A DNA stretch of 64,000 nt from NCBI GenBank assembly GCA_049320885.1, contig JBMORA010000047.1, forward strand, positions 1 through 64,000, read 5' to 3'. The notes beneath the pieces are model-generated. The model did no database searches. It worked only from the letters and a program-made list of their open reading frames with translations, and was not told the DNA's origin. Numbering within the stretch: the stretch's first letter is position 1; each line of letters begins with the position of its first letter. Positions 1 to 64,000 of this stretch are shown here, piece by piece. This stretch comes from Thermodesulfobacteriota bacterium. GTDB lineage: Bacteria; Desulfobacterota; Desulfobacteria; Desulfobacterales; SURF-7. The position numbers and the translations under genes are program-made.

Positions 1-50
1 TGCTTTGGAAAGATGTGAAACGGGCGCAAACCCTTTAGAAATAAGGGGAA

Positions 51-104
51 AAAGAAAGCCCGTCTACCCAGAGAATCACTCTGGAGAGACGGGTTGTCTT
101 TTTT
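51..104. terminator. Intrinsic terminator downstream of tmRNA, possibly bidirectional
   Basis: Interrupted hairpin CCCGTCT/CCAGAG..CTCTGG/AGACGGG, with an A-rich run on the left and a T-rich run on the right, next to the tmRNA 3' end. Confidence 0.7.
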
Positions 105-108
105 CAAA

Positions 109-462
109 TGGTGGAGGCGGCGGGAGTTGAACCCGCGTCCGAAAACATTCCACACTGGCATCTACATGCGTATCCTGAAATTTAAGTTTCGCCGACCCAA
201 GTCTCCTCCAGGCAGGATGCTTGGGTGGCTATCCCGTAAGGTTCTCGCCGGTCATGAAACGGGCGTCCAGGACCAGCCAGCCTGCGAAGTCGACGCCCAA
301 TCCGGATCTGCAGGCGCGATCCGGGAGGACGTTGGCCAGCTTACGCGGCCAAGGCGTAGTTATAATCGTCTGCGATTATATTTATTCCCGCCCTTTAACG
401 AGATGGCGGAACTCGGCATGCAACCAGAGCTTCTTTATCCCCGTCGAAGCCGTTTCGCCCCC
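109..462 (-). ncRNA. ssrA: tmRNA (SsrA); tag reading frame 373-341 encodes ADDYNYALAA*
   Basis: 5' end GGGGGCGAAACGGCTTCGAC; 3' T-arm and acceptor GGACGCGGGTTCAACTCCCGCCGCCTCCACCA; tag ends in ALAA; lies directly downstream of smpB. Confidence 0.98.
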
Positions 463-526
463 AGTGTTGGTTGAACCTTGCCAAAGAACTCGCGCGGGTT
501 GTCGAAAACCCCGCACTCATGAACGC

Positions 527-555
527 AATCTATGCGCTCCAGACCGCTTTGTCAA
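527..555 (-). promoter_or_regulatory. sigma70 promoter for ssrA
   Basis: TTGACA-N17-TAGATT on the minus strand, about 60 nt upstream of the mature tmRNA 5' end. Confidence 0.7.
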
Positions 556-573
556 GCGTGATCCGGCGGCAAA

Positions 574-1041
574 TCAACTATTGTAGTGTTTCTTGCGGTC
601 CCTATCCAGGTCGCGATTGGCTTCGCGCTGCTTGATGGTTTCCCGTTTGTCGTATTTTTTCTTGCCCCGGGCCAGGGCGATGACCAGTTTGGCCTTGCCG
701 CCTTTGAAATAGATTTTCAGGGGAATGAGGGAAAACCCTTTTTCATTGATTTTGCCGTACAGACGCTTGATTTCCTGCTTGTGCAGCAGGAGCTTCCGGG
801 GGCGCTCCGGCTCGTGGTTGTCATAATAGGCAAACGGGTAGGGGCTGATGTGCAGCTGGTAAATAAACACCTCGCCGTTTTTGATCCGGGCATAGGCGTC
901 CTTCAGGTTGGCGCGGCCATCCCGCAGGGATTTGACTTCCGTACCCTTGAGCACCATCCCGGCCTCGATCTGGTCGTCGATGAAGTATTCGTGAGCCGCC
1001 TTTTTGTTCACGGCGATGATTTTTACATGTTTGTTTTCCAA
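574..1041 (-). CDS. smpB: SsrA-binding protein SmpB (TTG start)
   Basis: NKKA.HEYFI, EAGMVLKGTEVKSLR, RKLLLHK and GKKKYDKRE motifs; GGAG RBS; adjacent to ssrA. Confidence 0.98.
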   Translation of the reverse strand: MENKHVKIIAVNKKAAHEYFIDDQIEAGMVLKGTEVKSLRDGRANLKDAYARIKNGEVFIYQLHISPYPFAYYDNHEPERPRKLLLHKQEIKRLYGKINEKGFSLIPLKIYFKGGKAKLVIALARGKKKYDKRETIKQREANRDLDRDRKKHYNS

Positions 1042-1108
1042 GGATTGACAACTCCAACCAATTGATCGCCCGGATCATGCCGGTGGGCGAAATTCTCCTG
1101 ATGATGGT

Positions 1109-2872
<1,764 letters not shown>

Positions 2873-2879
2873 CCCTGTC

Positions 2880-3161
2880 TCATTCTCCGAATCCGTTTTC
2901 AATTAGGGCCAAGATCCTTTCCATTACATCCCGATCCTCGGGGTCTTCGATATGAAGCGTCAGTTCGGTGCCCATGAATGCGGCGAGGGTCAGCAGGTCG
3001 ATGATACTGGAAGCATCGACTTTTTCGTGGCCCTTTGTAATCCAGACTTTCCGTTTCGCGGTTCTGGCGATTTCCGCAATCCGCGCGGCAGGTCGTGCAT
3101 GCAACCCAAGTTCATTCCGGATGGAAACACGTGCGGAGAACGCTTCTGGCAGCTTATTCAT
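2880..3161 (-). CDS. ptsH: HPr phosphocarrier protein
   Basis: GLHARPAA (His15) and DASSII (Ser46) motifs; start trimmed to MNKLPE. Confidence 0.93.
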   Translation of the reverse strand: MNKLPEAFSARVSIRNELGLHARPAARIAEIARTAKRKVWITKGHEKVDASSIIDLLTLAAFMGTELTLHIEDPEDRDVMERILALIENGFGE

Positions 3162-3457
3162 TGATACCTGGAACCATGGTCGCAACACACAATGATCATG
3201 GGGTAATCCAATACCGATTCTATCATGATCCATATCGTTAAAGTGCGGAACTTTTAACACGGCGTATCGCAATAGTCAATTTGATTCATTTTGTAATTTT
3301 ACAGACCATATGATAAAAAGAACATTCATTCGCATGGGGATGAATGAGATGGACCGAAGAACGGACAATGCCTGCGCCGCGAAGGCGGTTCCCATGGCGC
3401 CCTGGATGGAGTGAACGATGCGCGCGCGTGGGGTGAGAGCGGAAAAAGGAGAGGATT

Positions 3458-4045
3458 ATGATCGGTTTTCTGGTATTTCTCGGGGTGGTGGTGCTGGTGG
3501 TGGTGGCCTGCATCGTTTTGTACAACAGTCTCGTCACATTGCGCAACCGCTACAAAAACGCCTATAGCCAGATCGACGTGCAATTGAAAAGACGTTATGA
3601 TCTGATTCCCAACCTGGTGGAAACCGCCAAGGGGTATCTGAAACATGAGCGGGAAACCCTGGAGGCGGTGATCAACGCCAGAAACAGGGCCAGCGCTGCA
3701 AACCAGCAGGCTGCCGCGAACCCGGGTGACGCCTCCGCCATGCGGGGCCTGAGCGGAGCCGAGACCGCCCTGTCCGGGGCCCTGGGGCGGTTTGTGGCCC
3801 TGGCGGAGCAGTATCCGGACCTCAAAGCCAACCAGACCATGGCGCAACTCATGGAAGAGCTTTCCTCCACGGAGAACAAAGTCGCTTTTTCCCGTCAGGC
3901 CTACAACGACGCGGTGACGGAATACAATACTGCAAGGGAGAAGTTTCCCAACGTGATCATCGCCTCCTCCTTCGGATTTCAGGAGGCGGCGCTTTTCGAA
4001 ATCAGCGCGCCCCAGGAGAGGGAAGCGGTGAAGGTTTCTTTTTGA
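3458..4045 (+). CDS. lemA: LemA family protein
   Basis: N-terminal TM helix, YNSLV.LRN, IDVQLKRRYDLIPNLVET, EQYPDLKAN, RQAYNDAV..YN. Confidence 0.95.
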   Translation: MIGFLVFLGVVVLVVVACIVLYNSLVTLRNRYKNAYSQIDVQLKRRYDLIPNLVETAKGYLKHERETLEAVINARNRASAANQQAAANPGDASAMRGLSGAETALSGALGRFVALAEQYPDLKANQTMAQLMEELSSTENKVAFSRQAYNDAVTEYNTAREKFPNVIIASSFGFQEAALFEISAPQEREAVKVSF

Positions 4046-4070
4046 TCCGTCATGAAGGGAGGCGTCAATA

Positions 4071-6071
4071 ATGGCCAGGTCACGCGCCACCATGGATTTC
4101 TTCGCTCACCAGGATGCGGCCCGCAGGAATACCTTCCTGTTGACCCTGTATTTCATCCTGGCTGTTTTCTTCATTGTCTGCGGTGTGTATCTGGCCGTCG
4201 TGGCCGCCTGGAACCTGGCCATGGAAGGCGGCGGAGGGCTTCTGCTGTGGAATTCCACTTTGTTCGGACAGATCGCGGCGGGGGTCTGCGCCCTTATTCT
4301 CATCGGCAGTCTGTATAAAATCATCGTTCTTTCCAAAGGTGGGGAAAAGGTGGCGGAAATGCTCGGGGCCGTTCAGATCGCCCCGGACACAACGGATCCG
4401 GAGGATCGCAAGCTCCTGAATGTGGTGGAAGAAATGGCCATTGCTTCCGGAGTCCCGGTTCCGCGGGTATATGCGCTGCGCCGGGAAAAGGGCATCAATG
4501 CGTTCGCGGCTGGTTTTTCCACCGGCGACGCCGTTATCGCCGTGACCCAGGGCTGTCTCTCCCACCTCAGCCGGGATGAGCTTCAGGGTGTGGTGGCCCA
4601 TGAATTCAGCCATATCTTTAACGGCGACATGCGCCTGAACATCCGGCTCATGGGTATCATCAACGGCATTCTGGTGATCGCCCTCATTGGTCGCATCATC
4701 CTTCGCTCCATGTCGTCGAGCAGGTCGTCCGGCTCCAGGAGCAAGAAAGGCGGCGGCGGTCTGCCCGTCGTGGTGCTGGGCCTGGCGCTTCTGGCGGTGG
4801 GGTACATCGGGGTTTTTTTCGGCAAACTGATCAAGAGCGCCGTTTCCCGGCAGCGTGAATTCCTGGCGGATGCCTCCGCCGTGCAATTCACCCGCAATCC
4901 ATCGGGCATCAGCGGCGCCTTGAAAAAAATCGGCGGATTCGAATCGGGTTCCCGGGTGAATTCCGTTCACGCGGAAGACGTCAGCCACTTGTTTTTTGTC
5001 AACGGCCTGCGGGATTCCTTTGCCCGACTGCTTTCCACCCATCCGAGCCTCGAGGAGCGCATCCGGCGCATCGATCCCTTGTTTTCCCGGCTGCCCTCCG
5101 GGTCGAAAACCGCGGGTGAGGGGGGGGGCGGGATGGAAGAGTCCGCCGGCTTTCAAGCCTTTGCTCCGGGGGAGGGCGGCGATGGTTCGGAACAAGTTAA
5201 GGTGCGGGTTGCGCCGGACCGGGTTTTGGCAATGGTGGGCGCTCCGCAGCAGGAGCACCTGGAGCATGCCGCCCGACTGCTTTCCGGGCTTCCGGCGGCC
5301 GTGGTCGAGGCGGCCCGCGAGGCCTTCGGCGCCAGGGCGCTGATGTACTGCCTTCTGCTCGATCACCGGGAAGCGATCCGGAAGCGCCAAATGGAGAACC
5401 TCAACAACCAAACGGAGAATGCGGTAACCGATCTCGTCCGGCAACTGTCCCCGGTTGTGGATACCATCGGCGCCGGATACCGGTTGGCCTTGCTGGATAT
5501 GGCGCTTCCGGCGTTGCGGGGTCTATCCGCCGAACAGTATCGCGGCTTCCGGACTGCGCTCGAAGGTCTGGTTGCCGCCGACGCCGAGATCAGCCTTTTT
5601 GAACACGCCCTGCAATATGCCGTGACCCGTCATCTGGAACCCATTCTGTCCGGCAGACCGGCGATCCATGTCCGATACCACAGCGTCGATCCGATTCGGG
5701 TCGAACTGACGGAACTGTTGTCGATCATCAGCTGGCAAGGGAATTCACTGCCGGCGCAGGCGGAAAAAGCCTTTCAAAAAGGGCTGCGGACCCTCGGCGA
5801 AGAGGCCGGAGCGGGGGGAATCCTGCCGGCTGAAAAATGCTCCGATCTGGGGCTGATGAAGGCTTCCCTGGATCGCCTCCGCCATGCTTCCCCCAAGATC
5901 AAAAAACGTATTCTGTCGGCCTGTATCCACTGCATCTGTTCCGATGAGTGGATTACGGTCCAGGAGGCGGAGCTGATCCGGATTGTGGCCGACGGCCTGG
6001 ATTGCCCGGTGCCGCTGATCACTGTCGGCTCCCTGGCCGGAAAACCGGTCGTCACTGAATATTCTCCCTGA
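4071..6071 (+). CDS. M48 (HtpX-like) Zn metallopeptidase with a long C-terminal extension; start may be 4092
   Basis: INAFAAG, HEFSH (HExxH), SRQREFLADA, THPSLEERI; usual partner of lemA. Confidence 0.9.
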   Translation: MARSRATMDFFAHQDAARRNTFLLTLYFILAVFFIVCGVYLAVVAAWNLAMEGGGGLLLWNSTLFGQIAAGVCALILIGSLYKIIVLSKGGEKVAEMLGAVQIAPDTTDPEDRKLLNVVEEMAIASGVPVPRVYALRREKGINAFAAGFSTGDAVIAVTQGCLSHLSRDELQGVVAHEFSHIFNGDMRLNIRLMGIINGILVIALIGRIILRSMSSSRSSGSRSKKGGGGLPVVVLGLALLAVGYIGVFFGKLIKSAVSRQREFLADASAVQFTRNPSGISGALKKIGGFESGSRVNSVHAEDVSHLFFVNGLRDSFARLLSTHPSLEERIRRIDPLFSRLPSGSKTAGEGGGGMEESAGFQAFAPGEGGDGSEQVKVRVAPDRVLAMVGAPQQEHLEHAARLLSGLPAAVVEAAREAFGARALMYCLLLDHREAIRKRQMENLNNQTENAVTDLVRQLSPVVDTIGAGYRLALLDMALPALRGLSAEQYRGFRTALEGLVAADAEISLFEHALQYAVTRHLEPILSGRPAIHVRYHSVDPIRVELTELLSIISWQGNSLPAQAEKAFQKGLRTLGEEAGAGGILPAEKCSDLGLMKASLDRLRHASPKIKKRILSACIHCICSDEWITVQEAELIRIVADGLDCPVPLITVGSLAGKPVVTEYSP

Positions 6072-6089
6072 CAAAGCAAGGCCGCGGGA

Positions 6090-8387
6090 TCAGATTTCTT
6101 TTTCAAGAGCATTTTTCAGGGCCATCCCCAGGTGCTGTATCTGATAGGGTTTTTTAATGTAGGCCCGGGCGCCGATGCGCAGGGTCTCCTTGATCCGTTG
6201 GGTTTCGGAATAGCCGCTGACGATGACGGCTTTCTGGTCCGGGCGGATTTCGAGGATGCGTCTGTAAGTGTCGAGACCGTCCATGCCCGGCTCCATGATC
6301 ATATCCAGAATCAGCAGATCCGCCTTGTGGTTCTGGAGAAAGGCGACGACCTCCTCGCCGCTGCCGAAGGCGGTGCTCCGGTAATTCAGTTTCGCCAGCA
6401 TGGCGGTCAAGATTTCACGTTGTTCCGGAACGTCATCCACAACGGCGATGATCTCTCCGTTCCCCATGCAGTCGGTGATCGGCGCTAAAATGGTTTCCTT
6501 GCCGACCTCATCCCAGGTCACTGGAAAAAACAACTCGAAAACGGTTCCCTGCCCGACGACGCTGTCGATGTTGATATATCCTTTGTGATCCTGAATGGTT
6601 CCCCAGACAACGGACATCCCCAGACCGGTTCCGCTCCGTCCCATGATTTTTTTGGTGTAAAAGGGTTCAAAAATGCGTTCCCTGTCCTCCGGGGCGATTC
6701 CGCTGCCTTTGTCCCGGACGCACAGCACAGCGTAATTGCCTTCCTCGATATGCTGATATCCCGCAAAGAGGCTGTCGATGTATCGGTTTTCCGTGGTGAT
6801 GAGGATTTCCCCTCCCCCGGGTTGGGCCTCGGCGGCATTGATGACCAGGTTCATGAGCAGCTTGGACAGATGCACCGGGGACCCTTTGCTGTTCAGTAGA
6901 TCGTTTGCCAGACAGGTGCGGAAGTGGATGCCGCCATGATCGGCCTTCAGTTTGGCGTGTTCCCCGGATTTGAGATAATCCGTCACGATCCGGTTGAGGT
7001 TGAGGGGCTCCATTTTGACGACACCCCGTCTGGCCAGGGCCAACAGGTCTTCCACAATCGCGGCCGCTTTCCGTCCGGACGCCTGTATCTTTTCGAGCGG
7101 GCCTTTGAGGGGGCTGTTTTCCGGCAGGCTCATCAGGAGTATTTCCGGATAACTGACCGCACCGGTGAGCACATTGTTCAGATCGTGGGCCACCCCGCCG
7201 GCCAGCAAGCCCAGGGATTCCATTTTCTGCATGCGGCCTAGTTGTTCCTCCAGCTCTTTCTTTTCTTTTTCCGCGGTGATTTTGTCCGTGATATCCCGGA
7301 TGATCCCCCTGAACCCGACCGGTGTAAGATCGGCATCCCGGATCAGGGAAACCGACATCTCGACATGGCGGGGTTCGCCGGCTTTGGGGATGATTTCAAA
7401 ATGCGCGTTTTTAACGGGGTTCCCGGTTTGGAACACCCGGTTGAATTCCAGGAACATTCTTTTGGATGCTTCCGGGGACGAGTAGGCGCGGTTGTTCATC
7501 CCCAGGGATTCCGACCGCTCATAACCGATGATCCGACACATGGCGTCGTTCAGGTAGGTGAGGTTTCCGGCGAGATCCACTTCGAAGTAGCCTTCTTCGA
7601 TCCGCTCGAGGATATTCCGGTGGCGCTCCTCGCTCTTGCGAAGGGCTTCCTCCGCGAGCCGGCGCTCGGCCATTTCGGCTTCCAGCTCCTGATTGATCTG
7701 CGTCAGGGCCGCGGTTCTTTCAAGGACCCGCTGTTCCAGCAGCCGGTTGCTGGCGACGACTTTTTCCTGTTCCTCCGTAAGCCTGCGGGTGAGAAAGAAG
7801 TCCCGGCGTTCATGGTATTCCATGATATAACAGGCGAAAAGTCCGATGAAATTGGCGCTGATGAAAAAAAAATTATTTTGAACCAGAATGGAAAGCGGGG
7901 TGTCGCAGAGCCAGACAGCGGCGATTTCGTACAGGACCATGGTGATGAAACCGGCGCTCATGGCGGTGATGAAACGGGCCCGGATCAAAGTGTAGCCGAA
8001 CATGAAAATCAGTATGATTCCGGCATAATAGGAAAAACCGACCCGATCCGGCGCCAGCACGATCATGGCGATGATCCCGAGGCTGCCGACAACGACCAGG
8101 GCCGCCAGGGATAACTGAAAAAAACGGATATAGACCGATGAGTAGGAGAGCAGAAGGACCGCCAGAATCGACGGGCAGACGATTCCGAAGCGGATAAACC
8201 AGAATTCCGATTTCATTTCCGGCACCACGAAGGCGTCCAGTACGCTGAAAACGGCGTAGAAAAAGATTCCGGCCGAAAGGGACAGGCGCAGTTGCGGCAG
8301 GGATTTTTCAAAATATTGGTGAAGAAATTCCGTTTCCAGCGATTCTGAGTCGGCGGTGAACTTCAGGGTGAGGGGATGGAGCTGCAT
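6090..8387 (-). CDS. Hybrid sensor histidine kinase (multi-TM input, PAS, HisKA, HATPase, REC)
   Basis: About six TM helices, PAS (YLNDAMC), AHDLNN H-box, [14 protein letters not shown]-terminal receiver LILDMIM. Confidence 0.93.
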   Translation of the reverse strand: MQLHPLTLKFTADSESLETEFLHQYFEKSLPQLRLSLSAGIFFYAVFSVLDAFVVPEMKSEFWFIRFGIVCPSILAVLLLSYSSVYIRFFQLSLAALVVVGSLGIIAMIVLAPDRVGFSYYAGIILIFMFGYTLIRARFITAMSAGFITMVLYEIAAVWLCDTPLSILVQNNFFFISANFIGLFACYIMEYHERRDFFLTRRLTEEQEKVVASNRLLEQRVLERTAALTQINQELEAEMAERRLAEEALRKSEERHRNILERIEEGYFEVDLAGNLTYLNDAMCRIIGYERSESLGMNNRAYSSPEASKRMFLEFNRVFQTGNPVKNAHFEIIPKAGEPRHVEMSVSLIRDADLTPVGFRGIIRDITDKITAEKEKKELEEQLGRMQKMESLGLLAGGVAHDLNNVLTGAVSYPEILLMSLPENSPLKGPLEKIQASGRKAAAIVEDLLALARRGVVKMEPLNLNRIVTDYLKSGEHAKLKADHGGIHFRTCLANDLLNSKGSPVHLSKLLMNLVINAAEAQPGGGEILITTENRYIDSLFAGYQHIEEGNYAVLCVRDKGSGIAPEDRERIFEPFYTKKIMGRSGTGLGMSVVWGTIQDHKGYINIDSVVGQGTVFELFFPVTWDEVGKETILAPITDCMGNGEIIAVVDDVPEQREILTAMLAKLNYRSTAFGSGEEVVAFLQNHKADLLILDMIMEPGMDGLDTYRRILEIRPDQKAVIVSGYSETQRIKETLRIGARAYIKKPYQIQHLGMALKNALEKEI

Positions 8388-8393
8388 TTTAAA

Positions 8394-8422
8394 AAAATAG
8401 CATAATGGAATAATTTTGGCAA
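8394..8422 (-). promoter_or_regulatory. Candidate sigma70 promoter giving a leaderless kinase mRNA
   Basis: TTGCCA-N17-TATTTT with a TGn extension, ending 6 nt before the ATG at 8387; no Shine-Dalgarno. Confidence 0.45.
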
Positions 8423-8443
8423 GTTCTGCGACTATAAAAAAAC

Positions 8444-8459
8444 TTGACTATACAGTCAA
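8444..8459. promoter_or_regulatory. Palindromic operator TTGACT-ATAC-AGTCAA overlapping a -35 box
   Basis: Perfect 6-bp inverted repeat flanked by an A tract and a T tract, in the divergent intergenic region. Confidence 0.55.
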
Positions 8460-8551
8460 TTTTTTGCAATATGCATCAGCCGGCTGTTGCGGATGAACGG
8501 CGCGATGGAATCGGCGGCCCAGGATTATGGTACGCGGAAAGGATGGGACCA

Positions 8552-9439
8552 ATGATGAGGGAATCCACCAGGTGGATGTTGAAAAAGCATGGATGGCGGA
8601 TCGATCGCTTCATTCACAACTATGTGTATTTTGTTTTTTACTACCCGTATGTCAAGACCGTCGGCATCCTGCTGCCCCTGGTGGATCATGTCCGCTGGTT
8701 CAAACCCCTTGCCGTTCTCGGCCGCATGGTGTTCAGCCGCTATCATTCCAAGGTCCTTTCCTTCGGCGACGCGAAACAGATATTTTCACTGAATCAGGAC
8801 ATCCGTTATGTCGCCGAGGCGAATAAACAGATCATTCCATTCAAATATGCAACCAAAATCATTTTTCAGGAGCCTCGTCATATCGCCATCATGGATTGTC
8901 CCTGCAAAAAGGCGACGAACACCTGCGAGCCCGTCAAGTCCTGCATCGCCGTGGGGAAACAGCTGGCAACCTTCTGGCTCGATCATTGCCAGAAGTATCA
9001 TGCGGAAAGGATTACCCAGGAGGAGGCCCTGGAAGTGATTCGGCGGTTCAGGCAGCAGGGTCATGTGACCCAGGCGTTTTTCAAGGTGGCCACCGGCGGC
9101 AGCACCGGGGTGATCTGCAACTGTTGCCCGGATTGCTGCGTCAGCCTTAAGGCCACGCGGTATACCCGGAAGATCGACAGCCGCCTGGCCATGAACGCAC
9201 CGTCCGGATATTCCATACGGCATGACGCCGGCAAATGCGATCTGTGCGGAACATGCCGGGAGGTGTGCCATTTCGCCGCCATCGACATCGCTGACGGCGT
9301 CCGCAGGTACGACCCGTCGGAATGCATGGGCTGTGAACTTTGCGTGGAACAATGCCCCCGGAATGCCCTGGAGCTTTTCGTGGACCCGAAAAAACCACTG
9401 CCCCTTGATCTGGACAGGATTCAGAGGACTTATGAATAG
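8552..9439 (+). CDS. Fe-S protein with a CNCC motif and C-terminal 2x[4Fe-4S] ferredoxin domain
   Basis: DCPCK..C..C, ICNCCPDCC, CDLCGTC..VC, CMGCELCVEQCP; start chosen from the AAGGA RBS. Confidence 0.85.
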   Translation: MMRESTRWMLKKHGWRIDRFIHNYVYFVFYYPYVKTVGILLPLVDHVRWFKPLAVLGRMVFSRYHSKVLSFGDAKQIFSLNQDIRYVAEANKQIIPFKYATKIIFQEPRHIAIMDCPCKKATNTCEPVKSCIAVGKQLATFWLDHCQKYHAERITQEEALEVIRRFRQQGHVTQAFFKVATGGSTGVICNCCPDCCVSLKATRYTRKIDSRLAMNAPSGYSIRHDAGKCDLCGTCREVCHFAAIDIADGVRRYDPSECMGCELCVEQCPRNALELFVDPKKPLPLDLDRIQRTYE

Positions 9440-10727
9440 GGAATACGATGTGATCGTGGTCGGATCCGGCGCCGGAGGAGCTGCCGTGGCTTGCGAATTG
9501 ACCCGGGCGGGTAAAAAAGTGCTCCTGCTGGAGCGCGGTGGCAGGACGAGGATCATGGGCAACACCCTCACCGTGGCGCTGTCGCTGGAAAAATTCGGTC
9601 TCACCCGCAGCCGGGAAAAGAATACGGTGGTGTTCGGCAACAATTACGGCGGCCTCTCCCTTTTGTCCGCCGGGTGCGCCATCCCGCCGCAGAAGAGCAT
9701 TTTCGATCCGGTGGGCGTCGATCTATGCGCGGAAACCGAATCCGCCCGGAAGGAGATGTGGGTTCAGGTTCTTCCGGATGAGCTGGCGGGGGCTGTCAAC
9801 CTGCGGTTGCTGGAGGCCGCCAATGACGCCGGATTTCATTGGCAGCGTGTGGAGAATTTCATCGACGCCCGAAAATGCCGTCCGGACTGCGGAGCCTGCA
9901 TGCTCGGTTGTCCCACCGGCGCTAAATGGAACGCCCGGGTATATGCCGATGAGGCGATTGCGGGCGGCGCGGATCTGAGGCTGCATACCACGGTTTCGTC
10001 GGTCCTGATGGAAAACGGCAAGGCGGTGGGCGTGGAGGGTCGCCGGCTGGGCCGCAAGGTGTCCTACCATTCCAAGGCGGTTGTCCTGTCAGCCGGAACC
10101 GGTAATGTTTCCATCCTCCGGAAAGCCGGTATCCGGGAGGCCGGAAACGGTTTTTGCTGCGACTGGCTGCAGTTTGTGGGCGGCATTATTCCGGGAATGC
10201 GGACAGGGCGCTCCAATCCCATGACGGTCGGCACCATGGAACATTATGAAGCGGACGGGATCGCGATCATGCCGGTTTTTCCGAACTGGGCCCAGTTCGC
10301 CGTCATGCTTGGATTCATGGGAGGCAAGGCGCTCCGGAGGCTGCCGGATTTTTGGCGCTATACCGGGCTGATGGTGAAAATCCGGGACGAGCGTCAAGGC
10401 GCGATTTTTGGGGGGACTTCCTTTTCCAAACCGATCACCCGGGACGATATGGCAAAATTGAATAAGGGGATCGAGATCATTCGAAAGATCCTGAAGAAGG
10501 CCGGGGCCGACATGAACCGCATCCTGGTGTTGAAGCCTTCCGGCGCCCACCCTTCCGCCACTTGCGGCATCGGTCGGGTGGTGGACGGGAATCTTCAGAC
10601 GGCAATTGCGAACCTGTATTGTTGCGACAGCAGCGTTTTCCCGTCCTCGCTGGGCACGCCCACGGTGTGGACCAATGTCGCCCTGGGCAAACGCCTCGGG
10701 AAACATCTCTCCGGAAAAACGGGGTAG
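9432..10727 (+). CDS. GMC-family FAD-dependent oxidoreductase
   Basis: YDVIVVGSGAGG Rossmann motif, CGACMLGCP, VVLSAG, AHPSATC, D.SVFP; ATG overlaps the upstream stop codon. Confidence 0.88.
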   Translation: MNREYDVIVVGSGAGGAAVACELTRAGKKVLLLERGGRTRIMGNTLTVALSLEKFGLTRSREKNTVVFGNNYGGLSLLSAGCAIPPQKSIFDPVGVDLCAETESARKEMWVQVLPDELAGAVNLRLLEAANDAGFHWQRVENFIDARKCRPDCGACMLGCPTGAKWNARVYADEAIAGGADLRLHTTVSSVLMENGKAVGVEGRRLGRKVSYHSKAVVLSAGTGNVSILRKAGIREAGNGFCCDWLQFVGGIIPGMRTGRSNPMTVGTMEHYEADGIAIMPVFPNWAQFAVMLGFMGGKALRRLPDFWRYTGLMVKIRDERQGAIFGGTSFSKPITRDDMAKLNKGIEIIRKILKKAGADMNRILVLKPSGAHPSATCGIGRVVDGNLQTAIANLYCCDSSVFPSSLGTPTVWTNVALGKRLGKHLSGKTG

Positions 10728-10740
10728 GCGGAGCGGTCCG

Positions 10741-11445
10741 TCAGGAAGCCAATTCCGTCCAGTGGCCGATGTCGATTTTTTCCGAATGCGGTTCGAAGCG
10801 GGCGATGAGGCCTGTTCCGTGCCATCCCGGAATCACCTGAAGCCGACCGCCGCGCAGGCCGCGATAGGCATAGGCCTGGTGAAAATGTCCCACGAAAATG
10901 GTCCGGACACCGCTGTTGAACCGGTCTTCCGCGAACCGGTCGATGAGCGTGTACGGGACATGTTTCCGGAAATCATGGTTGGTGTTTTTCAGCAGCCGTT
11001 TCAGAACCCGCCCCATTTGCGGTCCAAAGGGAAGCCGGTGCAGAATGTGGCGGGTGACGGGATTCTTGGCCGCTTTCCGGAAACGCAGGTATTGCCTGTC
11101 CAGCCGGTTGAGTTGATCCCCATGGCAGTAGACGGTTTCCTGTTCATCCCGCCAGGCTTCGTCCGCGGTGCACCAGGTGAAAAAGTCCCGCCGTTCACGG
11201 GCGACGAAATATTCATGATTCCCTTCCATGAATCCGATGCGGCGGTGTTTCAACTGCTCGCGGCACCAGGAGAGGAAGGAACGGTGGGTTTCCGTTTCAT
11301 AGCGTTCCATACCGATCCACAAGTCGAAAATATCCCCGAGGAACACGACATCCTGATCGGTTGCTTCCAGGGCCGCCAGCATCTGGAAAAACTCCAACGC
11401 CGCTTCGGTATGATGGTCGATGTGCGCGTCCGTGATAATGATCAT
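10741..11445 (-). CDS. lpxH: UDP-2,3-diacylglucosamine hydrolase-like metallophosphoesterase
   Basis: DAH, LGDIFDLW, EGNHE, HGD and GHFH calcineurin-like motifs. Confidence 0.75.
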   Translation of the reverse strand: MIIITDAHIDHHTEAALEFFQMLAALEATDQDVVFLGDIFDLWIGMERYETETHRSFLSWCREQLKHRRIGFMEGNHEYFVARERRDFFTWCTADEAWRDEQETVYCHGDQLNRLDRQYLRFRKAAKNPVTRHILHRLPFGPQMGRVLKRLLKNTNHDFRKHVPYTLIDRFAEDRFNSGVRTIFVGHFHQAYAYRGLRGGRLQVIPGWHGTGLIARFEPHSEKIDIGHWTELAS

Positions 11446-11620
11446 CGGTTCTTTTCGAACCCTCCGATATACATGATCCGTTTCCGCCGGATTCAGGCCG
11501 GATATCCCGCTGAAGCATCGTGCTTGCTCGATGAATTGCCTGCATGATATGTATCATGACGCATGGGAAGTGTCCACACGGGACCATGGGAAAAAAGGAA
11601 TGTAAGCCGGGAAGAAGGGC

Positions 11621-12205
11621 ATGCCGATGGATGCAAAAATGATCAACCCCTTTCTGCAAGCCACGTTGGAGATCCTGCAGGAAGTGGCTTCGATTCAATT
11701 CAGGGTCGGGAAATTCTATGTAAAGACGGACGCGGTCGGCCGGGGCGACGTCACGGGGATTATCGGATTGACCGGCTCCGGTAAAGGGACGGTGGCGGTC
11801 ACGTTTGATGAAAAGATGATTTTAACCATCGTTTCCAAGATTCTTGACGAGGAGATGCGGGAGATCAACGATTTGGTCATAGACGCCGCCGGAGAACTGA
11901 CCAATATGATCACCGGCCGCGTCGTGGACAAGCTGGCCAGAAACGGATTCGATCTGATGTTGTCGGTGCCCACCGTGGTGCATGGGACCAATCATCGGGT
12001 GGTCCATCATACCAAAGGGCCAAAAATCGCCATCCCCTTCTCGGCTGCCCACGGCCGGTTCGTCGTGGAGTTCTCGTTTGACAGGGAGCCGGATTTCAGT
12101 CAGCCGGAATCCGGGGAAGCATCGCCGGAAATAAAAGCGGAAACACCGGCAGCCGCTGCGGACGGCAAGGCACCGGTCAATTGGGGCACGCCCTCATCGG
12201 ATTGA
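11621..12205 (+). CDS. cheX: Chemotaxis phosphatase CheX with a low-complexity C-terminal tail
   Basis: INPFLQAT, GDVTGIIGLTG, DAAGELTNMITG (ExxN), PTVVHG. Confidence 0.9.
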   Translation: MPMDAKMINPFLQATLEILQEVASIQFRVGKFYVKTDAVGRGDVTGIIGLTGSGKGTVAVTFDEKMILTIVSKILDEEMREINDLVIDAAGELTNMITGRVVDKLARNGFDLMLSVPTVVHGTNHRVVHHTKGPKIAIPFSAAHGRFVVEFSFDREPDFSQPESGEASPEIKAETPAAAADGKAPVNWGTPSSD

Positions 12206-12235
12206 TTCGACCAATCCGGCTGACCAATCCGGGAG

Positions 12236-12940
12236 TCAATCGAAATTTCCGGAAAGGGAATAACTGAAATTCTGTTCCGGGTTGGTTATGAGGAGGGAAA
12301 TCGCCCGCGAATCCCCGGATGCGTCCACGGTGACGATGTGTTCCTGGGTCTGAATGGTGGCGGCCGTTGCGGTATCCACCGTGGTGGAGGCTATTACGAT
12401 GTTGGCCAGACCGCTGCCGGCGTCCTCCAGAGACCAGGTGCCTGAAATTCTGGTATTGTTGTTGCCAAGCCAGGTGGTGATCGACCCGTGGTCGCCGATG
12501 ATGCCGGAAGCCGGGATCTGCGAGACGACCTCCGGAGTATAGGTTACCGGCTCCGATACTTTCCGGAAAGGGGTGTCGATATCCGTCATGTAGGTGGTTT
12601 CCAGAAAAGTGACGGTCCCACCGCTGCTGGTCTGGGTCAGGCTCAGGGTTGTAACGATTGGTATCACTGTCTGCCCGTCCAATTCAGTCGCCTGAAGTGT
12701 TTCGGTTTCGTAGGTGCCGGTATATTGTTCGCCGTCCGAGTCATTGCCCTGGATCGAGGCGGTTTCCGTGAAACCGGCCTCCAGCAATTGCGGACTGTAC
12801 AGATGATAGGAGGTGGAAGTGGTCTTCGGCGAGGATGGATCATCGGAACTGTCGCTGCTGCATCCGGTGAAGAGCAGGGACAGGAAGACGATGACAATCC
12901 ACAACGGCCCAATGCCTGTCAGACGTGGTTTTTGTAACAT
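12236..12940 (-). CDS. Hypothetical lipoprotein, Thr/Ser-rich
   Basis: Signal peptide with lipobox LFTG-C followed by SSDSSDD; GGAGG RBS upstream of the ATG at 12940. Confidence 0.7.
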   Translation of the reverse strand: MLQKPRLTGIGPLWIVIVFLSLLFTGCSSDSSDDPSSPKTTSTSYHLYSPQLLEAGFTETASIQGNDSDGEQYTGTYETETLQATELDGQTVIPIVTTLSLTQTSSGGTVTFLETTYMTDIDTPFRKVSEPVTYTPEVVSQIPASGIIGDHGSITTWLGNNNTRISGTWSLEDAGSGLANIVIASTTVDTATAATIQTQEHIVTVDASGDSRAISLLITNPEQNFSYSLSGNFD

Positions 12941-13000
12941 GTCCATGATCCTCCAAATTGAGAGAGCTACTTTTCTACCAGCAATGTGGATGAATGTCAA

Positions 13001-13036
13001 CAGCCGCGCTACCAGCCGCGCTACCAGCCGCGCTAC
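13001..13036. repeat. Perfect tandem repeat (CAGCCGCGCTAC)x3
   Basis: Three identical 12-bp units read directly from the intergenic sequence. Confidence 0.95.
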
Positions 13037-13102
13037 CGGCGGCGGACGGTCCCGCACGTGGCGGCAGCAGGGGGGGGGCAAAGCGCGCCATCTTTGAAAA
13101 AT

Positions 13103-13121
13103 TGTGTAAATTTTTTCCATA
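13103..13121 (+). promoter_or_regulatory. Candidate enhancer (bEBP, PrsR-type box) for the PEP-CTERM gene
   Basis: TGTGTAAATTTTTTCCATA about 140 bp upstream of a sigma54 site; resembles the upstream box of PEP-CTERM genes. Confidence 0.45.
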
Positions 13122-13258
13122 TGTTTCATATAGTACCTATTTTTATGAAATTCATTTCCTGAATGGCTCGGCTGAAACCGATTTTCCGGGGAGGGGTATT
13201 TTTGATAATCCGCTGTAATCAAATTAAATACAATATCGCCAATAATCCTGTATGGTTT

Positions 13259-13273
13259 TGGAATATGAATTGC
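13259..13273 (+). promoter_or_regulatory. sigma54 promoter (-24/-12)
   Basis: TGGAATATGAATTGC, exact GG-N10-GC spacing, upstream of a PEP-CTERM gene. Confidence 0.7.
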
Positions 13274-13404
13274 ATAGGGTATTACACATCTGTAGATACC
13301 TGTGAAAAAAATGTGTGTGAAACAGGCGGGCTGACAAGGTTCTCAAACAGCCGCGGTCAGAGAAGTGAATCATTAGATTTATGAAAACAAAAAGGAGCAT
13401 CCTT

Positions 13405-14028
13405 ATGCGAAAAGTATATATTTTACACGTATTGTTATCGTTTTTCCTCTTATCCGGCGTTTGTTCCGCGACCATCATTACCGGTCCCCTGGCGGTTGAT
13501 TTTCGAAATATGAGCTGGGCCGGGGCAAACGGTCAGGCCAGTTACTCGGTGGGTCCGGTGACCGCCGTGGCAGGACCGGGTGAAGACACCCTCTATCAGG
13601 ACGGGGTCGACGGCTTGGGGATATTGGGCGGAGAACCGGACGAGATCAATGCCGGAGAAATATTGGCGATTGTGTTCAACACGCCGCTCCCCCTCTCCGG
13701 GGTGTGGATCACCGATCTGTTCGCCGGCCCGGATGGGGGCAACGGTGAGACCGGGCAGGTGACCGTATTTAATACCGGCGCAGGTCCCAGTATATTCCCA
13801 TTTTGGGGAAATAACGCGGACCAGGGTAACGGCGAAATTTTCGTGGATTTCGGCGGTAATATCCTCTTGGATGGAGCGATCTTTGAAATTACCGGGGAAC
13901 AAACCAACAATGAGTTTTCCGTGGCGGGATTCACGGTCGCCCCGGTTCCCGAACCGGCCACGATTCTGATGATCGGTTGCGGGCTTATTGGTCTCGCCGG
14001 AATCGGCAGAAAAAAGGTGCGCCTCTAA
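13405..14028 (+). CDS. PEP-CTERM sorting-domain surface protein
   Basis: N-terminal signal peptide; C-terminal VPEPAT, TM helix and basic RKKVRL tail; AAGGAG RBS. Confidence 0.93.
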   Translation: MRKVYILHVLLSFFLLSGVCSATIITGPLAVDFRNMSWAGANGQASYSVGPVTAVAGPGEDTLYQDGVDGLGILGGEPDEINAGEILAIVFNTPLPLSGVWITDLFAGPDGGNGETGQVTVFNTGAGPSIFPFWGNNADQGNGEIFVDFGGNILLDGAIFEITGEQTNNEFSVAGFTVAPVPEPATILMIGCGLIGLAGIGRKKVRL

Positions 14029-14058
14029 AATCGAAATCTTGGCCCATCATCCGTTTCA

Positions 14059-14105
14059 AAACAGGCGGGATGACCGGAAAGGTCATCCCGCCTGTTTGCT
14101 TTTTT
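14059..14105 (+). terminator. Intrinsic terminator with a 17-bp perfect stem
   Basis: AAACAGGCGGGATGACC-GGAAA-GGTCATCCCGCCTGTTT followed by a T tract, between convergent genes. Confidence 0.85.
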
Positions 14106-14133
14106 AGGGCTGCGGGTTTTGTCTGCCGTCTCT

Positions 14134-15183
14134 TCATGACGTGCGGAAACCGACCAAATGCTGGTAAATGGATGTACACGTGAGTTTGATGATGCTGGCC
14201 GCGGGAACGGATACGATCATGCCCAGAATGCCGCCGATCTCCGCCCCGATGATGATGACGACGATGACGATCACAGCGTGGAGATTGACGATTTTGGCCA
14301 CGACAAGGGGTACGATGATGACGGCATCGATCAACTGCGCCAGGGAATAGATGCCCGCAACCAAGAGCAGGTCCGCTGCCGAGCGGTTGTCCATGACCGC
14401 TGCCAGAAAGGCCGGAACAGCTCCGATGATCGGTCCGAGATAGGGGATCAGATTCAATAGCCCGGCGAATACGGACAAGAAAAGAGCATAGGGATAGTCC
14501 AGCAGCACTAGGCCGGCCCAGATCATCAGGGTTACAATGGCGGATTCCAGCAGTCTTGCACGGATGAATCCACCTATTTGGGTGCTGATCTGGTATTGCA
14601 GGTTCAGCGCTGTTTCAAAAATGGTGTTGGGCACGATGGCGATCAACTGTTTGGCGGCCGACCGGCCGTCCATCAGCATGAAGAAAGCGAAGACCGGGGC
14701 GATGATCAGGGTGGACAGGGATGTCGCCACGATCCCCGAGAGATCCCGGAACAGGTAATCAAAGACCGCCTGCATGACGTGAATGCCGCCTTCATCCGGA
14801 TGACGGAAGAGGTGATTTTTCAGCGGAGCGGGAAGATTGTTCGTCAGGTCGGTGAATAACTGCCGGATGCCTTCCATGTATGCGGGCAGTTCCCCCTGCA
14901 GGCGGCCGAGCTGCCTGCCGGCGGCCGGAACACCGAACCAGACGGCGACTCCGGTCAGGACGCCGATGGCCAGATACAGGCACAATACGGCCGTGGAGCG
15001 GGTCATTCCAGCCCGTTCCAGTGCGTCGGCAACGGGAGAAAGCAGATAGGTGAGAACCAACGCCAGCACGAACGTCAATAACAGATTGTCGATGAAGATA
15101 ACGATCAAGAGGGTCAGGGACAGGATCAGGGCAACGGTGAACATGCGGACCGCTCGTTCCGCGGCAAGGCTGGAAACCGTCAT
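14134..15183 (-). CDS. AI-2E (PerM/TqsA) family transporter
   Basis: YLLSPVAD.LE, FFMLMDG, LNLIPYLGP, GILGMIVSVP; highly hydrophobic. Confidence 0.88.
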   Translation of the reverse strand: MTVSSLAAERAVRMFTVALILSLTLLIVIFIDNLLLTFVLALVLTYLLSPVADALERAGMTRSTAVLCLYLAIGVLTGVAVWFGVPAAGRQLGRLQGELPAYMEGIRQLFTDLTNNLPAPLKNHLFRHPDEGGIHVMQAVFDYLFRDLSGIVATSLSTLIIAPVFAFFMLMDGRSAAKQLIAIVPNTIFETALNLQYQISTQIGGFIRARLLESAIVTLMIWAGLVLLDYPYALFLSVFAGLLNLIPYLGPIIGAVPAFLAAVMDNRSAADLLLVAGIYSLAQLIDAVIIVPLVVAKIVNLHAVIVIVVIIIGAEIGGILGMIVSVPAASIIKLTCTSIYQHLVGFRTS

Positions 15184-15725
15184 TTCGCCGTTTCGCCTTT
15201 CAGCAGATGGAGCTCTTCATTCAGCCGCGCCATTTTCCCGGTTGTATCGATCAGGCGCTGGGCCAGAACTTCACTGAGTCCCAGCAGGATTTTCACGCCC
15301 GTGGCCGGCCTTCGTTCCAGGATTTCGAGCAGATCCGGTTTGAAAAAGCCGATCAGGCGGGTATCCGTTACCGCCCGGGCGTTGGCGCTGCGGGTTCCGT
15401 TTTCTTCCACCAGGGCCAGTTCGCCGAAAAAATCATCCGGGCCGAGCCGGGTGACCAATGTCTCGTCCGCTTGATTGGAAACGTCGGAGTTCTGGACGGC
15501 GGTGGTGATGTCGACCGTGCCTTCGGCGATGATATACATTCCGAAACCGATTTCGCCCTGGCGGAATACCGTTTCGCCGTTGTGGTAATGCCTGATATGC
15601 AGAATATTGGTCACAAACCGCAGGTCTTTCGGGCTGAGTTCCTTGAACAGCATATTGGCTTTCAGGATGGTCCGGATATCTTTCTTGCCTTTGCCGGCAA
15701 CATTCGCCCACAGTGATTGCAGCAT
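15180..15725 (-). CDS. Stand-alone cyclic nucleotide-binding domain protein
   Basis: VFRQGE.G..MYII..G.V and FFGELAL....RSA phosphate-binding cassette; no C-terminal HTH seen. Confidence 0.85.
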   Translation of the reverse strand: MLQSLWANVAGKGKKDIRTILKANMLFKELSPKDLRFVTNILHIRHYHNGETVFRQGEIGFGMYIIAEGTVDITTAVQNSDVSNQADETLVTRLGPDDFFGELALVEENGTRSANARAVTDTRLIGFFKPDLLEILERRPATGVKILLGLSEVLAQRLIDTTGKMARLNEELHLLKGETAK

Positions 15726-15993
15726 GACGCCTCGATCCGCATCGGGGGATAGGGAGAAAAGTCGGTTTTCCTGTTACCGATTTCTCCGGCATCATATCAT
15801 GGAACTGGAAGAAAAGGAATAGCCTGAAATCGATTCCAGATCAATTCCAGATCAGTTGCAACTTGCAGACAAAACGAAAGAAACATGACGTTTGACAGAA
15901 TCGGACGGATGGTCTAATAATCGAATCTTTCAGGAAAGCTGTCTAATCAGGCCGCCGGTCATGATGCTGGCGGGCGGCTCAGGAGGAACTTCC

Positions 15994-16401
15994 ATGACCA
16001 AACCGTATGATCACCGGATCCGTTACCGGGTGGAGAGTGCCGATATCGTTGACCCGAATGTGCTGGATCCGATCGAGTATCAGTATCATGCCAAGCGGGA
16101 CATCGATATTGCCATCCGGCAGCCGGAATATACGTCCGTTTGTCCCATGACCGGTCTTCCGGATACGGGATGCATAACCATTCAATACCGGCCCAACCGG
16201 AAAATTGTTGAACTGAAATCCTTGAAATATTATTTGCTTCAATACCGGAATGTGGGGATTTTTTATGAACACGTGGTCAACCGGATTCTGGATGATCTGG
16301 TGAAAGTGGTCCAGCCCAAGACCATGACCGTCACCGGGGAGTTTACCGCCCGCGGCGGCATTACATCAACGGTCACCGCCGCTTATAAGGAGAAGGAATG
16401 A
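15994..16401 (+). CDS. queF: preQ0 reductase QueF (type I)
   Basis: EYTSVCPMTGLPD, VELKSLKYY, F.ARGGI; AGGAGG RBS. Confidence 0.95.
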   Translation: MTKPYDHRIRYRVESADIVDPNVLDPIEYQYHAKRDIDIAIRQPEYTSVCPMTGLPDTGCITIQYRPNRKIVELKSLKYYLLQYRNVGIFYEHVVNRILDDLVKVVQPKTMTVTGEFTARGGITSTVTAAYKEKE

Positions 16402-17360
16402 GACATCTCGGGATACGAATCGGTTCCTTGGGAAACCGCGGGGCATGGGGTCGGGTTCTCGCCGTCGCTGTCGCCCTGTTCTGCCTTGCCGGGTGCTATG
16501 CGGCCATGGCGGAGAGAGACGCCAGAACCCTGACCGGTGATTTGGAAACCGAGGAAAACAGCGTCCTGCAGACGATCTGGGTCCTGGAATTCTCCAATAA
16601 GTCCTTCCTTGCGGACCGGGAAGTGGAAACAACCATGCAGCGAATGCTGCTGGATGAATGTGCCGCGAACTGCCATCCGATTTCATTCCAGGAGGATCGG
16701 GAAGGGAATCGGCTCGACATCCCCCGGCTATCCTCGGGGGAAATAGACAATTACGGTCTGGCTCTGGCGAGCCGCGGAAAGGGCGCTGGCGCCGTTCTCA
16801 GCGGTGTGATAACCGATATCCGCGGCGAGGAGGAGTCTCTCGGTTTCTGGTGGTTTGAAGAGAAAGTCCGGTCGGCGGTGGTCAACCTGAATATCGTGCT
16901 GCTCGATTCGGAAACCGGGGCGAAACTGCTGGATGACAACTACAACGCCGAAAGCGAGATCACCGCCAGGCAATATAAACGCCTGAAAGCGGGGGACAGA
17001 TCGCTTGAACTGCCACTGATCGCGGACGCCATGAAGCAGGTAGCGGCGGATGCCGGAGAAGCCCTATGTGAAACGCTGAGAACTCACCCCGCCAAGTTTT
17101 TCCCGGCCGGCATGTCCGGCAACAGCCTGCGGCTGACGGCCGGACGGAATGCCGGGCTGGAGAAGGGAATCGAGCTGGATGCGTATCAACACGGTGACGT
17201 CATGACCGGCAAGGACGGCCAGCGGTTTGCCATTCCGGGGACCAGGACCGGAACAGTCAGAATCCTGTCCGTCACGGAGAGCGAAGCCGCGGCCGAGATC
17301 ATTTCCGGCACCGTTCCCGATGCATCCGTATGCCTCAAACCGAAAGTGGACTGGGAATAA
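16398..17360 (+). CDS. Exported protein, FlgT/CsgG-like
   Basis: Signal peptide; V.LLDSETGAKL middle region and AG.NAGL..G C-terminal region reminiscent of FlgT-type proteins; ATGA overlap with queF. Confidence 0.5.
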   Translation: MRHLGIRIGSLGNRGAWGRVLAVAVALFCLAGCYAAMAERDARTLTGDLETEENSVLQTIWVLEFSNKSFLADREVETTMQRMLLDECAANCHPISFQEDREGNRLDIPRLSSGEIDNYGLALASRGKGAGAVLSGVITDIRGEEESLGFWWFEEKVRSAVVNLNIVLLDSETGAKLLDDNYNAESEITARQYKRLKAGDRSLELPLIADAMKQVAADAGEALCETLRTHPAKFFPAGMSGNSLRLTAGRNAGLEKGIELDAYQHGDVMTGKDGQRFAIPGTRTGTVRILSVTESEAAAEIISGTVPDASVCLKPKVDWE

Positions 17361-17364
17361 GAAC

Positions 17365-19368
17365 CTAAATCTCCCTTCCGGCTTTGAATCCCTGATGGAC
17401 CGCATCGATGGCCTGGGCCACCCGCAGGGCGTCTCCGGCGACGAGATGCCGGATTCCTTTCTGTTGCAGCAGCTCCGCCAAAGGGTTGTGGGATCTGGAA
17501 CCCACGGCCAGAACCACGGTGTCGGCTGCGATTTCCCGGGTTCCACCGGGCTCTTCGATTTTTATTCCAGCGGCGGTGATCTCCAGGGCCTTGGTGGCGG
17601 TCAGTCGGGTGATGGCGCTGCGGTCCATGTCCTGGAACATGCTCCATTTGGTGGAGCGGCCGATATCCTTGCCCACGGCTTCCAGCATTTCAATCAGAAC
17701 GATCTCCTTCGTCCCCCTGGTGGCCAGCCGGTAAAGCGCTTCCGGATCTTCCGCCCGGTTGACCAGCAGAAATTTCACCGCGTCCCCGGAAAGCGTGCCC
17801 TTCTCCGCAAGAAACAACGCCGTTTCCACTCCCACGGCGCCGCCGCCGACGATGACGACCCGTTTGCCCGCATGGACTTTGTTTTGCAGCACATCCCAGG
17901 CCTGCACGACATGGGGAAGGTCCGCTCCCGGGATGGGAGGGGCAATGGGTGTCGCACCCGTGGCGACGATGACCGCCGCCGGTTTTTCCGCGTCGAGCAG
18001 TTTTTCATCCACCGGCTGCTTCAGCCGCACGGTAACGGAACTGAGGGCGATCTGTTTTTCCAGGTCCCTGGCCAGGGCGGCGAATTCCTCCCGGCCCGGA
18101 GGGGCGGCCGCCAGATAGAGCTGGCCGCCCAGGCGATCGCTTTTTTCATACAGGATGACCTGATGACCGCATTCGGCGGCGGAGAGGGCTGCGCTCATTC
18201 CGGCGGCGCCGCCGCCGACCACCATCACTTTTTTGGGGGTTCCGCTAATACTGATCCGGCATTCCTTTTCGCGGCCGGCTTTCGGGTTGCAGAGACATTC
18301 CACGGCCTTCAGCTTGAACAGATTGTCGAAACATCCCTGGGCGCAGGCGATACAGTGGACAATTTCATCGTCACGGCCGCTGCGCGCCTTTTCCGGCAGG
18401 AAGGGATCGGCGATCAGGCTGCGTCCCATGGCCACCATGTCGCACATGCCGTCGCTGATGAGTTCCCGGGCCGTCAGGGGATCATTGATCCGGTGGCTCG
18501 CGATCACCGGCACGCTTACCAACTCCTTGATGCCTCTTGACAGATAGGCGAATACCCCCCTGGGTACCGAGGTGACGATCTGGGGAACCCGGGCCTCGTG
18601 CCAGCCGACATTGATGCACAGCGCATCGACGCCGGCCTGTTCCACCAGGGCCTTGGCGTATTGCTGCAATTCCAGGCGCCCCTGCCCCCCGGGCATGAAA
18701 TCGTTACCGTTCATGCGCACCAGCGTGGGATAGTCCGGGCCGACTTTTTTCCGGATGGCCTGCATGACTTCCAGGCCGAAGCGCATGCGGTTTTCCAGAC
18801 TGCCGCCGTATTCATCCTCCCGTTTGTTGGTCAGGGGGGAGAGGAATTCACTGATCAGGTAACCGGTGCCGCTCAGGACCTCCACGGCGTCGTATCCGGC
18901 CTGCTGAACCCGCAGGGCGGCCGCCGCGAAATTCCCGATGATGCCGTGGATTTCCTCCCGGGTCAGTTCCCTGGGGGTTTCCTTGGTCATGCGCGAGGCA
19001 ATGGGGGAGGGGGCCACCGGTTGTTTGCCGTTGAGGAAAAACGAAAAATTATAGCGACCGGCATGATTCAGCTGCACCGCCGAGCGGGCGCCGTTATCCT
19101 TGATGGCCGCCGCCAGCCGCGCCAGACCGGGGATATACTCGTCCTTGTGGGCTCCGATATTTTGTGTGTTGCCGGAAAGATCGTCCACCGTCGCATACCC
19201 TACGGTGATCATGCCGGCCCCTCCCCGGGCCCTTTCGGCGTAGAATTCCACGAGCCGGTCGGTCACCTCGAAATTCTCGGCCATGGCCAGGTGCATGGCC
19301 GGCAGATAAATCCGGTTTTTCACTTCCAGCTGGTTGATGCGAATCGGTTGGAACAATGGATCTTTCAT
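17365..19368 (-). CDS. Old-yellow-enzyme family NADH:flavin oxidoreductase (2,4-dienoyl-CoA reductase-like)
   Basis: ERARGG, QLNHAGR, GYLISEFLSP.TN.R.DEYGGS.ENR, CIACAQGC Fe-S motif, two GxGxxG motifs. Confidence 0.9.
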   Translation of the reverse strand: MKDPLFQPIRINQLEVKNRIYLPAMHLAMAENFEVTDRLVEFYAERARGGAGMITVGYATVDDLSGNTQNIGAHKDEYIPGLARLAAAIKDNGARSAVQLNHAGRYNFSFFLNGKQPVAPSPIASRMTKETPRELTREEIHGIIGNFAAAALRVQQAGYDAVEVLSGTGYLISEFLSPLTNKREDEYGGSLENRMRFGLEVMQAIRKKVGPDYPTLVRMNGNDFMPGGQGRLELQQYAKALVEQAGVDALCINVGWHEARVPQIVTSVPRGVFAYLSRGIKELVSVPVIASHRINDPLTARELISDGMCDMVAMGRSLIADPFLPEKARSGRDDEIVHCIACAQGCFDNLFKLKAVECLCNPKAGREKECRISISGTPKKVMVVGGGAAGMSAALSAAECGHQVILYEKSDRLGGQLYLAAAPPGREEFAALARDLEKQIALSSVTVRLKQPVDEKLLDAEKPAAVIVATGATPIAPPIPGADLPHVVQAWDVLQNKVHAGKRVVIVGGGAVGVETALFLAEKGTLSGDAVKFLLVNRAEDPEALYRLATRGTKEIVLIEMLEAVGKDIGRSTKWSMFQDMDRSAITRLTATKALEITAAGIKIEEPGGTREIAADTVVLAVGSRSHNPLAELLQQKGIRHLVAGDALRVAQAIDAVHQGFKAGREI

Positions 19369-19399
19369 GAAGCCCCCTTTCGATGGAAAATTTTGTATA

Positions 19400-19807
19400 C
19401 TAAATAAAGTCCCGCAGCAGCCGTTTCAGGACAATGCGTTCCTCCATGCTGAAACCGTTCAGGATTTCATCGTTGGCCCGGGTTCGTTCCTGCATCAGTT
19501 GGCTCTCCATGGATCTGGCCTTGGGAGAAAGATGAATGCGCAGAATCCGTTTATCCCCCGGATCGGTTTGCTTGACGATCCAGTCGCCTTCCGAAAGGCG
19601 GTCCAGGACGCCGGAGACGGTGGCGTTATCGAGCACCAAACGTTTGGCGATCTCGCCGGCCGTCAGTCCGTCCTCTTCCCAGAGGACTTCCAGGATCAGG
19701 GCCTGGACGGATGTCAGTCCATACGGCTTAAGGCGATTTTTCAAATTGTTCTGCGATTTCTGGTAGGCCTTGGCCAGCAGAAACACGATGCAGTCGGAGT
19801 AGGTCAT
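19400..19807 (-). CDS. MarR family transcriptional regulator
   Basis: GLT..Q..IL..L, wHTH, DKR wing motif; 135 aa. Confidence 0.92.
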   Translation of the reverse strand: MTYSDCIVFLLAKAYQKSQNNLKNRLKPYGLTSVQALILEVLWEEDGLTAGEIAKRLVLDNATVSGVLDRLSEGDWIVKQTDPGDKRILRIHLSPKARSMESQLMQERTRANDEILNGFSMEERIVLKRLLRDFI

Positions 19808-19818
19808 GGGGTATTTCC

Positions 19819-19835
19819 TTTGTATGCTAAATAAA
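19819..19835. promoter_or_regulatory. Candidate MarR operator, with a second copy at 19392-19408
   Basis: TTTGTATGCTAAATAAA upstream of marR and TTTGTATACTAAATAAA upstream of the oxidoreductase (16/17 identical, pseudo-palindromic). Confidence 0.65.
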
Positions 19836-19926
19836 TCGGGCGGCCGGGGATGTCAAGCGGAAAACAGTGAAGAGCTGTCCCTTGAGGATTGACAAGCGGG
19901 GCCGGGGGGGCCTATACAGAATCTCT

Positions 19927-20736
19927 ATGAATCCAAAGACACAAGCGATCATCGCCAAGGTTCAGGTCAACATCCCGTTCCGCATGCTGGTGGAAACCCA
20001 TCTGGATCTCTTTATAAAGCTGGGCCTGAATCCGGAAATCGGGCTGGACGCCGATGCCCTGGACCATTTTTCCCGGAAGGAGTTCCAGGAAATCGCCGCT
20101 GCGTTTCAGCGGCAGGGACGCACCATCACCCTGCACGGCCCCTTCACCGATCTGTCGCCCGGTTCCCCGGATCCGGAAATCCTGGCCGTCACCCGCCGGC
20201 GGCTGGAGCAGCTTTCGGACCTGGTGCCGGTCTTCAAGCCTCTCACCGTGGTGTGCCACGCGGGGTATGATCCCCACCGGTACTCCTACATCCGGGAAGA
20301 ATGGCTGGCGGCGGCCCGGACCTTGTGGCAATGGGCCGGGGACCGGATCCGGTCCGCCGGGGCGCGCCTGATGCTGGAAAATGTGTATGAAAGCGAGGCG
20401 GAGGAGCTGAGGCCCCTGTTCGGGGATTCGGCCTTGCCGGGGATCGGGTTTTGTTTCGACGCCGGCCACCAGACCGTCTTCAGCAAAAAAACCATGGCTG
20501 CCTGGCTGGAAAAACTGGGGCCTTTTCTTGGGCAGCTGCATCTCCACGACAACATGGGCGATCGTGACGCCCATCTTCCCATGGGAAAAGGATGTATCGA
20601 TTTCCCGCTGTTGTTCCGCTACCTGGAACGGAATCATCTCCGGCCGGTGATCACCCTGGAGCCCCACGTGGAAGGCGATCTGTGGCAGAGCCTCGCCTAT
20701 CTGGAAAACCGGTGGCCCGGTTTTCCAGCAGAGTAA
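19927..20736 (+). CDS. Sugar phosphate isomerase/epimerase (AP endonuclease 2 TIM-barrel family)
   Basis: LHGPF.DL, LMLENV, FCFDAGH, HLHDN.G..D.HL..G.G, ITLE. Confidence 0.85.
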   Translation: MNPKTQAIIAKVQVNIPFRMLVETHLDLFIKLGLNPEIGLDADALDHFSRKEFQEIAAAFQRQGRTITLHGPFTDLSPGSPDPEILAVTRRRLEQLSDLVPVFKPLTVVCHAGYDPHRYSYIREEWLAAARTLWQWAGDRIRSAGARLMLENVYESEAEELRPLFGDSALPGIGFCFDAGHQTVFSKKTMAAWLEKLGPFLGQLHLHDNMGDRDAHLPMGKGCIDFPLLFRYLERNHLRPVITLEPHVEGDLWQSLAYLENRWPGFPAE

Positions 20737-20743
20737 ATCCGGT

Positions 20744-21862
20744 CTATTTCCCCAGGAACTCCAGCAGGATGTTCAAAATCCTGCGGATCGGCTCGGCCGC
20801 GCCCCAGAGCAGCTGATCGCCCACCGTGTAGGCGGTCAGGTATTCCGGACCCAGATTGAGCTTTCGGAGGCGCCCCACCGGTACGGTCAGGGTGCCGGTG
20901 ACGGCCGCCGGGGTCAGCTGGGTGGCGGTATCCGGCTTGGTGTTGGGCACCACCTTGACCCACTGGTTCGCGGCGGAAATGATGTCCGTGATGTCCGCAA
21001 GGGGGATGTCCCGGGTCAGCTTGATGGTCAGGGCCTGGCTGTGGCAGCGCATGGCGCCGATGCGGACGCAGAGACCGTCGATGGGAATGGGGGTTCTGGT
21101 TTTCAGGATTTTGTTGGTTTCGGCGAATCCTTTCCATTCCTCTTTGGTCTGTCCGCTGTCCATGGGGCTGTCGATCCAGGGAATGACGCTGCCGGCCAGC
21201 GGGGCGCCGAAATTGTCCGTGGGGAAATCCTTGCCGCGCATGGCAGTGATCACCCGCCGGTCCAGTTCGGCAATGGCGGAAGCCGGTTTGTCCAGCAGGT
21301 CCCTGGCGGTTTCGCCGATAAACGCCATCTGCGCCACCAATTCCCGCATGTTTTTCGCCCCGGCTCCGGAAGCGGCCTGATAGGTCATGGAGGTCATCCA
21401 CTCGATATATCCTTTTTGAAACAAACCGCCAATGGCCATGAGCATCAGGCTGACCGTGCAATTGCCGCCGATGAAATCCCTGCCGCCTTCCCGGAGGGCC
21501 TGGTCGATCACATTCCGGTTGACCGGGTCGAGAACGATGACGCTGTCCTTTTCCATGCGCAGGGCCGAAGCGGCGTCGATCCAATATCCTTTCCAGCCGG
21601 AACGCCGGAGTTTGGGGTAGATTTCCTTGGTGTAATCACTTCCCTGGCAGGTAACGATGATGTCCATGCCGGAGAGCTTTCCGGTATCGAAGGCGTCTTG
21701 AAGGGGTGGCGTCGAAAGACCCACATCCGGTCCCGGCTGACCGATCTGGGACGTGGTGAAGAACAAAGGCTCGAACCCCTTGAAATCCTTTTCAGCCGTC
21801 ATTCGTTCCATCAATACGGAACCGACCATTCCCCGCCAACCGACGAAAGCTACCGTAAGCAT
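20744..21862 (-). CDS. asd: Aspartate-semialdehyde dehydrogenase (gammaproteobacterial type)
   Basis: [47 protein letters not shown]. Confidence 0.97.
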
Positions 21863-21977
21863 AAGCTGTATCTCCCTGAATATGGTGACCGATGTCTTGC
21901 TACATCATGACGTCGCTTCATGGAACCGCGGCAAAGCCGCTCGGTTGATGCAACGGATGCCATCATGAGAGGTGAAA

Positions 21978-22006
21978 ACGATAACTGAAATCCGGAAGGC
22001 TGTCAA
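21978..22006 (-). promoter_or_regulatory. sigma70 promoter for asd
   Basis: TTGACA-N17-TATCGT on the minus strand, about 110 nt upstream of the ATG. Confidence 0.6.
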
Positions 22007-22112
22007 TTCCAAAACCGTACAAAAACCGTCCCGGAAAACGAACCCCGCCGGTGCGGAATCGGCGCCGGCTTTATGATTTGATTCTTTTGCGTGAATTGGG
22101 TAGGGTCCGACC

Positions 22113-23684
22113 ATGAACATGGAATGGCGATTGGAAGATCTGGTGGATTTGGAATATTTCCTTGGCTTGGATCAGGACCGGTCCCCCGCGGAACTGGTCC
22201 GGCGGGACAGGGACCTCTTTCTGCGGGAGCTGTCACCGGACCTCGAGGGAGAGGGGGTGGAGGGGCGGCGGTATCGGCGGATTCTGTTGCGTCTCTGGCT
22301 GGAGCGACGCCGCCGGATGGAAGATGCGGCGATTGGAAAGCCGCCTCTTCCCGGAGCGCTTTTTTCCGGTTTCCAGTTTCTGATTCGGATTCTGGCCGGA
22401 TTGACCGGAATCGTAGCGGGGTTCGGCCTTTCAGGGGCGTTTTTGAACTATCGGGGAATGGAACCCCTGAACGTCTGGACCTATCTCGGCCTTTTCGTAT
22501 TTCTTCAGATCGGCCTGCTTTTGTTGATACCGCTCTACGCGCTCCCGTGGCGCTGTTTCGGCATGGCGCGAAAACCGGGTCCCCTGGCCCTGCTGCTCAG
22601 GCTGCTGTTCTCCCGGACCCTCAAACGGGTTTACGCAAGCATGCCGGCTTCGGCGCGGGTCCGCATGGAATCCACCGCCGGCAGGATCATCGGTAAGACC
22701 AGACAGTACGGGACCGCTTTTCATTGGTGGGTTTTTATTTGCGCCCAAATGTTCGGGGTGGGGTTCAATCTGGGAGTGGTTTCCGGCAGTTTGATACGGG
22801 TAATCGGCTCGGATCTGGCCTTTGGCTGGCAATCCACCCTGCAATGGAGCGCCGGGACAATCCATGCGGGCGTGAAAATCCTGGCGTTGCCCTGGTCCTG
22901 GCTTTTCCCTGCCGGTTCGGGGTATCCGACGCTGGCTCAGATCGAGGGCAGCCGGATGATTTACAAGGACGGCATGGCCCACCTCACCACCCCGGATCTG
23001 GTATCCTGGTGGCCTTTTCTGCTATTGGCGGTTCTGTTTTACGGGCTTTTGCCGCGGTTGCTGCTGCTGCTGACGGGATTCGCTATCCAGCGCCGCGCCC
23101 TTGCGCGCCTGGGATTTCGTCATACCGCCTGTGAAGAGCTGTTCCGGCGATTGACCTCCCCGATTCTCGAAACCGGCGGCCGGCCGTCCCCGGAGTCGAT
23201 TCCCGTCCGACTTCGGGAGGGAACGGCAACGGGAATTTCTTCCGGCATGCCCATTGACGGAATAGGGCGAACGCCGGACCCTGAAGGCGTCGCGGTCCTG
23301 GTGCCGGAAGCCATGGCCGACCGTTGTTCCGGGGAGGAACTGGACAGGGTTCTCGCCGCCAGACTCGGGTTGGGCGTCGGCCGCATTCTGGTGTTGCCCG
23401 ATGATCCGGTTGAAGGCCGATCCCTGTTGCGGAAGCTGTCGGAAACTCCGTTCGATCAGGTCGTGGTTCTTCAGGAGGCATGGCAGCCGCCGATATTCGA
23501 GTCCCTGCGGTTTGTCCGGGAAGGCCGAAAGATACTCGGCGACAAGACCCGGATGGATCTGTTGCTGATCGGCCGGCCTGCAGCGGAAACGATATTAACG
23601 AAGTCCCATCCGGTGGAGGCGGGCATCTGGCGGGAAAAAATCGCCGGCCTGGGGGATCCGTACCTTGGATGCTACGACTTGTGA
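22113..23684 (+). CDS. DUF2868-type membrane protein
   Basis: DLAFGWQSTL, LALPWSW and WWPFL...VLFYGLLPRL motifs; several TM helices; paired with the downstream GTPase. Confidence 0.75.
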   Translation: MNMEWRLEDLVDLEYFLGLDQDRSPAELVRRDRDLFLRELSPDLEGEGVEGRRYRRILLRLWLERRRRMEDAAIGKPPLPGALFSGFQFLIRILAGLTGIVAGFGLSGAFLNYRGMEPLNVWTYLGLFVFLQIGLLLLIPLYALPWRCFGMARKPGPLALLLRLLFSRTLKRVYASMPASARVRMESTAGRIIGKTRQYGTAFHWWVFICAQMFGVGFNLGVVSGSLIRVIGSDLAFGWQSTLQWSAGTIHAGVKILALPWSWLFPAGSGYPTLAQIEGSRMIYKDGMAHLTTPDLVSWWPFLLLAVLFYGLLPRLLLLLTGFAIQRRALARLGFRHTACEELFRRLTSPILETGGRPSPESIPVRLREGTATGISSGMPIDGIGRTPDPEGVAVLVPEAMADRCSGEELDRVLAARLGLGVGRILVLPDDPVEGRSLLRKLSETPFDQVVVLQEAWQPPIFESLRFVREGRKILGDKTRMDLLLIGRPAAETILTKSHPVEAGIWREKIAGLGDPYLGCYDL

Positions 23685-23691
23685 GGCGAGG

Positions 23692-25140
23692 ATGAAAGCC
23701 GACATCGTTCCGGAATTCGCCGTTCTCGGCCACCCCAATGAAGGAAAATCCTCCGTGGTGTCCACCTTGTCCGAGGACGACAGCGTCATCATCAGTCCCG
23801 TTCCGGGAGAGACCAGCCAATGCCGCGTTTTTCCGGTAACGGTGGACGGACGGGAACTGATCCGCTTTACGGATACGCCGGGTTTTCAGCGGCCCGGCGA
23901 CACCCTGGAATGGATCCGGGCCTACACCGGCCCGCCGGAGGCGATGGTCCGGACCTTTATTGAAAGCCACCGGCATGACCCCGAATTTCAAAGCGAATGT
24001 GAATTGCTGACCCCGCTTGCCGGAGGCGCCGGCGTGATTTTCGTGGTGGACGGCTCCCGGCCGGTCCGGAGAAATGACCTTGCGGAGATGGAAATACTGC
24101 GGCTCATCGGCAGTCCGCGTATGGGGATCATCAACTGCAAAACCGACGTCGAGGAATATCTCCCGGCGTGGAAAGCCGAATTCGGCAAGTGTTTCAATGC
24201 GATTCGGGTTTTCAACGCTCATCATGCCCTGTTCGGCGAACGAATTCGGCTGCTGGAAAGCCTGAAGGCCATCGATCAGGACAGCCAGGAAGTTCTGGAA
24301 AACGTGATCGCGGCCTTTCGGCGGGATTGGGGCCAGCGCATCCGGACCACGGCCGCGATTATCTGCGATCTCATCGAGCAAAGCCTGCGCCATGAAACGG
24401 TGGGAAAATTTCCCGTGACTCCTCCCGATGATTCGGCAAAGGAAGCCCTGGAGCGACGGTATCGGGAGGAAATCGGCGTCCTGGAAAAAACCGCCCATGA
24501 CAAAATTCGTCGTCTTTTCAAACACAATATTTTCAACAAGGACCTGCCGGCCTGCTCCATTATCAACGAACCCCTTTTCAGCCGGCGTACCTGGCAGGTG
24601 CTGGGGCTGAAGCCGGGACAACTGGCGGCCGCTGCCGCGGTGGGAGGCGGACTGCTGGGAGTCAAGCTGGATCTGGCGACCGCCGGTATTTCATTCGGCG
24701 TCTTCACCGCCATTGGCAGCGCTTTGGGAGCCGGCGCGGCCTTGTTGTTCGGTGAACAGGCTGCGCGTGCCAGACTGGTGGGCCTGCGACTCGGCGGTTA
24801 TCTCATCCGGGTGGGACCGAACCGCGGCATGCAGCTTCCGTTCATTCTGCTGGATCGCGCCCTGATTTACTACAGCCACATCAGTAACTGGGCCCATGGA
24901 CGACGGGAAGATCCGGGGGCCGTATCTCCGGACCGGCGGATCCAGGAGAACCCGGGGAAAGCAACGGCGGCCTGGTCGCCCGAACGCCGGAAAATCTGCG
25001 GTCATTTCATCCGGGCGGTCCATTCCGGCGGAAACGGCGGGGAGCGTTTGGCCATTGCCAGGGAAGAGATGATGAAAATGCTCCAGGACATTCTGGCGGA
25101 ATTGTCCGGGAGGGAGAAACGGGAGCCGCTTCAGCGATAA
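23692..25140 (+). CDS. GTPase / DUF3482 domain protein
   Basis: GHPNEGKSS (G1), PGET (G2), DTPG (G3), YY..I.NWAHGRR; glycine-rich hydrophobic hairpin. Confidence 0.82.
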   Translation: MKADIVPEFAVLGHPNEGKSSVVSTLSEDDSVIISPVPGETSQCRVFPVTVDGRELIRFTDTPGFQRPGDTLEWIRAYTGPPEAMVRTFIESHRHDPEFQSECELLTPLAGGAGVIFVVDGSRPVRRNDLAEMEILRLIGSPRMGIINCKTDVEEYLPAWKAEFGKCFNAIRVFNAHHALFGERIRLLESLKAIDQDSQEVLENVIAAFRRDWGQRIRTTAAIICDLIEQSLRHETVGKFPVTPPDDSAKEALERRYREEIGVLEKTAHDKIRRLFKHNIFNKDLPACSIINEPLFSRRTWQVLGLKPGQLAAAAAVGGGLLGVKLDLATAGISFGVFTAIGSALGAGAALLFGEQAARARLVGLRLGGYLIRVGPNRGMQLPFILLDRALIYYSHISNWAHGRREDPGAVSPDRRIQENPGKATAAWSPERRKICGHFIRAVHSGGNGGERLAIAREEMMKMLQDILAELSGREKREPLQR

Positions 25141-25150
25141 TATTGCTGGA

Positions 25151-25206
25151 GGTTCTGGAATGGTTCTGCTATGGTTCTGGCCGATTATCGGTTCCAGCCG
25201 GTTCCA
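25151..25206. repeat. Phased short direct repeats: GGTTCTG x3 (11-bp period) and GGTTCCA x2
   Basis: GGTTCTG at 25151, 25162 and 25173; GGTTCCA at 25190 and 25200. Confidence 0.75.
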
Positions 25207-25291
25207 GGCCGGTGAACCGCGAAAAGGGATGCGTATATAGTCTGTGAATGGTTACCATTCAGATGATAATTCAAGGAGACCGTCCGGAAGA

Positions 25292-26806
25292 ATGAAAATC
25301 GCACTCGTGACGCCCATTAATAACGCAACCGGCGAGAAAAGTTTCTATGATTATAAATTCATCACCGATTTCATCTGGTCGAAAAAATATTTTTCCTATC
25401 TTCTGGCCATCCCGGTCTTGATCTCTCTCACGCCCGAGGAACATGAAATCCGGGTTTTTGATGAAAATATCGAACAAATCGATTTTCATTGGAAAGCGGA
25501 CCTGGTCGGCATCAGCATCCGGACCATGTACGCCACCCGCGCCTATGAAATCGCCGATCAGTACCGGCGCCTGGGAATCAAGACCGTTTTGGGCGGGATT
25601 CACGTTTCCATGTGCCCGGAAGAGGCGCTGGAGCATGGCGATGCAGTGGTGATCGGCGAAGCCGAACATGTCTGGGAAAATTTGCTGGAAGACGCCCGGC
25701 AAGGCCGGTTGCAGAAAACATATATATCTCCCGCCAAGGTCGACCTGACGACATGCAAAAAACCCGGGCGCCACCTGCTTGCGCGGGAGCGCTATTTTTC
25801 GGATATTGTTCAGTCCACCAAGGGTTGTCCGTTCGATTGCGAGTTTTGTTCGGTGCATGCCTACGACGGGCAGCAGATTCGTCACAAAACCGTGGAGCAA
25901 GTGCTCGACGAGATCCGGGATATCCACGATTCCAGCGCCACCTATAAGAAAAAATCCATTTTTTTCGCCGACGACAATATCATCGCCAACAAAAAATTCG
26001 CCCGGGATCTGTTCACGGCCTTGAAGCCCTATCGCCTTAACTGGTCCTGCCAGGCTTCGATCAATGTCGCCCGGGAAAGGGAATTGCTGGAGCTGATGAA
26101 AGCCAGCGGTTGCGGAGCCATCCTGATCGGCTTCGAAACCATCTCGCGGGACAACCTGGCCATGATGGGCAAGAACGTGAATCTGAAAAACGACTATATC
26201 GAGGCCATCCAGATTATCCAGTCCTTCGGGATCATGGTGCACAGTTCCTTCATCATGGGATATGATTTCGATACACCGGCCGTATTCGACGAATTAATCG
26301 ATTTTATCAACCAGACGAATCTGCTGATGCCCCTGATCAACATCCTGACACCTTTCCCGGGAACCAGGCTGTTTCACCGGCTGGAGCAGGAGAAACGCAT
26401 CCTCCATAAGGACTGGGGCCGCTATGACGGCAAGCACGTGGTGTATAAACCGGTTCATATGGAACCGGATGAACTGGAAGAAGAATTCAAACGGGTGGTC
26501 CGCGGGGTTTATTCGTTCACCGCCATCAAGAAAAAATTACAATACTACTGGTCCATTGATTTCTGGCGGCATTCCAATGAGGTGGATCCCATTCGTTTCC
26601 GCTACCGGCTGCTGTTCGCCTTGCGTCTCAGCACCCTGCTTTTTTCCGGTGACGGAATCCGGCGGCGGTTCATCCTCTGGGTCCTGCCCCGGGTATTTCA
26701 TCCAAAAGTCCGCATTTCGACCATTTTGACGCTCATGGCCTATAATGATTTTGCTTTTGACGGCCTGACCACCACCGGTGTCCGGAAGCGCAGGGCCCGC
26801 GACTGA
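25292..26806 (+). CDS. B12-binding domain radical SAM protein
   Basis: VLGGIH, V.IGEAE, KGCPFDCEFC (CxxxCxxC), FFADDN, IGFET, LTPFPGT. Confidence 0.92.
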   Translation: MKIALVTPINNATGEKSFYDYKFITDFIWSKKYFSYLLAIPVLISLTPEEHEIRVFDENIEQIDFHWKADLVGISIRTMYATRAYEIADQYRRLGIKTVLGGIHVSMCPEEALEHGDAVVIGEAEHVWENLLEDARQGRLQKTYISPAKVDLTTCKKPGRHLLARERYFSDIVQSTKGCPFDCEFCSVHAYDGQQIRHKTVEQVLDEIRDIHDSSATYKKKSIFFADDNIIANKKFARDLFTALKPYRLNWSCQASINVARERELLELMKASGCGAILIGFETISRDNLAMMGKNVNLKNDYIEAIQIIQSFGIMVHSSFIMGYDFDTPAVFDELIDFINQTNLLMPLINILTPFPGTRLFHRLEQEKRILHKDWGRYDGKHVVYKPVHMEPDELEEEFKRVVRGVYSFTAIKKKLQYYWSIDFWRHSNEVDPIRFRYRLLFALRLSTLLFSGDGIRRRFILWVLPRVFHPKVRISTILTLMAYNDFAFDGLTTTGVRKRRARD

Positions 26807-27031
26807 CGATGACGGGAGCCGCATACTCGACAAGCTCCCGACTTCCGTTTCCGGAGTTTACCATGAAAGGCGCCGGGAAGCGGATGAATACGAAATTTTT
26901 TATTTGTTACGGATGGTTATATAATAATGATCTGAAAACGTATTTTACGAAGCGATGGAAGGTATGATATGATATCCCGACTTGGTATCAACCTGTCGGA
27001 ATCGGGTTCAAAATACAGATTACAGGAGCCG

Positions 27032-27616
27032 ATGATGATACGACAAGAAAAGCGGAAAAAATTCTACCAGAAGCAGGTCGCCCTGTATAAGTCCATTTTC
27101 AGCTTTTTCATTTTCGTCGGGCTGGGCATTTCCCTGCTGACCGTTTTTTACAGTTTTTTCGTCACCAATGTCGTGAAATACCTGATTGATCGATACCGGA
27201 TAGAAGCCGCATCGGGTCCGATGATGTTGCTGGGCTCCCTGCTCGGGAGCCAATGGTTTTACATTGTCCTCGGGGGCGTTTTGTTGATTATCCTGGCGAC
27301 GTTCTTTACCCACCGTTTCGCCGGCCCCCTTTTTCGGTTCGAGGTGTCCCTTGAGCGTATGATCAACAAGGATTTCACCGTCCAGATCAATCTGCGGAAA
27401 AACGATGAATGCAAATCGCTGGCCGACAAATTCAATCAGTTCAACAGTCGGATGTCCTCCAGTCTGAAAACCATGCGTTTTCTGGCCGAGGAAATCGCAA
27501 AGAACAACGCGAGGCTGCGCAATGATTTGGGCGGTCGGGCCCATGACCTGCTGTTGGAAACGAACGACCTGAACGAGCGCCTACGCAAAATGATCACTGC
27601 TTTCAAACTGGAATAA
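27032..27616 (+). CDS. Small two-TM HAMP/coiled-coil protein; start may be 26969
   Basis: Two TM segments, THRFAGPLFRFE, LRKNDE..LA..FN HAMP motif; no MCP signalling core. Confidence 0.7.
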   Translation: MMIRQEKRKKFYQKQVALYKSIFSFFIFVGLGISLLTVFYSFFVTNVVKYLIDRYRIEAASGPMMLLGSLLGSQWFYIVLGGVLLIILATFFTHRFAGPLFRFEVSLERMINKDFTVQINLRKNDECKSLADKFNQFNSRMSSSLKTMRFLAEEIAKNNARLRNDLGGRAHDLLLETNDLNERLRKMITAFKLE

Positions 27617-27683
27617 GTCGGATCCCGCAGGATCGATCCGGACGGAATGATTTCAGCCCTCAACATGGATTGAAGATAGTGAA

Positions 27684-29564
27684 ATGGGTATGCTGAAGAC
27701 ATACAAACCCGCCTTCTGTCGCGGCTTCCTTCTGTTGATGCTTCTCGTATGCTGCGCCTGCCCCGGGAAAACCATGGGGCCCGGTCCGTACCCGGAGGAA
27801 GAGTCAACAAATATGGTGCTGGTGAAAGCCGAAAAGCGCTTTCAGGAAGGCCTGTATAAACAGGCCCTGGAATTGTATCAGGATTATCTCGCCATGCACC
27901 CGGACAGCCAGATGGTGCCTTCGATCCTGCTGAAAATCGGGGCGATTCATTCGGCGGCCGGGGAATACGAAGCGGCCCGGGCCGCCTACCGCCGGATGAT
28001 GGAAACCTATCCGGAAAGCGGTTTGATCCCGGACGCCAAGGTGAATGTGCTCGCGGCGTACTACCAGGAGGGCCGGTATCCGGAGGTGATCGAAGAAAGT
28101 GAAGCCCTGGACGACGGTTCCATTCCTCCCATTATACTGATTCGGAAATACAGCCTGGTGGGTGATGCCTACCTCTCGATGGCGGAGTACGGTCTGGCGT
28201 TCGAAGCATTCGCCCGGTTTTATGAGCTGACGGACGCCGCGGGAAAACAGCAGGTAATGAAAAAGCTGAAAACGATTTCCCGGCGGATGTCATCCAGGGA
28301 AATGTCCCAACTGGCGGCGAAGGCCAAGGATTCGGAACTCTATCGCGCGCTATTGGACCAAATGGGAACCCGCGCCGACGGGTGGGCGTCTGCTGAAAAA
28401 GCCGTCCCGGTATTGACCCAGACCTTGCCGAAATCCCCCTGGATGGAGGAAAAACGGGCCGGTGAAACCGGGTATGACCAACCGGCCATCGGTTGCCTGC
28501 TGCCACTCAGCGGAAAATATGAGGTCTTCGGCGCCAAAGCCTTGAGGGGCATCGAACTGGCCCTGGAAAAATACAGCCGCAGGAAAAACGCCGTTTCCGT
28601 TCGGATTGTCGTCAAGGATACCGAGGGGGATGTGGCCCAAACCGTTATGGGCGTCCGCGAGCTGTCCGCCGATCCCCATGTCGCGGCCATTATCGGCCCG
28701 CTGACCACCGCCCAGGAAGCCGCGATCGAGGCCCAGAAAAATGAAATTCCCATCATCACCCTGACCCAGAAAAAGGATGTGACCCAGGCCGGGGAATATG
28801 TATTCCGGCATTTTTTAACACCTGAAATGCAGGTGCGGGCCCTGGTTTCCTATACCATGAGCGAACTCGGACTGAGGCGTTTCGCGGTGCTGTATCCGGA
28901 TGAAAAATACGGCGCGACCTTCATGAATCTCTTCTGGGATGAGGTGGCGGCCAATTCCGGTGAAATCGTCGGAATTGAATCGTACCAGGTGAACCAGACG
29001 GATTTTTCGGAACCCATCCGGAAATTGATCGACCCCAAAAAGCGGAAGACCGCCTCCGGGATCGATTTCGACGCCATTTTTATTCCCGAGGGCGCTGAAA
29101 AAGCCAGTATGATTCTGCCGCAGCTGACGTATTATGATATTGTCAATGTATACCGGCTCGGAACCAATCTCTGGCATAACGACAAGCTGATGGACAGCAC
29201 TCATCCGTATATGCAGGGCGCCATCATTCCGGAAATTTTTTTCGCGGACAGTCAGAACGAAAAAGTGAAGCAATTTGTCGAGCATTTTGAAACAACCTAT
29301 TCCGAGAAGCCGGGTTTCCTCGAAGCGCTGGCCTACGATACGGCCATGATGCTTTTCCGAACCGTAAGCCGGCCGGGAGTAAAATCCAGGGCGGCGGTCC
29401 GGGATCAATTGCTGAGACTCGCTGATTTTCAAGGGGTGACAGGCCTGACGGGATTCGACAAAGACGGTGATGCCCGAAAACAGCTGTATCTGCTGCAAGT
29501 CAAGGGGCAACAATTCATCGAACTGGGCCATGGCCGCTCAATGGCACCGGAAGACGACGAATGA
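27684..29564 (+). CDS. LpoA/LppC-like penicillin-binding protein activator with TPR repeats
   Basis: Signal or lipoprotein N-terminus, TPR-like helices, IGCLLPLSG, AIIGPL, DFDAIFIP, A.AYD. Confidence 0.8.
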   Translation: MGMLKTYKPAFCRGFLLLMLLVCCACPGKTMGPGPYPEEESTNMVLVKAEKRFQEGLYKQALELYQDYLAMHPDSQMVPSILLKIGAIHSAAGEYEAARAAYRRMMETYPESGLIPDAKVNVLAAYYQEGRYPEVIEESEALDDGSIPPIILIRKYSLVGDAYLSMAEYGLAFEAFARFYELTDAAGKQQVMKKLKTISRRMSSREMSQLAAKAKDSELYRALLDQMGTRADGWASAEKAVPVLTQTLPKSPWMEEKRAGETGYDQPAIGCLLPLSGKYEVFGAKALRGIELALEKYSRRKNAVSVRIVVKDTEGDVAQTVMGVRELSADPHVAAIIGPLTTAQEAAIEAQKNEIPIITLTQKKDVTQAGEYVFRHFLTPEMQVRALVSYTMSELGLRRFAVLYPDEKYGATFMNLFWDEVAANSGEIVGIESYQVNQTDFSEPIRKLIDPKKRKTASGIDFDAIFIPEGAEKASMILPQLTYYDIVNVYRLGTNLWHNDKLMDSTHPYMQGAIIPEIFFADSQNEKVKQFVEHFETTYSEKPGFLEALAYDTAMMLFRTVSRPGVKSRAAVRDQLLRLADFQGVTGLTGFDKDGDARKQLYLLQVKGQQFIELGHGRSMAPEDDE

Positions 29565-30880
29565 ACCTCTCGTATTATCCTTTCTACCGCCTGCTGACAT
29601 CCGGCGCTTTTCTGCTCTTGCATCCGTTTCTTGCAGGGTTGCTGCGCATGTCCGGCGGGCGCGAAGCCGCCGGGAACCAACGGCTGGGTGAATACATGCG
29701 ATCGCCGCTGGAAAAACCCCGGGGGCGGCCGCGACTATGGCTGCATGCCGCTTCCGTGGGAGAAGTGAGCGCGGCGGTGGGAATCGTCGAGGCGCTGCAA
29801 GCGGTCCTGCCGCAATGCGCCATCGTTCTTTCCACCATGAGCGTTCATGGTCAACGAGTCGCCAAGGAGAAACTCGGCGGGCGCGTGACGATTGTTTTCG
29901 CGCCCCTGGATTTCGTCCGGACAGTGCGCTCGGCCCTGGACTTTTTCCAGCCGGACATCCTGGTCTGCGTGGAAACGGAAATCTGGCCGAACTGGTTGAC
30001 CGAGGCCCAGCGGTCCGGCATCGGGACGGCAATGGTCAACGGCCGGATTTCCGTTCGTTCCATCCGGAATTATGTAAGAATCCGACCGCTGTTTCAACAA
30101 ATCCTTTCCCGCATGAACGCCTGCAGCATGATCCGGCAGGAAGACGCCGACCGCATTTTACAACTGGGAGCCCTGCCCGAACGTGTTTTCGTGAACGGAA
30201 ATGCGAAATACGATCCGTTGATCCGGAAAATCGCGCCGGAGGAGCGGGAGCGGTTCACCAGGCTGCTGAACCTGTCGGGAAAAGAGGCGGTATTTGTTGC
30301 CGGCAGTACGCGTCCATCCGAAGAGACGATCATTCTGGATGTGTATGAGAGAATCCGGCAGCGGTTTCCGAACACCATCCTGATCCTTACCCCGAGGCAT
30401 GTCGAGCGGGCCTATAAAATCGAAGCCCTGGTCAAGGGGAGAGGGCTGGCCTGTCAGTTGCGCACGGATCTGGATCAAAGCGGCCATCACCGGGAGGCGC
30501 CGGTGGTGATCATGGACACCATGGGGGAACTGCAATCCATGTACGGCATCGCCACTGTTGTGTTTTGCGGCGGCAGCCTCGTGCCCCTGGGAGGGCACAA
30601 TATCCTGGAAGCCGCTGCTTGGGGCAAGCCGGTCTTGTACGGCCCGCATATGGATGATTTTTTGGATGCCAAGGAATTGCTGGAATCGGCGGGGGGCGGT
30701 TTCGCGGTCCGGGACGGAGACGAGCTGGCGGAAACGGCCCTGGATTTGCTGGCCCATCCGGAAAAAGCCGATGAGGCGGGACGGAAGGCCAGGGCGGCGG
30801 TCATGGCCAACAAGGGCGCGGCCCAAAAACATGCCGATGTGATTCTGGGGCTGCTGCGGGAGAACGGTTACAGGAAATAA
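29561..30880 (+). CDS. waaA: Kdo transferase
   Basis: WLHAASVGE, ETEIWPN, NGRIS, AGST, PRH.ER, DTMGEL, GGSL...GGHNILE. Confidence 0.96.
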   Translation: MNLSYYPFYRLLTSGAFLLLHPFLAGLLRMSGGREAAGNQRLGEYMRSPLEKPRGRPRLWLHAASVGEVSAAVGIVEALQAVLPQCAIVLSTMSVHGQRVAKEKLGGRVTIVFAPLDFVRTVRSALDFFQPDILVCVETEIWPNWLTEAQRSGIGTAMVNGRISVRSIRNYVRIRPLFQQILSRMNACSMIRQEDADRILQLGALPERVFVNGNAKYDPLIRKIAPEERERFTRLLNLSGKEAVFVAGSTRPSEETIILDVYERIRQRFPNTILILTPRHVERAYKIEALVKGRGLACQLRTDLDQSGHHREAPVVIMDTMGELQSMYGIATVVFCGGSLVPLGGHNILEAAAWGKPVLYGPHMDDFLDAKELLESAGGGFAVRDGDELAETALDLLAHPEKADEAGRKARAAVMANKGAAQKHADVILGLLRENGYRK

Positions 30881-30959
30881 GGCGCTGTTTTTCCAAAACA
30901 GGGCGGGCCTTCGTTATCGTTGGAGCTGGTTGCAACCATCACAAAAAGGAGATCGGTAA

Positions 30960-31427
30960 ATGATTCGCAGCGGAAGAGACAATCACGGTTTCACCCTGAT
31001 CGAGCTCATGATCGTTATCGCCATCATCGGTATCCTGGCGGCCATCGCCATTCCCAATTTCATCGCTTACCGGAACAAAGCCTTTTGCAGTGCCGCCGAA
31101 TCGGACGTCCGCAGCATTTCAGCCGGGCTTGGGGATTATTTTTCCATTGCGGAGCATGCGACTCTGCCCACCCAGGCCGCGGTCAGTGAAATCATCCTGG
31201 CGTACGGCAATAACAATTTTTCAGTTCGGTTGAGCCGCTTCGGCCAGGCCACCGCCAATACGGGCACCGTCAGTGGCACCGTGGACAATATCTATATCAC
31301 CGTCACGGATGGAAGCGGCAGATGCCCCGCGGATTACCGACTGGTGAACCGGAACACCTGGACCGGTGAAGGCGGCGCCGCGGATGGATCGGATTGGGTG
31401 GCCTATAAACGCATGATTCTTGAATAA
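30960..31427 (+). CDS. Type IVa pilin, 145-aa mature protein
   Basis: G|FTLIELMIVIAIIGILAAIAIPNF class III signal with Glu5; AAGGAG RBS. Confidence 0.93.
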   Translation: MIRSGRDNHGFTLIELMIVIAIIGILAAIAIPNFIAYRNKAFCSAAESDVRSISAGLGDYFSIAEHATLPTQAAVSEIILAYGNNNFSVRLSRFGQATANTGTVSGTVDNIYITVTDGSGRCPADYRLVNRNTWTGEGGAADGSDWVAYKRMILE

Positions 31428-31446
31428 CCAACAAGAATGGAATTGT

Positions 31447-32769
31447 CTACTCGTTTTTCAGGGAGCCCTGCCCGGTGGACTCGATGACCGTTCTCCAGAG
31501 TTTGCCGTTTGGATTCACATGCTTGCGTTTTCCGGCCGAGGATTCCATGGGAACATGCACAAAATGGTTGTTCCAATGGCCGATGAGCAGCTTGGTTTTT
31601 CCCGCCATTCCGGCATGAACCGCATCCCGGCCGAGAAATCCGCAAAAGACGCTGTCGTTGGCATTGGCGGGCAGGCTGCGGATCATGTAGCTGGGATCGA
31701 TGTATTTCAAGGATACTTCCATATTCCTGGCGCTGAAGTACTGATTGATTTTTTCCTTCAGAAACAAGCCGATGTCCTTCAGCTTGATGTTGCCGGACGC
31801 ATCCCGTTCCGCATCCATGCCTTCAAAAAATTTCTGCCCCGCGCCTTCGGCGACCACGATCACGGCGTGTTTCCGGGACTCCAGGCGTTTTTCCAGCTTG
31901 GTCAGAAAGCCGTTGGGGCCCTCGAGATCGAAATCCACTTCCGGAATCAGCACGAAATTGACTTCCTGCTTGGCGAGGGTGGCGGTGGTGGCGATGAAGC
32001 CGGAGTGGCGGCCCATCAGTTTGATCAAACCAATGCCGTTGGGGTATCCCTCGGCTTCGTTATGGGCCCCCTCGATGGCCTGGGTCGCCACATCCACGGC
32101 GGTTTCAAAGCCGAAGGAACGGGCCACGAGATAAATATCGTTATCGATGGTTTTGGGAATGCCCACCACACTGATTTTCAAGCCGCGTTCCTGAATGTTG
32201 TCGGCGATTTTGTTGGCGGCCATGAGCGTGCCGTCTCCGCCGATCATGAAAAGGACGCCGATGTTCATCCGCTCCAGACAATCCACGATTCCGTCAATGT
32301 CTTGGGGGCCTCTGGAGGAACCCAGAATGGAACCGCCCATGTCGAGGATGTTTTCAACCCGCCGGGGAGACAGTTCCATCACATCATGGCCGAATTCGGG
32401 AATGAAGCCCTGCAGGCCATAACGGATGCCGTATATGTTGCGGACTCCGTAACGATAGTAAAGCTCGAGCACGATGGCGCGGATGATATCGTTCAGTCCC
32501 GGACAGAGCCCCCCGCAGGTCACCATCGCGCACCTGACCTTGCTGGCATCGAAATAGATATGGCTGCGCGGACCGGCCAATTCAAAAGAGGGAACCGGTT
32601 GCCCCGCGGCGATATATTCCAGCACCTTTTTTTCGTCGACGAACAGCAGCACGCGGTCCTCATCGGAGACGAAGTGATCCTTGGTGGTGTCCATTTCCTT
32701 GTGCAGCGGGGAGGGAATTCTCGCCGGTCCGATGCTGGATACCGTGGTATCGAAGGTTTCCAATTTCAT
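31447..32769 (-). CDS. pfkA: ATP-dependent 6-phosphofructokinase (long clade)
   Basis: TCGGLCPG, GGDGT (Gly, indicating ATP use), GIPKTIDND, LMGRHSG, YIDPSYMIRS. Confidence 0.92.
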   Translation of the reverse strand: MKLETFDTTVSSIGPARIPSPLHKEMDTTKDHFVSDEDRVLLFVDEKKVLEYIAAGQPVPSFELAGPRSHIYFDASKVRCAMVTCGGLCPGLNDIIRAIVLELYYRYGVRNIYGIRYGLQGFIPEFGHDVMELSPRRVENILDMGGSILGSSRGPQDIDGIVDCLERMNIGVLFMIGGDGTLMAANKIADNIQERGLKISVVGIPKTIDNDIYLVARSFGFETAVDVATQAIEGAHNEAEGYPNGIGLIKLMGRHSGFIATTATLAKQEVNFVLIPEVDFDLEGPNGFLTKLEKRLESRKHAVIVVAEGAGQKFFEGMDAERDASGNIKLKDIGLFLKEKINQYFSARNMEVSLKYIDPSYMIRSLPANANDSVFCGFLGRDAVHAGMAGKTKLLIGHWNNHFVHVPMESSAGKRKHVNPNGKLWRTVIESTGQGSLKNE

Positions 32770-32818
32770 AATTACCTCTTTTTAAAGGTTTTTATTTCAT
32801 ATTGACGCTGACGGCGAT

Positions 32819-33793
32819 CTAACTGCCATTGAACTTGAAGGCGCCTTTGCCGAGAATGTCGTGCAGATGTAAAATCCCTTGAATCACATTGTCCGGATTC
32901 GTCACCGGAAGAACCGTGATTTGATACTCCTCCATGATATTCAAGGCGTCGTAGACCGGTGTTTCCATGCCGATGGTGAGAGGGGTGGGGGTCATCACCG
33001 CTTCCACCGTCAGGCTGAGGATATCGTTCCGTTGGGTGATGATCCGCCGGATATCGCCGTCGGTGATGATGCCGGTGAGAACTCCTTTTTCCGCGACAAC
33101 CAGGACGACTCCCAATTTGAGCTGATTGATGATCGCGAGAGCCGTTTTCATTCCGCTGCCGGCGGGGATTTTCGGCACATCGTCGCCGGTCAGCATGATA
33201 TCGGTCACCTTCAGCAGAAGCCGCTGTCCCAGTGCGCCGCCGGGATGAAATTTCCTGAAATCGCTGAGGTTGAATTTCCGCTTGTTGATCAGGGTCACGG
33301 CCAGCGCGTCGCCCATGGCCAGCACGGCGGTGGTGCTGGCGGTGGGCACCATGCCGAGAGGGCAGGCCTCTTTCTTGACGCCGACATCGATGACGATATC
33401 GCTCAATCGGGCCAGGGTGGAAGTGGGCTTTCCCGTGAACGCGATGACCTTGCAGCCGATTTGCCGGATGTTGGGGATCAGGACGTTCAGTTCATCGGTT
33501 TCACCGCTGTTGGAAATGGCGATGAGGACGTCGTCCCGGCCGACGATGCCGAGATCGCCGTGCATGGCCTCCACGGGATGCAGAAACAGGGCCCTGGTTC
33601 CCGTGCTGTTCAACGTGGCGACGATCTTCTGGGCGATCAGACCGGATTTGCCGATGCCGGCCATGACGACGCGACCGTTGGAACGATAGATCAATTCCAC
33701 CATGTGGGCGAAACTGTCGGATATTTTTTCCACCAGATCGAGAATCCCCTCGGCCTCGATTTTCAATACTTCCTTTGCTTGTTCGACAATCAT
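32819..33793 (-). CDS. kdsD: KpsF/GutQ arabinose-5-phosphate isomerase
   Basis: GIGKSG, HP.EA.HGDLG, SNSGET, PTASTT, FHPGG.LG, CBS pair. Confidence 0.93.
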   Translation of the reverse strand: MIVEQAKEVLKIEAEGILDLVEKISDSFAHMVELIYRSNGRVVMAGIGKSGLIAQKIVATLNSTGTRALFLHPVEAMHGDLGIVGRDDVLIAISNSGETDELNVLIPNIRQIGCKVIAFTGKPTSTLARLSDIVIDVGVKKEACPLGMVPTASTTAVLAMGDALAVTLINKRKFNLSDFRKFHPGGALGQRLLLKVTDIMLTGDDVPKIPAGSGMKTALAIINQLKLGVVLVVAEKGVLTGIITDGDIRRIITQRNDILSLTVEAVMTPTPLTIGMETPVYDALNIMEEYQITVLPVTNPDNVIQGILHLHDILGKGAFKFNGS

Positions 33794-33838
33794 GGAGATA
33801 TCGTTTCCTCTATATAAGGTTGAAATTCACAAAAATAC

Positions 33839-33869
33839 TATTGACAATCGAAAAGTCAATATTTAATAT
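33839..33869. promoter_or_regulatory. Overlapping divergent promoters, palindrome TATTGAC-N9-GTCAATA
   Basis: TTGACA-N17-TAATAT on plus and TTGACT on minus; 7-bp inverted repeat. Confidence 0.55.
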
Positions 33870-33965
33870 CGCAGACCGGATTTGGATTATGCCGGAAGGT
33901 CGGCATGCATGTAAAACCAAACGTCCGGTGAGTATACACCAAATCATTGCGTGAGGATATAAAAA

Positions 33966-34172
33966 ATGGGAAATATAACCGAACTTTGTAAAGGCTGTGA
34001 AAAAATCGATCCGAGTGATAACTGCATGATTTATGCAAATCCGTCCGCCCAGATGCGTTGGGTCGGCGGTCAGTCCAGGCTGGGCTGCGCCTTCAATCGC
34101 AAGACCCATGTGGTGGACAAAGGGCCCCAGGTAAAAACCCGCGTCGGTCAACAGAAACAGAAAAAGAAATAA
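33966..34172 (+). CDS. Small Cys-rich basic protein, PxxKW-family-like
   Basis: CxxC..C..Y..P...C pattern and RVGQQKQKKK tail; has its own promoter, GAGG RBS and terminator. Confidence 0.7.
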   Translation: MGNITELCKGCEKIDPSDNCMIYANPSAQMRWVGGQSRLGCAFNRKTHVVDKGPQVKTRVGQQKQKKK

Positions 34173-34230
34173 GCCCGGAACCGGTATTTGCCGAAGTTTT
34201 GTGGCGGTTGGCCTTGAGGGACAATTGCTG

Positions 34231-34265
34231 AAAACCCTGCCTGGAAGTGTGGCGGGGTTTTTTTT
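34231..34265 (+). terminator. Intrinsic terminator
   Basis: AAAACCCTGCC-loop-GGCGGGGTTTT followed by a T run. Confidence 0.8.
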
Positions 34266-34333
34266 ACCCGGAACCGTGTTCCCGGAACAAGGACAACCCG
34301 ATCAGAAACCGAACTATTACGAGGAAAAACGCC

Positions 34334-35641
34334 ATGAACCCCCTTGCGGAAGAATTGAATCGAAATCTTGAAAAAAATCAACCGGTCATCCTGTCGATGC
34401 TGTCTGAAATGGGCAAGAATCTGTTTTTCCCGAAGGGAATTCTCAGCCAGAGCGCCGAAGCCAAGCAGAAGGCCCATAAATTGAACGCCACCATCGGCAT
34501 CGCCACGGAGGGCAAGGGCATTATGCATTTTTCCTCCATCATGAATCAGATGAACGATCTCAAACCGGAGGAAACCCTGACCTATGCGCCTTCCTTCGGC
34601 ATTCCCGCGTTGCGGAAAGCCTGGCAGCAGGCGATCGTCGAAAAAAATCCCTCCCTTTCCGGCCGGGCCATCAGCCTGCCGGTGGTGACCTGCGGGATTA
34701 CCCATGCCCTCAGCATTTTCGGCGATGTCTGGGTGAACCCGGGGGATACGATCCTGCTGCCGGATATGATGTGGGGCAACTACAACATGATTTATTCCGT
34801 CCGCCGGGGCGCCCGGATCGCCTCATACCGGTTGTTTTCCCCCGAGGGTGGCTTCAACCTCGCGGCCTTTGAGGCCTGTCTGCGTCAGGAGGCTGAAAAA
34901 CGGGACAAGATCATCGTGCTGCTGAACTTCCCGCAGAATCCCAGCGGATACACGGTCACCAAAACCGAAGGCGCCCGGATCGCTGATATCCTGACCGAGA
35001 CGGCCGCCCGGGGGACCAAAGTCATCGTCGTGCTGGATGACGCCTATTTCGGCCTCTTCTATGAAGAGGAGACCATGAAGGAGTCCCTGTTCTCCCTCCT
35101 GAGCGATCGCCATGCCAATCTGCTGGCGGTCAAGCTGGACGGCGCCACCAAGGAGAATTTCGTCTGGGGGTTGCGGGTCGGGTTCATCACCTACGGCTGC
35201 AGGATCGAGGGCGATGCCGCCCTGGTCTACGAGGCGTTGGAACGCAAGACCGCCGGCGCCATCCGGGGAAATATTTCCAATGCCTCCCACCTGGGCCAGA
35301 CCCTTACCTTAAAATCCATGCAGAGCGAGACGTACCGACAGGAGAAGGCGGCGAAGTTTGCGATTCTGAAAAAGCGGGCCAACCGCGTGAAAGCGGTCCT
35401 GGCCGACCCCAAGTACCGGGATGCCTGGGATGTCTATCCCTTCAATTCCGGCTATTTCATGTGCATCCGGCTCAAGGCGGTGGATGCGGAAACCCTGCGC
35501 CGCCATCTGCTGGAACGCTACGGCGTGGGGCTCATCGCCCTCGGGGAGCGGAACCTGCGGGTGGCTTTTTCCTGCCTGGAAGAAAACGAAATCCAGGAGC
35601 TTTTCGATATCGTTCTCCAGGGCGTGACGGATCTGGCCTGA
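34334..35641 (+). CDS. PLP-dependent aminotransferase class I/II
   Basis: NATIG, NFPQNPSGY, DDAYFGL, DGATKE..WGLRVGF. Confidence 0.9.
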   Translation: MNPLAEELNRNLEKNQPVILSMLSEMGKNLFFPKGILSQSAEAKQKAHKLNATIGIATEGKGIMHFSSIMNQMNDLKPEETLTYAPSFGIPALRKAWQQAIVEKNPSLSGRAISLPVVTCGITHALSIFGDVWVNPGDTILLPDMMWGNYNMIYSVRRGARIASYRLFSPEGGFNLAAFEACLRQEAEKRDKIIVLLNFPQNPSGYTVTKTEGARIADILTETAARGTKVIVVLDDAYFGLFYEEETMKESLFSLLSDRHANLLAVKLDGATKENFVWGLRVGFITYGCRIEGDAALVYEALERKTAGAIRGNISNASHLGQTLTLKSMQSETYRQEKAAKFAILKKRANRVKAVLADPKYRDAWDVYPFNSGYFMCIRLKAVDAETLRRHLLERYGVGLIALGERNLRVAFSCLEENEIQELFDIVLQGVTDLA

Positions 35642-35753
35642 TATCCTTGCTCCGTAAACAATCGTGCCGGACGCAATTCCCGAAGCCTGCCGGTGCGGCT
35701 TCGGGTTTGCGCCCGGCCTGCCGTGTTCTCCCCCCTCGCCGCGAAAGAGCGGC

Positions 35754-37499
35754 CTAGTTCTCCTCATATCGTTGCGCCGGATGGACTTCCCGGCCGATGT
35801 GCTCCCAGTGAAGCGAAAACCCCTTTCCGGTGACAATGGATTCATCGGTCACCGCAACCCGGCCGTCCTCCGGCAGGACCACTTCCATGGGGCATTTATC
35901 CAGGATGTCTTGTCGCACATCCACCCCCGGCATGACCTCGGTCAAGAGCATGCCGCGTTCCGTCAGCCGGAACACCCCCACGTTGGTGACATACAGCACG
36001 GTTTTACCTTTTTTCAAGGCCTGGGCGCCGCTCATGGTGATTTCGGAAACCTTGGCGACGAATTTGTGGGGACCGGGTTTCCGGATGCGCAAGCGGCCGT
36101 CGGTGATTTCCAGTTCGGCATGGGCCATCCAGCTGCCCACGAAGATAATCGTATTGGCAGCGGTGCAGAAATCGGGAAATCCGCCCGGTCCGACATAATT
36201 CAAGGGACCTTCGCCGCGTCTGGAAACATTCAGATTGCCGCGGCTGTCGGCCTCCAGAATGCCCAGGATCGCCGCATCCAGATGATCGTAGCATAAATGG
36301 AAAACCTGGGCGGAAGACATGATTTCCTTGGGATTCACGGCTGCGCCGAAAAATACGCCCGGGGCCGGCATGCCGCCCACCACACCGGTTTCGGACATGA
36401 AGGTCACATCCGGGAACAGGCCGCCTTCATAGATCAGTCGGGCGACTTCCTCCGGCAAGCCCACGCCGATGATGATATTGCTGCATTTTTTAACATGACG
36501 GGTGAATACCGAGGCGGCCAGCCGGGCCAGGGCATCCTCCACCGGACCGCGCTTGGGGGTGATTCCCAGGAAGCGGTTGATGAACCGAAGTTTTTCGATG
36601 GATTCGTCCATGTTTTCTTGGGCCCCTTCGGTGAACATTTTCCAGTATTTGCGCTGGGGAATCGAACCGGTTTGCTCGTTATGGGGGTGAACCACCAGGG
36701 CGTCCACCATGTGGGCGGGCAGAAAGATGTTGGCCGGATCCTTTTCGATGATTTCCGCGACGCTCACCAGCACTTTGCCGCCGTTGGCCCGGGCGGCCAG
36801 GGCCGATTCATGGCTTTCGGTGAACAGACAGCAATTCCGGATGTAGATGTTGCCCTCCCGGTCGGCTGCCGGGGCGATGAAGTACGCCACGTCGATGGGC
36901 GGGAAGCGGTAGCGCAGCTTGTCCCCGGCCGCTTCGGAAAGGCTTTGCCCGCTTCCGGGAGCCACCACCGTGCCGTTGCCCACCCGGGGATCCAGGAAAG
37001 TTCCCACGCCGGTTTCGGTTTCCAGATCGAATTGGCCGCGAATCTGGGCTTCGATCAGGAAGGTTTCGATGCCCTGGGGAAAGGTATGCAGTTCGACAGC
37101 CCCCTGGTCGGCCAGTTTCAGCATGGATTTGACGGTTTCATGATGTCCGGCGATGAAGCGGGTGATCAACCCTTTGTGCTTGCCGAGTTCCTCGATGGTA
37201 CCGGGGACCCGGCCGCGCCCGCCCTGGGCGCCGACGATGATATGGGTCAGGTCACGGGGATGCCCGGTTTCCCGGAACAACCGTTCGATTGCCCAGAAAA
37301 AGACCGAGGGCCGGGCGTTGCCAGCCATGGCGCAGGAAAAGGTGGTGGCGCCGTCCGGAATCATCCTGACCGCTTCCATGGCGGTCATGAATTTGGGATG
37401 GTCGATCCCCTTGGGTCGATAGTCCAGATCCTTCCGGTTCCATGTCAGGCGCCATTTCAGAATATGCAATACCAAGCGGCTTTTTTCGAAAATGTTCAT
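35754..37499 (-). CDS. Family I fused acyl-CoA:acetate CoA-transferase (Pct/YdiF-like)
   Basis: GVGTFLDPR, AD.EGN, IGVGLP, SETG (catalytic Glu), GN.NVS, GPGGF.D, EVMPGVD. Confidence 0.88.
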   Translation of the reverse strand: MNIFEKSRLVLHILKWRLTWNRKDLDYRPKGIDHPKFMTAMEAVRMIPDGATTFSCAMAGNARPSVFFWAIERLFRETGHPRDLTHIIVGAQGGRGRVPGTIEELGKHKGLITRFIAGHHETVKSMLKLADQGAVELHTFPQGIETFLIEAQIRGQFDLETETGVGTFLDPRVGNGTVVAPGSGQSLSEAAGDKLRYRFPPIDVAYFIAPAADREGNIYIRNCCLFTESHESALAARANGGKVLVSVAEIIEKDPANIFLPAHMVDALVVHPHNEQTGSIPQRKYWKMFTEGAQENMDESIEKLRFINRFLGITPKRGPVEDALARLAASVFTRHVKKCSNIIIGVGLPEEVARLIYEGGLFPDVTFMSETGVVGGMPAPGVFFGAAVNPKEIMSSAQVFHLCYDHLDAAILGILEADSRGNLNVSRRGEGPLNYVGPGGFPDFCTAANTIIFVGSWMAHAELEITDGRLRIRKPGPHKFVAKVSEITMSGAQALKKGKTVLYVTNVGVFRLTERGMLLTEVMPGVDVRQDILDKCPMEVVLPEDGRVAVTDESIVTGKGFSLHWEHIGREVHPAQRYEEN

Positions 37500-37577
37500 G
37501 CTCCCCTCCCTTGCAGCCGTCATTCAACGATCCGGAATCCGTTTTTTCTGTTTCGCGGAATTGACAATCAAGGGAGA

Positions 37578-37592
37578 GCAAACCACATGCCA
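37578..37592 (-). promoter_or_regulatory. sigma54 promoter for the CoA transferase
   Basis: TGGCATGTGGTTTGC, near-consensus -24/-12. Confidence 0.8.
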
Positions 37593-37781
37593 GGCGGTTC
37601 TATTTCCGAATTGATCTTATAACATTCAGAATATATTTGAAATTCAAGATCACTGGATTTCGGTGGGGGGTGTTGTTGAGGGTCGGGATGTCGGAATTTC
37701 TAGCAGTCAGTAAAACATTTTCAAACCCGGTTGTTCATGACTGGTAATGGAATTCAGCAATCCGCATGATAAACGTGCATG

Positions 37782-37836
37782 GACAATATTCCTTGAAAAT
37801 CCTTCATTGACATTATGATTTTCAAGGAATATTGTC
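37782..37836. repeat. Perfect 20-bp inverted repeat with a 15-nt spacer, overlapping a sigma70 promoter
   Basis: GACAATATTCCTTGAAAATC / GATTTTCAAGGAATATTGTC; TTGACA in the spacer and TATTGT 17 nt downstream. Confidence 0.92.
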
Positions 37837-37841
37837 GGACC

Positions 37842-38987
37842 ATGATTCCACGTCCCCAATTGCTTGACCGTATCGAAGAGGTTTTTCGGATTCACCCGGT
37901 GACGGCCCTGCTGGGGCCGCGTCAGTGCGGCAAGACCACCCTGGCGCGCATGCTGGCGGCGCAGCAGCCGAGCACTTTTTTCGATCTGGAAAATGTCGTC
38001 GATCTTCGTCGCCTGGAAATCCCCTTGCAGACATTGGACGGGCTTTCCGGCCTGGTGGTACTGGACGAAATTCAGCGACGGCCGGATCTGTTTGAATTGT
38101 TGCGGGTGTTGGCGGATCGTCCTGGGAATTCCGCCCGTTTCCTGATTCTTGGTTCCGCTTCACCAACTCTTGTCCGGGGAGTTTCCGAGTCGCTGGCCGG
38201 ACGCATCGGATTTGTGGATATGACCGGCTTCACGCTCCAGGAGGTGGGAAGCGAGAAGCGGGATGTACTCTGGAACCGCGGTGGCTTCCCGCGGTCGTTT
38301 CTGGCAAACGATGACCGGGATAGCAACCAATGGCGGGAGAATTTCGTCCGGACCTTCCTGGAACGCGATATTCCCCAGTTGGGGATCCGGGTTCCTTCCG
38401 AAACCTTGCGGCGATTCTGGACAATGGTGGCCCACTATCACGGTCAGGTGTGGAACGCCGCTGAATTCGGGCGATCCCTGGGAGCGTCGGAGAACACCGC
38501 CCGCCGGTATCTGGATATTCTGGCCGGCGCATATATGATTCGAATTCTTCCGCCCTGGTTCGAAAACCTCCCCAAGCGTCAGGTGAAAGCACCCAAGATA
38601 TATATCCGGGACAGCGGAATGCTGCACACCTTGCTCCAGGTGGCCACGCATGTCGATCTCCAGGGTCATCCGAAAATCGGAGCCTCCTGGGAAGGGTTCG
38701 CCTTGGAACATGTGATCAATTTCCTGGAAACCCGCGATGCCTATTTCTGGGGCAGCCACGGCGGCGCCGAGCTGGATCTGCTGGTGATGACAAAAGGCAA
38801 GCGCTATGGGTTTGAATTCAAATACAGCGACGCGCCCGGCAGCACCCGCTCCATGCATGCCGCCATTCAGGATCTGGGATTGGAGCATTTATGGGTGGTG
38901 TATCCGGGCTGGCAGGAATATGAGCTGGGTGAACGGATTTCCGCTGTTCCGCTTTCTACCTTCTTGCCCCGCATAGCAGTGAATTAG
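37842..38987 (+). CDS. AAA+ ATPase with DUF4143 (COG1373-type) and a C-terminal PD-(D/E)xK-like region
   Basis: GPRQCGKT, LDEIQ, LGSAS, GGFP, K.PKIY.RDSG, ELDL..GFEFK. Confidence 0.9.
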   Translation: MIPRPQLLDRIEEVFRIHPVTALLGPRQCGKTTLARMLAAQQPSTFFDLENVVDLRRLEIPLQTLDGLSGLVVLDEIQRRPDLFELLRVLADRPGNSARFLILGSASPTLVRGVSESLAGRIGFVDMTGFTLQEVGSEKRDVLWNRGGFPRSFLANDDRDSNQWRENFVRTFLERDIPQLGIRVPSETLRRFWTMVAHYHGQVWNAAEFGRSLGASENTARRYLDILAGAYMIRILPPWFENLPKRQVKAPKIYIRDSGMLHTLLQVATHVDLQGHPKIGASWEGFALEHVINFLETRDAYFWGSHGGAELDLLVMTKGKRYGFEFKYSDAPGSTRSMHAAIQDLGLEHLWVVYPGWQEYELGERISAVPLSTFLPRIAVN

Positions 38988-39826
38988 TGTAGCAGATCCT
39001 CATGGAAAACGCTGAAGACGAGACGCTGCCCATCGAAAGGGCAGTCGAATTCCAGGGCCACGCAGGCCAGGCGAAGACCCGTCTTGTTTTTGTTGTTCCG
39101 GCCGTAGCGGGGGTCACCCATCACCGGGTGGCCGATGAGGTCGAAATGGCGGCGGAGCTGGTGATATCGGCCGGTTTCAATGTCCGCTTCCACCACGGCG
39201 GTATCCGTGTCCGGGTGGTAGGCCGCCACTTGGTAAGTGGTCAGGGCCGGTTTACCGTCCAGGGCCAGGTCGATCCGGCCGTTGCTCCCGTTTTCCCGGC
39301 CGGGGTTCCCCCGCACTTCCAGGCGATAGGTTTTACGGACCAGGCGTTCCCGGAACAGCCGGGAAAGCCGTCCGGCAGCGTCTTTTGAATGGGCCAGCAG
39401 CATCAAACCGGCGGCCTCGCGGTCCAGGCGGTGAACGATGTGCACCGGCCGGCGCGGCTGAAAAGCGATTTCCGCCATGCGCTGGAGGGAGCAGTGGTCA
39501 CCGTAGCGGGTCCCCTGGGCCATCAGTCCGGCGGGCTTGATCCAGACGCTGTACTGTCTCCGGTCTTCCAGGCAGCGGGCCGGGGGCGGTTTGCGGGCAA
39601 GCAGTTCCGCGTCATAGTGCAATTCCAGGATGTCGCCGGCCCGCGGAACGGTGACGGCCCGGCGACAGCGGCGGGCCGCTCCCTTGGAATGGAGACAGAC
39701 GGCGCCTTTGAGCATGGCGTCCTTGACCGCCTGTTTGGACAAACCGGTTTCCGCGGCGAGAATGGCGCAGACCGGGCGCGTCTCGCCGGAAACCACTTTC
39801 AGGGTTGCGGAGAATTTCGTCTCCAT
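38984..39826 (-). CDS. RluA family pseudouridine synthase
   Basis: KPAGL, VHRLDR (catalytic Asp), TGRYHQLRRH, GHPVMGD.RY. Confidence 0.93.
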   Translation of the reverse strand: METKFSATLKVVSGETRPVCAILAAETGLSKQAVKDAMLKGAVCLHSKGAARRCRRAVTVPRAGDILELHYDAELLARKPPPARCLEDRRQYSVWIKPAGLMAQGTRYGDHCSLQRMAEIAFQPRRPVHIVHRLDREAAGLMLLAHSKDAAGRLSRLFRERLVRKTYRLEVRGNPGRENGSNGRIDLALDGKPALTTYQVAAYHPDTDTAVVEADIETGRYHQLRRHFDLIGHPVMGDPRYGRNNKNKTGLRLACVALEFDCPFDGQRLVFSVFHEDLLH

Positions 39827-39846
39827 GGAGATAGGCCGGAATATCC

Positions 39847-40848
39847 CTATGCGGGAATGAATTCCAACGGCCGGGCCTCCTTCAGGCTGATGGCGTTTTC
39901 CGGACAGGTGACCTGGCACAACCCGCAGCCCATGCATTTATCAGCGATGACCCGCATATATTCCGAAGTCCCGTCCGCCACCTCCTCGATGGCGTTGAAA
40001 TAACAGCGATCCCGGCAGGTCCCGCAGAAACTGCACTGCTCCGGATCGATGGCCGCCTGGAAGCGGCTGGGATCGCAAATCTTGAGTCCCTCGGCGATGA
40101 CCAGGGGCAGGGCCTGGCAGCAGCAGCTGCAGCAGTTGCAGATGAAATGACCCACATGGGCCTTGTTCATGGTGACATGCACCAGACCTTTTTCCTCGGC
40201 CTCCCGCAGCAGTCTCAGGGCTTCCTGCTTGTCGATCTCCCGGCCGGAGCCGCGATCGATGGTATAGAGCGCTGCATTGTTCACCTGGAGACAGACCTCC
40301 AGGGGTTTGTCGCATTTATGGGCGATGTAGCGGCAGGTGCATTTGGTGACGGCGATTTTTTCCGCGGTCTCGATGATCCGGTCGACGCTGTCGGCGTCCA
40401 GGATCTGATGCTTGCCGGTTTCAATGGATTTCTGAACCGGAATGATCCGGGTAAAGGGTTTGGGGAAAAACTGTTCCGCCAGCCTCGCGAACAGGGGCCA
40501 TTCCTCTTCCATGAATTTCTGCCAGAGGTCGAGATACTCCCGGGAGGCATCGGCCCATAAAATGGTGGCGTCGTGGAATTGGATCATGTCCCGGCACATT
40601 TTGTAACCGAGACTGTCGCCTTTGTAGGTTTTGAACGCCAAACCCTTTTTGTAAAGCGTCCGGCACATTTCCGCTGTGGAGTCCGCGGGGCGGCCCAATT
40701 TTTCCGCCAGCTGTTCCGGCGTGCCGGGCATGGCCATGAGGAGTTCGGCCTCTTCCGGGTCGGCGATCATGCGGAACAATTCCGGGATGATCCTGGAGCC
40801 GGTCATCATGATCTTATCGGTCATCTGTTCATAAATGGTCTTGGTCAT
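39847..40848 (-). CDS. Fe-S protein with an N-terminal wHTH-like region, CNCC motif and 2x[4Fe-4S] domain
   Basis: CTCR..C..C, ICNCCSCCC, CSFCGTC..RC, CMGCGLCQVTCP. Confidence 0.85.
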   Translation of the reverse strand: MTKTIYEQMTDKIMMTGSRIIPELFRMIADPEEAELLMAMPGTPEQLAEKLGRPADSTAEMCRTLYKKGLAFKTYKGDSLGYKMCRDMIQFHDATILWADASREYLDLWQKFMEEEWPLFARLAEQFFPKPFTRIIPVQKSIETGKHQILDADSVDRIIETAEKIAVTKCTCRYIAHKCDKPLEVCLQVNNAALYTIDRGSGREIDKQEALRLLREAEEKGLVHVTMNKAHVGHFICNCCSCCCQALPLVIAEGLKICDPSRFQAAIDPEQCSFCGTCRDRCYFNAIEEVADGTSEYMRVIADKCMGCGLCQVTCPENAISLKEARPLEFIPA

Positions 40849-41029
40849 GGCAGCTACCCTTCCGATAGGCGTTCGGTCATGTCAATGCGGCAGCATCCGT
40901 TGGGCATTCCCGGTTCGAATGGTTGCGGATGGCGCCGGCTGTACTGCAAACAGGAGGTGTTCCGTCAGGCACTATATAGTCCATATCCGGCGGTAACGCA
41001 AGGGCATGGCGGGCGACTTGCACGGGGCC

Positions 41030-41064
41030 AAAAAAAACGAACAGCCGCTGGCATCGGCTGTTCG
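41030..41064 (-). terminator. Intrinsic terminator
   Basis: CGAACAGCCG-7 nt loop-CGGCTGTTCG followed by U8 on the minus strand. Confidence 0.88.
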
Positions 41065-41106
41065 CTTTGAAAAAACTGGCAATTTCGGAAAGGAGGAGAA
41101 GTTGAT
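41030..41106 (-). ncRNA. Candidate sigma54-dependent small RNA with an anti-SD seed
   Basis: Bounded by a sigma54-like promoter and a terminator; contains CUUCUCCUCCUUUCC; no plausible translated ORF within the predicted transcript. Confidence 0.6.
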
Positions 41107-41117
41107 TATAACAATAT

Positions 41118-41132
41118 TCAAAACCCGGGCCA
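41118..41132 (-). promoter_or_regulatory. sigma54-like promoter (TTGA variant at -12)
   Basis: TGGCCCGGGTTTTGA with correct -24/-12 spacing. Confidence 0.62.
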
Positions 41133-41169
41133 AGTGCGCTGATTTTGGTAAAAAAATTTTTAGATGGAA

Positions 41170-41182
41170 TATCAATAGGTTA
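41170..41182. promoter_or_regulatory. IHF binding site
   Basis: TATCAATAGGTTA, exact match to WATCAANNNNTTR, between the sigma54 site and the candidate enhancer. Confidence 0.65.
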
Positions 41183-41253
41183 ATTTTTAGCTCAGCTGGG
41201 CCTTGATCCGGAGACCTTATCTCATCCCGTGGTACAGTCCCATGGATCAGGAT

Positions 41254-41278
41254 GATTGTCCTGAAAAGGTGGACAATC
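41254..41278. promoter_or_regulatory. Candidate bEBP upstream activating sequence
   Basis: GATTGTCC-N9-GGACAATC, perfect 8-bp inverted repeat about 125-145 bp upstream of the -24 element. Confidence 0.5.
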
Positions 41279-41288
41279 GTGTATTCAA

Positions 41289-44240
41289 TCAGGAAGTTGG
41301 TACGGAAAGGAAGTCCATCAGTTGTTCCCGGGAGAAGGCCTTGACCACTTCCGGATCGTCTTCTTTCACAATGGTGTCCAGCAGGTTGCGCTTCCTGGCG
41401 ATGATGGCGGCTATCTTTTCTTCCAGGGTTCCCTGGGTCACCAGCTTGAACACCTGGACGCCGCGGCTTTGGCCGATGCGATGAACCCGGTCCGTGGCCT
41501 GATCCTCCCTGGCCGCGTTCCACCAGCGGTCATAATGAATCACGACGGATGCCGAAACCAGATCGATCCCCACTCCGCCGGCCTTGAGACTGCCCACAAA
41601 GACACGGCAATCCGCATCGTTATTGAACCGGTCGATGATGGCGCCGCGGTTGCGGGAGCTACCCGTCAAAACCACCGACGGGATGCCTTCCTGATCCAGA
41701 TAATGCCGGATCATCCGGATCATTCCGAGATACTGGCTATAAACAACGATTTTCTGACCGCTTTCCAACGACAGGGACAGCAGTTCCTTGAATGCCTCCC
41801 ATTTGCCGGATTCATAGCGGGAGAATTCCTCCGGTCTGTCTTTCAACAGGGCCGGATGGTTGCAGATTTGCTTCAGGATGTTCAGCAGGGCGAAAATATG
41901 CAGATAGGGGATATTCTGTTCCCCCTGCCGCAGAATTTGTAACAAGCGACGCCCTTTTGACTGGATGGCGTCGTTGTAAAGCCTGACCTGGTCTTCGCTC
42001 AGGGAGCAGAAGCGCAGGTCTTCGATTTTAGGGGGTAGTTCATCGAGAACCGAGGTTTTCAGACGTCTGAGGGTGAAGGGAGAGATCAGGCGGCGGAGTT
42101 CCTTGCTTCTTTCTCCGGTTGGATATTGGGCGATTGGCTGGGCATAGCGCTGCTGAAACCCCGCATCGGTACCCAGGTATCCCGGAATCACGAGATCCAT
42201 CAGGACCTTCAGTTCATCCAGCCGGTTCTCGATGGGGGTGCCGGTCGCCCCCACTTTCATCTCCGCCCGGATCCGGGCTGCCGCTTCATATGCCTTTGTT
42301 TCCGGATTTTTTATAAACTGGGCCTCGTCAAAGACGGCCAGGGTGAATTCCCGGGGCATCAAGAGCGGGAGATCCCGCCGGAGAACCCCATAGGAGGTGA
42401 GCAATACGGTATTCCGATCCAGGGCTTTCAGTTCCCGGTCTCCGCCGTGGTATACAACCGTTTTCAGGCCCGGCGCATGTTCCCGGATTTTTCGCATCCA
42501 GTGGCTGATGACCGTTGTGGGACAGACGACCAGGAACGGTTTGCGGGTTTTGGAATGCTCCAGGAGCCATGTCATCAGAGCCATGAGTTGATGGGTTTTG
42601 CCCAGCCCCATATCATCACAGAGCAACCCGCCGAAACGATTTTCAAACAAGAAAAAGAGCCATTCGGCGCCGCGCTGTTGATAGCCTCTCAGTTTTGACG
42701 TCATCCCGCAACATTCCGGTATGCTTGCAGAGGGTTTCAGTTCCAGAAGTCGCCGGAGTCGGTCGGAAGGATCGCTTTCCCCTTTGACTTCCAGGCTGCC
42801 CGCCGCTTGAAGTCTATAGAGGTCCATGGCGGAAATGCGATAGGTTCCGGGCGGACCCGCGGGCGCCTCGGTCTGGAAAATCCGTTCAATCATGGCCAGT
42901 CCTTCGCCCTGAAAAGACTGGCAGTCAAGCCAGCCTTCCCTGATGGGCAGGAACCGCTGCCGGTGCTTGCGGGCATCGAGAATTTCCTGGAGGGAAATGG
43001 AACCGCCGCCAACCCCATATTGCACGGAAAGCCAGTACCAGTCCCTCTCCATGGCGACGGGTTCAATCTCGATGCGTTCGAAGGTTCTGAATATCCGCAT
43101 GTTCCGGACGGAATCATCCACAATGTGCGGCGGTTTCCAGATGTCGTCGCCGAATTGTTCCAGAATCAACGGGATGTTCTTGTTTCGTACAACCTTGCTG
43201 AAAGTGTTCCGGAATTTTTCCGAAATGGGGTCCGGTTGGGCCAGCCGGATGAAAACATTTCTGTCTTTCAAAAAGAACAACTGGTTGTACCGGAAAGGCT
43301 CCAGCGCTTTGCGTTCAAAATAATGCTCGGCGCCGGTTTCATCTCGGAAATGCAAATAATGCTGCAGCACCAGATCTCTGCGCTTGTTGAGGCGCATCCG
43401 AACGATGGAGGCGGCCGGATGCGGATGAATGGGGATACCGGAGGGACCCTCCAATATGCTTTTCAGTTTTCCCAGAGCCATGGGAGCCTTATCCCGCGGC
43501 AGAAAGATGCGCAGGAAAGTCCGGTCGCCGGCGTCAGCAATCACCAGGCTGCAGGAACCGTTTTCGGGATGGATGTTCATCCGCGGAGGGAAACATCGCC
43601 CTTGGGTGCGCCGGAACAGGTGGTACATCACTTTATACCAGAGTCCCTCCTCCATGGCGCACCTGCGGGTCATGGCGCCGCGTTCCAGCATGAGACGCTC
43701 CGTGGGGGACATGGTCAAAGCGGCCATTTGGTGCAATACCGGCAACCGCCGGAAATCATCGGTGCCTTCTGGATTGGGACAGCAGCGGGAACAGAACAGT
43801 TCCGCATCCGTCATCTCCACTCCGGATTGCTGGCTTGAAGAATCCGGGTAATAGGTCAACAGCGGCATTTCCTTGGCGTCGATCAGGCTTACAGTTCCAT
43901 TTTCCGCCGGAGTGTTCGGATCAAGACGGATGTCCCTCGGCGAGACCCGGGAAATTTCGAACATGACAGCTACCAGTTGATGGAACAGACTGTTGCGAAA
44001 TGTAGTATCAAATTCACCTGTCGGCGATTCGCGCTGAAGACCGCCGATGATCTTCGACAGTTCCTTGATATGGGCGCATGTTTTTTTGCTGCCTTGCCGG
44101 CAGCTGCAATAACGGCTTTCCCTCGTCAGACCGTTGGAGCGAATCCAGACGGCGACGCCGGGATTCGCATCCTGCCTCGTAGGGAAAAGGGCGATGGCGT
44201 CGCGGTGATATTCAATTCGCCACTCCGGCCGGCTATCCAT
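41289..44240 (-). CDS. SWIM zinc finger SNF2-family helicase/ATPase
   Basis: CSC..TCAH SWIM motif, DDMGLGKT, DEAQ, TGTP.EN, LKQICNHP, QATDRVHRIGQ. Confidence 0.92.
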   Translation of the reverse strand: MDSRPEWRIEYHRDAIALFPTRQDANPGVAVWIRSNGLTRESRYCSCRQGSKKTCAHIKELSKIIGGLQRESPTGEFDTTFRNSLFHQLVAVMFEISRVSPRDIRLDPNTPAENGTVSLIDAKEMPLLTYYPDSSSQQSGVEMTDAELFCSRCCPNPEGTDDFRRLPVLHQMAALTMSPTERLMLERGAMTRRCAMEEGLWYKVMYHLFRRTQGRCFPPRMNIHPENGSCSLVIADAGDRTFLRIFLPRDKAPMALGKLKSILEGPSGIPIHPHPAASIVRMRLNKRRDLVLQHYLHFRDETGAEHYFERKALEPFRYNQLFFLKDRNVFIRLAQPDPISEKFRNTFSKVVRNKNIPLILEQFGDDIWKPPHIVDDSVRNMRIFRTFERIEIEPVAMERDWYWLSVQYGVGGGSISLQEILDARKHRQRFLPIREGWLDCQSFQGEGLAMIERIFQTEAPAGPPGTYRISAMDLYRLQAAGSLEVKGESDPSDRLRRLLELKPSASIPECCGMTSKLRGYQQRGAEWLFFLFENRFGGLLCDDMGLGKTHQLMALMTWLLEHSKTRKPFLVVCPTTVISHWMRKIREHAPGLKTVVYHGGDRELKALDRNTVLLTSYGVLRRDLPLLMPREFTLAVFDEAQFIKNPETKAYEAAARIRAEMKVGATGTPIENRLDELKVLMDLVIPGYLGTDAGFQQRYAQPIAQYPTGERSKELRRLISPFTLRRLKTSVLDELPPKIEDLRFCSLSEDQVRLYNDAIQSKGRRLLQILRQGEQNIPYLHIFALLNILKQICNHPALLKDRPEEFSRYESGKWEAFKELLSLSLESGQKIVVYSQYLGMIRMIRHYLDQEGIPSVVLTGSSRNRGAIIDRFNNDADCRVFVGSLKAGGVGIDLVSASVVIHYDRWWNAAREDQATDRVHRIGQSRGVQVFKLVTQGTLEEKIAAIIARKRNLLDTIVKEDDPEVVKAFSREQLMDFLSVPTS

Positions 44241-45084
44241 CTTCCCCCACCACATGCAGCCGGGTTTCCGTATTGGCCAGATAATCGGTCAAGGCGGACG
44301 GCGGATGACGGTCGGTGAACAGGGCGTCGATTTCGTCCAGGTTGCCGAGGCGCACCATGGCGTTCCGGCCGAATTTCGTATGGTCGGCGGCCAGGAAGAC
44401 GCTGCGGGAATTGTCGATGATGGCTCTGGCGGCCCGCACCTCCCGATAATCGAAATCCAGCAGGGTGCCGTCTAGGTCGATGCCGCTGATGCCGATGATG
44501 CCGAAATCGACTTTGAACTGGCGGATGAAATCAATGGCTGCCTCGCCGATGATACCGCCGTCGCGGCTGCGCACCAGTCCGCCGGTGACGATGATTTCAA
44601 ACCCTTCGTTTTTGCTCAGGATGGCGGCCACGTTCAGGTTGTTGGTGATCACCCGCAAGCCGCGATGACGGCAGAGGGCCTCGGCCACCGCTTCCGTGGT
44701 GGTTCCGATGTTGATGAACAGGGAGGAGTGGTTCGGGATATGCTGGACAAGGGCCTGGGCGATTTTCTGTTTTTCGTGCAGGCAGAGAACCCGGCGTTCC
44801 GGATAGGAGACATTTTCCGTGCTGAGGGTGTTGGCTGCTCCTCCATGGTAGCGGTGCAGCAGGCCTTCATCGCTAAGGGTCTGGATGTCCCGCCGGATGG
44901 TCTGGGGGGTGACGTCGAACCGGTTGGCCAGGGTTTCGATGGTCACGAAACCCTGTTCCCGGACGGCTTCCAGGATGCGGGCATGACGGTTGCGGACAGT
45001 GGCGGATTTGCCGTCGCCGTCCAGAGCCGGTTGCGGACCGCGGGATCGTCCGGCCATGATTTTTTTCTGTTCCCCTTCGGTCAT
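44233..45084 (-). CDS. glpR: DeoR family glycerol regulon repressor GlpR
   Basis: VTPQTIRRD HTH, RYHGGA, FINIGTT, VITNNL, LLDFDYREV, DHTKFGR; divergent from the glycerol ABC operon. Confidence 0.9.
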   Translation of the reverse strand: MTEGEQKKIMAGRSRGPQPALDGDGKSATVRNRHARILEAVREQGFVTIETLANRFDVTPQTIRRDIQTLSDEGLLHRYHGGAANTLSTENVSYPERRVLCLHEKQKIAQALVQHIPNHSSLFINIGTTTEAVAEALCRHRGLRVITNNLNVAAILSKNEGFEIIVTGGLVRSRDGGIIGEAAIDFIRQFKVDFGIIGISGIDLDGTLLDFDYREVRAARAIIDNSRSVFLAADHTKFGRNAMVRLGNLDEIDALFTDRHPPSALTDYLANTETRLHVVGEDG

Positions 45085-45210
45085 GTCTGCTATACTCCTT
45101 CGAACCGGTGTAACCGGTGGGGCCGACCCTATCACATTTCGACCGCCACGGAAAAAGGATTTTCACGTTCCCGCGCCCACCGTGGTTTGGAAAGTAGCGC
45201 GTTTCATTTT

Positions 45211-45310
45211 ATTTTGTTTTTCGAAAATATAAACTGTAAAATTTTGCTTTACGAAACTAATCCGTGACAATTTTGTTTGTTTATGATAATTTCACGAAAC
45301 AAAATGAAAA
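45211..45310. promoter_or_regulatory. Candidate GlpR operator array
   Basis: ATTTTG-N5-CGAAA at 45211 and 45241, ATTTTG again at 45270 and CGAAA at 45295 (about 30-bp period), in the AT-rich divergent promoter region. Confidence 0.55.
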
Positions 45311-45355
45311 GTCAAGCCGGTTCGGTACAGCGACCCCCAACACGGGAGACAGTTC

Positions 45356-46453
45356 ATGGGATTGTCCCTTCAGCATGTCGATAAACTTGTCGGCCGTCAA
45401 ATCCATCTGAAAGAAATCAATATTGAATTCGAAAACGGTTCCCGGAATATCATTCTGGGACGGACCCTGGCCGGCAAGACGTCCCTCTTGCGCATCATGG
45501 CCGGTCTGGACAAGCCTTCCAGGGGGAAAATCCTGATCGACGGCAAGGATTTCACCGGTGTTTCGGTTCGCCGGCGCAACGTCGCCATGGTCTATCAACA
45601 GTTCATTAATTATCCCTCCCTGACCGTTTACGACAATATCGCCTCGCCCCTGAAAATGAGCGGGTGGAAAAAACCGGAGATCGACAAACAGGTCCGCCGG
45701 ACGGCGGAAATCCTTCATATCGAAAAGCTGCTGGACCGCCTGCCCGCCGAACTCAGCGGGGGGCAGCAGCAGCGAACCGCCATTGCCCGGGCCTTGGTCA
45801 AGGAAACCAAATTGTTGCTTCTCGATGAACCGCTGGTGAATCTGGATTATAAACTGCGGGAAGAATTGCGCTCCGAATTGCAGGATATTTTCCGCCAGCG
45901 GGAAGCCATTGTCGTCTACACCACCACCGAGCCCACCGAGGCCCTGATGCTGGGCGGGAATGTCGTGGTGATCGATGAGGGCCGCGTGTTGCAGACCGGG
46001 CCGACGGCGCAGGTCTATCACCATCCGGCAACGCTCAAGGTGGCGGAGATTTTCAGTGATCCGCCCATCAACTATTTGCCGGGTGTGGTCGACGGGGGCG
46101 GTATGCGTTTCGGGGACAACATCCGTATCCCCCTCACTGCCCACTTCCGGAACCTGCGGGCAGGGAATTACCGGATCGGTATCCGGTCGAACCATCTGTT
46201 TTTATCCCGCCGAAGCGGCGGGGACACGGAATTCAAGGGGCATGTGGAGCTCTCGGAGATCAACGGTTCCGAGACCTTCACCCATCTGAATCACGGCGGC
46301 GTGTCGCTGGTGGTGCAGGATGAGGGCGTTTATCCGCATAAAATCGGTACGGAAATCTCTGTTTTCGTGAATCCGGAAACCTTGTTCATCTATGACGATC
46401 AAGGCGCGTTGGTCGCATCCCCGGGAAGCGGGGGGCATATTCGCAACGATTGA
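45356..46453 (+). CDS. Glycerol-type ABC transporter ATP-binding subunit 1 (GlpS-like)
   Basis: GRTLAGKTSL, MVYQQFINYP, LSGGQQQR, DEPLVNLDYKLREELR. Confidence 0.88.
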   Translation: MGLSLQHVDKLVGRQIHLKEINIEFENGSRNIILGRTLAGKTSLLRIMAGLDKPSRGKILIDGKDFTGVSVRRRNVAMVYQQFINYPSLTVYDNIASPLKMSGWKKPEIDKQVRRTAEILHIEKLLDRLPAELSGGQQQRTAIARALVKETKLLLLDEPLVNLDYKLREELRSELQDIFRQREAIVVYTTTEPTEALMLGGNVVVIDEGRVLQTGPTAQVYHHPATLKVAEIFSDPPINYLPGVVDGGGMRFGDNIRIPLTAHFRNLRAGNYRIGIRSNHLFLSRRSGGDTEFKGHVELSEINGSETFTHLNHGGVSLVVQDEGVYPHKIGTEISVFVNPETLFIYDDQGALVASPGSGGHIRND

Positions 46454-46463
46454 GGAACATCCC

Positions 46464-47549
46464 ATGGCAAGGATCGAACTCCACCAGATCGCGCACAGTT
46501 ACCTGCGCAGGCCGAAAACTGCGGCGGATTACGCCCTGAAACGCATTCAGTATGAATGGGAAGACGGCGGGGCGTATGCGCTTCTCGGGCCGTCCGGATG
46601 CGGGAAGACTACCCTGCTCAACATCATATCCGGTCTGCTCACGCCCAGCGAGGGGCAGGTGCTTTTTAACGGCAGGGAGGTGACCCTGATGCCGCCGGAC
46701 AAGCGCAACATCGCCCAGGTGTTTCAGTTTCCGGTTCTGTACGACACCATGTCGGTCTACGACAATCTCGCTTTTCCCCTGCGCAACCGGCGAATCGCTG
46801 AAACGGATGTCCGGATTCGGGTTCTGGAAGTCGCGGAAATTCTGGAGCTGACGCCGTATTTACATAAAAAGGCCGCGGGATTGACCGCCGACGCCAAGCA
46901 GAAAATCTCCCTGGGCCGGGGACTGGTCCGCAGCGATGTGGCGGCGATTCTCTTTGACGAGCCGCTGACGGTCATCGACCCGCATCTCAAATGGCATCTT
47001 CGCAGAAAGCTGAAGGACATCCATGACCAGTTGAAGCTGACCCTGATTTATGTCACCCATGATCAGGTGGAAGCCATGACCTTCGCCGACAAGGTGATGG
47101 TCATGTACGAAGGGGAACTGGTTCAGATCGGCACGCCCCAGGAACTGTTCGAAGCCCCGCAGCACAAATTCGTGGGGTATTTCATCGGCAGTCCCGGGAT
47201 GAATTTTCTGGAGTGTGATCTGGATGGCGCCGTGGCCCGGGTGAACGGCGCCGAAATCGCCCTGGAGGCGGAAACCGCGGCCCTGGCGGCGAAAGCCCGG
47301 GGACGGCTGGAACTGGGGATTCGGCCCATGTATCTGGAAGTGCATGCGCGCGAAGTGGCGGGTGGTATTCCGGCGATGGTCCGGACGGTGGAGGATCAGG
47401 GCAGTTACAGGATCGTGACCCTGCTGCTGGCGGAAAGGCTGCTGCGGGCAAAAGTCCGCGAAGGCCAATCCGTTCCCGGCGGAAGCGCCTGGGTGCGGTT
47501 CCCGCCGGAGAAAACCCGCTTGTTCGCCGACGGAAAATTGATCCGATAG
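46464..47549 (+). CDS. Glycerol-type ABC transporter ATP-binding subunit 2 (rhizobial GlpT-like)
   Basis: GPSGCGKT, AQVFQFPV, DEPLTVIDPHLKW.LR; degenerate signature LTADAKQK. Confidence 0.88.
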   Translation: MARIELHQIAHSYLRRPKTAADYALKRIQYEWEDGGAYALLGPSGCGKTTLLNIISGLLTPSEGQVLFNGREVTLMPPDKRNIAQVFQFPVLYDTMSVYDNLAFPLRNRRIAETDVRIRVLEVAEILELTPYLHKKAAGLTADAKQKISLGRGLVRSDVAAILFDEPLTVIDPHLKWHLRRKLKDIHDQLKLTLIYVTHDQVEAMTFADKVMVMYEGELVQIGTPQELFEAPQHKFVGYFIGSPGMNFLECDLDGAVARVNGAEIALEAETAALAAKARGRLELGIRPMYLEVHAREVAGGIPAMVRTVEDQGSYRIVTLLLAERLLRAKVREGQSVPGGSAWVRFPPEKTRLFADGKLIR

Positions 47550-47562
47550 GAGAGGCCTGGGT

Positions 47563-48435
47563 ATGGAAAAATGGGAAAGCAACAAAGCCTGGTTTCTGGT
47601 GTTGCCGGTTTTCGTCATCGTGGCCTTCAGCGCCGTGGTTCCGCTGATGACCGTGGTGAATTACTCGGTCCAGGATATTTTCGGACCCGGTCAGCGGATT
47701 TTTGTGGGGACCGAATTCTTCAAGGAGGTTCTGCAGGACAAACGCCTGCATGACGCCTTGTGGCGGCAGTTTTTGTTTTCCGGCCTCGTCCTGCTCATCG
47801 AAATCCCCCTGGGCGTCCTGATCGCCCTGGCCATGCCCAAGAAAGGCGGGTGGGTGTCCGTCAATCTCGTCACCCTGGCGCTGCCCCTTTTGATCCCCTG
47901 GAACGTCATCGGGACCATCTGGATTATTTTCACCCGTCCCGACATCGGCTTGTTCGGCGCGGCGATCAACCATCTCGGCGTGGCCTTCGACCACACCGCC
48001 AAGCCGCTGGATGCCTGGATCACCGTGATGCTCATGGAAGTCTGGCATTGGACGCCCCTGGTGGCGCTCCTGGCCTATGCCGGTCTGCGTTCCATCCCCG
48101 AGGCTTATTATCAGGCGGCCAAAATCGACGGCGCTTCGGCCTGGGCGACATTCCGGTACATCCAGCTGCCGAAAATGCGCGGCGTGCTGACCATCGCGGT
48201 CCTGTTGCGCTTCATGGACAGTTTTCTGATTTACGCCGAACCCTTTGTGCTCACCGGCGGCGGTCCCGGCAACGCCACGACGTTTCTGTCGATCTATCTG
48301 GTGAAAATCGCGGTGGGGCAATTCGATCTGGGACCGGCAGCGGCCTTTTCACTGGTTTATTTTCTCATCATCCTGCTATTCAGTTTTTTGTTCTACCAGG
48401 CCCTGCAGAATGTCGGTAAAGGAGAAAAAAAATGA
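47563..48435 (+). CDS. Carbohydrate ABC permease (GlpP-like)
   Basis: AFSA..PLMTVVNYSVQD, WHWT, AA.IDGA EAA loop. Confidence 0.88.
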   Translation: MEKWESNKAWFLVLPVFVIVAFSAVVPLMTVVNYSVQDIFGPGQRIFVGTEFFKEVLQDKRLHDALWRQFLFSGLVLLIEIPLGVLIALAMPKKGGWVSVNLVTLALPLLIPWNVIGTIWIIFTRPDIGLFGAAINHLGVAFDHTAKPLDAWITVMLMEVWHWTPLVALLAYAGLRSIPEAYYQAAKIDGASAWATFRYIQLPKMRGVLTIAVLLRFMDSFLIYAEPFVLTGGGPGNATTFLSIYLVKIAVGQFDLGPAAAFSLVYFLIILLFSFLFYQALQNVGKGEKK

Positions 48436-49235
48436 AGGCAAGAAAAAGGGTGTTCGGACTGGTCCTGTATATGGGCCTGCTGATGCTGCCGATCTACTGG
48501 ATGCTGAATATGTCGCTGCGGACCAACGCCGACATTCTCGGAACCTTCTCCTTATACCCGAATTCACCGACCCTGGCCAATTACATCAAAATTTTCACGG
48601 AAGCGTCCTGGTATTCCGGCTATATCAATTCCATCATTTACGTCAGCATCAATACCGTCATTTCGCTGGCGACGGCGCTGCCGGCGGCCTATGCATTTTC
48701 CCGTTTCCGGTTTCTGGGGGACAAGCACATGTTCTTCTGGCTGCTGACCAACCGGATGGCGCCGGCGGCGGTTTTCCTGCTGCCCTTTTTTCAACTGTAT
48801 TCCACGTTCAACCTGATCGATACCCATATTGCGGTGGCCCTGGCCCATTGTCTGTTCAATGTCCCCCTGGCGGTATGGATATTGGAGGGCTTCATGTCCG
48901 GAATTCCCCGCGAAATCGATGAAACGGCTTTCATCGACGGATACGGTTTCCCGCGGTTTTTTTTCACCATTTTCATCCCGCTGATCCGGGCCGGGGTCGG
49001 GGTGACCGCTTTTTTCTGTTTCATGTTTTCCTGGGTGGAGCTGCTGTTCGCCCGAACCCTGACGACCACCAACGCCAAACCCATTGCGGCCACCATGACC
49101 CGCACGGTGAGCGCCACGGGACTCGACTGGGGGTTGCTGGCGGCGGCCGGGATGTTGACCATCGTTCCCGGCGCCCTGGTGATCTGGTTCGTACGCAATC
49201 ATTTGGCCAAGGGGTTCGCCCTGGGCCGCGTATAG
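48432..49235 (+). CDS. Carbohydrate ABC permease (GlpQ-like)
   Basis: FFWLLTNRMAP, EIDETAFIDG, KGFALGRV. Confidence 0.88.
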   Translation: MKARKRVFGLVLYMGLLMLPIYWMLNMSLRTNADILGTFSLYPNSPTLANYIKIFTEASWYSGYINSIIYVSINTVISLATALPAAYAFSRFRFLGDKHMFFWLLTNRMAPAAVFLLPFFQLYSTFNLIDTHIAVALAHCLFNVPLAVWILEGFMSGIPREIDETAFIDGYGFPRFFFTIFIPLIRAGVGVTAFFCFMFSWVELLFARTLTTTNAKPIAATMTRTVSATGLDWGLLAAAGMLTIVPGALVIWFVRNHLAKGFALGRV

Positions 49236-49247
49236 AAAGGAAAGACC

Positions 49248-49526
49248 ATGAATCTGGAGTGGATGGCCTGGACTTTTCCGACCGCGTTGTTTTTTACAGG
49301 CATTGTCCTGATCCTGACGGCCATGACCATCTGGCAGGTGCTGGCCCCCAGTGTCGAGCGGCGGGGCTTTCTGCCCATGCGGACCACCCCCGGCGACCGT
49401 CTCTTTATCGGCCTGCTGGGAAGCGCCTATATCCACCTGGTCTGGATAGGGCTCACGAATTATACCCTGTGGATCGCTTTCGCTATTGCAATCGTCTGGC
49501 TGATCGTGGTAATGATATGGGGGTAG
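49248..49526 (+). CDS. Small integral membrane protein DUF2160 (GlpU-like)
   Basis: WMAWT..TA.FF, TT.GDRLFI.LL.SAYIHL. Confidence 0.85.
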   Translation: MNLEWMAWTFPTALFFTGIVLILTAMTIWQVLAPSVERRGFLPMRTTPGDRLFIGLLGSAYIHLVWIGLTNYTLWIAFAIAIVWLIVVMIWG

Positions 49527-49727
49527 AGGGCGGTCATCCACAAATCGCCCGAAAAAATCATACTGCGCGTTTCTTTTTTTATCCTGAAGCAACTCCATAA
49601 CCACCATCTGTTTTTTTGTTGGCGCTACCTGTAAGTGTTTATGCTGACCGGCGGTTGCGGCCTTCACACCGGCTGCGTAAACGGACAATCACCATTGAGG
49701 GCCGAAAATGAAGAAGGAGGAGGTCGT

Positions 49728-51470
49728 ATGATCATGTTGCTGAGAAGAGCGCTTTCCCGGGGATTTCTGTTCGGGGGGATCATTGTCTTGCTGACCGGCC
49801 TGCTGGCGGGTTCCGCGGCGGCCGACCAGGCAGCGGCGAAAAAATGGATCGACAGTGAATTCCAGCCGTCGACGCTGGGCAAGGAAGACCAGATGAAGGA
49901 AATGGAATGGTTCATCAAGGCCGCCGAGCCGTTCAAGGGCATGGAGATCAAGGTGGTTTCCGAAACCATTCCCACCCATGAGTACGAATCCAAAACCATG
50001 ACCAAGGCCTTCGAGGAGATCACCGGTATCAAAGTGACCCATGATCTGATTCAGGAAGGCGACGTTATCGAGAAACTGCAAACCCAGATGCAGTCGGGCA
50101 GAAATATCTATGACGCCTGGGTGAACGATTCCGACCTGATCGGCACCCATTTCCGGTACGGTCAGGTGGTGAATCTGACGGACTGGATGGCCGGCGAAGG
50201 CAAGGATGCCACCTTGCCCTCACTCGATGTAGACGATTTCATGGGAAAATCTTTTACCACCGGGCCGGACGGCAAGCTGTACCAACTTCCGGACCAGCAG
50301 TTCGCCAACCTGTACTGGTTCCGTTACGACTGGTTCAATCGGCCGGATTTGAAGAAAAAATTCAAGGAATTGTACGGCTATGAGCTGGGGGTGCCGGTGA
50401 ACTGGTCCGCCTATGAGGACATCGCCGAATTTTTCTCGGAAAAAGTGAAAGAAATCGACGGGGTGAAGATATACGGGCACAACGATTACGGCAAGAAATC
50501 CCCGGATCTGGGCTGGCGGTTCACCGACGCCTGGCTGTCCATGGCCGGCACCGGCGATAAGGGCCTGCCCAACGGCCAACCGGTGGACGAATGGGGCATC
50601 CGGGTCGAGGGGTGCCGGCCGGTGGGCGCCAGTGTCAGCCGCGGGGGGGAGGCCAACGGGCCGTCGGCCAAGTATGCTGTTCGCAAATACATGGAATGGT
50701 TGAAAAAATATGCACCTCCGGGCGCCCTGGGCATGGATTTTTATCAATACCTGCCGTTCCTGGCAAAAGGCAATGTCGCCCAGCAGATCTTCTGGTATAC
50801 GGCCTTTGTCCCTGACATGGTCGCTCCGGGACCGACGGTCAACGCGGACGGAACCCCCAAATGGCGCATGGCGCCCTCTCCCCACGGACCGTATTGGGAA
50901 GAAGGCATGAAGCTGGGATATCAGGACTGCGGTTCCTGGACCATGCTGAAGAGCACGCCGGTGGATCGGCGCAAGGCCGCTTGGTTGTACGCCCAGTTCA
51001 CGGTGTGCAAGAGCACATCCCTGAAAAAAGCCCATGTCGGTCTGACGCCGATCCGGGACAGCGACATCCGTCACCAGTCCTTTACCGACCGGGCGCCGAA
51101 ACTGGGCGGTCTGGTGGAGTTCTACCGCAGCCCGGCGCGCGTCCTCTGGACCCCCACCGGCACCAATGTCCCGGATTATCCCAAACTGGCCCAGCTCTGG
51201 TGGCAAAATATCGGTGAAGCGGTTGCCGGCGAAGTGTCCGTGGATCAGGCCATGGACAATCTGGCCCGCGAAATGGATAAGACCATGGAGCGTATCGCCC
51301 GTTCCGGAGCCCAGGGCGATTGCGGTCCGAAGCTCAATCCGGAGGAAGACGAGGCTGCCTGGCTGAACAAACCCGGCGCGCCCAAAGCCAAGGTGGAGGA
51401 AAAACCCAAGGGCGAGACCGTCAACTATGATGACCTGATCCAGGCCTGGAAGGAAGGGCGCGTGAAATAG
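49728..51470 (+). CDS. Glycerol-type ABC substrate-binding protein (GlpV-like)
   Basis: EFQPSTL, THEYES, NDSDLIGTH, QLPDQQFANLYWFR, PKLGGLVEFYRS; signal peptide; strong GGAGG RBS. Confidence 0.9.
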   Translation: MIMLLRRALSRGFLFGGIIVLLTGLLAGSAAADQAAAKKWIDSEFQPSTLGKEDQMKEMEWFIKAAEPFKGMEIKVVSETIPTHEYESKTMTKAFEEITGIKVTHDLIQEGDVIEKLQTQMQSGRNIYDAWVNDSDLIGTHFRYGQVVNLTDWMAGEGKDATLPSLDVDDFMGKSFTTGPDGKLYQLPDQQFANLYWFRYDWFNRPDLKKKFKELYGYELGVPVNWSAYEDIAEFFSEKVKEIDGVKIYGHNDYGKKSPDLGWRFTDAWLSMAGTGDKGLPNGQPVDEWGIRVEGCRPVGASVSRGGEANGPSAKYAVRKYMEWLKKYAPPGALGMDFYQYLPFLAKGNVAQQIFWYTAFVPDMVAPGPTVNADGTPKWRMAPSPHGPYWEEGMKLGYQDCGSWTMLKSTPVDRRKAAWLYAQFTVCKSTSLKKAHVGLTPIRDSDIRHQSFTDRAPKLGGLVEFYRSPARVLWTPTGTNVPDYPKLAQLWWQNIGEAVAGEVSVDQAMDNLAREMDKTMERIARSGAQGDCGPKLNPEEDEAAWLNKPGAPKAKVEEKPKGETVNYDDLIQAWKEGRVK

Positions 51471-51640
51471 CGCCGGTCTTGTTTATCGCTTTCATGCTGC
51501 AACCGATAACCCGCACTCGCCGGGGAAGCGTTCCGGATGCCCGGCCGGCAACCAGACGTTTCTCCGACGGAGTGCGGCGTCGTTACCATTCTGTGAAATG
51601 CATTGGCTGATCCGGGGACAGATGTCAAAGGGGGTAAACA

Positions 51641-53548
51641 ATGGAGTTTCGTCTGTTGCGTAACAGCAAGATGGGTATCGCCATTAAAACGGCGATTGCC
51701 GTGGGCGTGATGATCCTGATTCTCTTGACCATCAACGGAGTGATTTTTTTACGGCTCGAATCTTCACTGGTATCCCAGATATTGAATGAATATGTTCAGA
51801 AGGTGGACAAGGCCATCGATCAGCAGGGTGAAAAACAGCGCCAGGGGTTAAAGGAAAACCTGGCCAATCATGCGCTGGTGCTGGGCAACGCCGTGGCCAC
51901 CTTCATCTACAACCTGGACAAATCCTCCCTGGAACAGATGCTGAGCGCTTATATCAAGCTTCCGGAATTGAAAGCCGTGGAGGTTTTCGATGAGAACGGC
52001 GAACCCTTTTTCGCCATCTGGAAAAATCCCGGCATCCAGATCAAGCGGACAGTTCCGGATGATGTGCCCCTGGATGAGAGCCTGATGGGCGGCGCCGACG
52101 CTTTCCTGAAGGAGGAGAAAGTCGGATCCGTCAAAATCTATTTTACCGATGAGCTGATCAAGGCCCAGATGGAAGGCAGCAAACAGCTCGCCCAGTCGGA
52201 CATCAATGCATTCAAAACCACCGTGGACGGGAAATTCAACCAGGCCGTCTGGATTCAGGGAGGGATCATCCTGCTGGTTGTCATGCTGCTGGTGACCGCC
52301 ATTGTGCTGGCCATGAACGTTCTGGCCATCAAGGGGATCCGCATGGTCGCCGAGGGGGCGAGGCGGTTTTCCGTGGGTGATATCGCCCTGGAAGGCATGA
52401 ATATGGAGGAGATCGCAAAAATTAACGCCCGCGGGGACGAGCTCGGCGATACGGGGCGGGCTTTTTCCCAGCTCATCGAATACATGAAAGAAAAAACCCT
52501 GGCGGCCGCGGAGATCGCCAAGGGCAATCTCGACCTGGACGTGGCGATCAAATCCGATGCGGATCAGCTCGGGACGGCCCTGAACCAGATGGTGGAAAGT
52601 CTGAATCAGGTGATCAGCGAACTGTATCTTGCCGCCGAACAGGTGGACGGCGGCTCCAATCAGGTTTCCGAATCCAGTCAATCCCTGTCCCAGGGAGCTA
52701 CGGAGCAGGCCTCCTCCCTGGAGGAGATCTCCAGTTCCATGACGGAAATCGGTTCCCAGACCAAAACCAACGCGGAAAACGCGACCCACGCCAATCAACT
52801 GGCGACATCGGCCAAAGGGGTTTCGCTGAGCGGCGTCCAGCAGATGCAGGAAATGACCCGGGCCATGGACGCCATCACCCAGTCCAGCAAGGAGATCGCC
52901 AAGATCATCAAGGCCATCGACGACATCGCGTTTCAAACCAATCTGCTGGCCCTGAACGCCGCGGTGGAGGCGGCCCGGGCAGGCAAACACGGGAAGGGCT
53001 TTGCCGTGGTGGCCCAGGAAGTCCGCACCCTGGCGGCCAGAAGCGCCAAGGCGGCCCAGGAAACCGCCGAATTGATCGACGCCGCCATCCGGAATGTGGA
53101 CAACGGCAGCGGTATCGTCCAGAAAACCGCTCGGGCTTTGAACAGCATTAATGACGAGATCACGAAGGTCACCGACCTCGTGGGGGAGATCGCCGCCGCC
53201 AGCAGCGAGCAGGCCCAGAGAATCACCCAGGTCAGCAAGGGCTTGTCACAGATCGACAGCGTTACCCAGCAGAACACGGCCAACGCCGAGGAAACTTCCG
53301 CCGCGGCGCAGGAGCTGTCCTCCCAGGCAGCCCATGTTCGAAATCTGCTGGGCCGTTTCCGGCTGCGGCGACGGAGTCAGCCGTCTGCCTCCACAACCCG
53401 GCCGGAGCCGCCGCCATCCAGGCAGGCAGTCGTCCGCAGGATCGAAGATTCTGAATGGGGGGCGCCGGCCGGAGGGGCCGACAAAGGACGGATCGTAGCG
53501 CCGCAGGAAATCATCGCCCTGGATGATGACGAGTTCGGGAAATATTAG
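51641..53548 (+). CDS. Methyl-accepting chemotaxis protein, Tsr-like (36H) core with a C-terminal pentapeptide
   Basis: TM-sensor-TM-HAMPs; [20 protein letters not shown]; ends in DDDEFGKY. Confidence 0.95.
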
Positions 53549-53570
53549 CGCAGGGAACGGGGGGCCGATC

Positions 53571-55289
53571 ATGGTTTTCGGCGCATGGGAGGAGAGCAAG
53601 CTGGGTATCGCCGTGAAGACATCCGTTGCCGCCGGTTTTGTCATCATGGTGCTGCTGCTGGCGAACGGGGCGGTTTTTTTGTTCCTGGAGTCCGAACTGG
53701 TAGCGAAGATTTTCGCCGGATATGTCCAGAAGATCGAAAAAGCCATTGACCAGCAGGGAGAAAAACAGAAGCGCGTTTTACAGGAAAATCTGATCCATCA
53801 TGCGGACGTGATCGGAAACGCCGCCGCCACGTTCATTTACAATCTGGACAAGGTTTCCCTGGAGCGCATGCTGACGTCCTACATCAAGCTGCCGGAACTC
53901 AAGGCGGTTACGGTGCTGGATGAAAATGGGAATCCGTATGTTTCCATCTGGAAGGATCCCGGTATTCACATCAAACGCAACCTTCCCGAAAATTTGACCC
54001 TGGACAAAAATTTCATGGCAACGGCGGATGCCTTCCTGAAGGAGGAGAAAGTCGGTTCTGTACGTATTTTTTTCACCGACGAACTGCTTCTGGAGCAGAT
54101 GAAGGTCAGCAAGCAGGCGGCAAAGGACGACATCGCCGTCTTTGAAACCACGGTCGACCGGGATTTTTATCGGGCGATCTGGATTCAGGGCGCCGTCATT
54201 CTGCTGGTTGTATTGATCCTGGTGGCCGCCATCGTATGGACCATGAATATTCTGGCCATCCGGCCGCTCAGACTGCTGACCGGAATGGTGCAAGACCTGG
54301 TTGCCGGCGGCGGGGATCTGACCAAACGTCTGGAATTGAAATCACGGGACGAGATCGGGGCCCTGGCCGGCTGGTTCAACCGTTTCATTGAGTTGACCCA
54401 AAGCCTGATCCGCGAAATTGCCGCCAACGCTTCCACCCTCAACCGTTCCTCGCTGGACATGTCGAAGGTGGCGGACGCCCTTTCCACGGGGGCCAGAAGC
54501 ATGTCGGAACAATCCAATGCCGTTACGCAAGCGGCCGACCAGATGAGCGCCAATATGACCACCGTGGCTTCGGCCAGTGAAGAAGTCGCCAATACGGTGA
54601 ACGCGGTGGCTGCCGCCACCGAGGAAATGACCGCCACTGTCATGGAAATCGCCCAGAATTCGGAGCGGGCCAGGGCGGTGACCGAAGAAGCGGTGGTGAA
54701 GACCCGTAACGCCTCCCGGCAGGTGAACCAGCTGGGCTCTTCCGCCGCCGCCATCGGCAAGATTACGGAGGTGATCACCGAGATTTCCGGACAGACCAAC
54801 CTGCTGGCGCTGAACGCCACCATCGAGGCTGCGCGAGCAGGCGAGGCCGGAAAAGGTTTTTCAGTTGTCGCCAATGAAATCAAGGAACTGGCCAAGCAAA
54901 CCGCGGAAGCCACCTTGGATATCAAACGCACCATCGAGGGGATTCAAAATTCCACCGCCGTTACGGTCATGGAAATCGAAGGCATCACCCAGGTGATTCA
55001 CAACGTCAACGATCTGGTGGGGACCATTGCCGCGGCCGTGGAGGAACAATCGGTGACGACACGTGAAATCGCCGGAAATGTCAGCCACGCGGCCCGGGGT
55101 ATCGATGAAGTCAACGAGAAAGTCAACCAGAACTCCGGCGTATCCAGCGAAATCGCCCGGTCCATCGCCGAAGTGGATCAGGCCGTTGACATGTTGAAGC
55201 GCAACAGTATCCAGGTGAAAGACAGCGCCGGCTCCATGTCTTTTCTGGCGGAGCAGCTGAATACCATGGTGGGGCGGTTCAAGAGTTAG
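53571..55289 (+). CDS. Methyl-accepting chemotaxis protein of a different heptad class, no pentapeptide
   Basis: TM-sensor-TM-HAMP (GDLTKRL...DEIG); [17 protein letters not shown]; ends in GRFKS. Confidence 0.95.
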
Positions 55290-57381
55290 GCCGCTCGAGT
55301 TCCTTCCGGATGGCCATGGCGATTTTTTCCAACGTATAGGGCTTGCGGATGTAAGCTCCGGCTCCCAGCCGCTGAGCGGCTTTGACGCGTTCGTTTTCCG
55401 CATACCCGCTGGCGATGACGGCTTTCTGGCCTGGATGGGTGTCGATGATCCGGCTGTAGGTTTCCAGCCCGTCCATTCCGGGAGCCATGATCATGTCCAG
55501 CACCAGGATGTCCGCCGTATGAGCCTTCAGATATTCCAGGGCCGCTTCGCCGCTGGGCATGACGACCACCTTGTAGCCTAGCCGGTTCAGCAGGGTGAAG
55601 GCGATTTCCCGCTGTTCCTCCACGTCGTCGATGACCAGAACGGTTTCCCCGCGACCGCTGTATTTTTCCCGGGAAAACGCCTCCACCGGCGCTTCCATTT
55701 TTTCGCGGGTAACCGGAAAATACAGTTCGAATCTGGTGCCGAGCCCTTCCTTGCTTTCCACATTGATATATCCATTGTGATCCTGGACCGTGCCCCAGAT
55801 CACCGACATTCCAAGACCCGTGCCGCTGCGGCCCATGACTTTTTTGGTATAGAAGGGTTCAAAGATGCGGTTGAGGTCTTCCATGGGGATTCCGGAGCCG
55901 CGATCCTCCACGATAAGGACAACATAATCGCCCTCATGGACGCGGTCATATCCGGTTACCGGGATATCCACATACCGGTTTTCGGTTTTGACGATGATCG
56001 TGCCGCCTTCGGGCTGGGCTTCGGCCGCATTTGAAATCAGGTTCATGAAGGCTTTCCGCAGGTGGATGGCACTGCCGCGGATGTTCATGAGATCCGTGGC
56101 CAGGTGGGTTTCGAGGGCAACCCCCGGATGATAGGCGGTCAGTTTCTGAAATTCAGGGGAATCCAGATAATCGTGGATGACATCCCGGTTCAGATCCAGG
56201 ACGATCATGCTGGTTACGCCCCTCCGCGCCAGGGCCAGCAGATCCTGGACAATGGCCGCCGCTTTTTGACCGGAACGTTGGACGGTTTCAATCATATGCC
56301 GCATGGGGTCTTCCGGCGGCAGGTCCATGAGGATCAATTCCGGATAACTGACGATGCCGGACAACACGTTGTTCAGGTCGTGGGCGACGCCGCCGGCCAA
56401 TAAACCCAGGGCCTCCATTTTTTGGGATCGGACCAGGCGTTCCTCCAGGATCGATTTTTCCTGGTAGGCGCGCTGCCGTTCCTGAATTTCGGTCTGGAGT
56501 TTTTCGTAGCTGGAGCGCAGTTCCCTGGTGCGGTCCTCGACGATGGACTCCAGATCGGCGTTCAGGCGCGCCAGTTTCCGGTTGGTCTCTTCCAGCTGGG
56601 CGGCGTAGGAATCCCGCGCTTCTATGGATCGGTTCAGGCGTTGATGCTGTTCCCTGAGTTGCAGCGACATGGCGTTGAAGGAATCGGCCACTTCGCCGAT
56701 TTCATTTTTCAGGGAAAGGCTCACCTGCTCACCGAGGTGGCCCTGCATGACCCTGTCCATGGCGTCCCGCAGACGCCATACCGGCTGAACCACCAGCCGG
56801 ATCAGGAGGTGGTGGAGGACGAGCGAAAGGGTAAGGAGCATGCCGCCGAAAACCCCGACGATCAGCAACAGACGCATCCGGGATGCGTGGTACAGATCGG
56901 ACAGGTCGAAACAGGCGATGAAATACCCCTGGCGTTCGCCGATTACTTCGATGGTGGTGTAAAAGGCGATGTGCGGCCGATTGCCGAGCCTGATTTCCTC
57001 GTATGTCGGTCCGTTTTCCAGCGACAGGCGCGTGTTCATATCCAGGGACCGGAATTGCCGTGCACCGACGGCCTCCAGCAGGTTTCCGGCGGCATCGAAA
57101 ATGCTGACGGTGCCGATGCCCTTGACCTTCGTGATATCCATCAGGATGTAGGCGACGGCCCTGGTGTGCCCGGCGAAGATCTCGTTGGCCAGCTCTTCGT
57201 GATTCTGCAGGTAGACGGTGCTGAGCAAGACCTTGGCGAGTTCGATCTGGGAGCGGCGCTGGTTTTTTTCATACGCATAGAAAAACAGGCTGAAGGCCAG
57301 TAAAACAGCGGCGCAGACAGTCCAGATGGCGGTGTTGATCCGGAAACTGAGGCTGCGGGTATTGGTTACCGGAGAACCCAT
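55279..57381 (-). CDS. Hybrid sensor histidine kinase (periplasmic sensor, HAMP, HisKA, HATPase, REC)
   Basis: Two TM helices, [41 protein letters not shown]. Confidence 0.93.
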
Positions 57382-57395
57382 GTTCTTGTTTTCCG

Positions 57396-58550
57396 TTACG
57401 GAGAGTAGGCCTTATGGAATTGCCAGTTTCCCTGGTGGAACCGCAGGATTCCGGCGTTTTTGTGAATCGGATTCCTGTCGGCGTCAAATCGAAACAGACC
57501 GGTCACACCGGCATAACCGGATGTCGCCGCAAGCCCGTTGCGGATGTCTGCGCGATCCGGTGAAGCGGAGCGCCTGACGGCATCGGCGAGCAAGCGGACG
57601 GCATCGTACGAAAGGGGGGCAAAGGAACTGATCTCTCCACTGCCGCAGGCTTTTCGATAGGCGCCGATGAACGCCTTGCTGTGCTGGCTGGGCAGATCCG
57701 GATGCCAGTGGGTGGAATAAAAACTGCCCTCCAGGGCTTCCCCGGCATATTCTTGGATCTCGGGCTCCCAGGCGTCTCCGCCCATGAAAACGGAGTGAAT
57801 GCCCATGGCCCGCGCCTGTTTAATGATAAGGCCGCTGTCCCGGGAATATCCGGGGACAAAGACGACATCCGGAGCCGACTCCGTGACGGGAGCCAGGAGT
57901 TCCCGGAAATCCACCGCCGAGCCTTTGTAGCCTCCCTGAAAAAGGATCCGGCCCCCCTGGCGGATAAACGCTTCGGCAAAATACTGCGCCAGGATTTGGC
58001 TGTAGGTTTCGCTGATATTGGTCAGGATGGCTGCGGTGCGGACGCCGATATCGCGAAAAGCAAAGTCGGCCATGAGTTTGCCCTGGAAATCATCGGTATA
58101 GCAGCTGCGGAAAATGTAATTGCCCACACGGGTCACCTCCGGCGCCGTGGAGCCGGGTGTGATCATGGGGATGCCCGCCTGTTGCAGCAAGGGGGCAATG
58201 GCCAGGGAGTGGGTGCTCCAGAGATCCCCCACAACCGCCGTGACGTCCTGCTGAATGGCTTCTTCTGCCATTTTTTTTCCATGCAGCGGCGAACTCCGGC
58301 TGTCGAGAACGATGAGCACGAGGGGACGCCCCCGCAGTCCTCCTTCCCGGTTGATTTCCTCGACGGCGATCCGGGCCCCCTGCAAAGCGGCCTTCCCATA
58401 GGCTTCGGCCTTGCCGCTCTGGGGAAGAATGGCGGCGACGGTAACCGGCCGGCCGGATTCGGCTGACAGCTTCTCCGTGGGAATGAGAAATAGCAGCAGG
58501 AATACCAGTATCGGACGAATAGATGCGGCTTTATGGAAGATCGGTATCAT
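57396..58550 (-). CDS. LivJ/LivK-type periplasmic binding protein (no transporter genes nearby)
   Basis: A.EEIN..GG, YIFRSCYTDDFQG, GGDAW, YDAV.LLA.A. Confidence 0.88.
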   Translation of the reverse strand: MIPIFHKAASIRPILVFLLLFLIPTEKLSAESGRPVTVAAILPQSGKAEAYGKAALQGARIAVEEINREGGLRGRPLVLIVLDSRSSPLHGKKMAEEAIQQDVTAVVGDLWSTHSLAIAPLLQQAGIPMITPGSTAPEVTRVGNYIFRSCYTDDFQGKLMADFAFRDIGVRTAAILTNISETYSQILAQYFAEAFIRQGGRILFQGGYKGSAVDFRELLAPVTESAPDVVFVPGYSRDSGLIIKQARAMGIHSVFMGGDAWEPEIQEYAGEALEGSFYSTHWHPDLPSQHSKAFIGAYRKACGSGEISSFAPLSYDAVRLLADAVRRSASPDRADIRNGLAATSGYAGVTGLFRFDADRNPIHKNAGILRFHQGNWQFHKAYSP

Positions 58551-59794
58551 TTCCTCGTTCCGGCGTTAGCTTGGCGGGCCATTTTTTCGGCCTCCTCCCG
58601 TTCCAGGGAAGGCGTCACCTGTTTATGATAATGCGGTTGTCCCGCGATGATTTTCATGATGACCATGCTTTTCACCGGATCACGTTTCCGGTTGAAGCAA
58701 AGTGTTCCGGTGACGCCCTCAAAACCGCAGGTCGCCGCCAGCGACTCGCGAATGGCGGGCCGGCTGGTGGAGCCGGCTCGGCGGATGGCGTCGGCCAGCA
58801 GGTAGACGGCGTCATAACTGAGGGCCGCCGGCGCCAGGAACGGCGTGCGTTCCTTATAACGGTTGTAAAAGGATTTGGAGGGGACGGAATCGACGGCCTC
58901 ATTCCAGTGGGTGGCGTAATAGCCATGGGCCAGCCGGTTGCCTCCTTTCAGGAAAAAGCTCTTGATATCCCAGCCGTCGCCGCCGATAACCACGACGCTC
59001 AAGCGGCTGCGGGCCATTTCGGCGACAATCGGGCCGCTGTCGTCATATCCCGGTAAAAAGACGGCATCCGGCCTGGCCATTTTGATAGCGTCCATCAGTT
59101 CCCGGAAGGATTGCTGACGGCCCCGGTAATCGATAACCGCCGGGACCAGGCCGCCCATCCTGGTGAACTCGGTTTGAAATGTCCGGGTCAGTCCGATGCT
59201 GTAATCGCTGGAAAGATCCCGGAGGATCGCCACGCGTTTCACCTCGATTTCCCGGCTGGCGAATTCCGCCAATATCCGCCCCTGGAAAATATCGGTGCAG
59301 CAGACCCGGAAGATGCAATCACCGATCCGGGTCACTTCCGGATTCGTGGAGATATTGGATATCATGGGGATTCCGCCGGCCTGAAGAACTCTGGCGGCGG
59401 CCATGGAATGCGAACTCCAGGCCGGTCCGATGACGGCGGACACGCCGGCTGCAACCGCCTCATCGGCGGCGATTTTGGAGCCGATGGGCGTACTCTGGTT
59501 GTCCAGCTCCAGCAGGGTCACGGGCAGCCCCTGTATGCCGCCGTTACTGTTGAGTTCGTCCACCGCCCAGCGCACTCCGAGGGCCGAGGGGATATGCGCC
59601 TGGGCTGCCGGTCCGCTGCGGGCGAAAATGGAGGCGATGCGGATGACATTTCCTCCGCCGGGGGCATCCCCGGCAAGGCAGGGCCTATTCCCGGAAACCA
59701 GCCAGATCAGGAGACCCAGAAAGAAAACGGTCCGTTGCGCCAGGGCGCCGGTACCGGCTGGCAGGCATTGCTGGACGGTTGTCACGTTTTTCAT
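58547..59794 (-). CDS. LivJ/LivK-type periplasmic binding protein, paralogue of the adjacent gene
   Basis: AVDELN..GG, IFRVCCTD.FQG, GGDGW, YDAVYLLA.A; ATGA overlap with the next gene. Confidence 0.88.
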   Translation of the reverse strand: MKNVTTVQQCLPAGTGALAQRTVFFLGLLIWLVSGNRPCLAGDAPGGGNVIRIASIFARSGPAAQAHIPSALGVRWAVDELNSNGGIQGLPVTLLELDNQSTPIGSKIAADEAVAAGVSAVIGPAWSSHSMAAARVLQAGGIPMISNISTNPEVTRIGDCIFRVCCTDIFQGRILAEFASREIEVKRVAILRDLSSDYSIGLTRTFQTEFTRMGGLVPAVIDYRGRQQSFRELMDAIKMARPDAVFLPGYDDSGPIVAEMARSRLSVVVIGGDGWDIKSFFLKGGNRLAHGYYATHWNEAVDSVPSKSFYNRYKERTPFLAPAALSYDAVYLLADAIRRAGSTSRPAIRESLAATCGFEGVTGTLCFNRKRDPVKSMVIMKIIAGQPHYHKQVTPSLEREEAEKMARQANAGTRK

Positions 59795-59938
59795 ATCGAA
59801 TTATGACGCCATTTCGTTTCAATTATCAAACAGACTGAAAATCCGGATTCCGCCGAAAAGGACGCCGCCGCGGAAGCAATGTGAATGGGAGTTCGGGTTT
59901 GTGCAAACAACTATCTCAGAATCGGGGTGATCTGTCAA

Positions 59939-59985
59939 CTGGAACTGCGGAGCTGGAACTGCGGAGCGGATCTGCGGAGCGGATC
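59939..59985. repeat. Degenerate tandem repeat: (CTGGAACTGCGGAG)x2, then CGGATCTGCGGAG, then CGGATC
   Basis: Read directly in the divergent intergenic region. Confidence 0.85.
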
Positions 59986-60065
59986 AAAAGTAAAAAATGG
60001 GTGCTTGGGCATTCCTGGTCCTTGAAGTTTTGGCCAGATGGCCTTTACATGCGATGGCCCTGCGC

Positions 60066-60095
60066 TTGACATGGGAATGCGTTGCCGTTTAGGAT
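60066..60095 (+). promoter_or_regulatory. sigma70 promoter for iorAB
   Basis: TTGACA-N18-TAGGAT. Confidence 0.55.
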
Positions 60096-60203
60096 AGCCG
60101 GTATTCAATTCGGGAACCTGTGATCCGGTCGTGAGTCTTCGATCCGGACAGCGTTCCGCTCAACCGATCCGGCGATATGCAAACCAGCGGAAGGAGATTC
60201 GCC

Positions 60204-62084
60204 ATGAAGCAGATGGGAGCGATGCTGCTCACCCGGGAGAGCTTCTCGGAGATCGTAATGGGGAACACGGCCATTGTAAGGGCCATGGTGGAAGCGGGGA
60301 CCCGGGTGGTGACTTCCTATCCCGGATCGCCGACACCGGAAATCGCCGACGCCATCGGCTCGATTCCCCGGAAGGACCGACCTTTTTACTTCGAGTTTTC
60401 CACCAACGAGAAGGTCGCCACGGAAGTGGCCTACGGCGCGGCGGTGAACGGACGCCAGGCGGCCGTATTTTTCAAAAGCGTGGGACTCAACGTCGCGGCG
60501 GATACCTTTGTGCAGCTGAGCATGATGAATATCATCGGCGGCCTGGTGGTGATAGTGGGGGATGATCCGGGAGCCAATTCCTCCCAGAACGAGCAGGACA
60601 ATCGCCACTATGCCCGGATGAGCTATATGCCGGTGCTGGAGCCGGCCGATCCCGGGGAGGTGTACCGTTTTTACCTGTCGGCCGCCGCCCTGTCACGGCA
60701 GAAACAGATGCCCGTGATGCTGCGGCTGACCACCCATGTGTGCCACGCCAAGCAGCGCGTCGCTTTCGGTTCCTACCGGCCGGAACAGCCGGACGATACC
60801 CCCCGTTTCAGCGCCGTAAACGGCCCCTACGTGCCCATCGCGGCGGATGTGTTCCCCAAGAAACGCAAGGCCTTGAAGAGCCTTGCGGAAGTCGCGGCCA
60901 TGACGGAAACGGCGGATTGGAACCGGGTGGTGGACAACGGCAATCCGGATTACGGCGTCATCACCATGGGGCTGCCGTTCCTGTCCCTGATGGAAGTGAT
61001 ATCCACCGGGACTTTCCGGCCGGATATCCTCAAACTCGGAATGATCCATCCGGCGCCGCGCCGCCTCATGGAAGATTTCCTGAGCCGCCACCGGGAAGTG
61101 AAAATCCTGGAGGAGCTGGACGATGTGCTGGAGAAGGAAGCGAAGGCCGTCGCCTTTGACGCCGGTCTCCGGTTGAACATCATCGGGAAGACCGATCCGG
61201 AGGACTGGGTGGGCGAATATACTCCCGACAAGGTCCGGCAGGTGCTCCAGGCAGCCTGGCCGGACCTGGCGCCTTTTCGTCCGGAGGCTCCGGCGGCGCG
61301 TCCCCAGGTGCCGGCCCGCCCGCCCCAGATGTGCCCGGGATGCGGTCACCGCAGCGCCTTTCACGCCATCAAGCAGGCGTTGTCCGGTTCCGAAATCACC
61401 GTGGCGGATATCGGCTGCCATACCCTGGGATACCTGCCCCCCTACCGGGTGGGGGAACTGCTGATGTGCATGGGGGCTTCCACGGGCATGGGCGCGGGGC
61501 TGTCCCTCTTCAACGACACCCGCCGGGTGGTGGCCTTCCTGGGCGATTCGACCTTTTTCCACGCCGGTTTGCCCGGCGTGATCAACGCCCTCTTCAACAA
61601 CCACCGGCTGACGCTGATCGTGATGGAAAACGGCACCACGGCCATGACCGGCCACCAGGACCACGCGGGGTCGGGAAGGAATTTCAACCATGCCACCGAC
61701 CGGATTCCCGTGCGGCGGCTCCTCGAGGGCCTGGGCGTCCGTCATATTTTCGAGGCCGACACCTACCAGCAGGCCAAGCTGACGGATCTGGTCCGGCAGG
61801 CCCTTTCCGTGGACGGATTCAGCGTGGTCATCGCCCGGCATCCCTGCATGCTGAAATTCATGCGCGAGCAGCGCCGCCGGCCGGATTTCAAAAGCCGCCG
61901 GGTGGCGGTGGATCAGGAAAAGTGCCGGCGGTTGCATACCTGCGTGGAAGAGTTCGCCTGTCCGACCTTTACCCGGGCCGCGGACGGCGCGGTGACCATC
62001 CATCCGGACCTGTGCATCGGTGACGGTTCCTGCCGCCAGACCTGTAAGGCGGAGGCCGTCGTTGGTCCGGAAACGGTTGCGTGA
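60204..62084 (+). CDS. iorA: Indolepyruvate:ferredoxin oxidoreductase alpha subunit
   Basis: YPGSP, NEKVA.E, GLNVAAD, SSQNEQD.R, RPP.MCPGCGHR, DIGC, GDSTFFH, C-terminal ferredoxin. Confidence 0.93.
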   Translation: MKQMGAMLLTRESFSEIVMGNTAIVRAMVEAGTRVVTSYPGSPTPEIADAIGSIPRKDRPFYFEFSTNEKVATEVAYGAAVNGRQAAVFFKSVGLNVAADTFVQLSMMNIIGGLVVIVGDDPGANSSQNEQDNRHYARMSYMPVLEPADPGEVYRFYLSAAALSRQKQMPVMLRLTTHVCHAKQRVAFGSYRPEQPDDTPRFSAVNGPYVPIAADVFPKKRKALKSLAEVAAMTETADWNRVVDNGNPDYGVITMGLPFLSLMEVISTGTFRPDILKLGMIHPAPRRLMEDFLSRHREVKILEELDDVLEKEAKAVAFDAGLRLNIIGKTDPEDWVGEYTPDKVRQVLQAAWPDLAPFRPEAPAARPQVPARPPQMCPGCGHRSAFHAIKQALSGSEITVADIGCHTLGYLPPYRVGELLMCMGASTGMGAGLSLFNDTRRVVAFLGDSTFFHAGLPGVINALFNNHRLTLIVMENGTTAMTGHQDHAGSGRNFNHATDRIPVRRLLEGLGVRHIFEADTYQQAKLTDLVRQALSVDGFSVVIARHPCMLKFMREQRRRPDFKSRRVAVDQEKCRRLHTCVEEFACPTFTRAADGAVTIHPDLCIGDGSCRQTCKAEAVVGPETVA

Positions 62085-62100
62085 AGCCAAGGAGATCGTC

Positions 62101-62703
62101 ATGGAGACCTTCAATATCCATTTGACCGGAGTGGGCGGCCAGGGAATCGGCCTGCTCAGCGAAGTGATTTTGCGGGCGGCGGATCATGCCGGCCATGATG
62201 TCAAGGGCGTGGACACCCATGGCCTGGCCCAGCGGGGCGGCATCGTCGTCTCCCAGATCCGCATCGGCAAGACCGTGTTCTCACCGCTCATCCCGGCCGG
62301 AACCGCCGACCTGGTCATCGCCCTGGAACGTCACGAGGCACTCCGGGGTCTGAACGGCATGTTGCGGGACGGGGGCGTCCTGATCTATTACAATACCGTC
62401 TGGCAGCCGCTGGAAGTGCGGCTCGGGCAGGCCGGGGAAGCCGGCCTGGAAGTCATTGCCGCGGAGTGCGCGAAACGTTCCGTCACGGAGTATCGCGTCC
62501 TGGATCCGTCCCTGGTGGACGCCCGGATGCAGAACATGGCGATCCTGGCGGTGGTGGCCGAAAAGCGCTTGATCCCCGGCCTGGACGAAGGGCATTTCGA
62601 AAAGGCCATGGAGGATCTCATGGGTTCCGCCATGCTGGAAAAGAACCGCCGGGTGTTCCGGTCTTCCGTCACTCGGGCCAGTATTTCTGCTTGTCCCGTC
62701 TGA
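62101..62703 (+). CDS. iorB: Indolepyruvate oxidoreductase beta subunit
   Basis: GVGGQG, HGLAQRGG.V; follows iorA. Confidence 0.9.
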   Translation: METFNIHLTGVGGQGIGLLSEVILRAADHAGHDVKGVDTHGLAQRGGIVVSQIRIGKTVFSPLIPAGTADLVIALERHEALRGLNGMLRDGGVLIYYNTVWQPLEVRLGQAGEAGLEVIAAECAKRSVTEYRVLDPSLVDARMQNMAILAVVAEKRLIPGLDEGHFEKAMEDLMGSAMLEKNRRVFRSSVTRASISACPV

Positions 62704-63415
62704 TGCGTTTTTTGTCGCGCTTCCAGGAACCGGCCTTTTCCTTGCCGCGTTCCTTTTTGGCGGCCGGATCCTTCATGATGTCGAGGAGGAAGCTGCCCGG
62801 CGTTTTCCGTTTTTCGGCCTCCTCGTCCGGCTTTTTCTTCGGGGCGGCCTCCGGCTTCGGTTTGGGCAGGGGCGGGCCGCTGAAACAACCCGGGGCGATG
62901 CGGTCGGTGGTGAAAAGGGTTTCGCCTTCCGAATGAAATACCGCGCCTTTTTCCATCGCCTGCTGGACATGGACGGTCAGGATCACCGGAGACGGCTCCC
63001 GCCTTCCGGCCATGCGCTGGGCCATGATCGGGTCGGTGGCCAAAATCACCCGGGCATGGCGGGTGGGGAAAATGCCTTTTTCCAGGACCACGGGATAGGA
63101 TTTGCGGGTGACGCCGGTGTACAACAGCTTCGGCGGATCCTGGGTGCAGGCGCCTTCATGAAGGTGCCCGCGCTGGACCGCGCGGATGCGCCGGCCGTCC
63201 GTTTCCACGGGGGGCCGGGGAACGGTCAGCAGGATTTCGGTGATGGATGCCTGGCGCACATGACGAAAGCCCTCTTCCTCGGCGACGGCCTGGAGCAGAT
63301 CCCTGACCGGGATCCAGCCGTCGGCGTCCAACACCAGACCGAACTCGTCCGGTCTGCGTCCCAGGATATATTCCAATAACTTGGCAAGCTGCGCGGCAGA
63401 TTTCGGATTTCCCAT
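62669..63415 (-). CDS. KptA/Tpt1 (RNA 2'-phosphotransferase)-like protein with degenerate catalytic motifs
   Basis: L.YILGRRPDEFGL.LD.DGW, IRA, PP.LLY, VILTV, G..F, IAP scaffold; basic C-terminal tail. Confidence 0.72.
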   Translation of the reverse strand: MGNPKSAAQLAKLLEYILGRRPDEFGLVLDADGWIPVRDLLQAVAEEEGFRHVRQASITEILLTVPRPPVETDGRRIRAVQRGHLHEGACTQDPPKLLYTGVTRKSYPVVLEKGIFPTRHARVILATDPIMAQRMAGRREPSPVILTVHVQQAMEKGAVFHSEGETLFTTDRIAPGCFSGPPLPKPKPEAAPKKKPDEEAEKRKTPGSFLLDIMKDPAAKKERGKEKAGSWKRDKKRIRRDKQKYWPE

Positions 63416-63574
63416 GGATGAAGTCCGGTTCATGGTTTCTGGGTTGGTGACAGGGCCTTCGGGTTGACGTCGCCCGGAAAAGCATGTATGCAGCCCTTAC
63501 TGACAATCAAACCGTTCCAACGCGAAAAAGTCAATACCGACTCGCTTCGATTGCGCGGAAAAAGGATGGGGGAC

Positions 63575-64000
63575 ATGAAACACGATAGATCGCGACAGCT
63601 GTTCGAGAAAGCCCAGACCCTGATCCCCGGCGGCGTGAACAGCCCGGTGCGGGCCTGCCGGTCGGTGGGGGCGGCGCCGCTGTTTATCCACCGGGGTGAA
63701 GGCGCTTATCTGTTCGACGCCGACGGCAACCGGTACATCGATTATATCGGCTCCTGGGGCCCCATGATTCTGGGGCATCGCCATCCGGAAGTGCTGGAAG
63801 CCCTTCACGAGGTCCTTCTGCGGGGCACCAGTTTCGGGGCTCCCACGGATCTGGAAGTGGAACTGGCCCGGATGGTCGTTGCGGCGGTGCCCTCCATGGA
63901 AATGGTGCGGATGGTCAATTCCGGCACCGAGGCGGCCATGAGCGCCATCCGCCTGGCCCGCGGGTATACGGGCCGGGACAAAATCATCAAATTCGACGGC
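63575..64000 (+). CDS. hemL: Glutamate-1-semialdehyde 2,1-aminomutase (5' part, runs off the window)
   Basis: Translated by hand: [66 protein letters not shown]; missing from the ORF track because it is truncated. Confidence 0.96.

What the first reader, a model, noticed from the sequence alone, without database searches (positions are those of the whole stretch)
41030..41278. Candidate sigma54/IHF-controlled anti-Shine-Dalgarno small RNA in an apparently empty intergenic region
Seen in sequence, in transcription order on the minus strand: an 8-bp palindrome GATTGTCC-N9-GGACAATC (41254-41278); an exact IHF consensus TATCAATAGGTTA (41170-41182); a -24/-12 element TGGCCCGGGTTTTGA (41132-41118); then about 77 nt reading AUCAACUUCUCCUCCUUUCCGAAAUUGCCAGUUUUUUCAAAG, a 10-bp hairpin and U8. 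Established: enhancer-IHF-(-24/-12) is the canonical sigma54 promoter layout. Inference: this promoter serves no protein gene, because the terminator comes first, so its product would be an sRNA. Its exposed 5' CUCCUCCUU is complementary to strong ribosome binding sites. The glpV-like RBS in this window (AAGGAGGAG, about 49714-49722) is a 9-nt match. A less likely reading is a 34-codon TTG-start ORF on the plus strand using AGGAGG as its RBS.
Basis: partly seen in the sequence, partly recalled or inferred. Interest (0 to 1): 0.85.

Follow-up and report, generated by a model that had tools for sequence, protein, structure and literature searches.

The report
Small RNA silencing a pilus-like gene
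This apparently empty stretch is very probably the gene for a short regulatory RNA that sticks to the start of the message for a surface-filament protein, whose sequence has changed in step with it across related species, so it likely acts as an off-switch for filament production in these anaerobic bacteria.

Summary
Every motif is at the stated coordinates. The unit (enhancer, IHF site, -24/-12 box, about 77-nt RNA, terminator) is conserved in both congeners although the flanking genes differ. The palindrome is one of two tandem sites 21 bp apart. A matrix built from these sites alone recovers seven more promoters with the same geometry, and 7 of 8 share the odd -12 GA, so sigma54 control is well supported. 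The best target is matched by a second seed (41068-41084). It pairs over 17 nt with the start codon and codons 2-6 of a DUF6160/FilA-like gene heading a Fil-type filament operon behind a c-di-GMP-I riboswitch. This is the only match of 15 nt or more in the genome. sRNA and target covary in both congeners, and 0 of 18 DUF6160 starts in other genera carry the site. No Hfq was found and there is no Rfam match. Similar sigma54 + CUCCUCCUUUC + terminator genes occur in other Desulfobacterales-type genomes with different enhancers. No expression data exist; transcription and repression are inferred.

The parts
41258..41274 (-).
   Evidence: Conserved in both congeners; the same motif heads 7 other promoters
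41237..41253 (-). Enhancer site 2 (ATCC-N9-RGAC), 21 bp (two helical turns) from site 1
   Evidence: Conserved in G001 and G002 at the same spacing, 101-104 bp before the -24 box
41170..41182 (+). IHF consensus site in an AT-rich tract
   Evidence: Exact match here, one mismatch in each congener; best IHF-like match centred -44 to -49 from the -24 box in 9 of 10 promoters examined
41118..41133 (-). Sigma54 -24/-12 promoter with non-canonical -12 (GA)
   Evidence: TTGG...TTG invariant in 3 of 3 genomes; GA at -12 in 7 of 8 regulon promoters
41105..41133 (-). Overlapping sigma70-like -35/extended -10 match (rival promoter, not conserved)
   Evidence: 10 of 12 match; -10 absent in both congeners
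41030..41106 (-). Predicted sRNA, about 77 nt (about 85 nt in G001, 91 nt in G002); 5' end inferred from sigma54 spacing, not measured
   Evidence: unstructured 5' half plus terminator; no Rfam family
41087..41101 (-). Seed 1: single-stranded CU-rich anti-Shine-Dalgarno motif (CUCCUCCU core)
   Evidence: Core invariant in 3 of 3; shared with a wider class; no specific target established
41068..41084 (-). Seed 2: 17 nt complementary to the AUG and codons 2-6 of the DUF6160/FilA-like gene at G000:C57:28283
   Evidence: Only complement of 15 nt or more in the genome; covaries with the target in G001 and G002
41030..41068 (-). Intrinsic terminator: 13-14-bp stem, 7-nt loop repeating the UGCCAG core of seed 2, U8
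   Evidence: 39 of 39 cells paired, one two-sided and one one-sided change among 3 sequences
41289..44255 (-). Upstream SNF2 helicase gene (context only; absent at this place in G002)
   Evidence: Pfam
39847..40848 (-). Downstream 4Fe-4S protein gene (context only; after the terminator, not adjacent in G001)
   Evidence: Pfam

Best explanation
A stand-alone, Hfq-independent trans-acting sRNA of about 77 nt. An enhancer-binding protein (unidentified) binds two tandem sites, IHF bends the DNA, and sigma54 polymerase starts near 41106. The RNA pairs through seed 2 with the start codon and codons 2-6 (up to codon 10 in the congeners) of the first gene of a Fil-type surface-filament operon (DUF6160/FilA-like), blocking ribosome loading and lowering filament production. 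That mRNA also carries a c-di-GMP-I-type riboswitch, so filament synthesis is gated both by the cyclic-dinucleotide signal and by the sigma54 regulon. Seed 1 (anti-SD) probably adds weaker targets with strong ribosome-binding sites, or gives an alternative contact on the same mRNA's SD. Shown: motifs, conservation, regulon layout, complementarity, covariation, riboswitch, operon families. Inferred: transcription, start site, sigma54 dependence, repression, the role of seed 1, the filament function.
For: Unit conserved with changed flanks. A matrix from the six enhancer half-sites alone gives 10 tandem hits at 21-bp spacing, 8 intergenic, against 1-8 hits (0-4 intergenic) at the other spacings from 17 to 33; eight promoters share distance (94-105 bp) and box, and the arrangement is kept in G001 and G002. 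Seed 2 has a 17-nt perfect complement, the only one of 15 nt or more in the genome; 8 of 2000 shuffles reach 17 nt in start regions; rank 3 of 1531 scored genes with accessibility. G001: a synonymous A-to-G change in codon 2 of the syntenic target is matched by U-to-C in the sRNA (-25.1 cognate against -18.7 kcal/mol), and an extra seed copy pairs with codons 8-10. G002: a target change at codon 10 is matched by a G002-specific sRNA insert (-26.8 against -23.0 and -22.9). In G001 and G002 the 16-mer occurs only in the sRNA and at DUF6160 start codons, 5 of 5 matches. 0 of 18 DUF6160 starts from other genera carry it, including a riboswitch-core-bearing relative in G004, where no sRNA was found. 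The riboswitch passes the Rfam cut-off in the three syntenic orthologues and in none of three paralogues. Operon families.
Against: No expression, start-site or reporter data. Only three related genomes carry this sRNA, so the covariation rests on two events in non-independent species. The G000 sRNA pairs slightly better with the congeners' targets in the extended duplex (-25.7 and -24.3 against -23.9). Plain duplex folding did not place the target among the top rows shown, and two genes outrank it with accessibility. Codon conservation in the paired region (6 of 7 against 17 of 37 downstream) is confounded by general selection on A-rich N-termini. Seed 1 lies 5' of seed 2 while the SD lies 5' of the start codon, so the two cannot pair in one collinear duplex. 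A G001 paralogue (C63) keeps the uncompensated codon. The Fil matches are all below the NCBIfam cut-offs.
Confidence: 0.72

Rival explanations
1. A real sigma54 sRNA whose main action is broad anti-SD repression through seed 1, on targets such as glnB, a rubrerythrin or a small basic protein; the DUF6160 match is secondary.
For: The seed-1 core is invariant in the genus and shared by the order-wide class. The glnB RBS gives an 11-nt match and is identical in all three genomes. Most top accessibility-ranked sites are SD sites. Cuckoo/NfeR1 sRNAs act this way without Hfq (PMC10746234, passages).
Against: The G001 U-to-C change in seed 1 is not compensated in its glnB RBS (-15.6 against -22.7). 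114 of 4395 genes match with 9 nt or more, so no target stands out. Seed 2 shows covariation.
Confidence: 0.15
2. The RNA activates rather than represses the target, or works by RNase recruitment: pairing opens the riboswitch expression platform, or triggers cleavage that separates the first gene from the rest of the operon.
For: Folding of the leader after the aptamer puts part of the SD region and codons 5-10 in weak hairpins, which the sRNA could open. Seed 1 can pair with the target SD at -12 to -13 kcal/mol.
Against: The duplex covers the AUG itself, which generally blocks initiation (established knowledge, recalled).
Confidence: 0.06
3. The RNA exists but is made from the overlapping sigma70-type promoter, or is only the processed 3' end of the glpR-SNF2 transcript; the upstream motifs serve something else.
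For: 10-of-12 sigma70 match with extended -10. The hairpin is the first terminator after the upstream genes.
Against: The -10 is not conserved while the -24/-12 box, IHF site and tandem enhancer are. The same cassette drives seven other loci. The upstream gene differs in G002.
Confidence: 0.05
4. The plus-strand 34-codon ORF is the product, or the region is only a terminator plus chance motifs.
For: A purine-rich run and a TTG are present in G000.
Against: No equivalent start in the congeners. The U-tract and promoter point the other way in all class members.
Confidence: 0.02

Closest known systems
Cuckoo family (ar14/NfeR1, RSs0680/CcsR) of Alphaproteobacteria
   Same: C-rich anti-SD motif; NfeR1 is Hfq-independent and blocks translation initiation (PMC4615179, PMC10746234, passages). 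ar14 was a weak sub-threshold hit (14.5 bits against a cut-off of 58.8).
   Different: Cuckoo RNAs have 2-4 hairpins, each with the motif in its loop. This RNA has one single-stranded copy, a second target-specific seed and a sigma54 enhancer; the NfeR1 promoter lacks the sigma54 signature (PMC10746234).
Sigma54/EBP-driven sRNAs: Vibrio Qrr, enterobacterial GlmY/GlmZ
   Same: Enhancer-dependent sigma54 transcription of a short regulatory RNA (PMC10162802, PMC3045617: listing and abstract start only; the IHF role is recalled).
   Different: No Rfam match to these families. The host has no detectable Hfq, on which Qrr and GlmZ depend (recalled). Different target.
Desulfovibrio vulgaris Dv_sRNA2 under the sigma54 response regulator DVU0679
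   Same: An sRNA as the target of a sigma54 regulator in a sulfate reducer (PMC3333781, passages and Table S7).
   Different: Function unknown there; its binding motif is a different palindrome.
LurR (DVU3023) binding motif
   Same: GTCC...RGAC inverted repeat in multiple copies (PMC3333781, Table S7).
   Different: Spacer is 8 bp there and 9 bp here. The targets here are not lactate genes.
Acinetobacter Fil system (FilA-D) as the target operon
   Same: Best NCBIfam matches of the operon's genes are FilA, FilB, FilC and FilD. FilA is described as a curved filament of unknown function (PMC10980823, passage).
   Different: All scores are below the cut-offs. Five DUF6160 genes, a 2185-aa repeat protein and c-di-GMP-I riboswitches are present here.

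Membership tests
Sigma54-dependent promoter | -24 GG and -12 GC at fixed spacing | tested here: inconclusive
   GG and spacing conserved, but -12 reads GA or GT in 3 of 3 genomes; GA is shared by 7 of 8 promoters of the regulon
Sigma54-dependent promoter | Upstream tandem enhancer about 80-150 bp away | tested here: met
Sigma54-dependent promoter | IHF site between enhancer and promoter | tested here: met
   centred -44 to -49 in 9 of 10 promoters, 0-3 mismatches
Sigma54-dependent promoter | RpoN and activators encoded in the genome | tested here: met
Sigma54-dependent promoter | Transcription requires RpoN and an activator | not testable with these tools
   Needs genetics or in vitro transcription
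Trans-acting base-pairing sRNA | Own promoter and intrinsic terminator, no conserved ORF | tested here: met
Trans-acting base-pairing sRNA | Conserved single-stranded seed complementary to a distant mRNA, with covariation | tested here: met
   (three genomes only)
Trans-acting base-pairing sRNA | Transcript detected and target regulated | not testable with these tools
   No RNA run to lay on the region; needs experiments
Cuckoo / ar14 family | 2-4 adjacent hairpins, each loop with CCUCCUCCC | tested here: not met
   One unpaired CU motif and only the terminator hairpin
Cuckoo / ar14 family | Rfam score above the gathering threshold | tested here: not met
   14.5 against 58.8 bits
Qrr / GlmY-GlmZ | Match to the family model | tested here: not met
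Qrr / GlmY-GlmZ | Hfq present in the host | tested here: not met
   0 matches in a genome 98% complete
CsrB/RsmY-type protein sponge | Repeated GGA motifs on the transcribed strand | tested here: not met
   The GGA runs are on the opposite strand, although CsrA is encoded
c-di-GMP-I riboswitch (target leader) | Rfam score above the gathering threshold | tested here: met
   62.1, 62.1 and 58.9 bits against 59, 59 and 35
c-di-GMP-I riboswitch (target leader) | Ligand is c-di-GMP, and direction of control | not testable with these tools
   Variants with other ligands exist (recalled); needs binding assays
Acinetobacter Fil pilus system (target operon) | FilA-D family scores above the curated cut-offs | tested here: not met
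   28.7/220, 201/475, 189/630, 271/970 bits: Fil-like, not assigned

The most novel reading that the evidence does not exclude
This is the first target-resolved member of an undescribed class of short, Hfq-independent, sigma54-driven anti-SD sRNAs of Desulfobacterales, each wired to its own enhancer. In this genus the RNA has gained a second seed that co-evolves with a c-di-GMP-riboswitch-controlled filament mRNA, so that riboswitch and sRNA gate the same translation start. It belongs to an undescribed regulon marked by a non-canonical -12 GA.
Probability: 0.45. Interest if true: 0.8.

Novelty: new variant of a known kind. Interest (0 to 1): 0.68.

Why it matters
Very little is known of trans-acting sRNAs in sulfate-reducing bacteria: 10.1101/803072 calls itself the first study to suggest a definitive sRNA role in Desulfovibrio. 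Here sequence alone yields a promoter, a regulon, a specific target with compensatory changes, and a link between sigma54 signalling and c-di-GMP control of a Fil-type surface filament, in a host without detectable Hfq. The pairing can be tested at once in a heterologous reporter, and it gives a regulatory handle on the little-studied DUF6160/Fil filaments. The mechanism itself (antisense block of a start codon) is conventional, and this exact sRNA was found in one genus only.

Tried and rejected
Rfam: no family over threshold for this element or for eight loci of the wider class. RNA reads: no RNA holder listed, so none could be laid. glpV as target: not special. glnB: RBS invariant but no compensatory change. 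ppdK has an 11-nt seed-2 match with an SD in collinear order; its conservation was not checked. Plain duplex ranking was dominated by long, gapped duplexes. Paralogues of the sRNA in the own genome: none. Wider homologues of this exact sRNA: covariance model over 18 family genomes and 151 order genomes; the 7 weak hits inspected lacked the seed. Promoter + seed-2 pattern: 22 of 401 genomes matched, only the 3 congeners look real from the matched strings, and the rest were not examined further. Activator identity: two EBP genes lie beside regulon enhancers (C43:1868, C35:27207), but outside the genus only 1 of 28 and 0 of 28 homologue loci had a tandem site, so it is unresolved. The tandem enhancer was not found upstream of 16 loci of the wider class. 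No clear long target for one other subfamily in 5 genomes. Canonical box + seed pattern: 0 of 401 phylum-wide genomes, mostly other orders. The 16S rRNA 3' end was not found in the assembly. No solved structure for the target protein; the Atlas gave only DUF6160 clusters. Earlier scan notes: nothing similar by place, words or sequence.

Full report
Observation. The predicted 77-nt RNA folds into an unpaired 5' half and a 13-14-bp terminator (z = -3.85). Rfam has no family for it: the only gathering-level hit in the window is tmRNA, and the best sRNA hit, ar14, scores 14.5 against 58.8. A sigma70-type match overlaps the box.

Conservation. Of 41 genomes searched, 4 matched: the own genome, both congeners over the box-to-terminator part, and one 35-base piece of the terminator in another family. 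The alignment shows invariant blocks at the enhancer, the IHF tract, the -24/-12 box, the CU seed, an 11-nt linker and the terminator, while the sigma70 -10 is lost. Flanks differ: G002 has glpR directly upstream, G001 a different downstream neighbour. The terminator pairs in 39 of 39 cells with one two-sided change, which three sequences cannot make significant (162 of 500 shuffles). The plus-strand ORF has no counterpart in the congeners. A covariance model found no further homologue in 18 family genomes (3 strong; 4 weak, inspected and rejected) and no second copy in the own genome.

Promoter. The palindrome is the first of two sites 21 bp apart, 101-104 bp before the box in all three genomes. 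A matrix from those six half-sites alone gave 10 tandem hits at spacing 21, 8 of them intergenic and one the element itself; other spacings from 17 to 33 gave 1-8 hits, 0-4 intergenic. Six of the seven other intergenic hits, plus one lower-scoring hit, have a sigma54-type box 94-105 bp away; 7 of these 8 promoters (the sRNA's included) read GA at -12. The best IHF-like match is centred -44 to -49 in 9 of 10 promoters, congeners included. Six congener loci that I read keep the cassette in front of homologous genes. The downstream genes are a second sigma54 activator, a PilZ protein, a weak glyoxalase-II-like protein and four small proteins without a Pfam family. The genome encodes RpoN, 42 strong sigma54-activator matches among 47, 7 IHF/HU-family genes and CsrA; no Hfq was found at 98% completeness. 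The activator is unresolved. The motif resembles that of LurR but has a spacer one base longer (PMC3333781, Table S7).

Target. I called 4410 genes with a simple own model and tested 4395. Seed 1 matches 114 ribosome-binding regions with 9 nt or more; glpV ranks 417th. glnB has an 11-nt match and an invariant RBS, but does not follow the G001 change in seed 1. The invariant linker (seed 2) matches G000:C57:28283 from the U of the AUG through codon 6. This 17-nt match is the only one of 15 nt or more in the genome; 8 of 2000 dinucleotide shuffles reach 17 nt in start regions; with accessibility it ranks 3 of 1531 scored genes. The gene is DUF6160, first in an operon with further DUF6160 genes, a 2185-aa repeat protein, a C39 peptidase and two outer-membrane proteins, whose best NCBIfam matches are FilA-D, all below cut-off. 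Its leader holds a c-di-GMP-I-type riboswitch in the three syntenic orthologues and in none of three paralogues.

Covariation. In G001 the syntenic target has a synonymous A-to-G change in codon 2 and the sRNA has the matching U-to-C; its extra seed copy pairs with codons 8-10. In G002 the target changes at codon 10 and a G002-specific insert in the sRNA pairs with the new bases; a C-to-U change opposite the G of the AUG keeps a wobble pair. Extended duplex energies, cognate first: G001 -40.3 against -36.4 and -30.4; G002 -26.8 against -23.0 and -22.9; G000 -23.9 against -25.7 and -24.3, so G000 is not cognate-best. In G001 and G002 the degenerate 16-mer has 5 matches, 2 in the sRNAs and 3 at DUF6160 start codons. 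Among 22 DUF6160 loci from other genera, 18 gave a start and 0 of 18 carry the site, 4 gave no start; G004, 75% identical over the first 44 residues and with a riboswitch core, has lost it and gave no sRNA hit at 89% completeness. Against: three related genomes, two events; one G001 paralogue keeps the uncompensated codon; N-terminal codons are constrained anyway.

Mechanism. Pairing over the AUG and first codons most likely blocks initiation (established knowledge, recalled). Seed 1 can pair with the same mRNA's SD (-12 to -13 kcal/mol) but not collinearly with seed 2, so it is either an alternative contact or serves other targets. Confidence in the whole explanation: 0.72.

Wider class. The model found one element in another family with IHF site, sigma54 box, CU seed and terminator (1 of 4 non-genus hits among 151 genomes). 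A pattern matched 89 of 401 order genomes, mostly noise; of 50 matches read (30 returned, 20 hand-picked), 7 had this layout by eye. A scan of the species-wide collection gave 85 loci and the viral collection 2. 13 of the 87 have a terminator within 100 nt: 12 titled Desulfobacterales or deltaproteobacterium and one untitled near-copy of such a record. Three delta-titled loci had none within that range, and none of the other 71 had one. These RNAs differ outside the seed, in flanks and in enhancers, match no Rfam family (8 loci), and the canonical pattern was not found in 401 phylum-wide genomes. Common descent is not shown.

Literature. Nine searches gave no description of this sRNA, class, regulon or sRNA control of DUF6160/Fil genes; DUF6160 appears in one paper (listing only). 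Seen: PMC3333781, passages and supplement Tables S7, S8 and the start of S9; PMC10746234, PMC4615179, PMC10980823 and 10.1101/803072, passages; PMC10162802 and PMC3045617, listing and abstract start only. Subscription journals, bioRxiv supplements and the Dv_sRNA2 sequence were not seen, so a sulfate-reducer sRNA catalogue could hold a class member.

Verdict. A real, conserved regulatory gene; the sigma54 sRNA reading is supported, the proposed target is replaced by a riboswitch-controlled Fil-type filament gene. New variant of a known kind; interest 0.68.

Noticed in passing
G000:C57:43800-44160 (L277:15801-16152); L278:3168-3513; L279:18635-18910: Tandem c-di-GMP-I-type aptamers in front of the last DUF6160 gene of the target operon: four by pattern in G000, three over the Rfam cut-off in each of the three genomes.
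   Followed up: partly
G000 C35:27024, C43:1663, C50:59014, C28:35371, C27:113787, C9:436700, C9:92340: An apparently undescribed sigma54 regulon with tandem RTCC-N9-RGAC sites and a -12 GA signature, driving a second activator, a PilZ protein and small proteins of no family.
   Followed up: partly
G000 C28:111726 and C24:26961-27001: Weaker regulon candidates at 85-88 bp spacing: a chemoreceptor gene and a 165-aa protein of no family.
   Followed up: no
L072, L073, L074, L077, L079, L086, L095, L121, L122, L133, L134, L136, L137; also L025, L031, L050-L054: Several subfamilies of sigma54 + CUCCUCCUUUC + terminator genes; in some the seed extends into an anti-start-codon triplet, in others it sits in a hairpin loop; L077 and L133 come from one assembly.
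   Followed up: partly
L139, L150: Canonical sigma54 box and the seed inside a hairpin, longer, with no terminator within 100 nt.
   Followed up: no
L082:401-456, L080, L087: Near-canonical sigma54 boxes followed by the same CU motif outside Desulfobacterota, without a nearby terminator; possibly leaders with an SD-sequestering element.
   Followed up: no
G000:C68:32197-35085: The pyruvate phosphate dikinase leader has an 11-nt complement to seed 2 followed by an SD in the order that would let both seeds pair.
   Followed up: no
G000:C57:28100-28125; L228; L226: A conserved strong SD-like purine run about 170 nt upstream of the target start codon, before the riboswitch, in all three genomes; possibly a small leader ORF or a further seed-1 site.
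   Followed up: no
window 109-462 (-): tmRNA gene.
   Followed up: no
   Followed up: no
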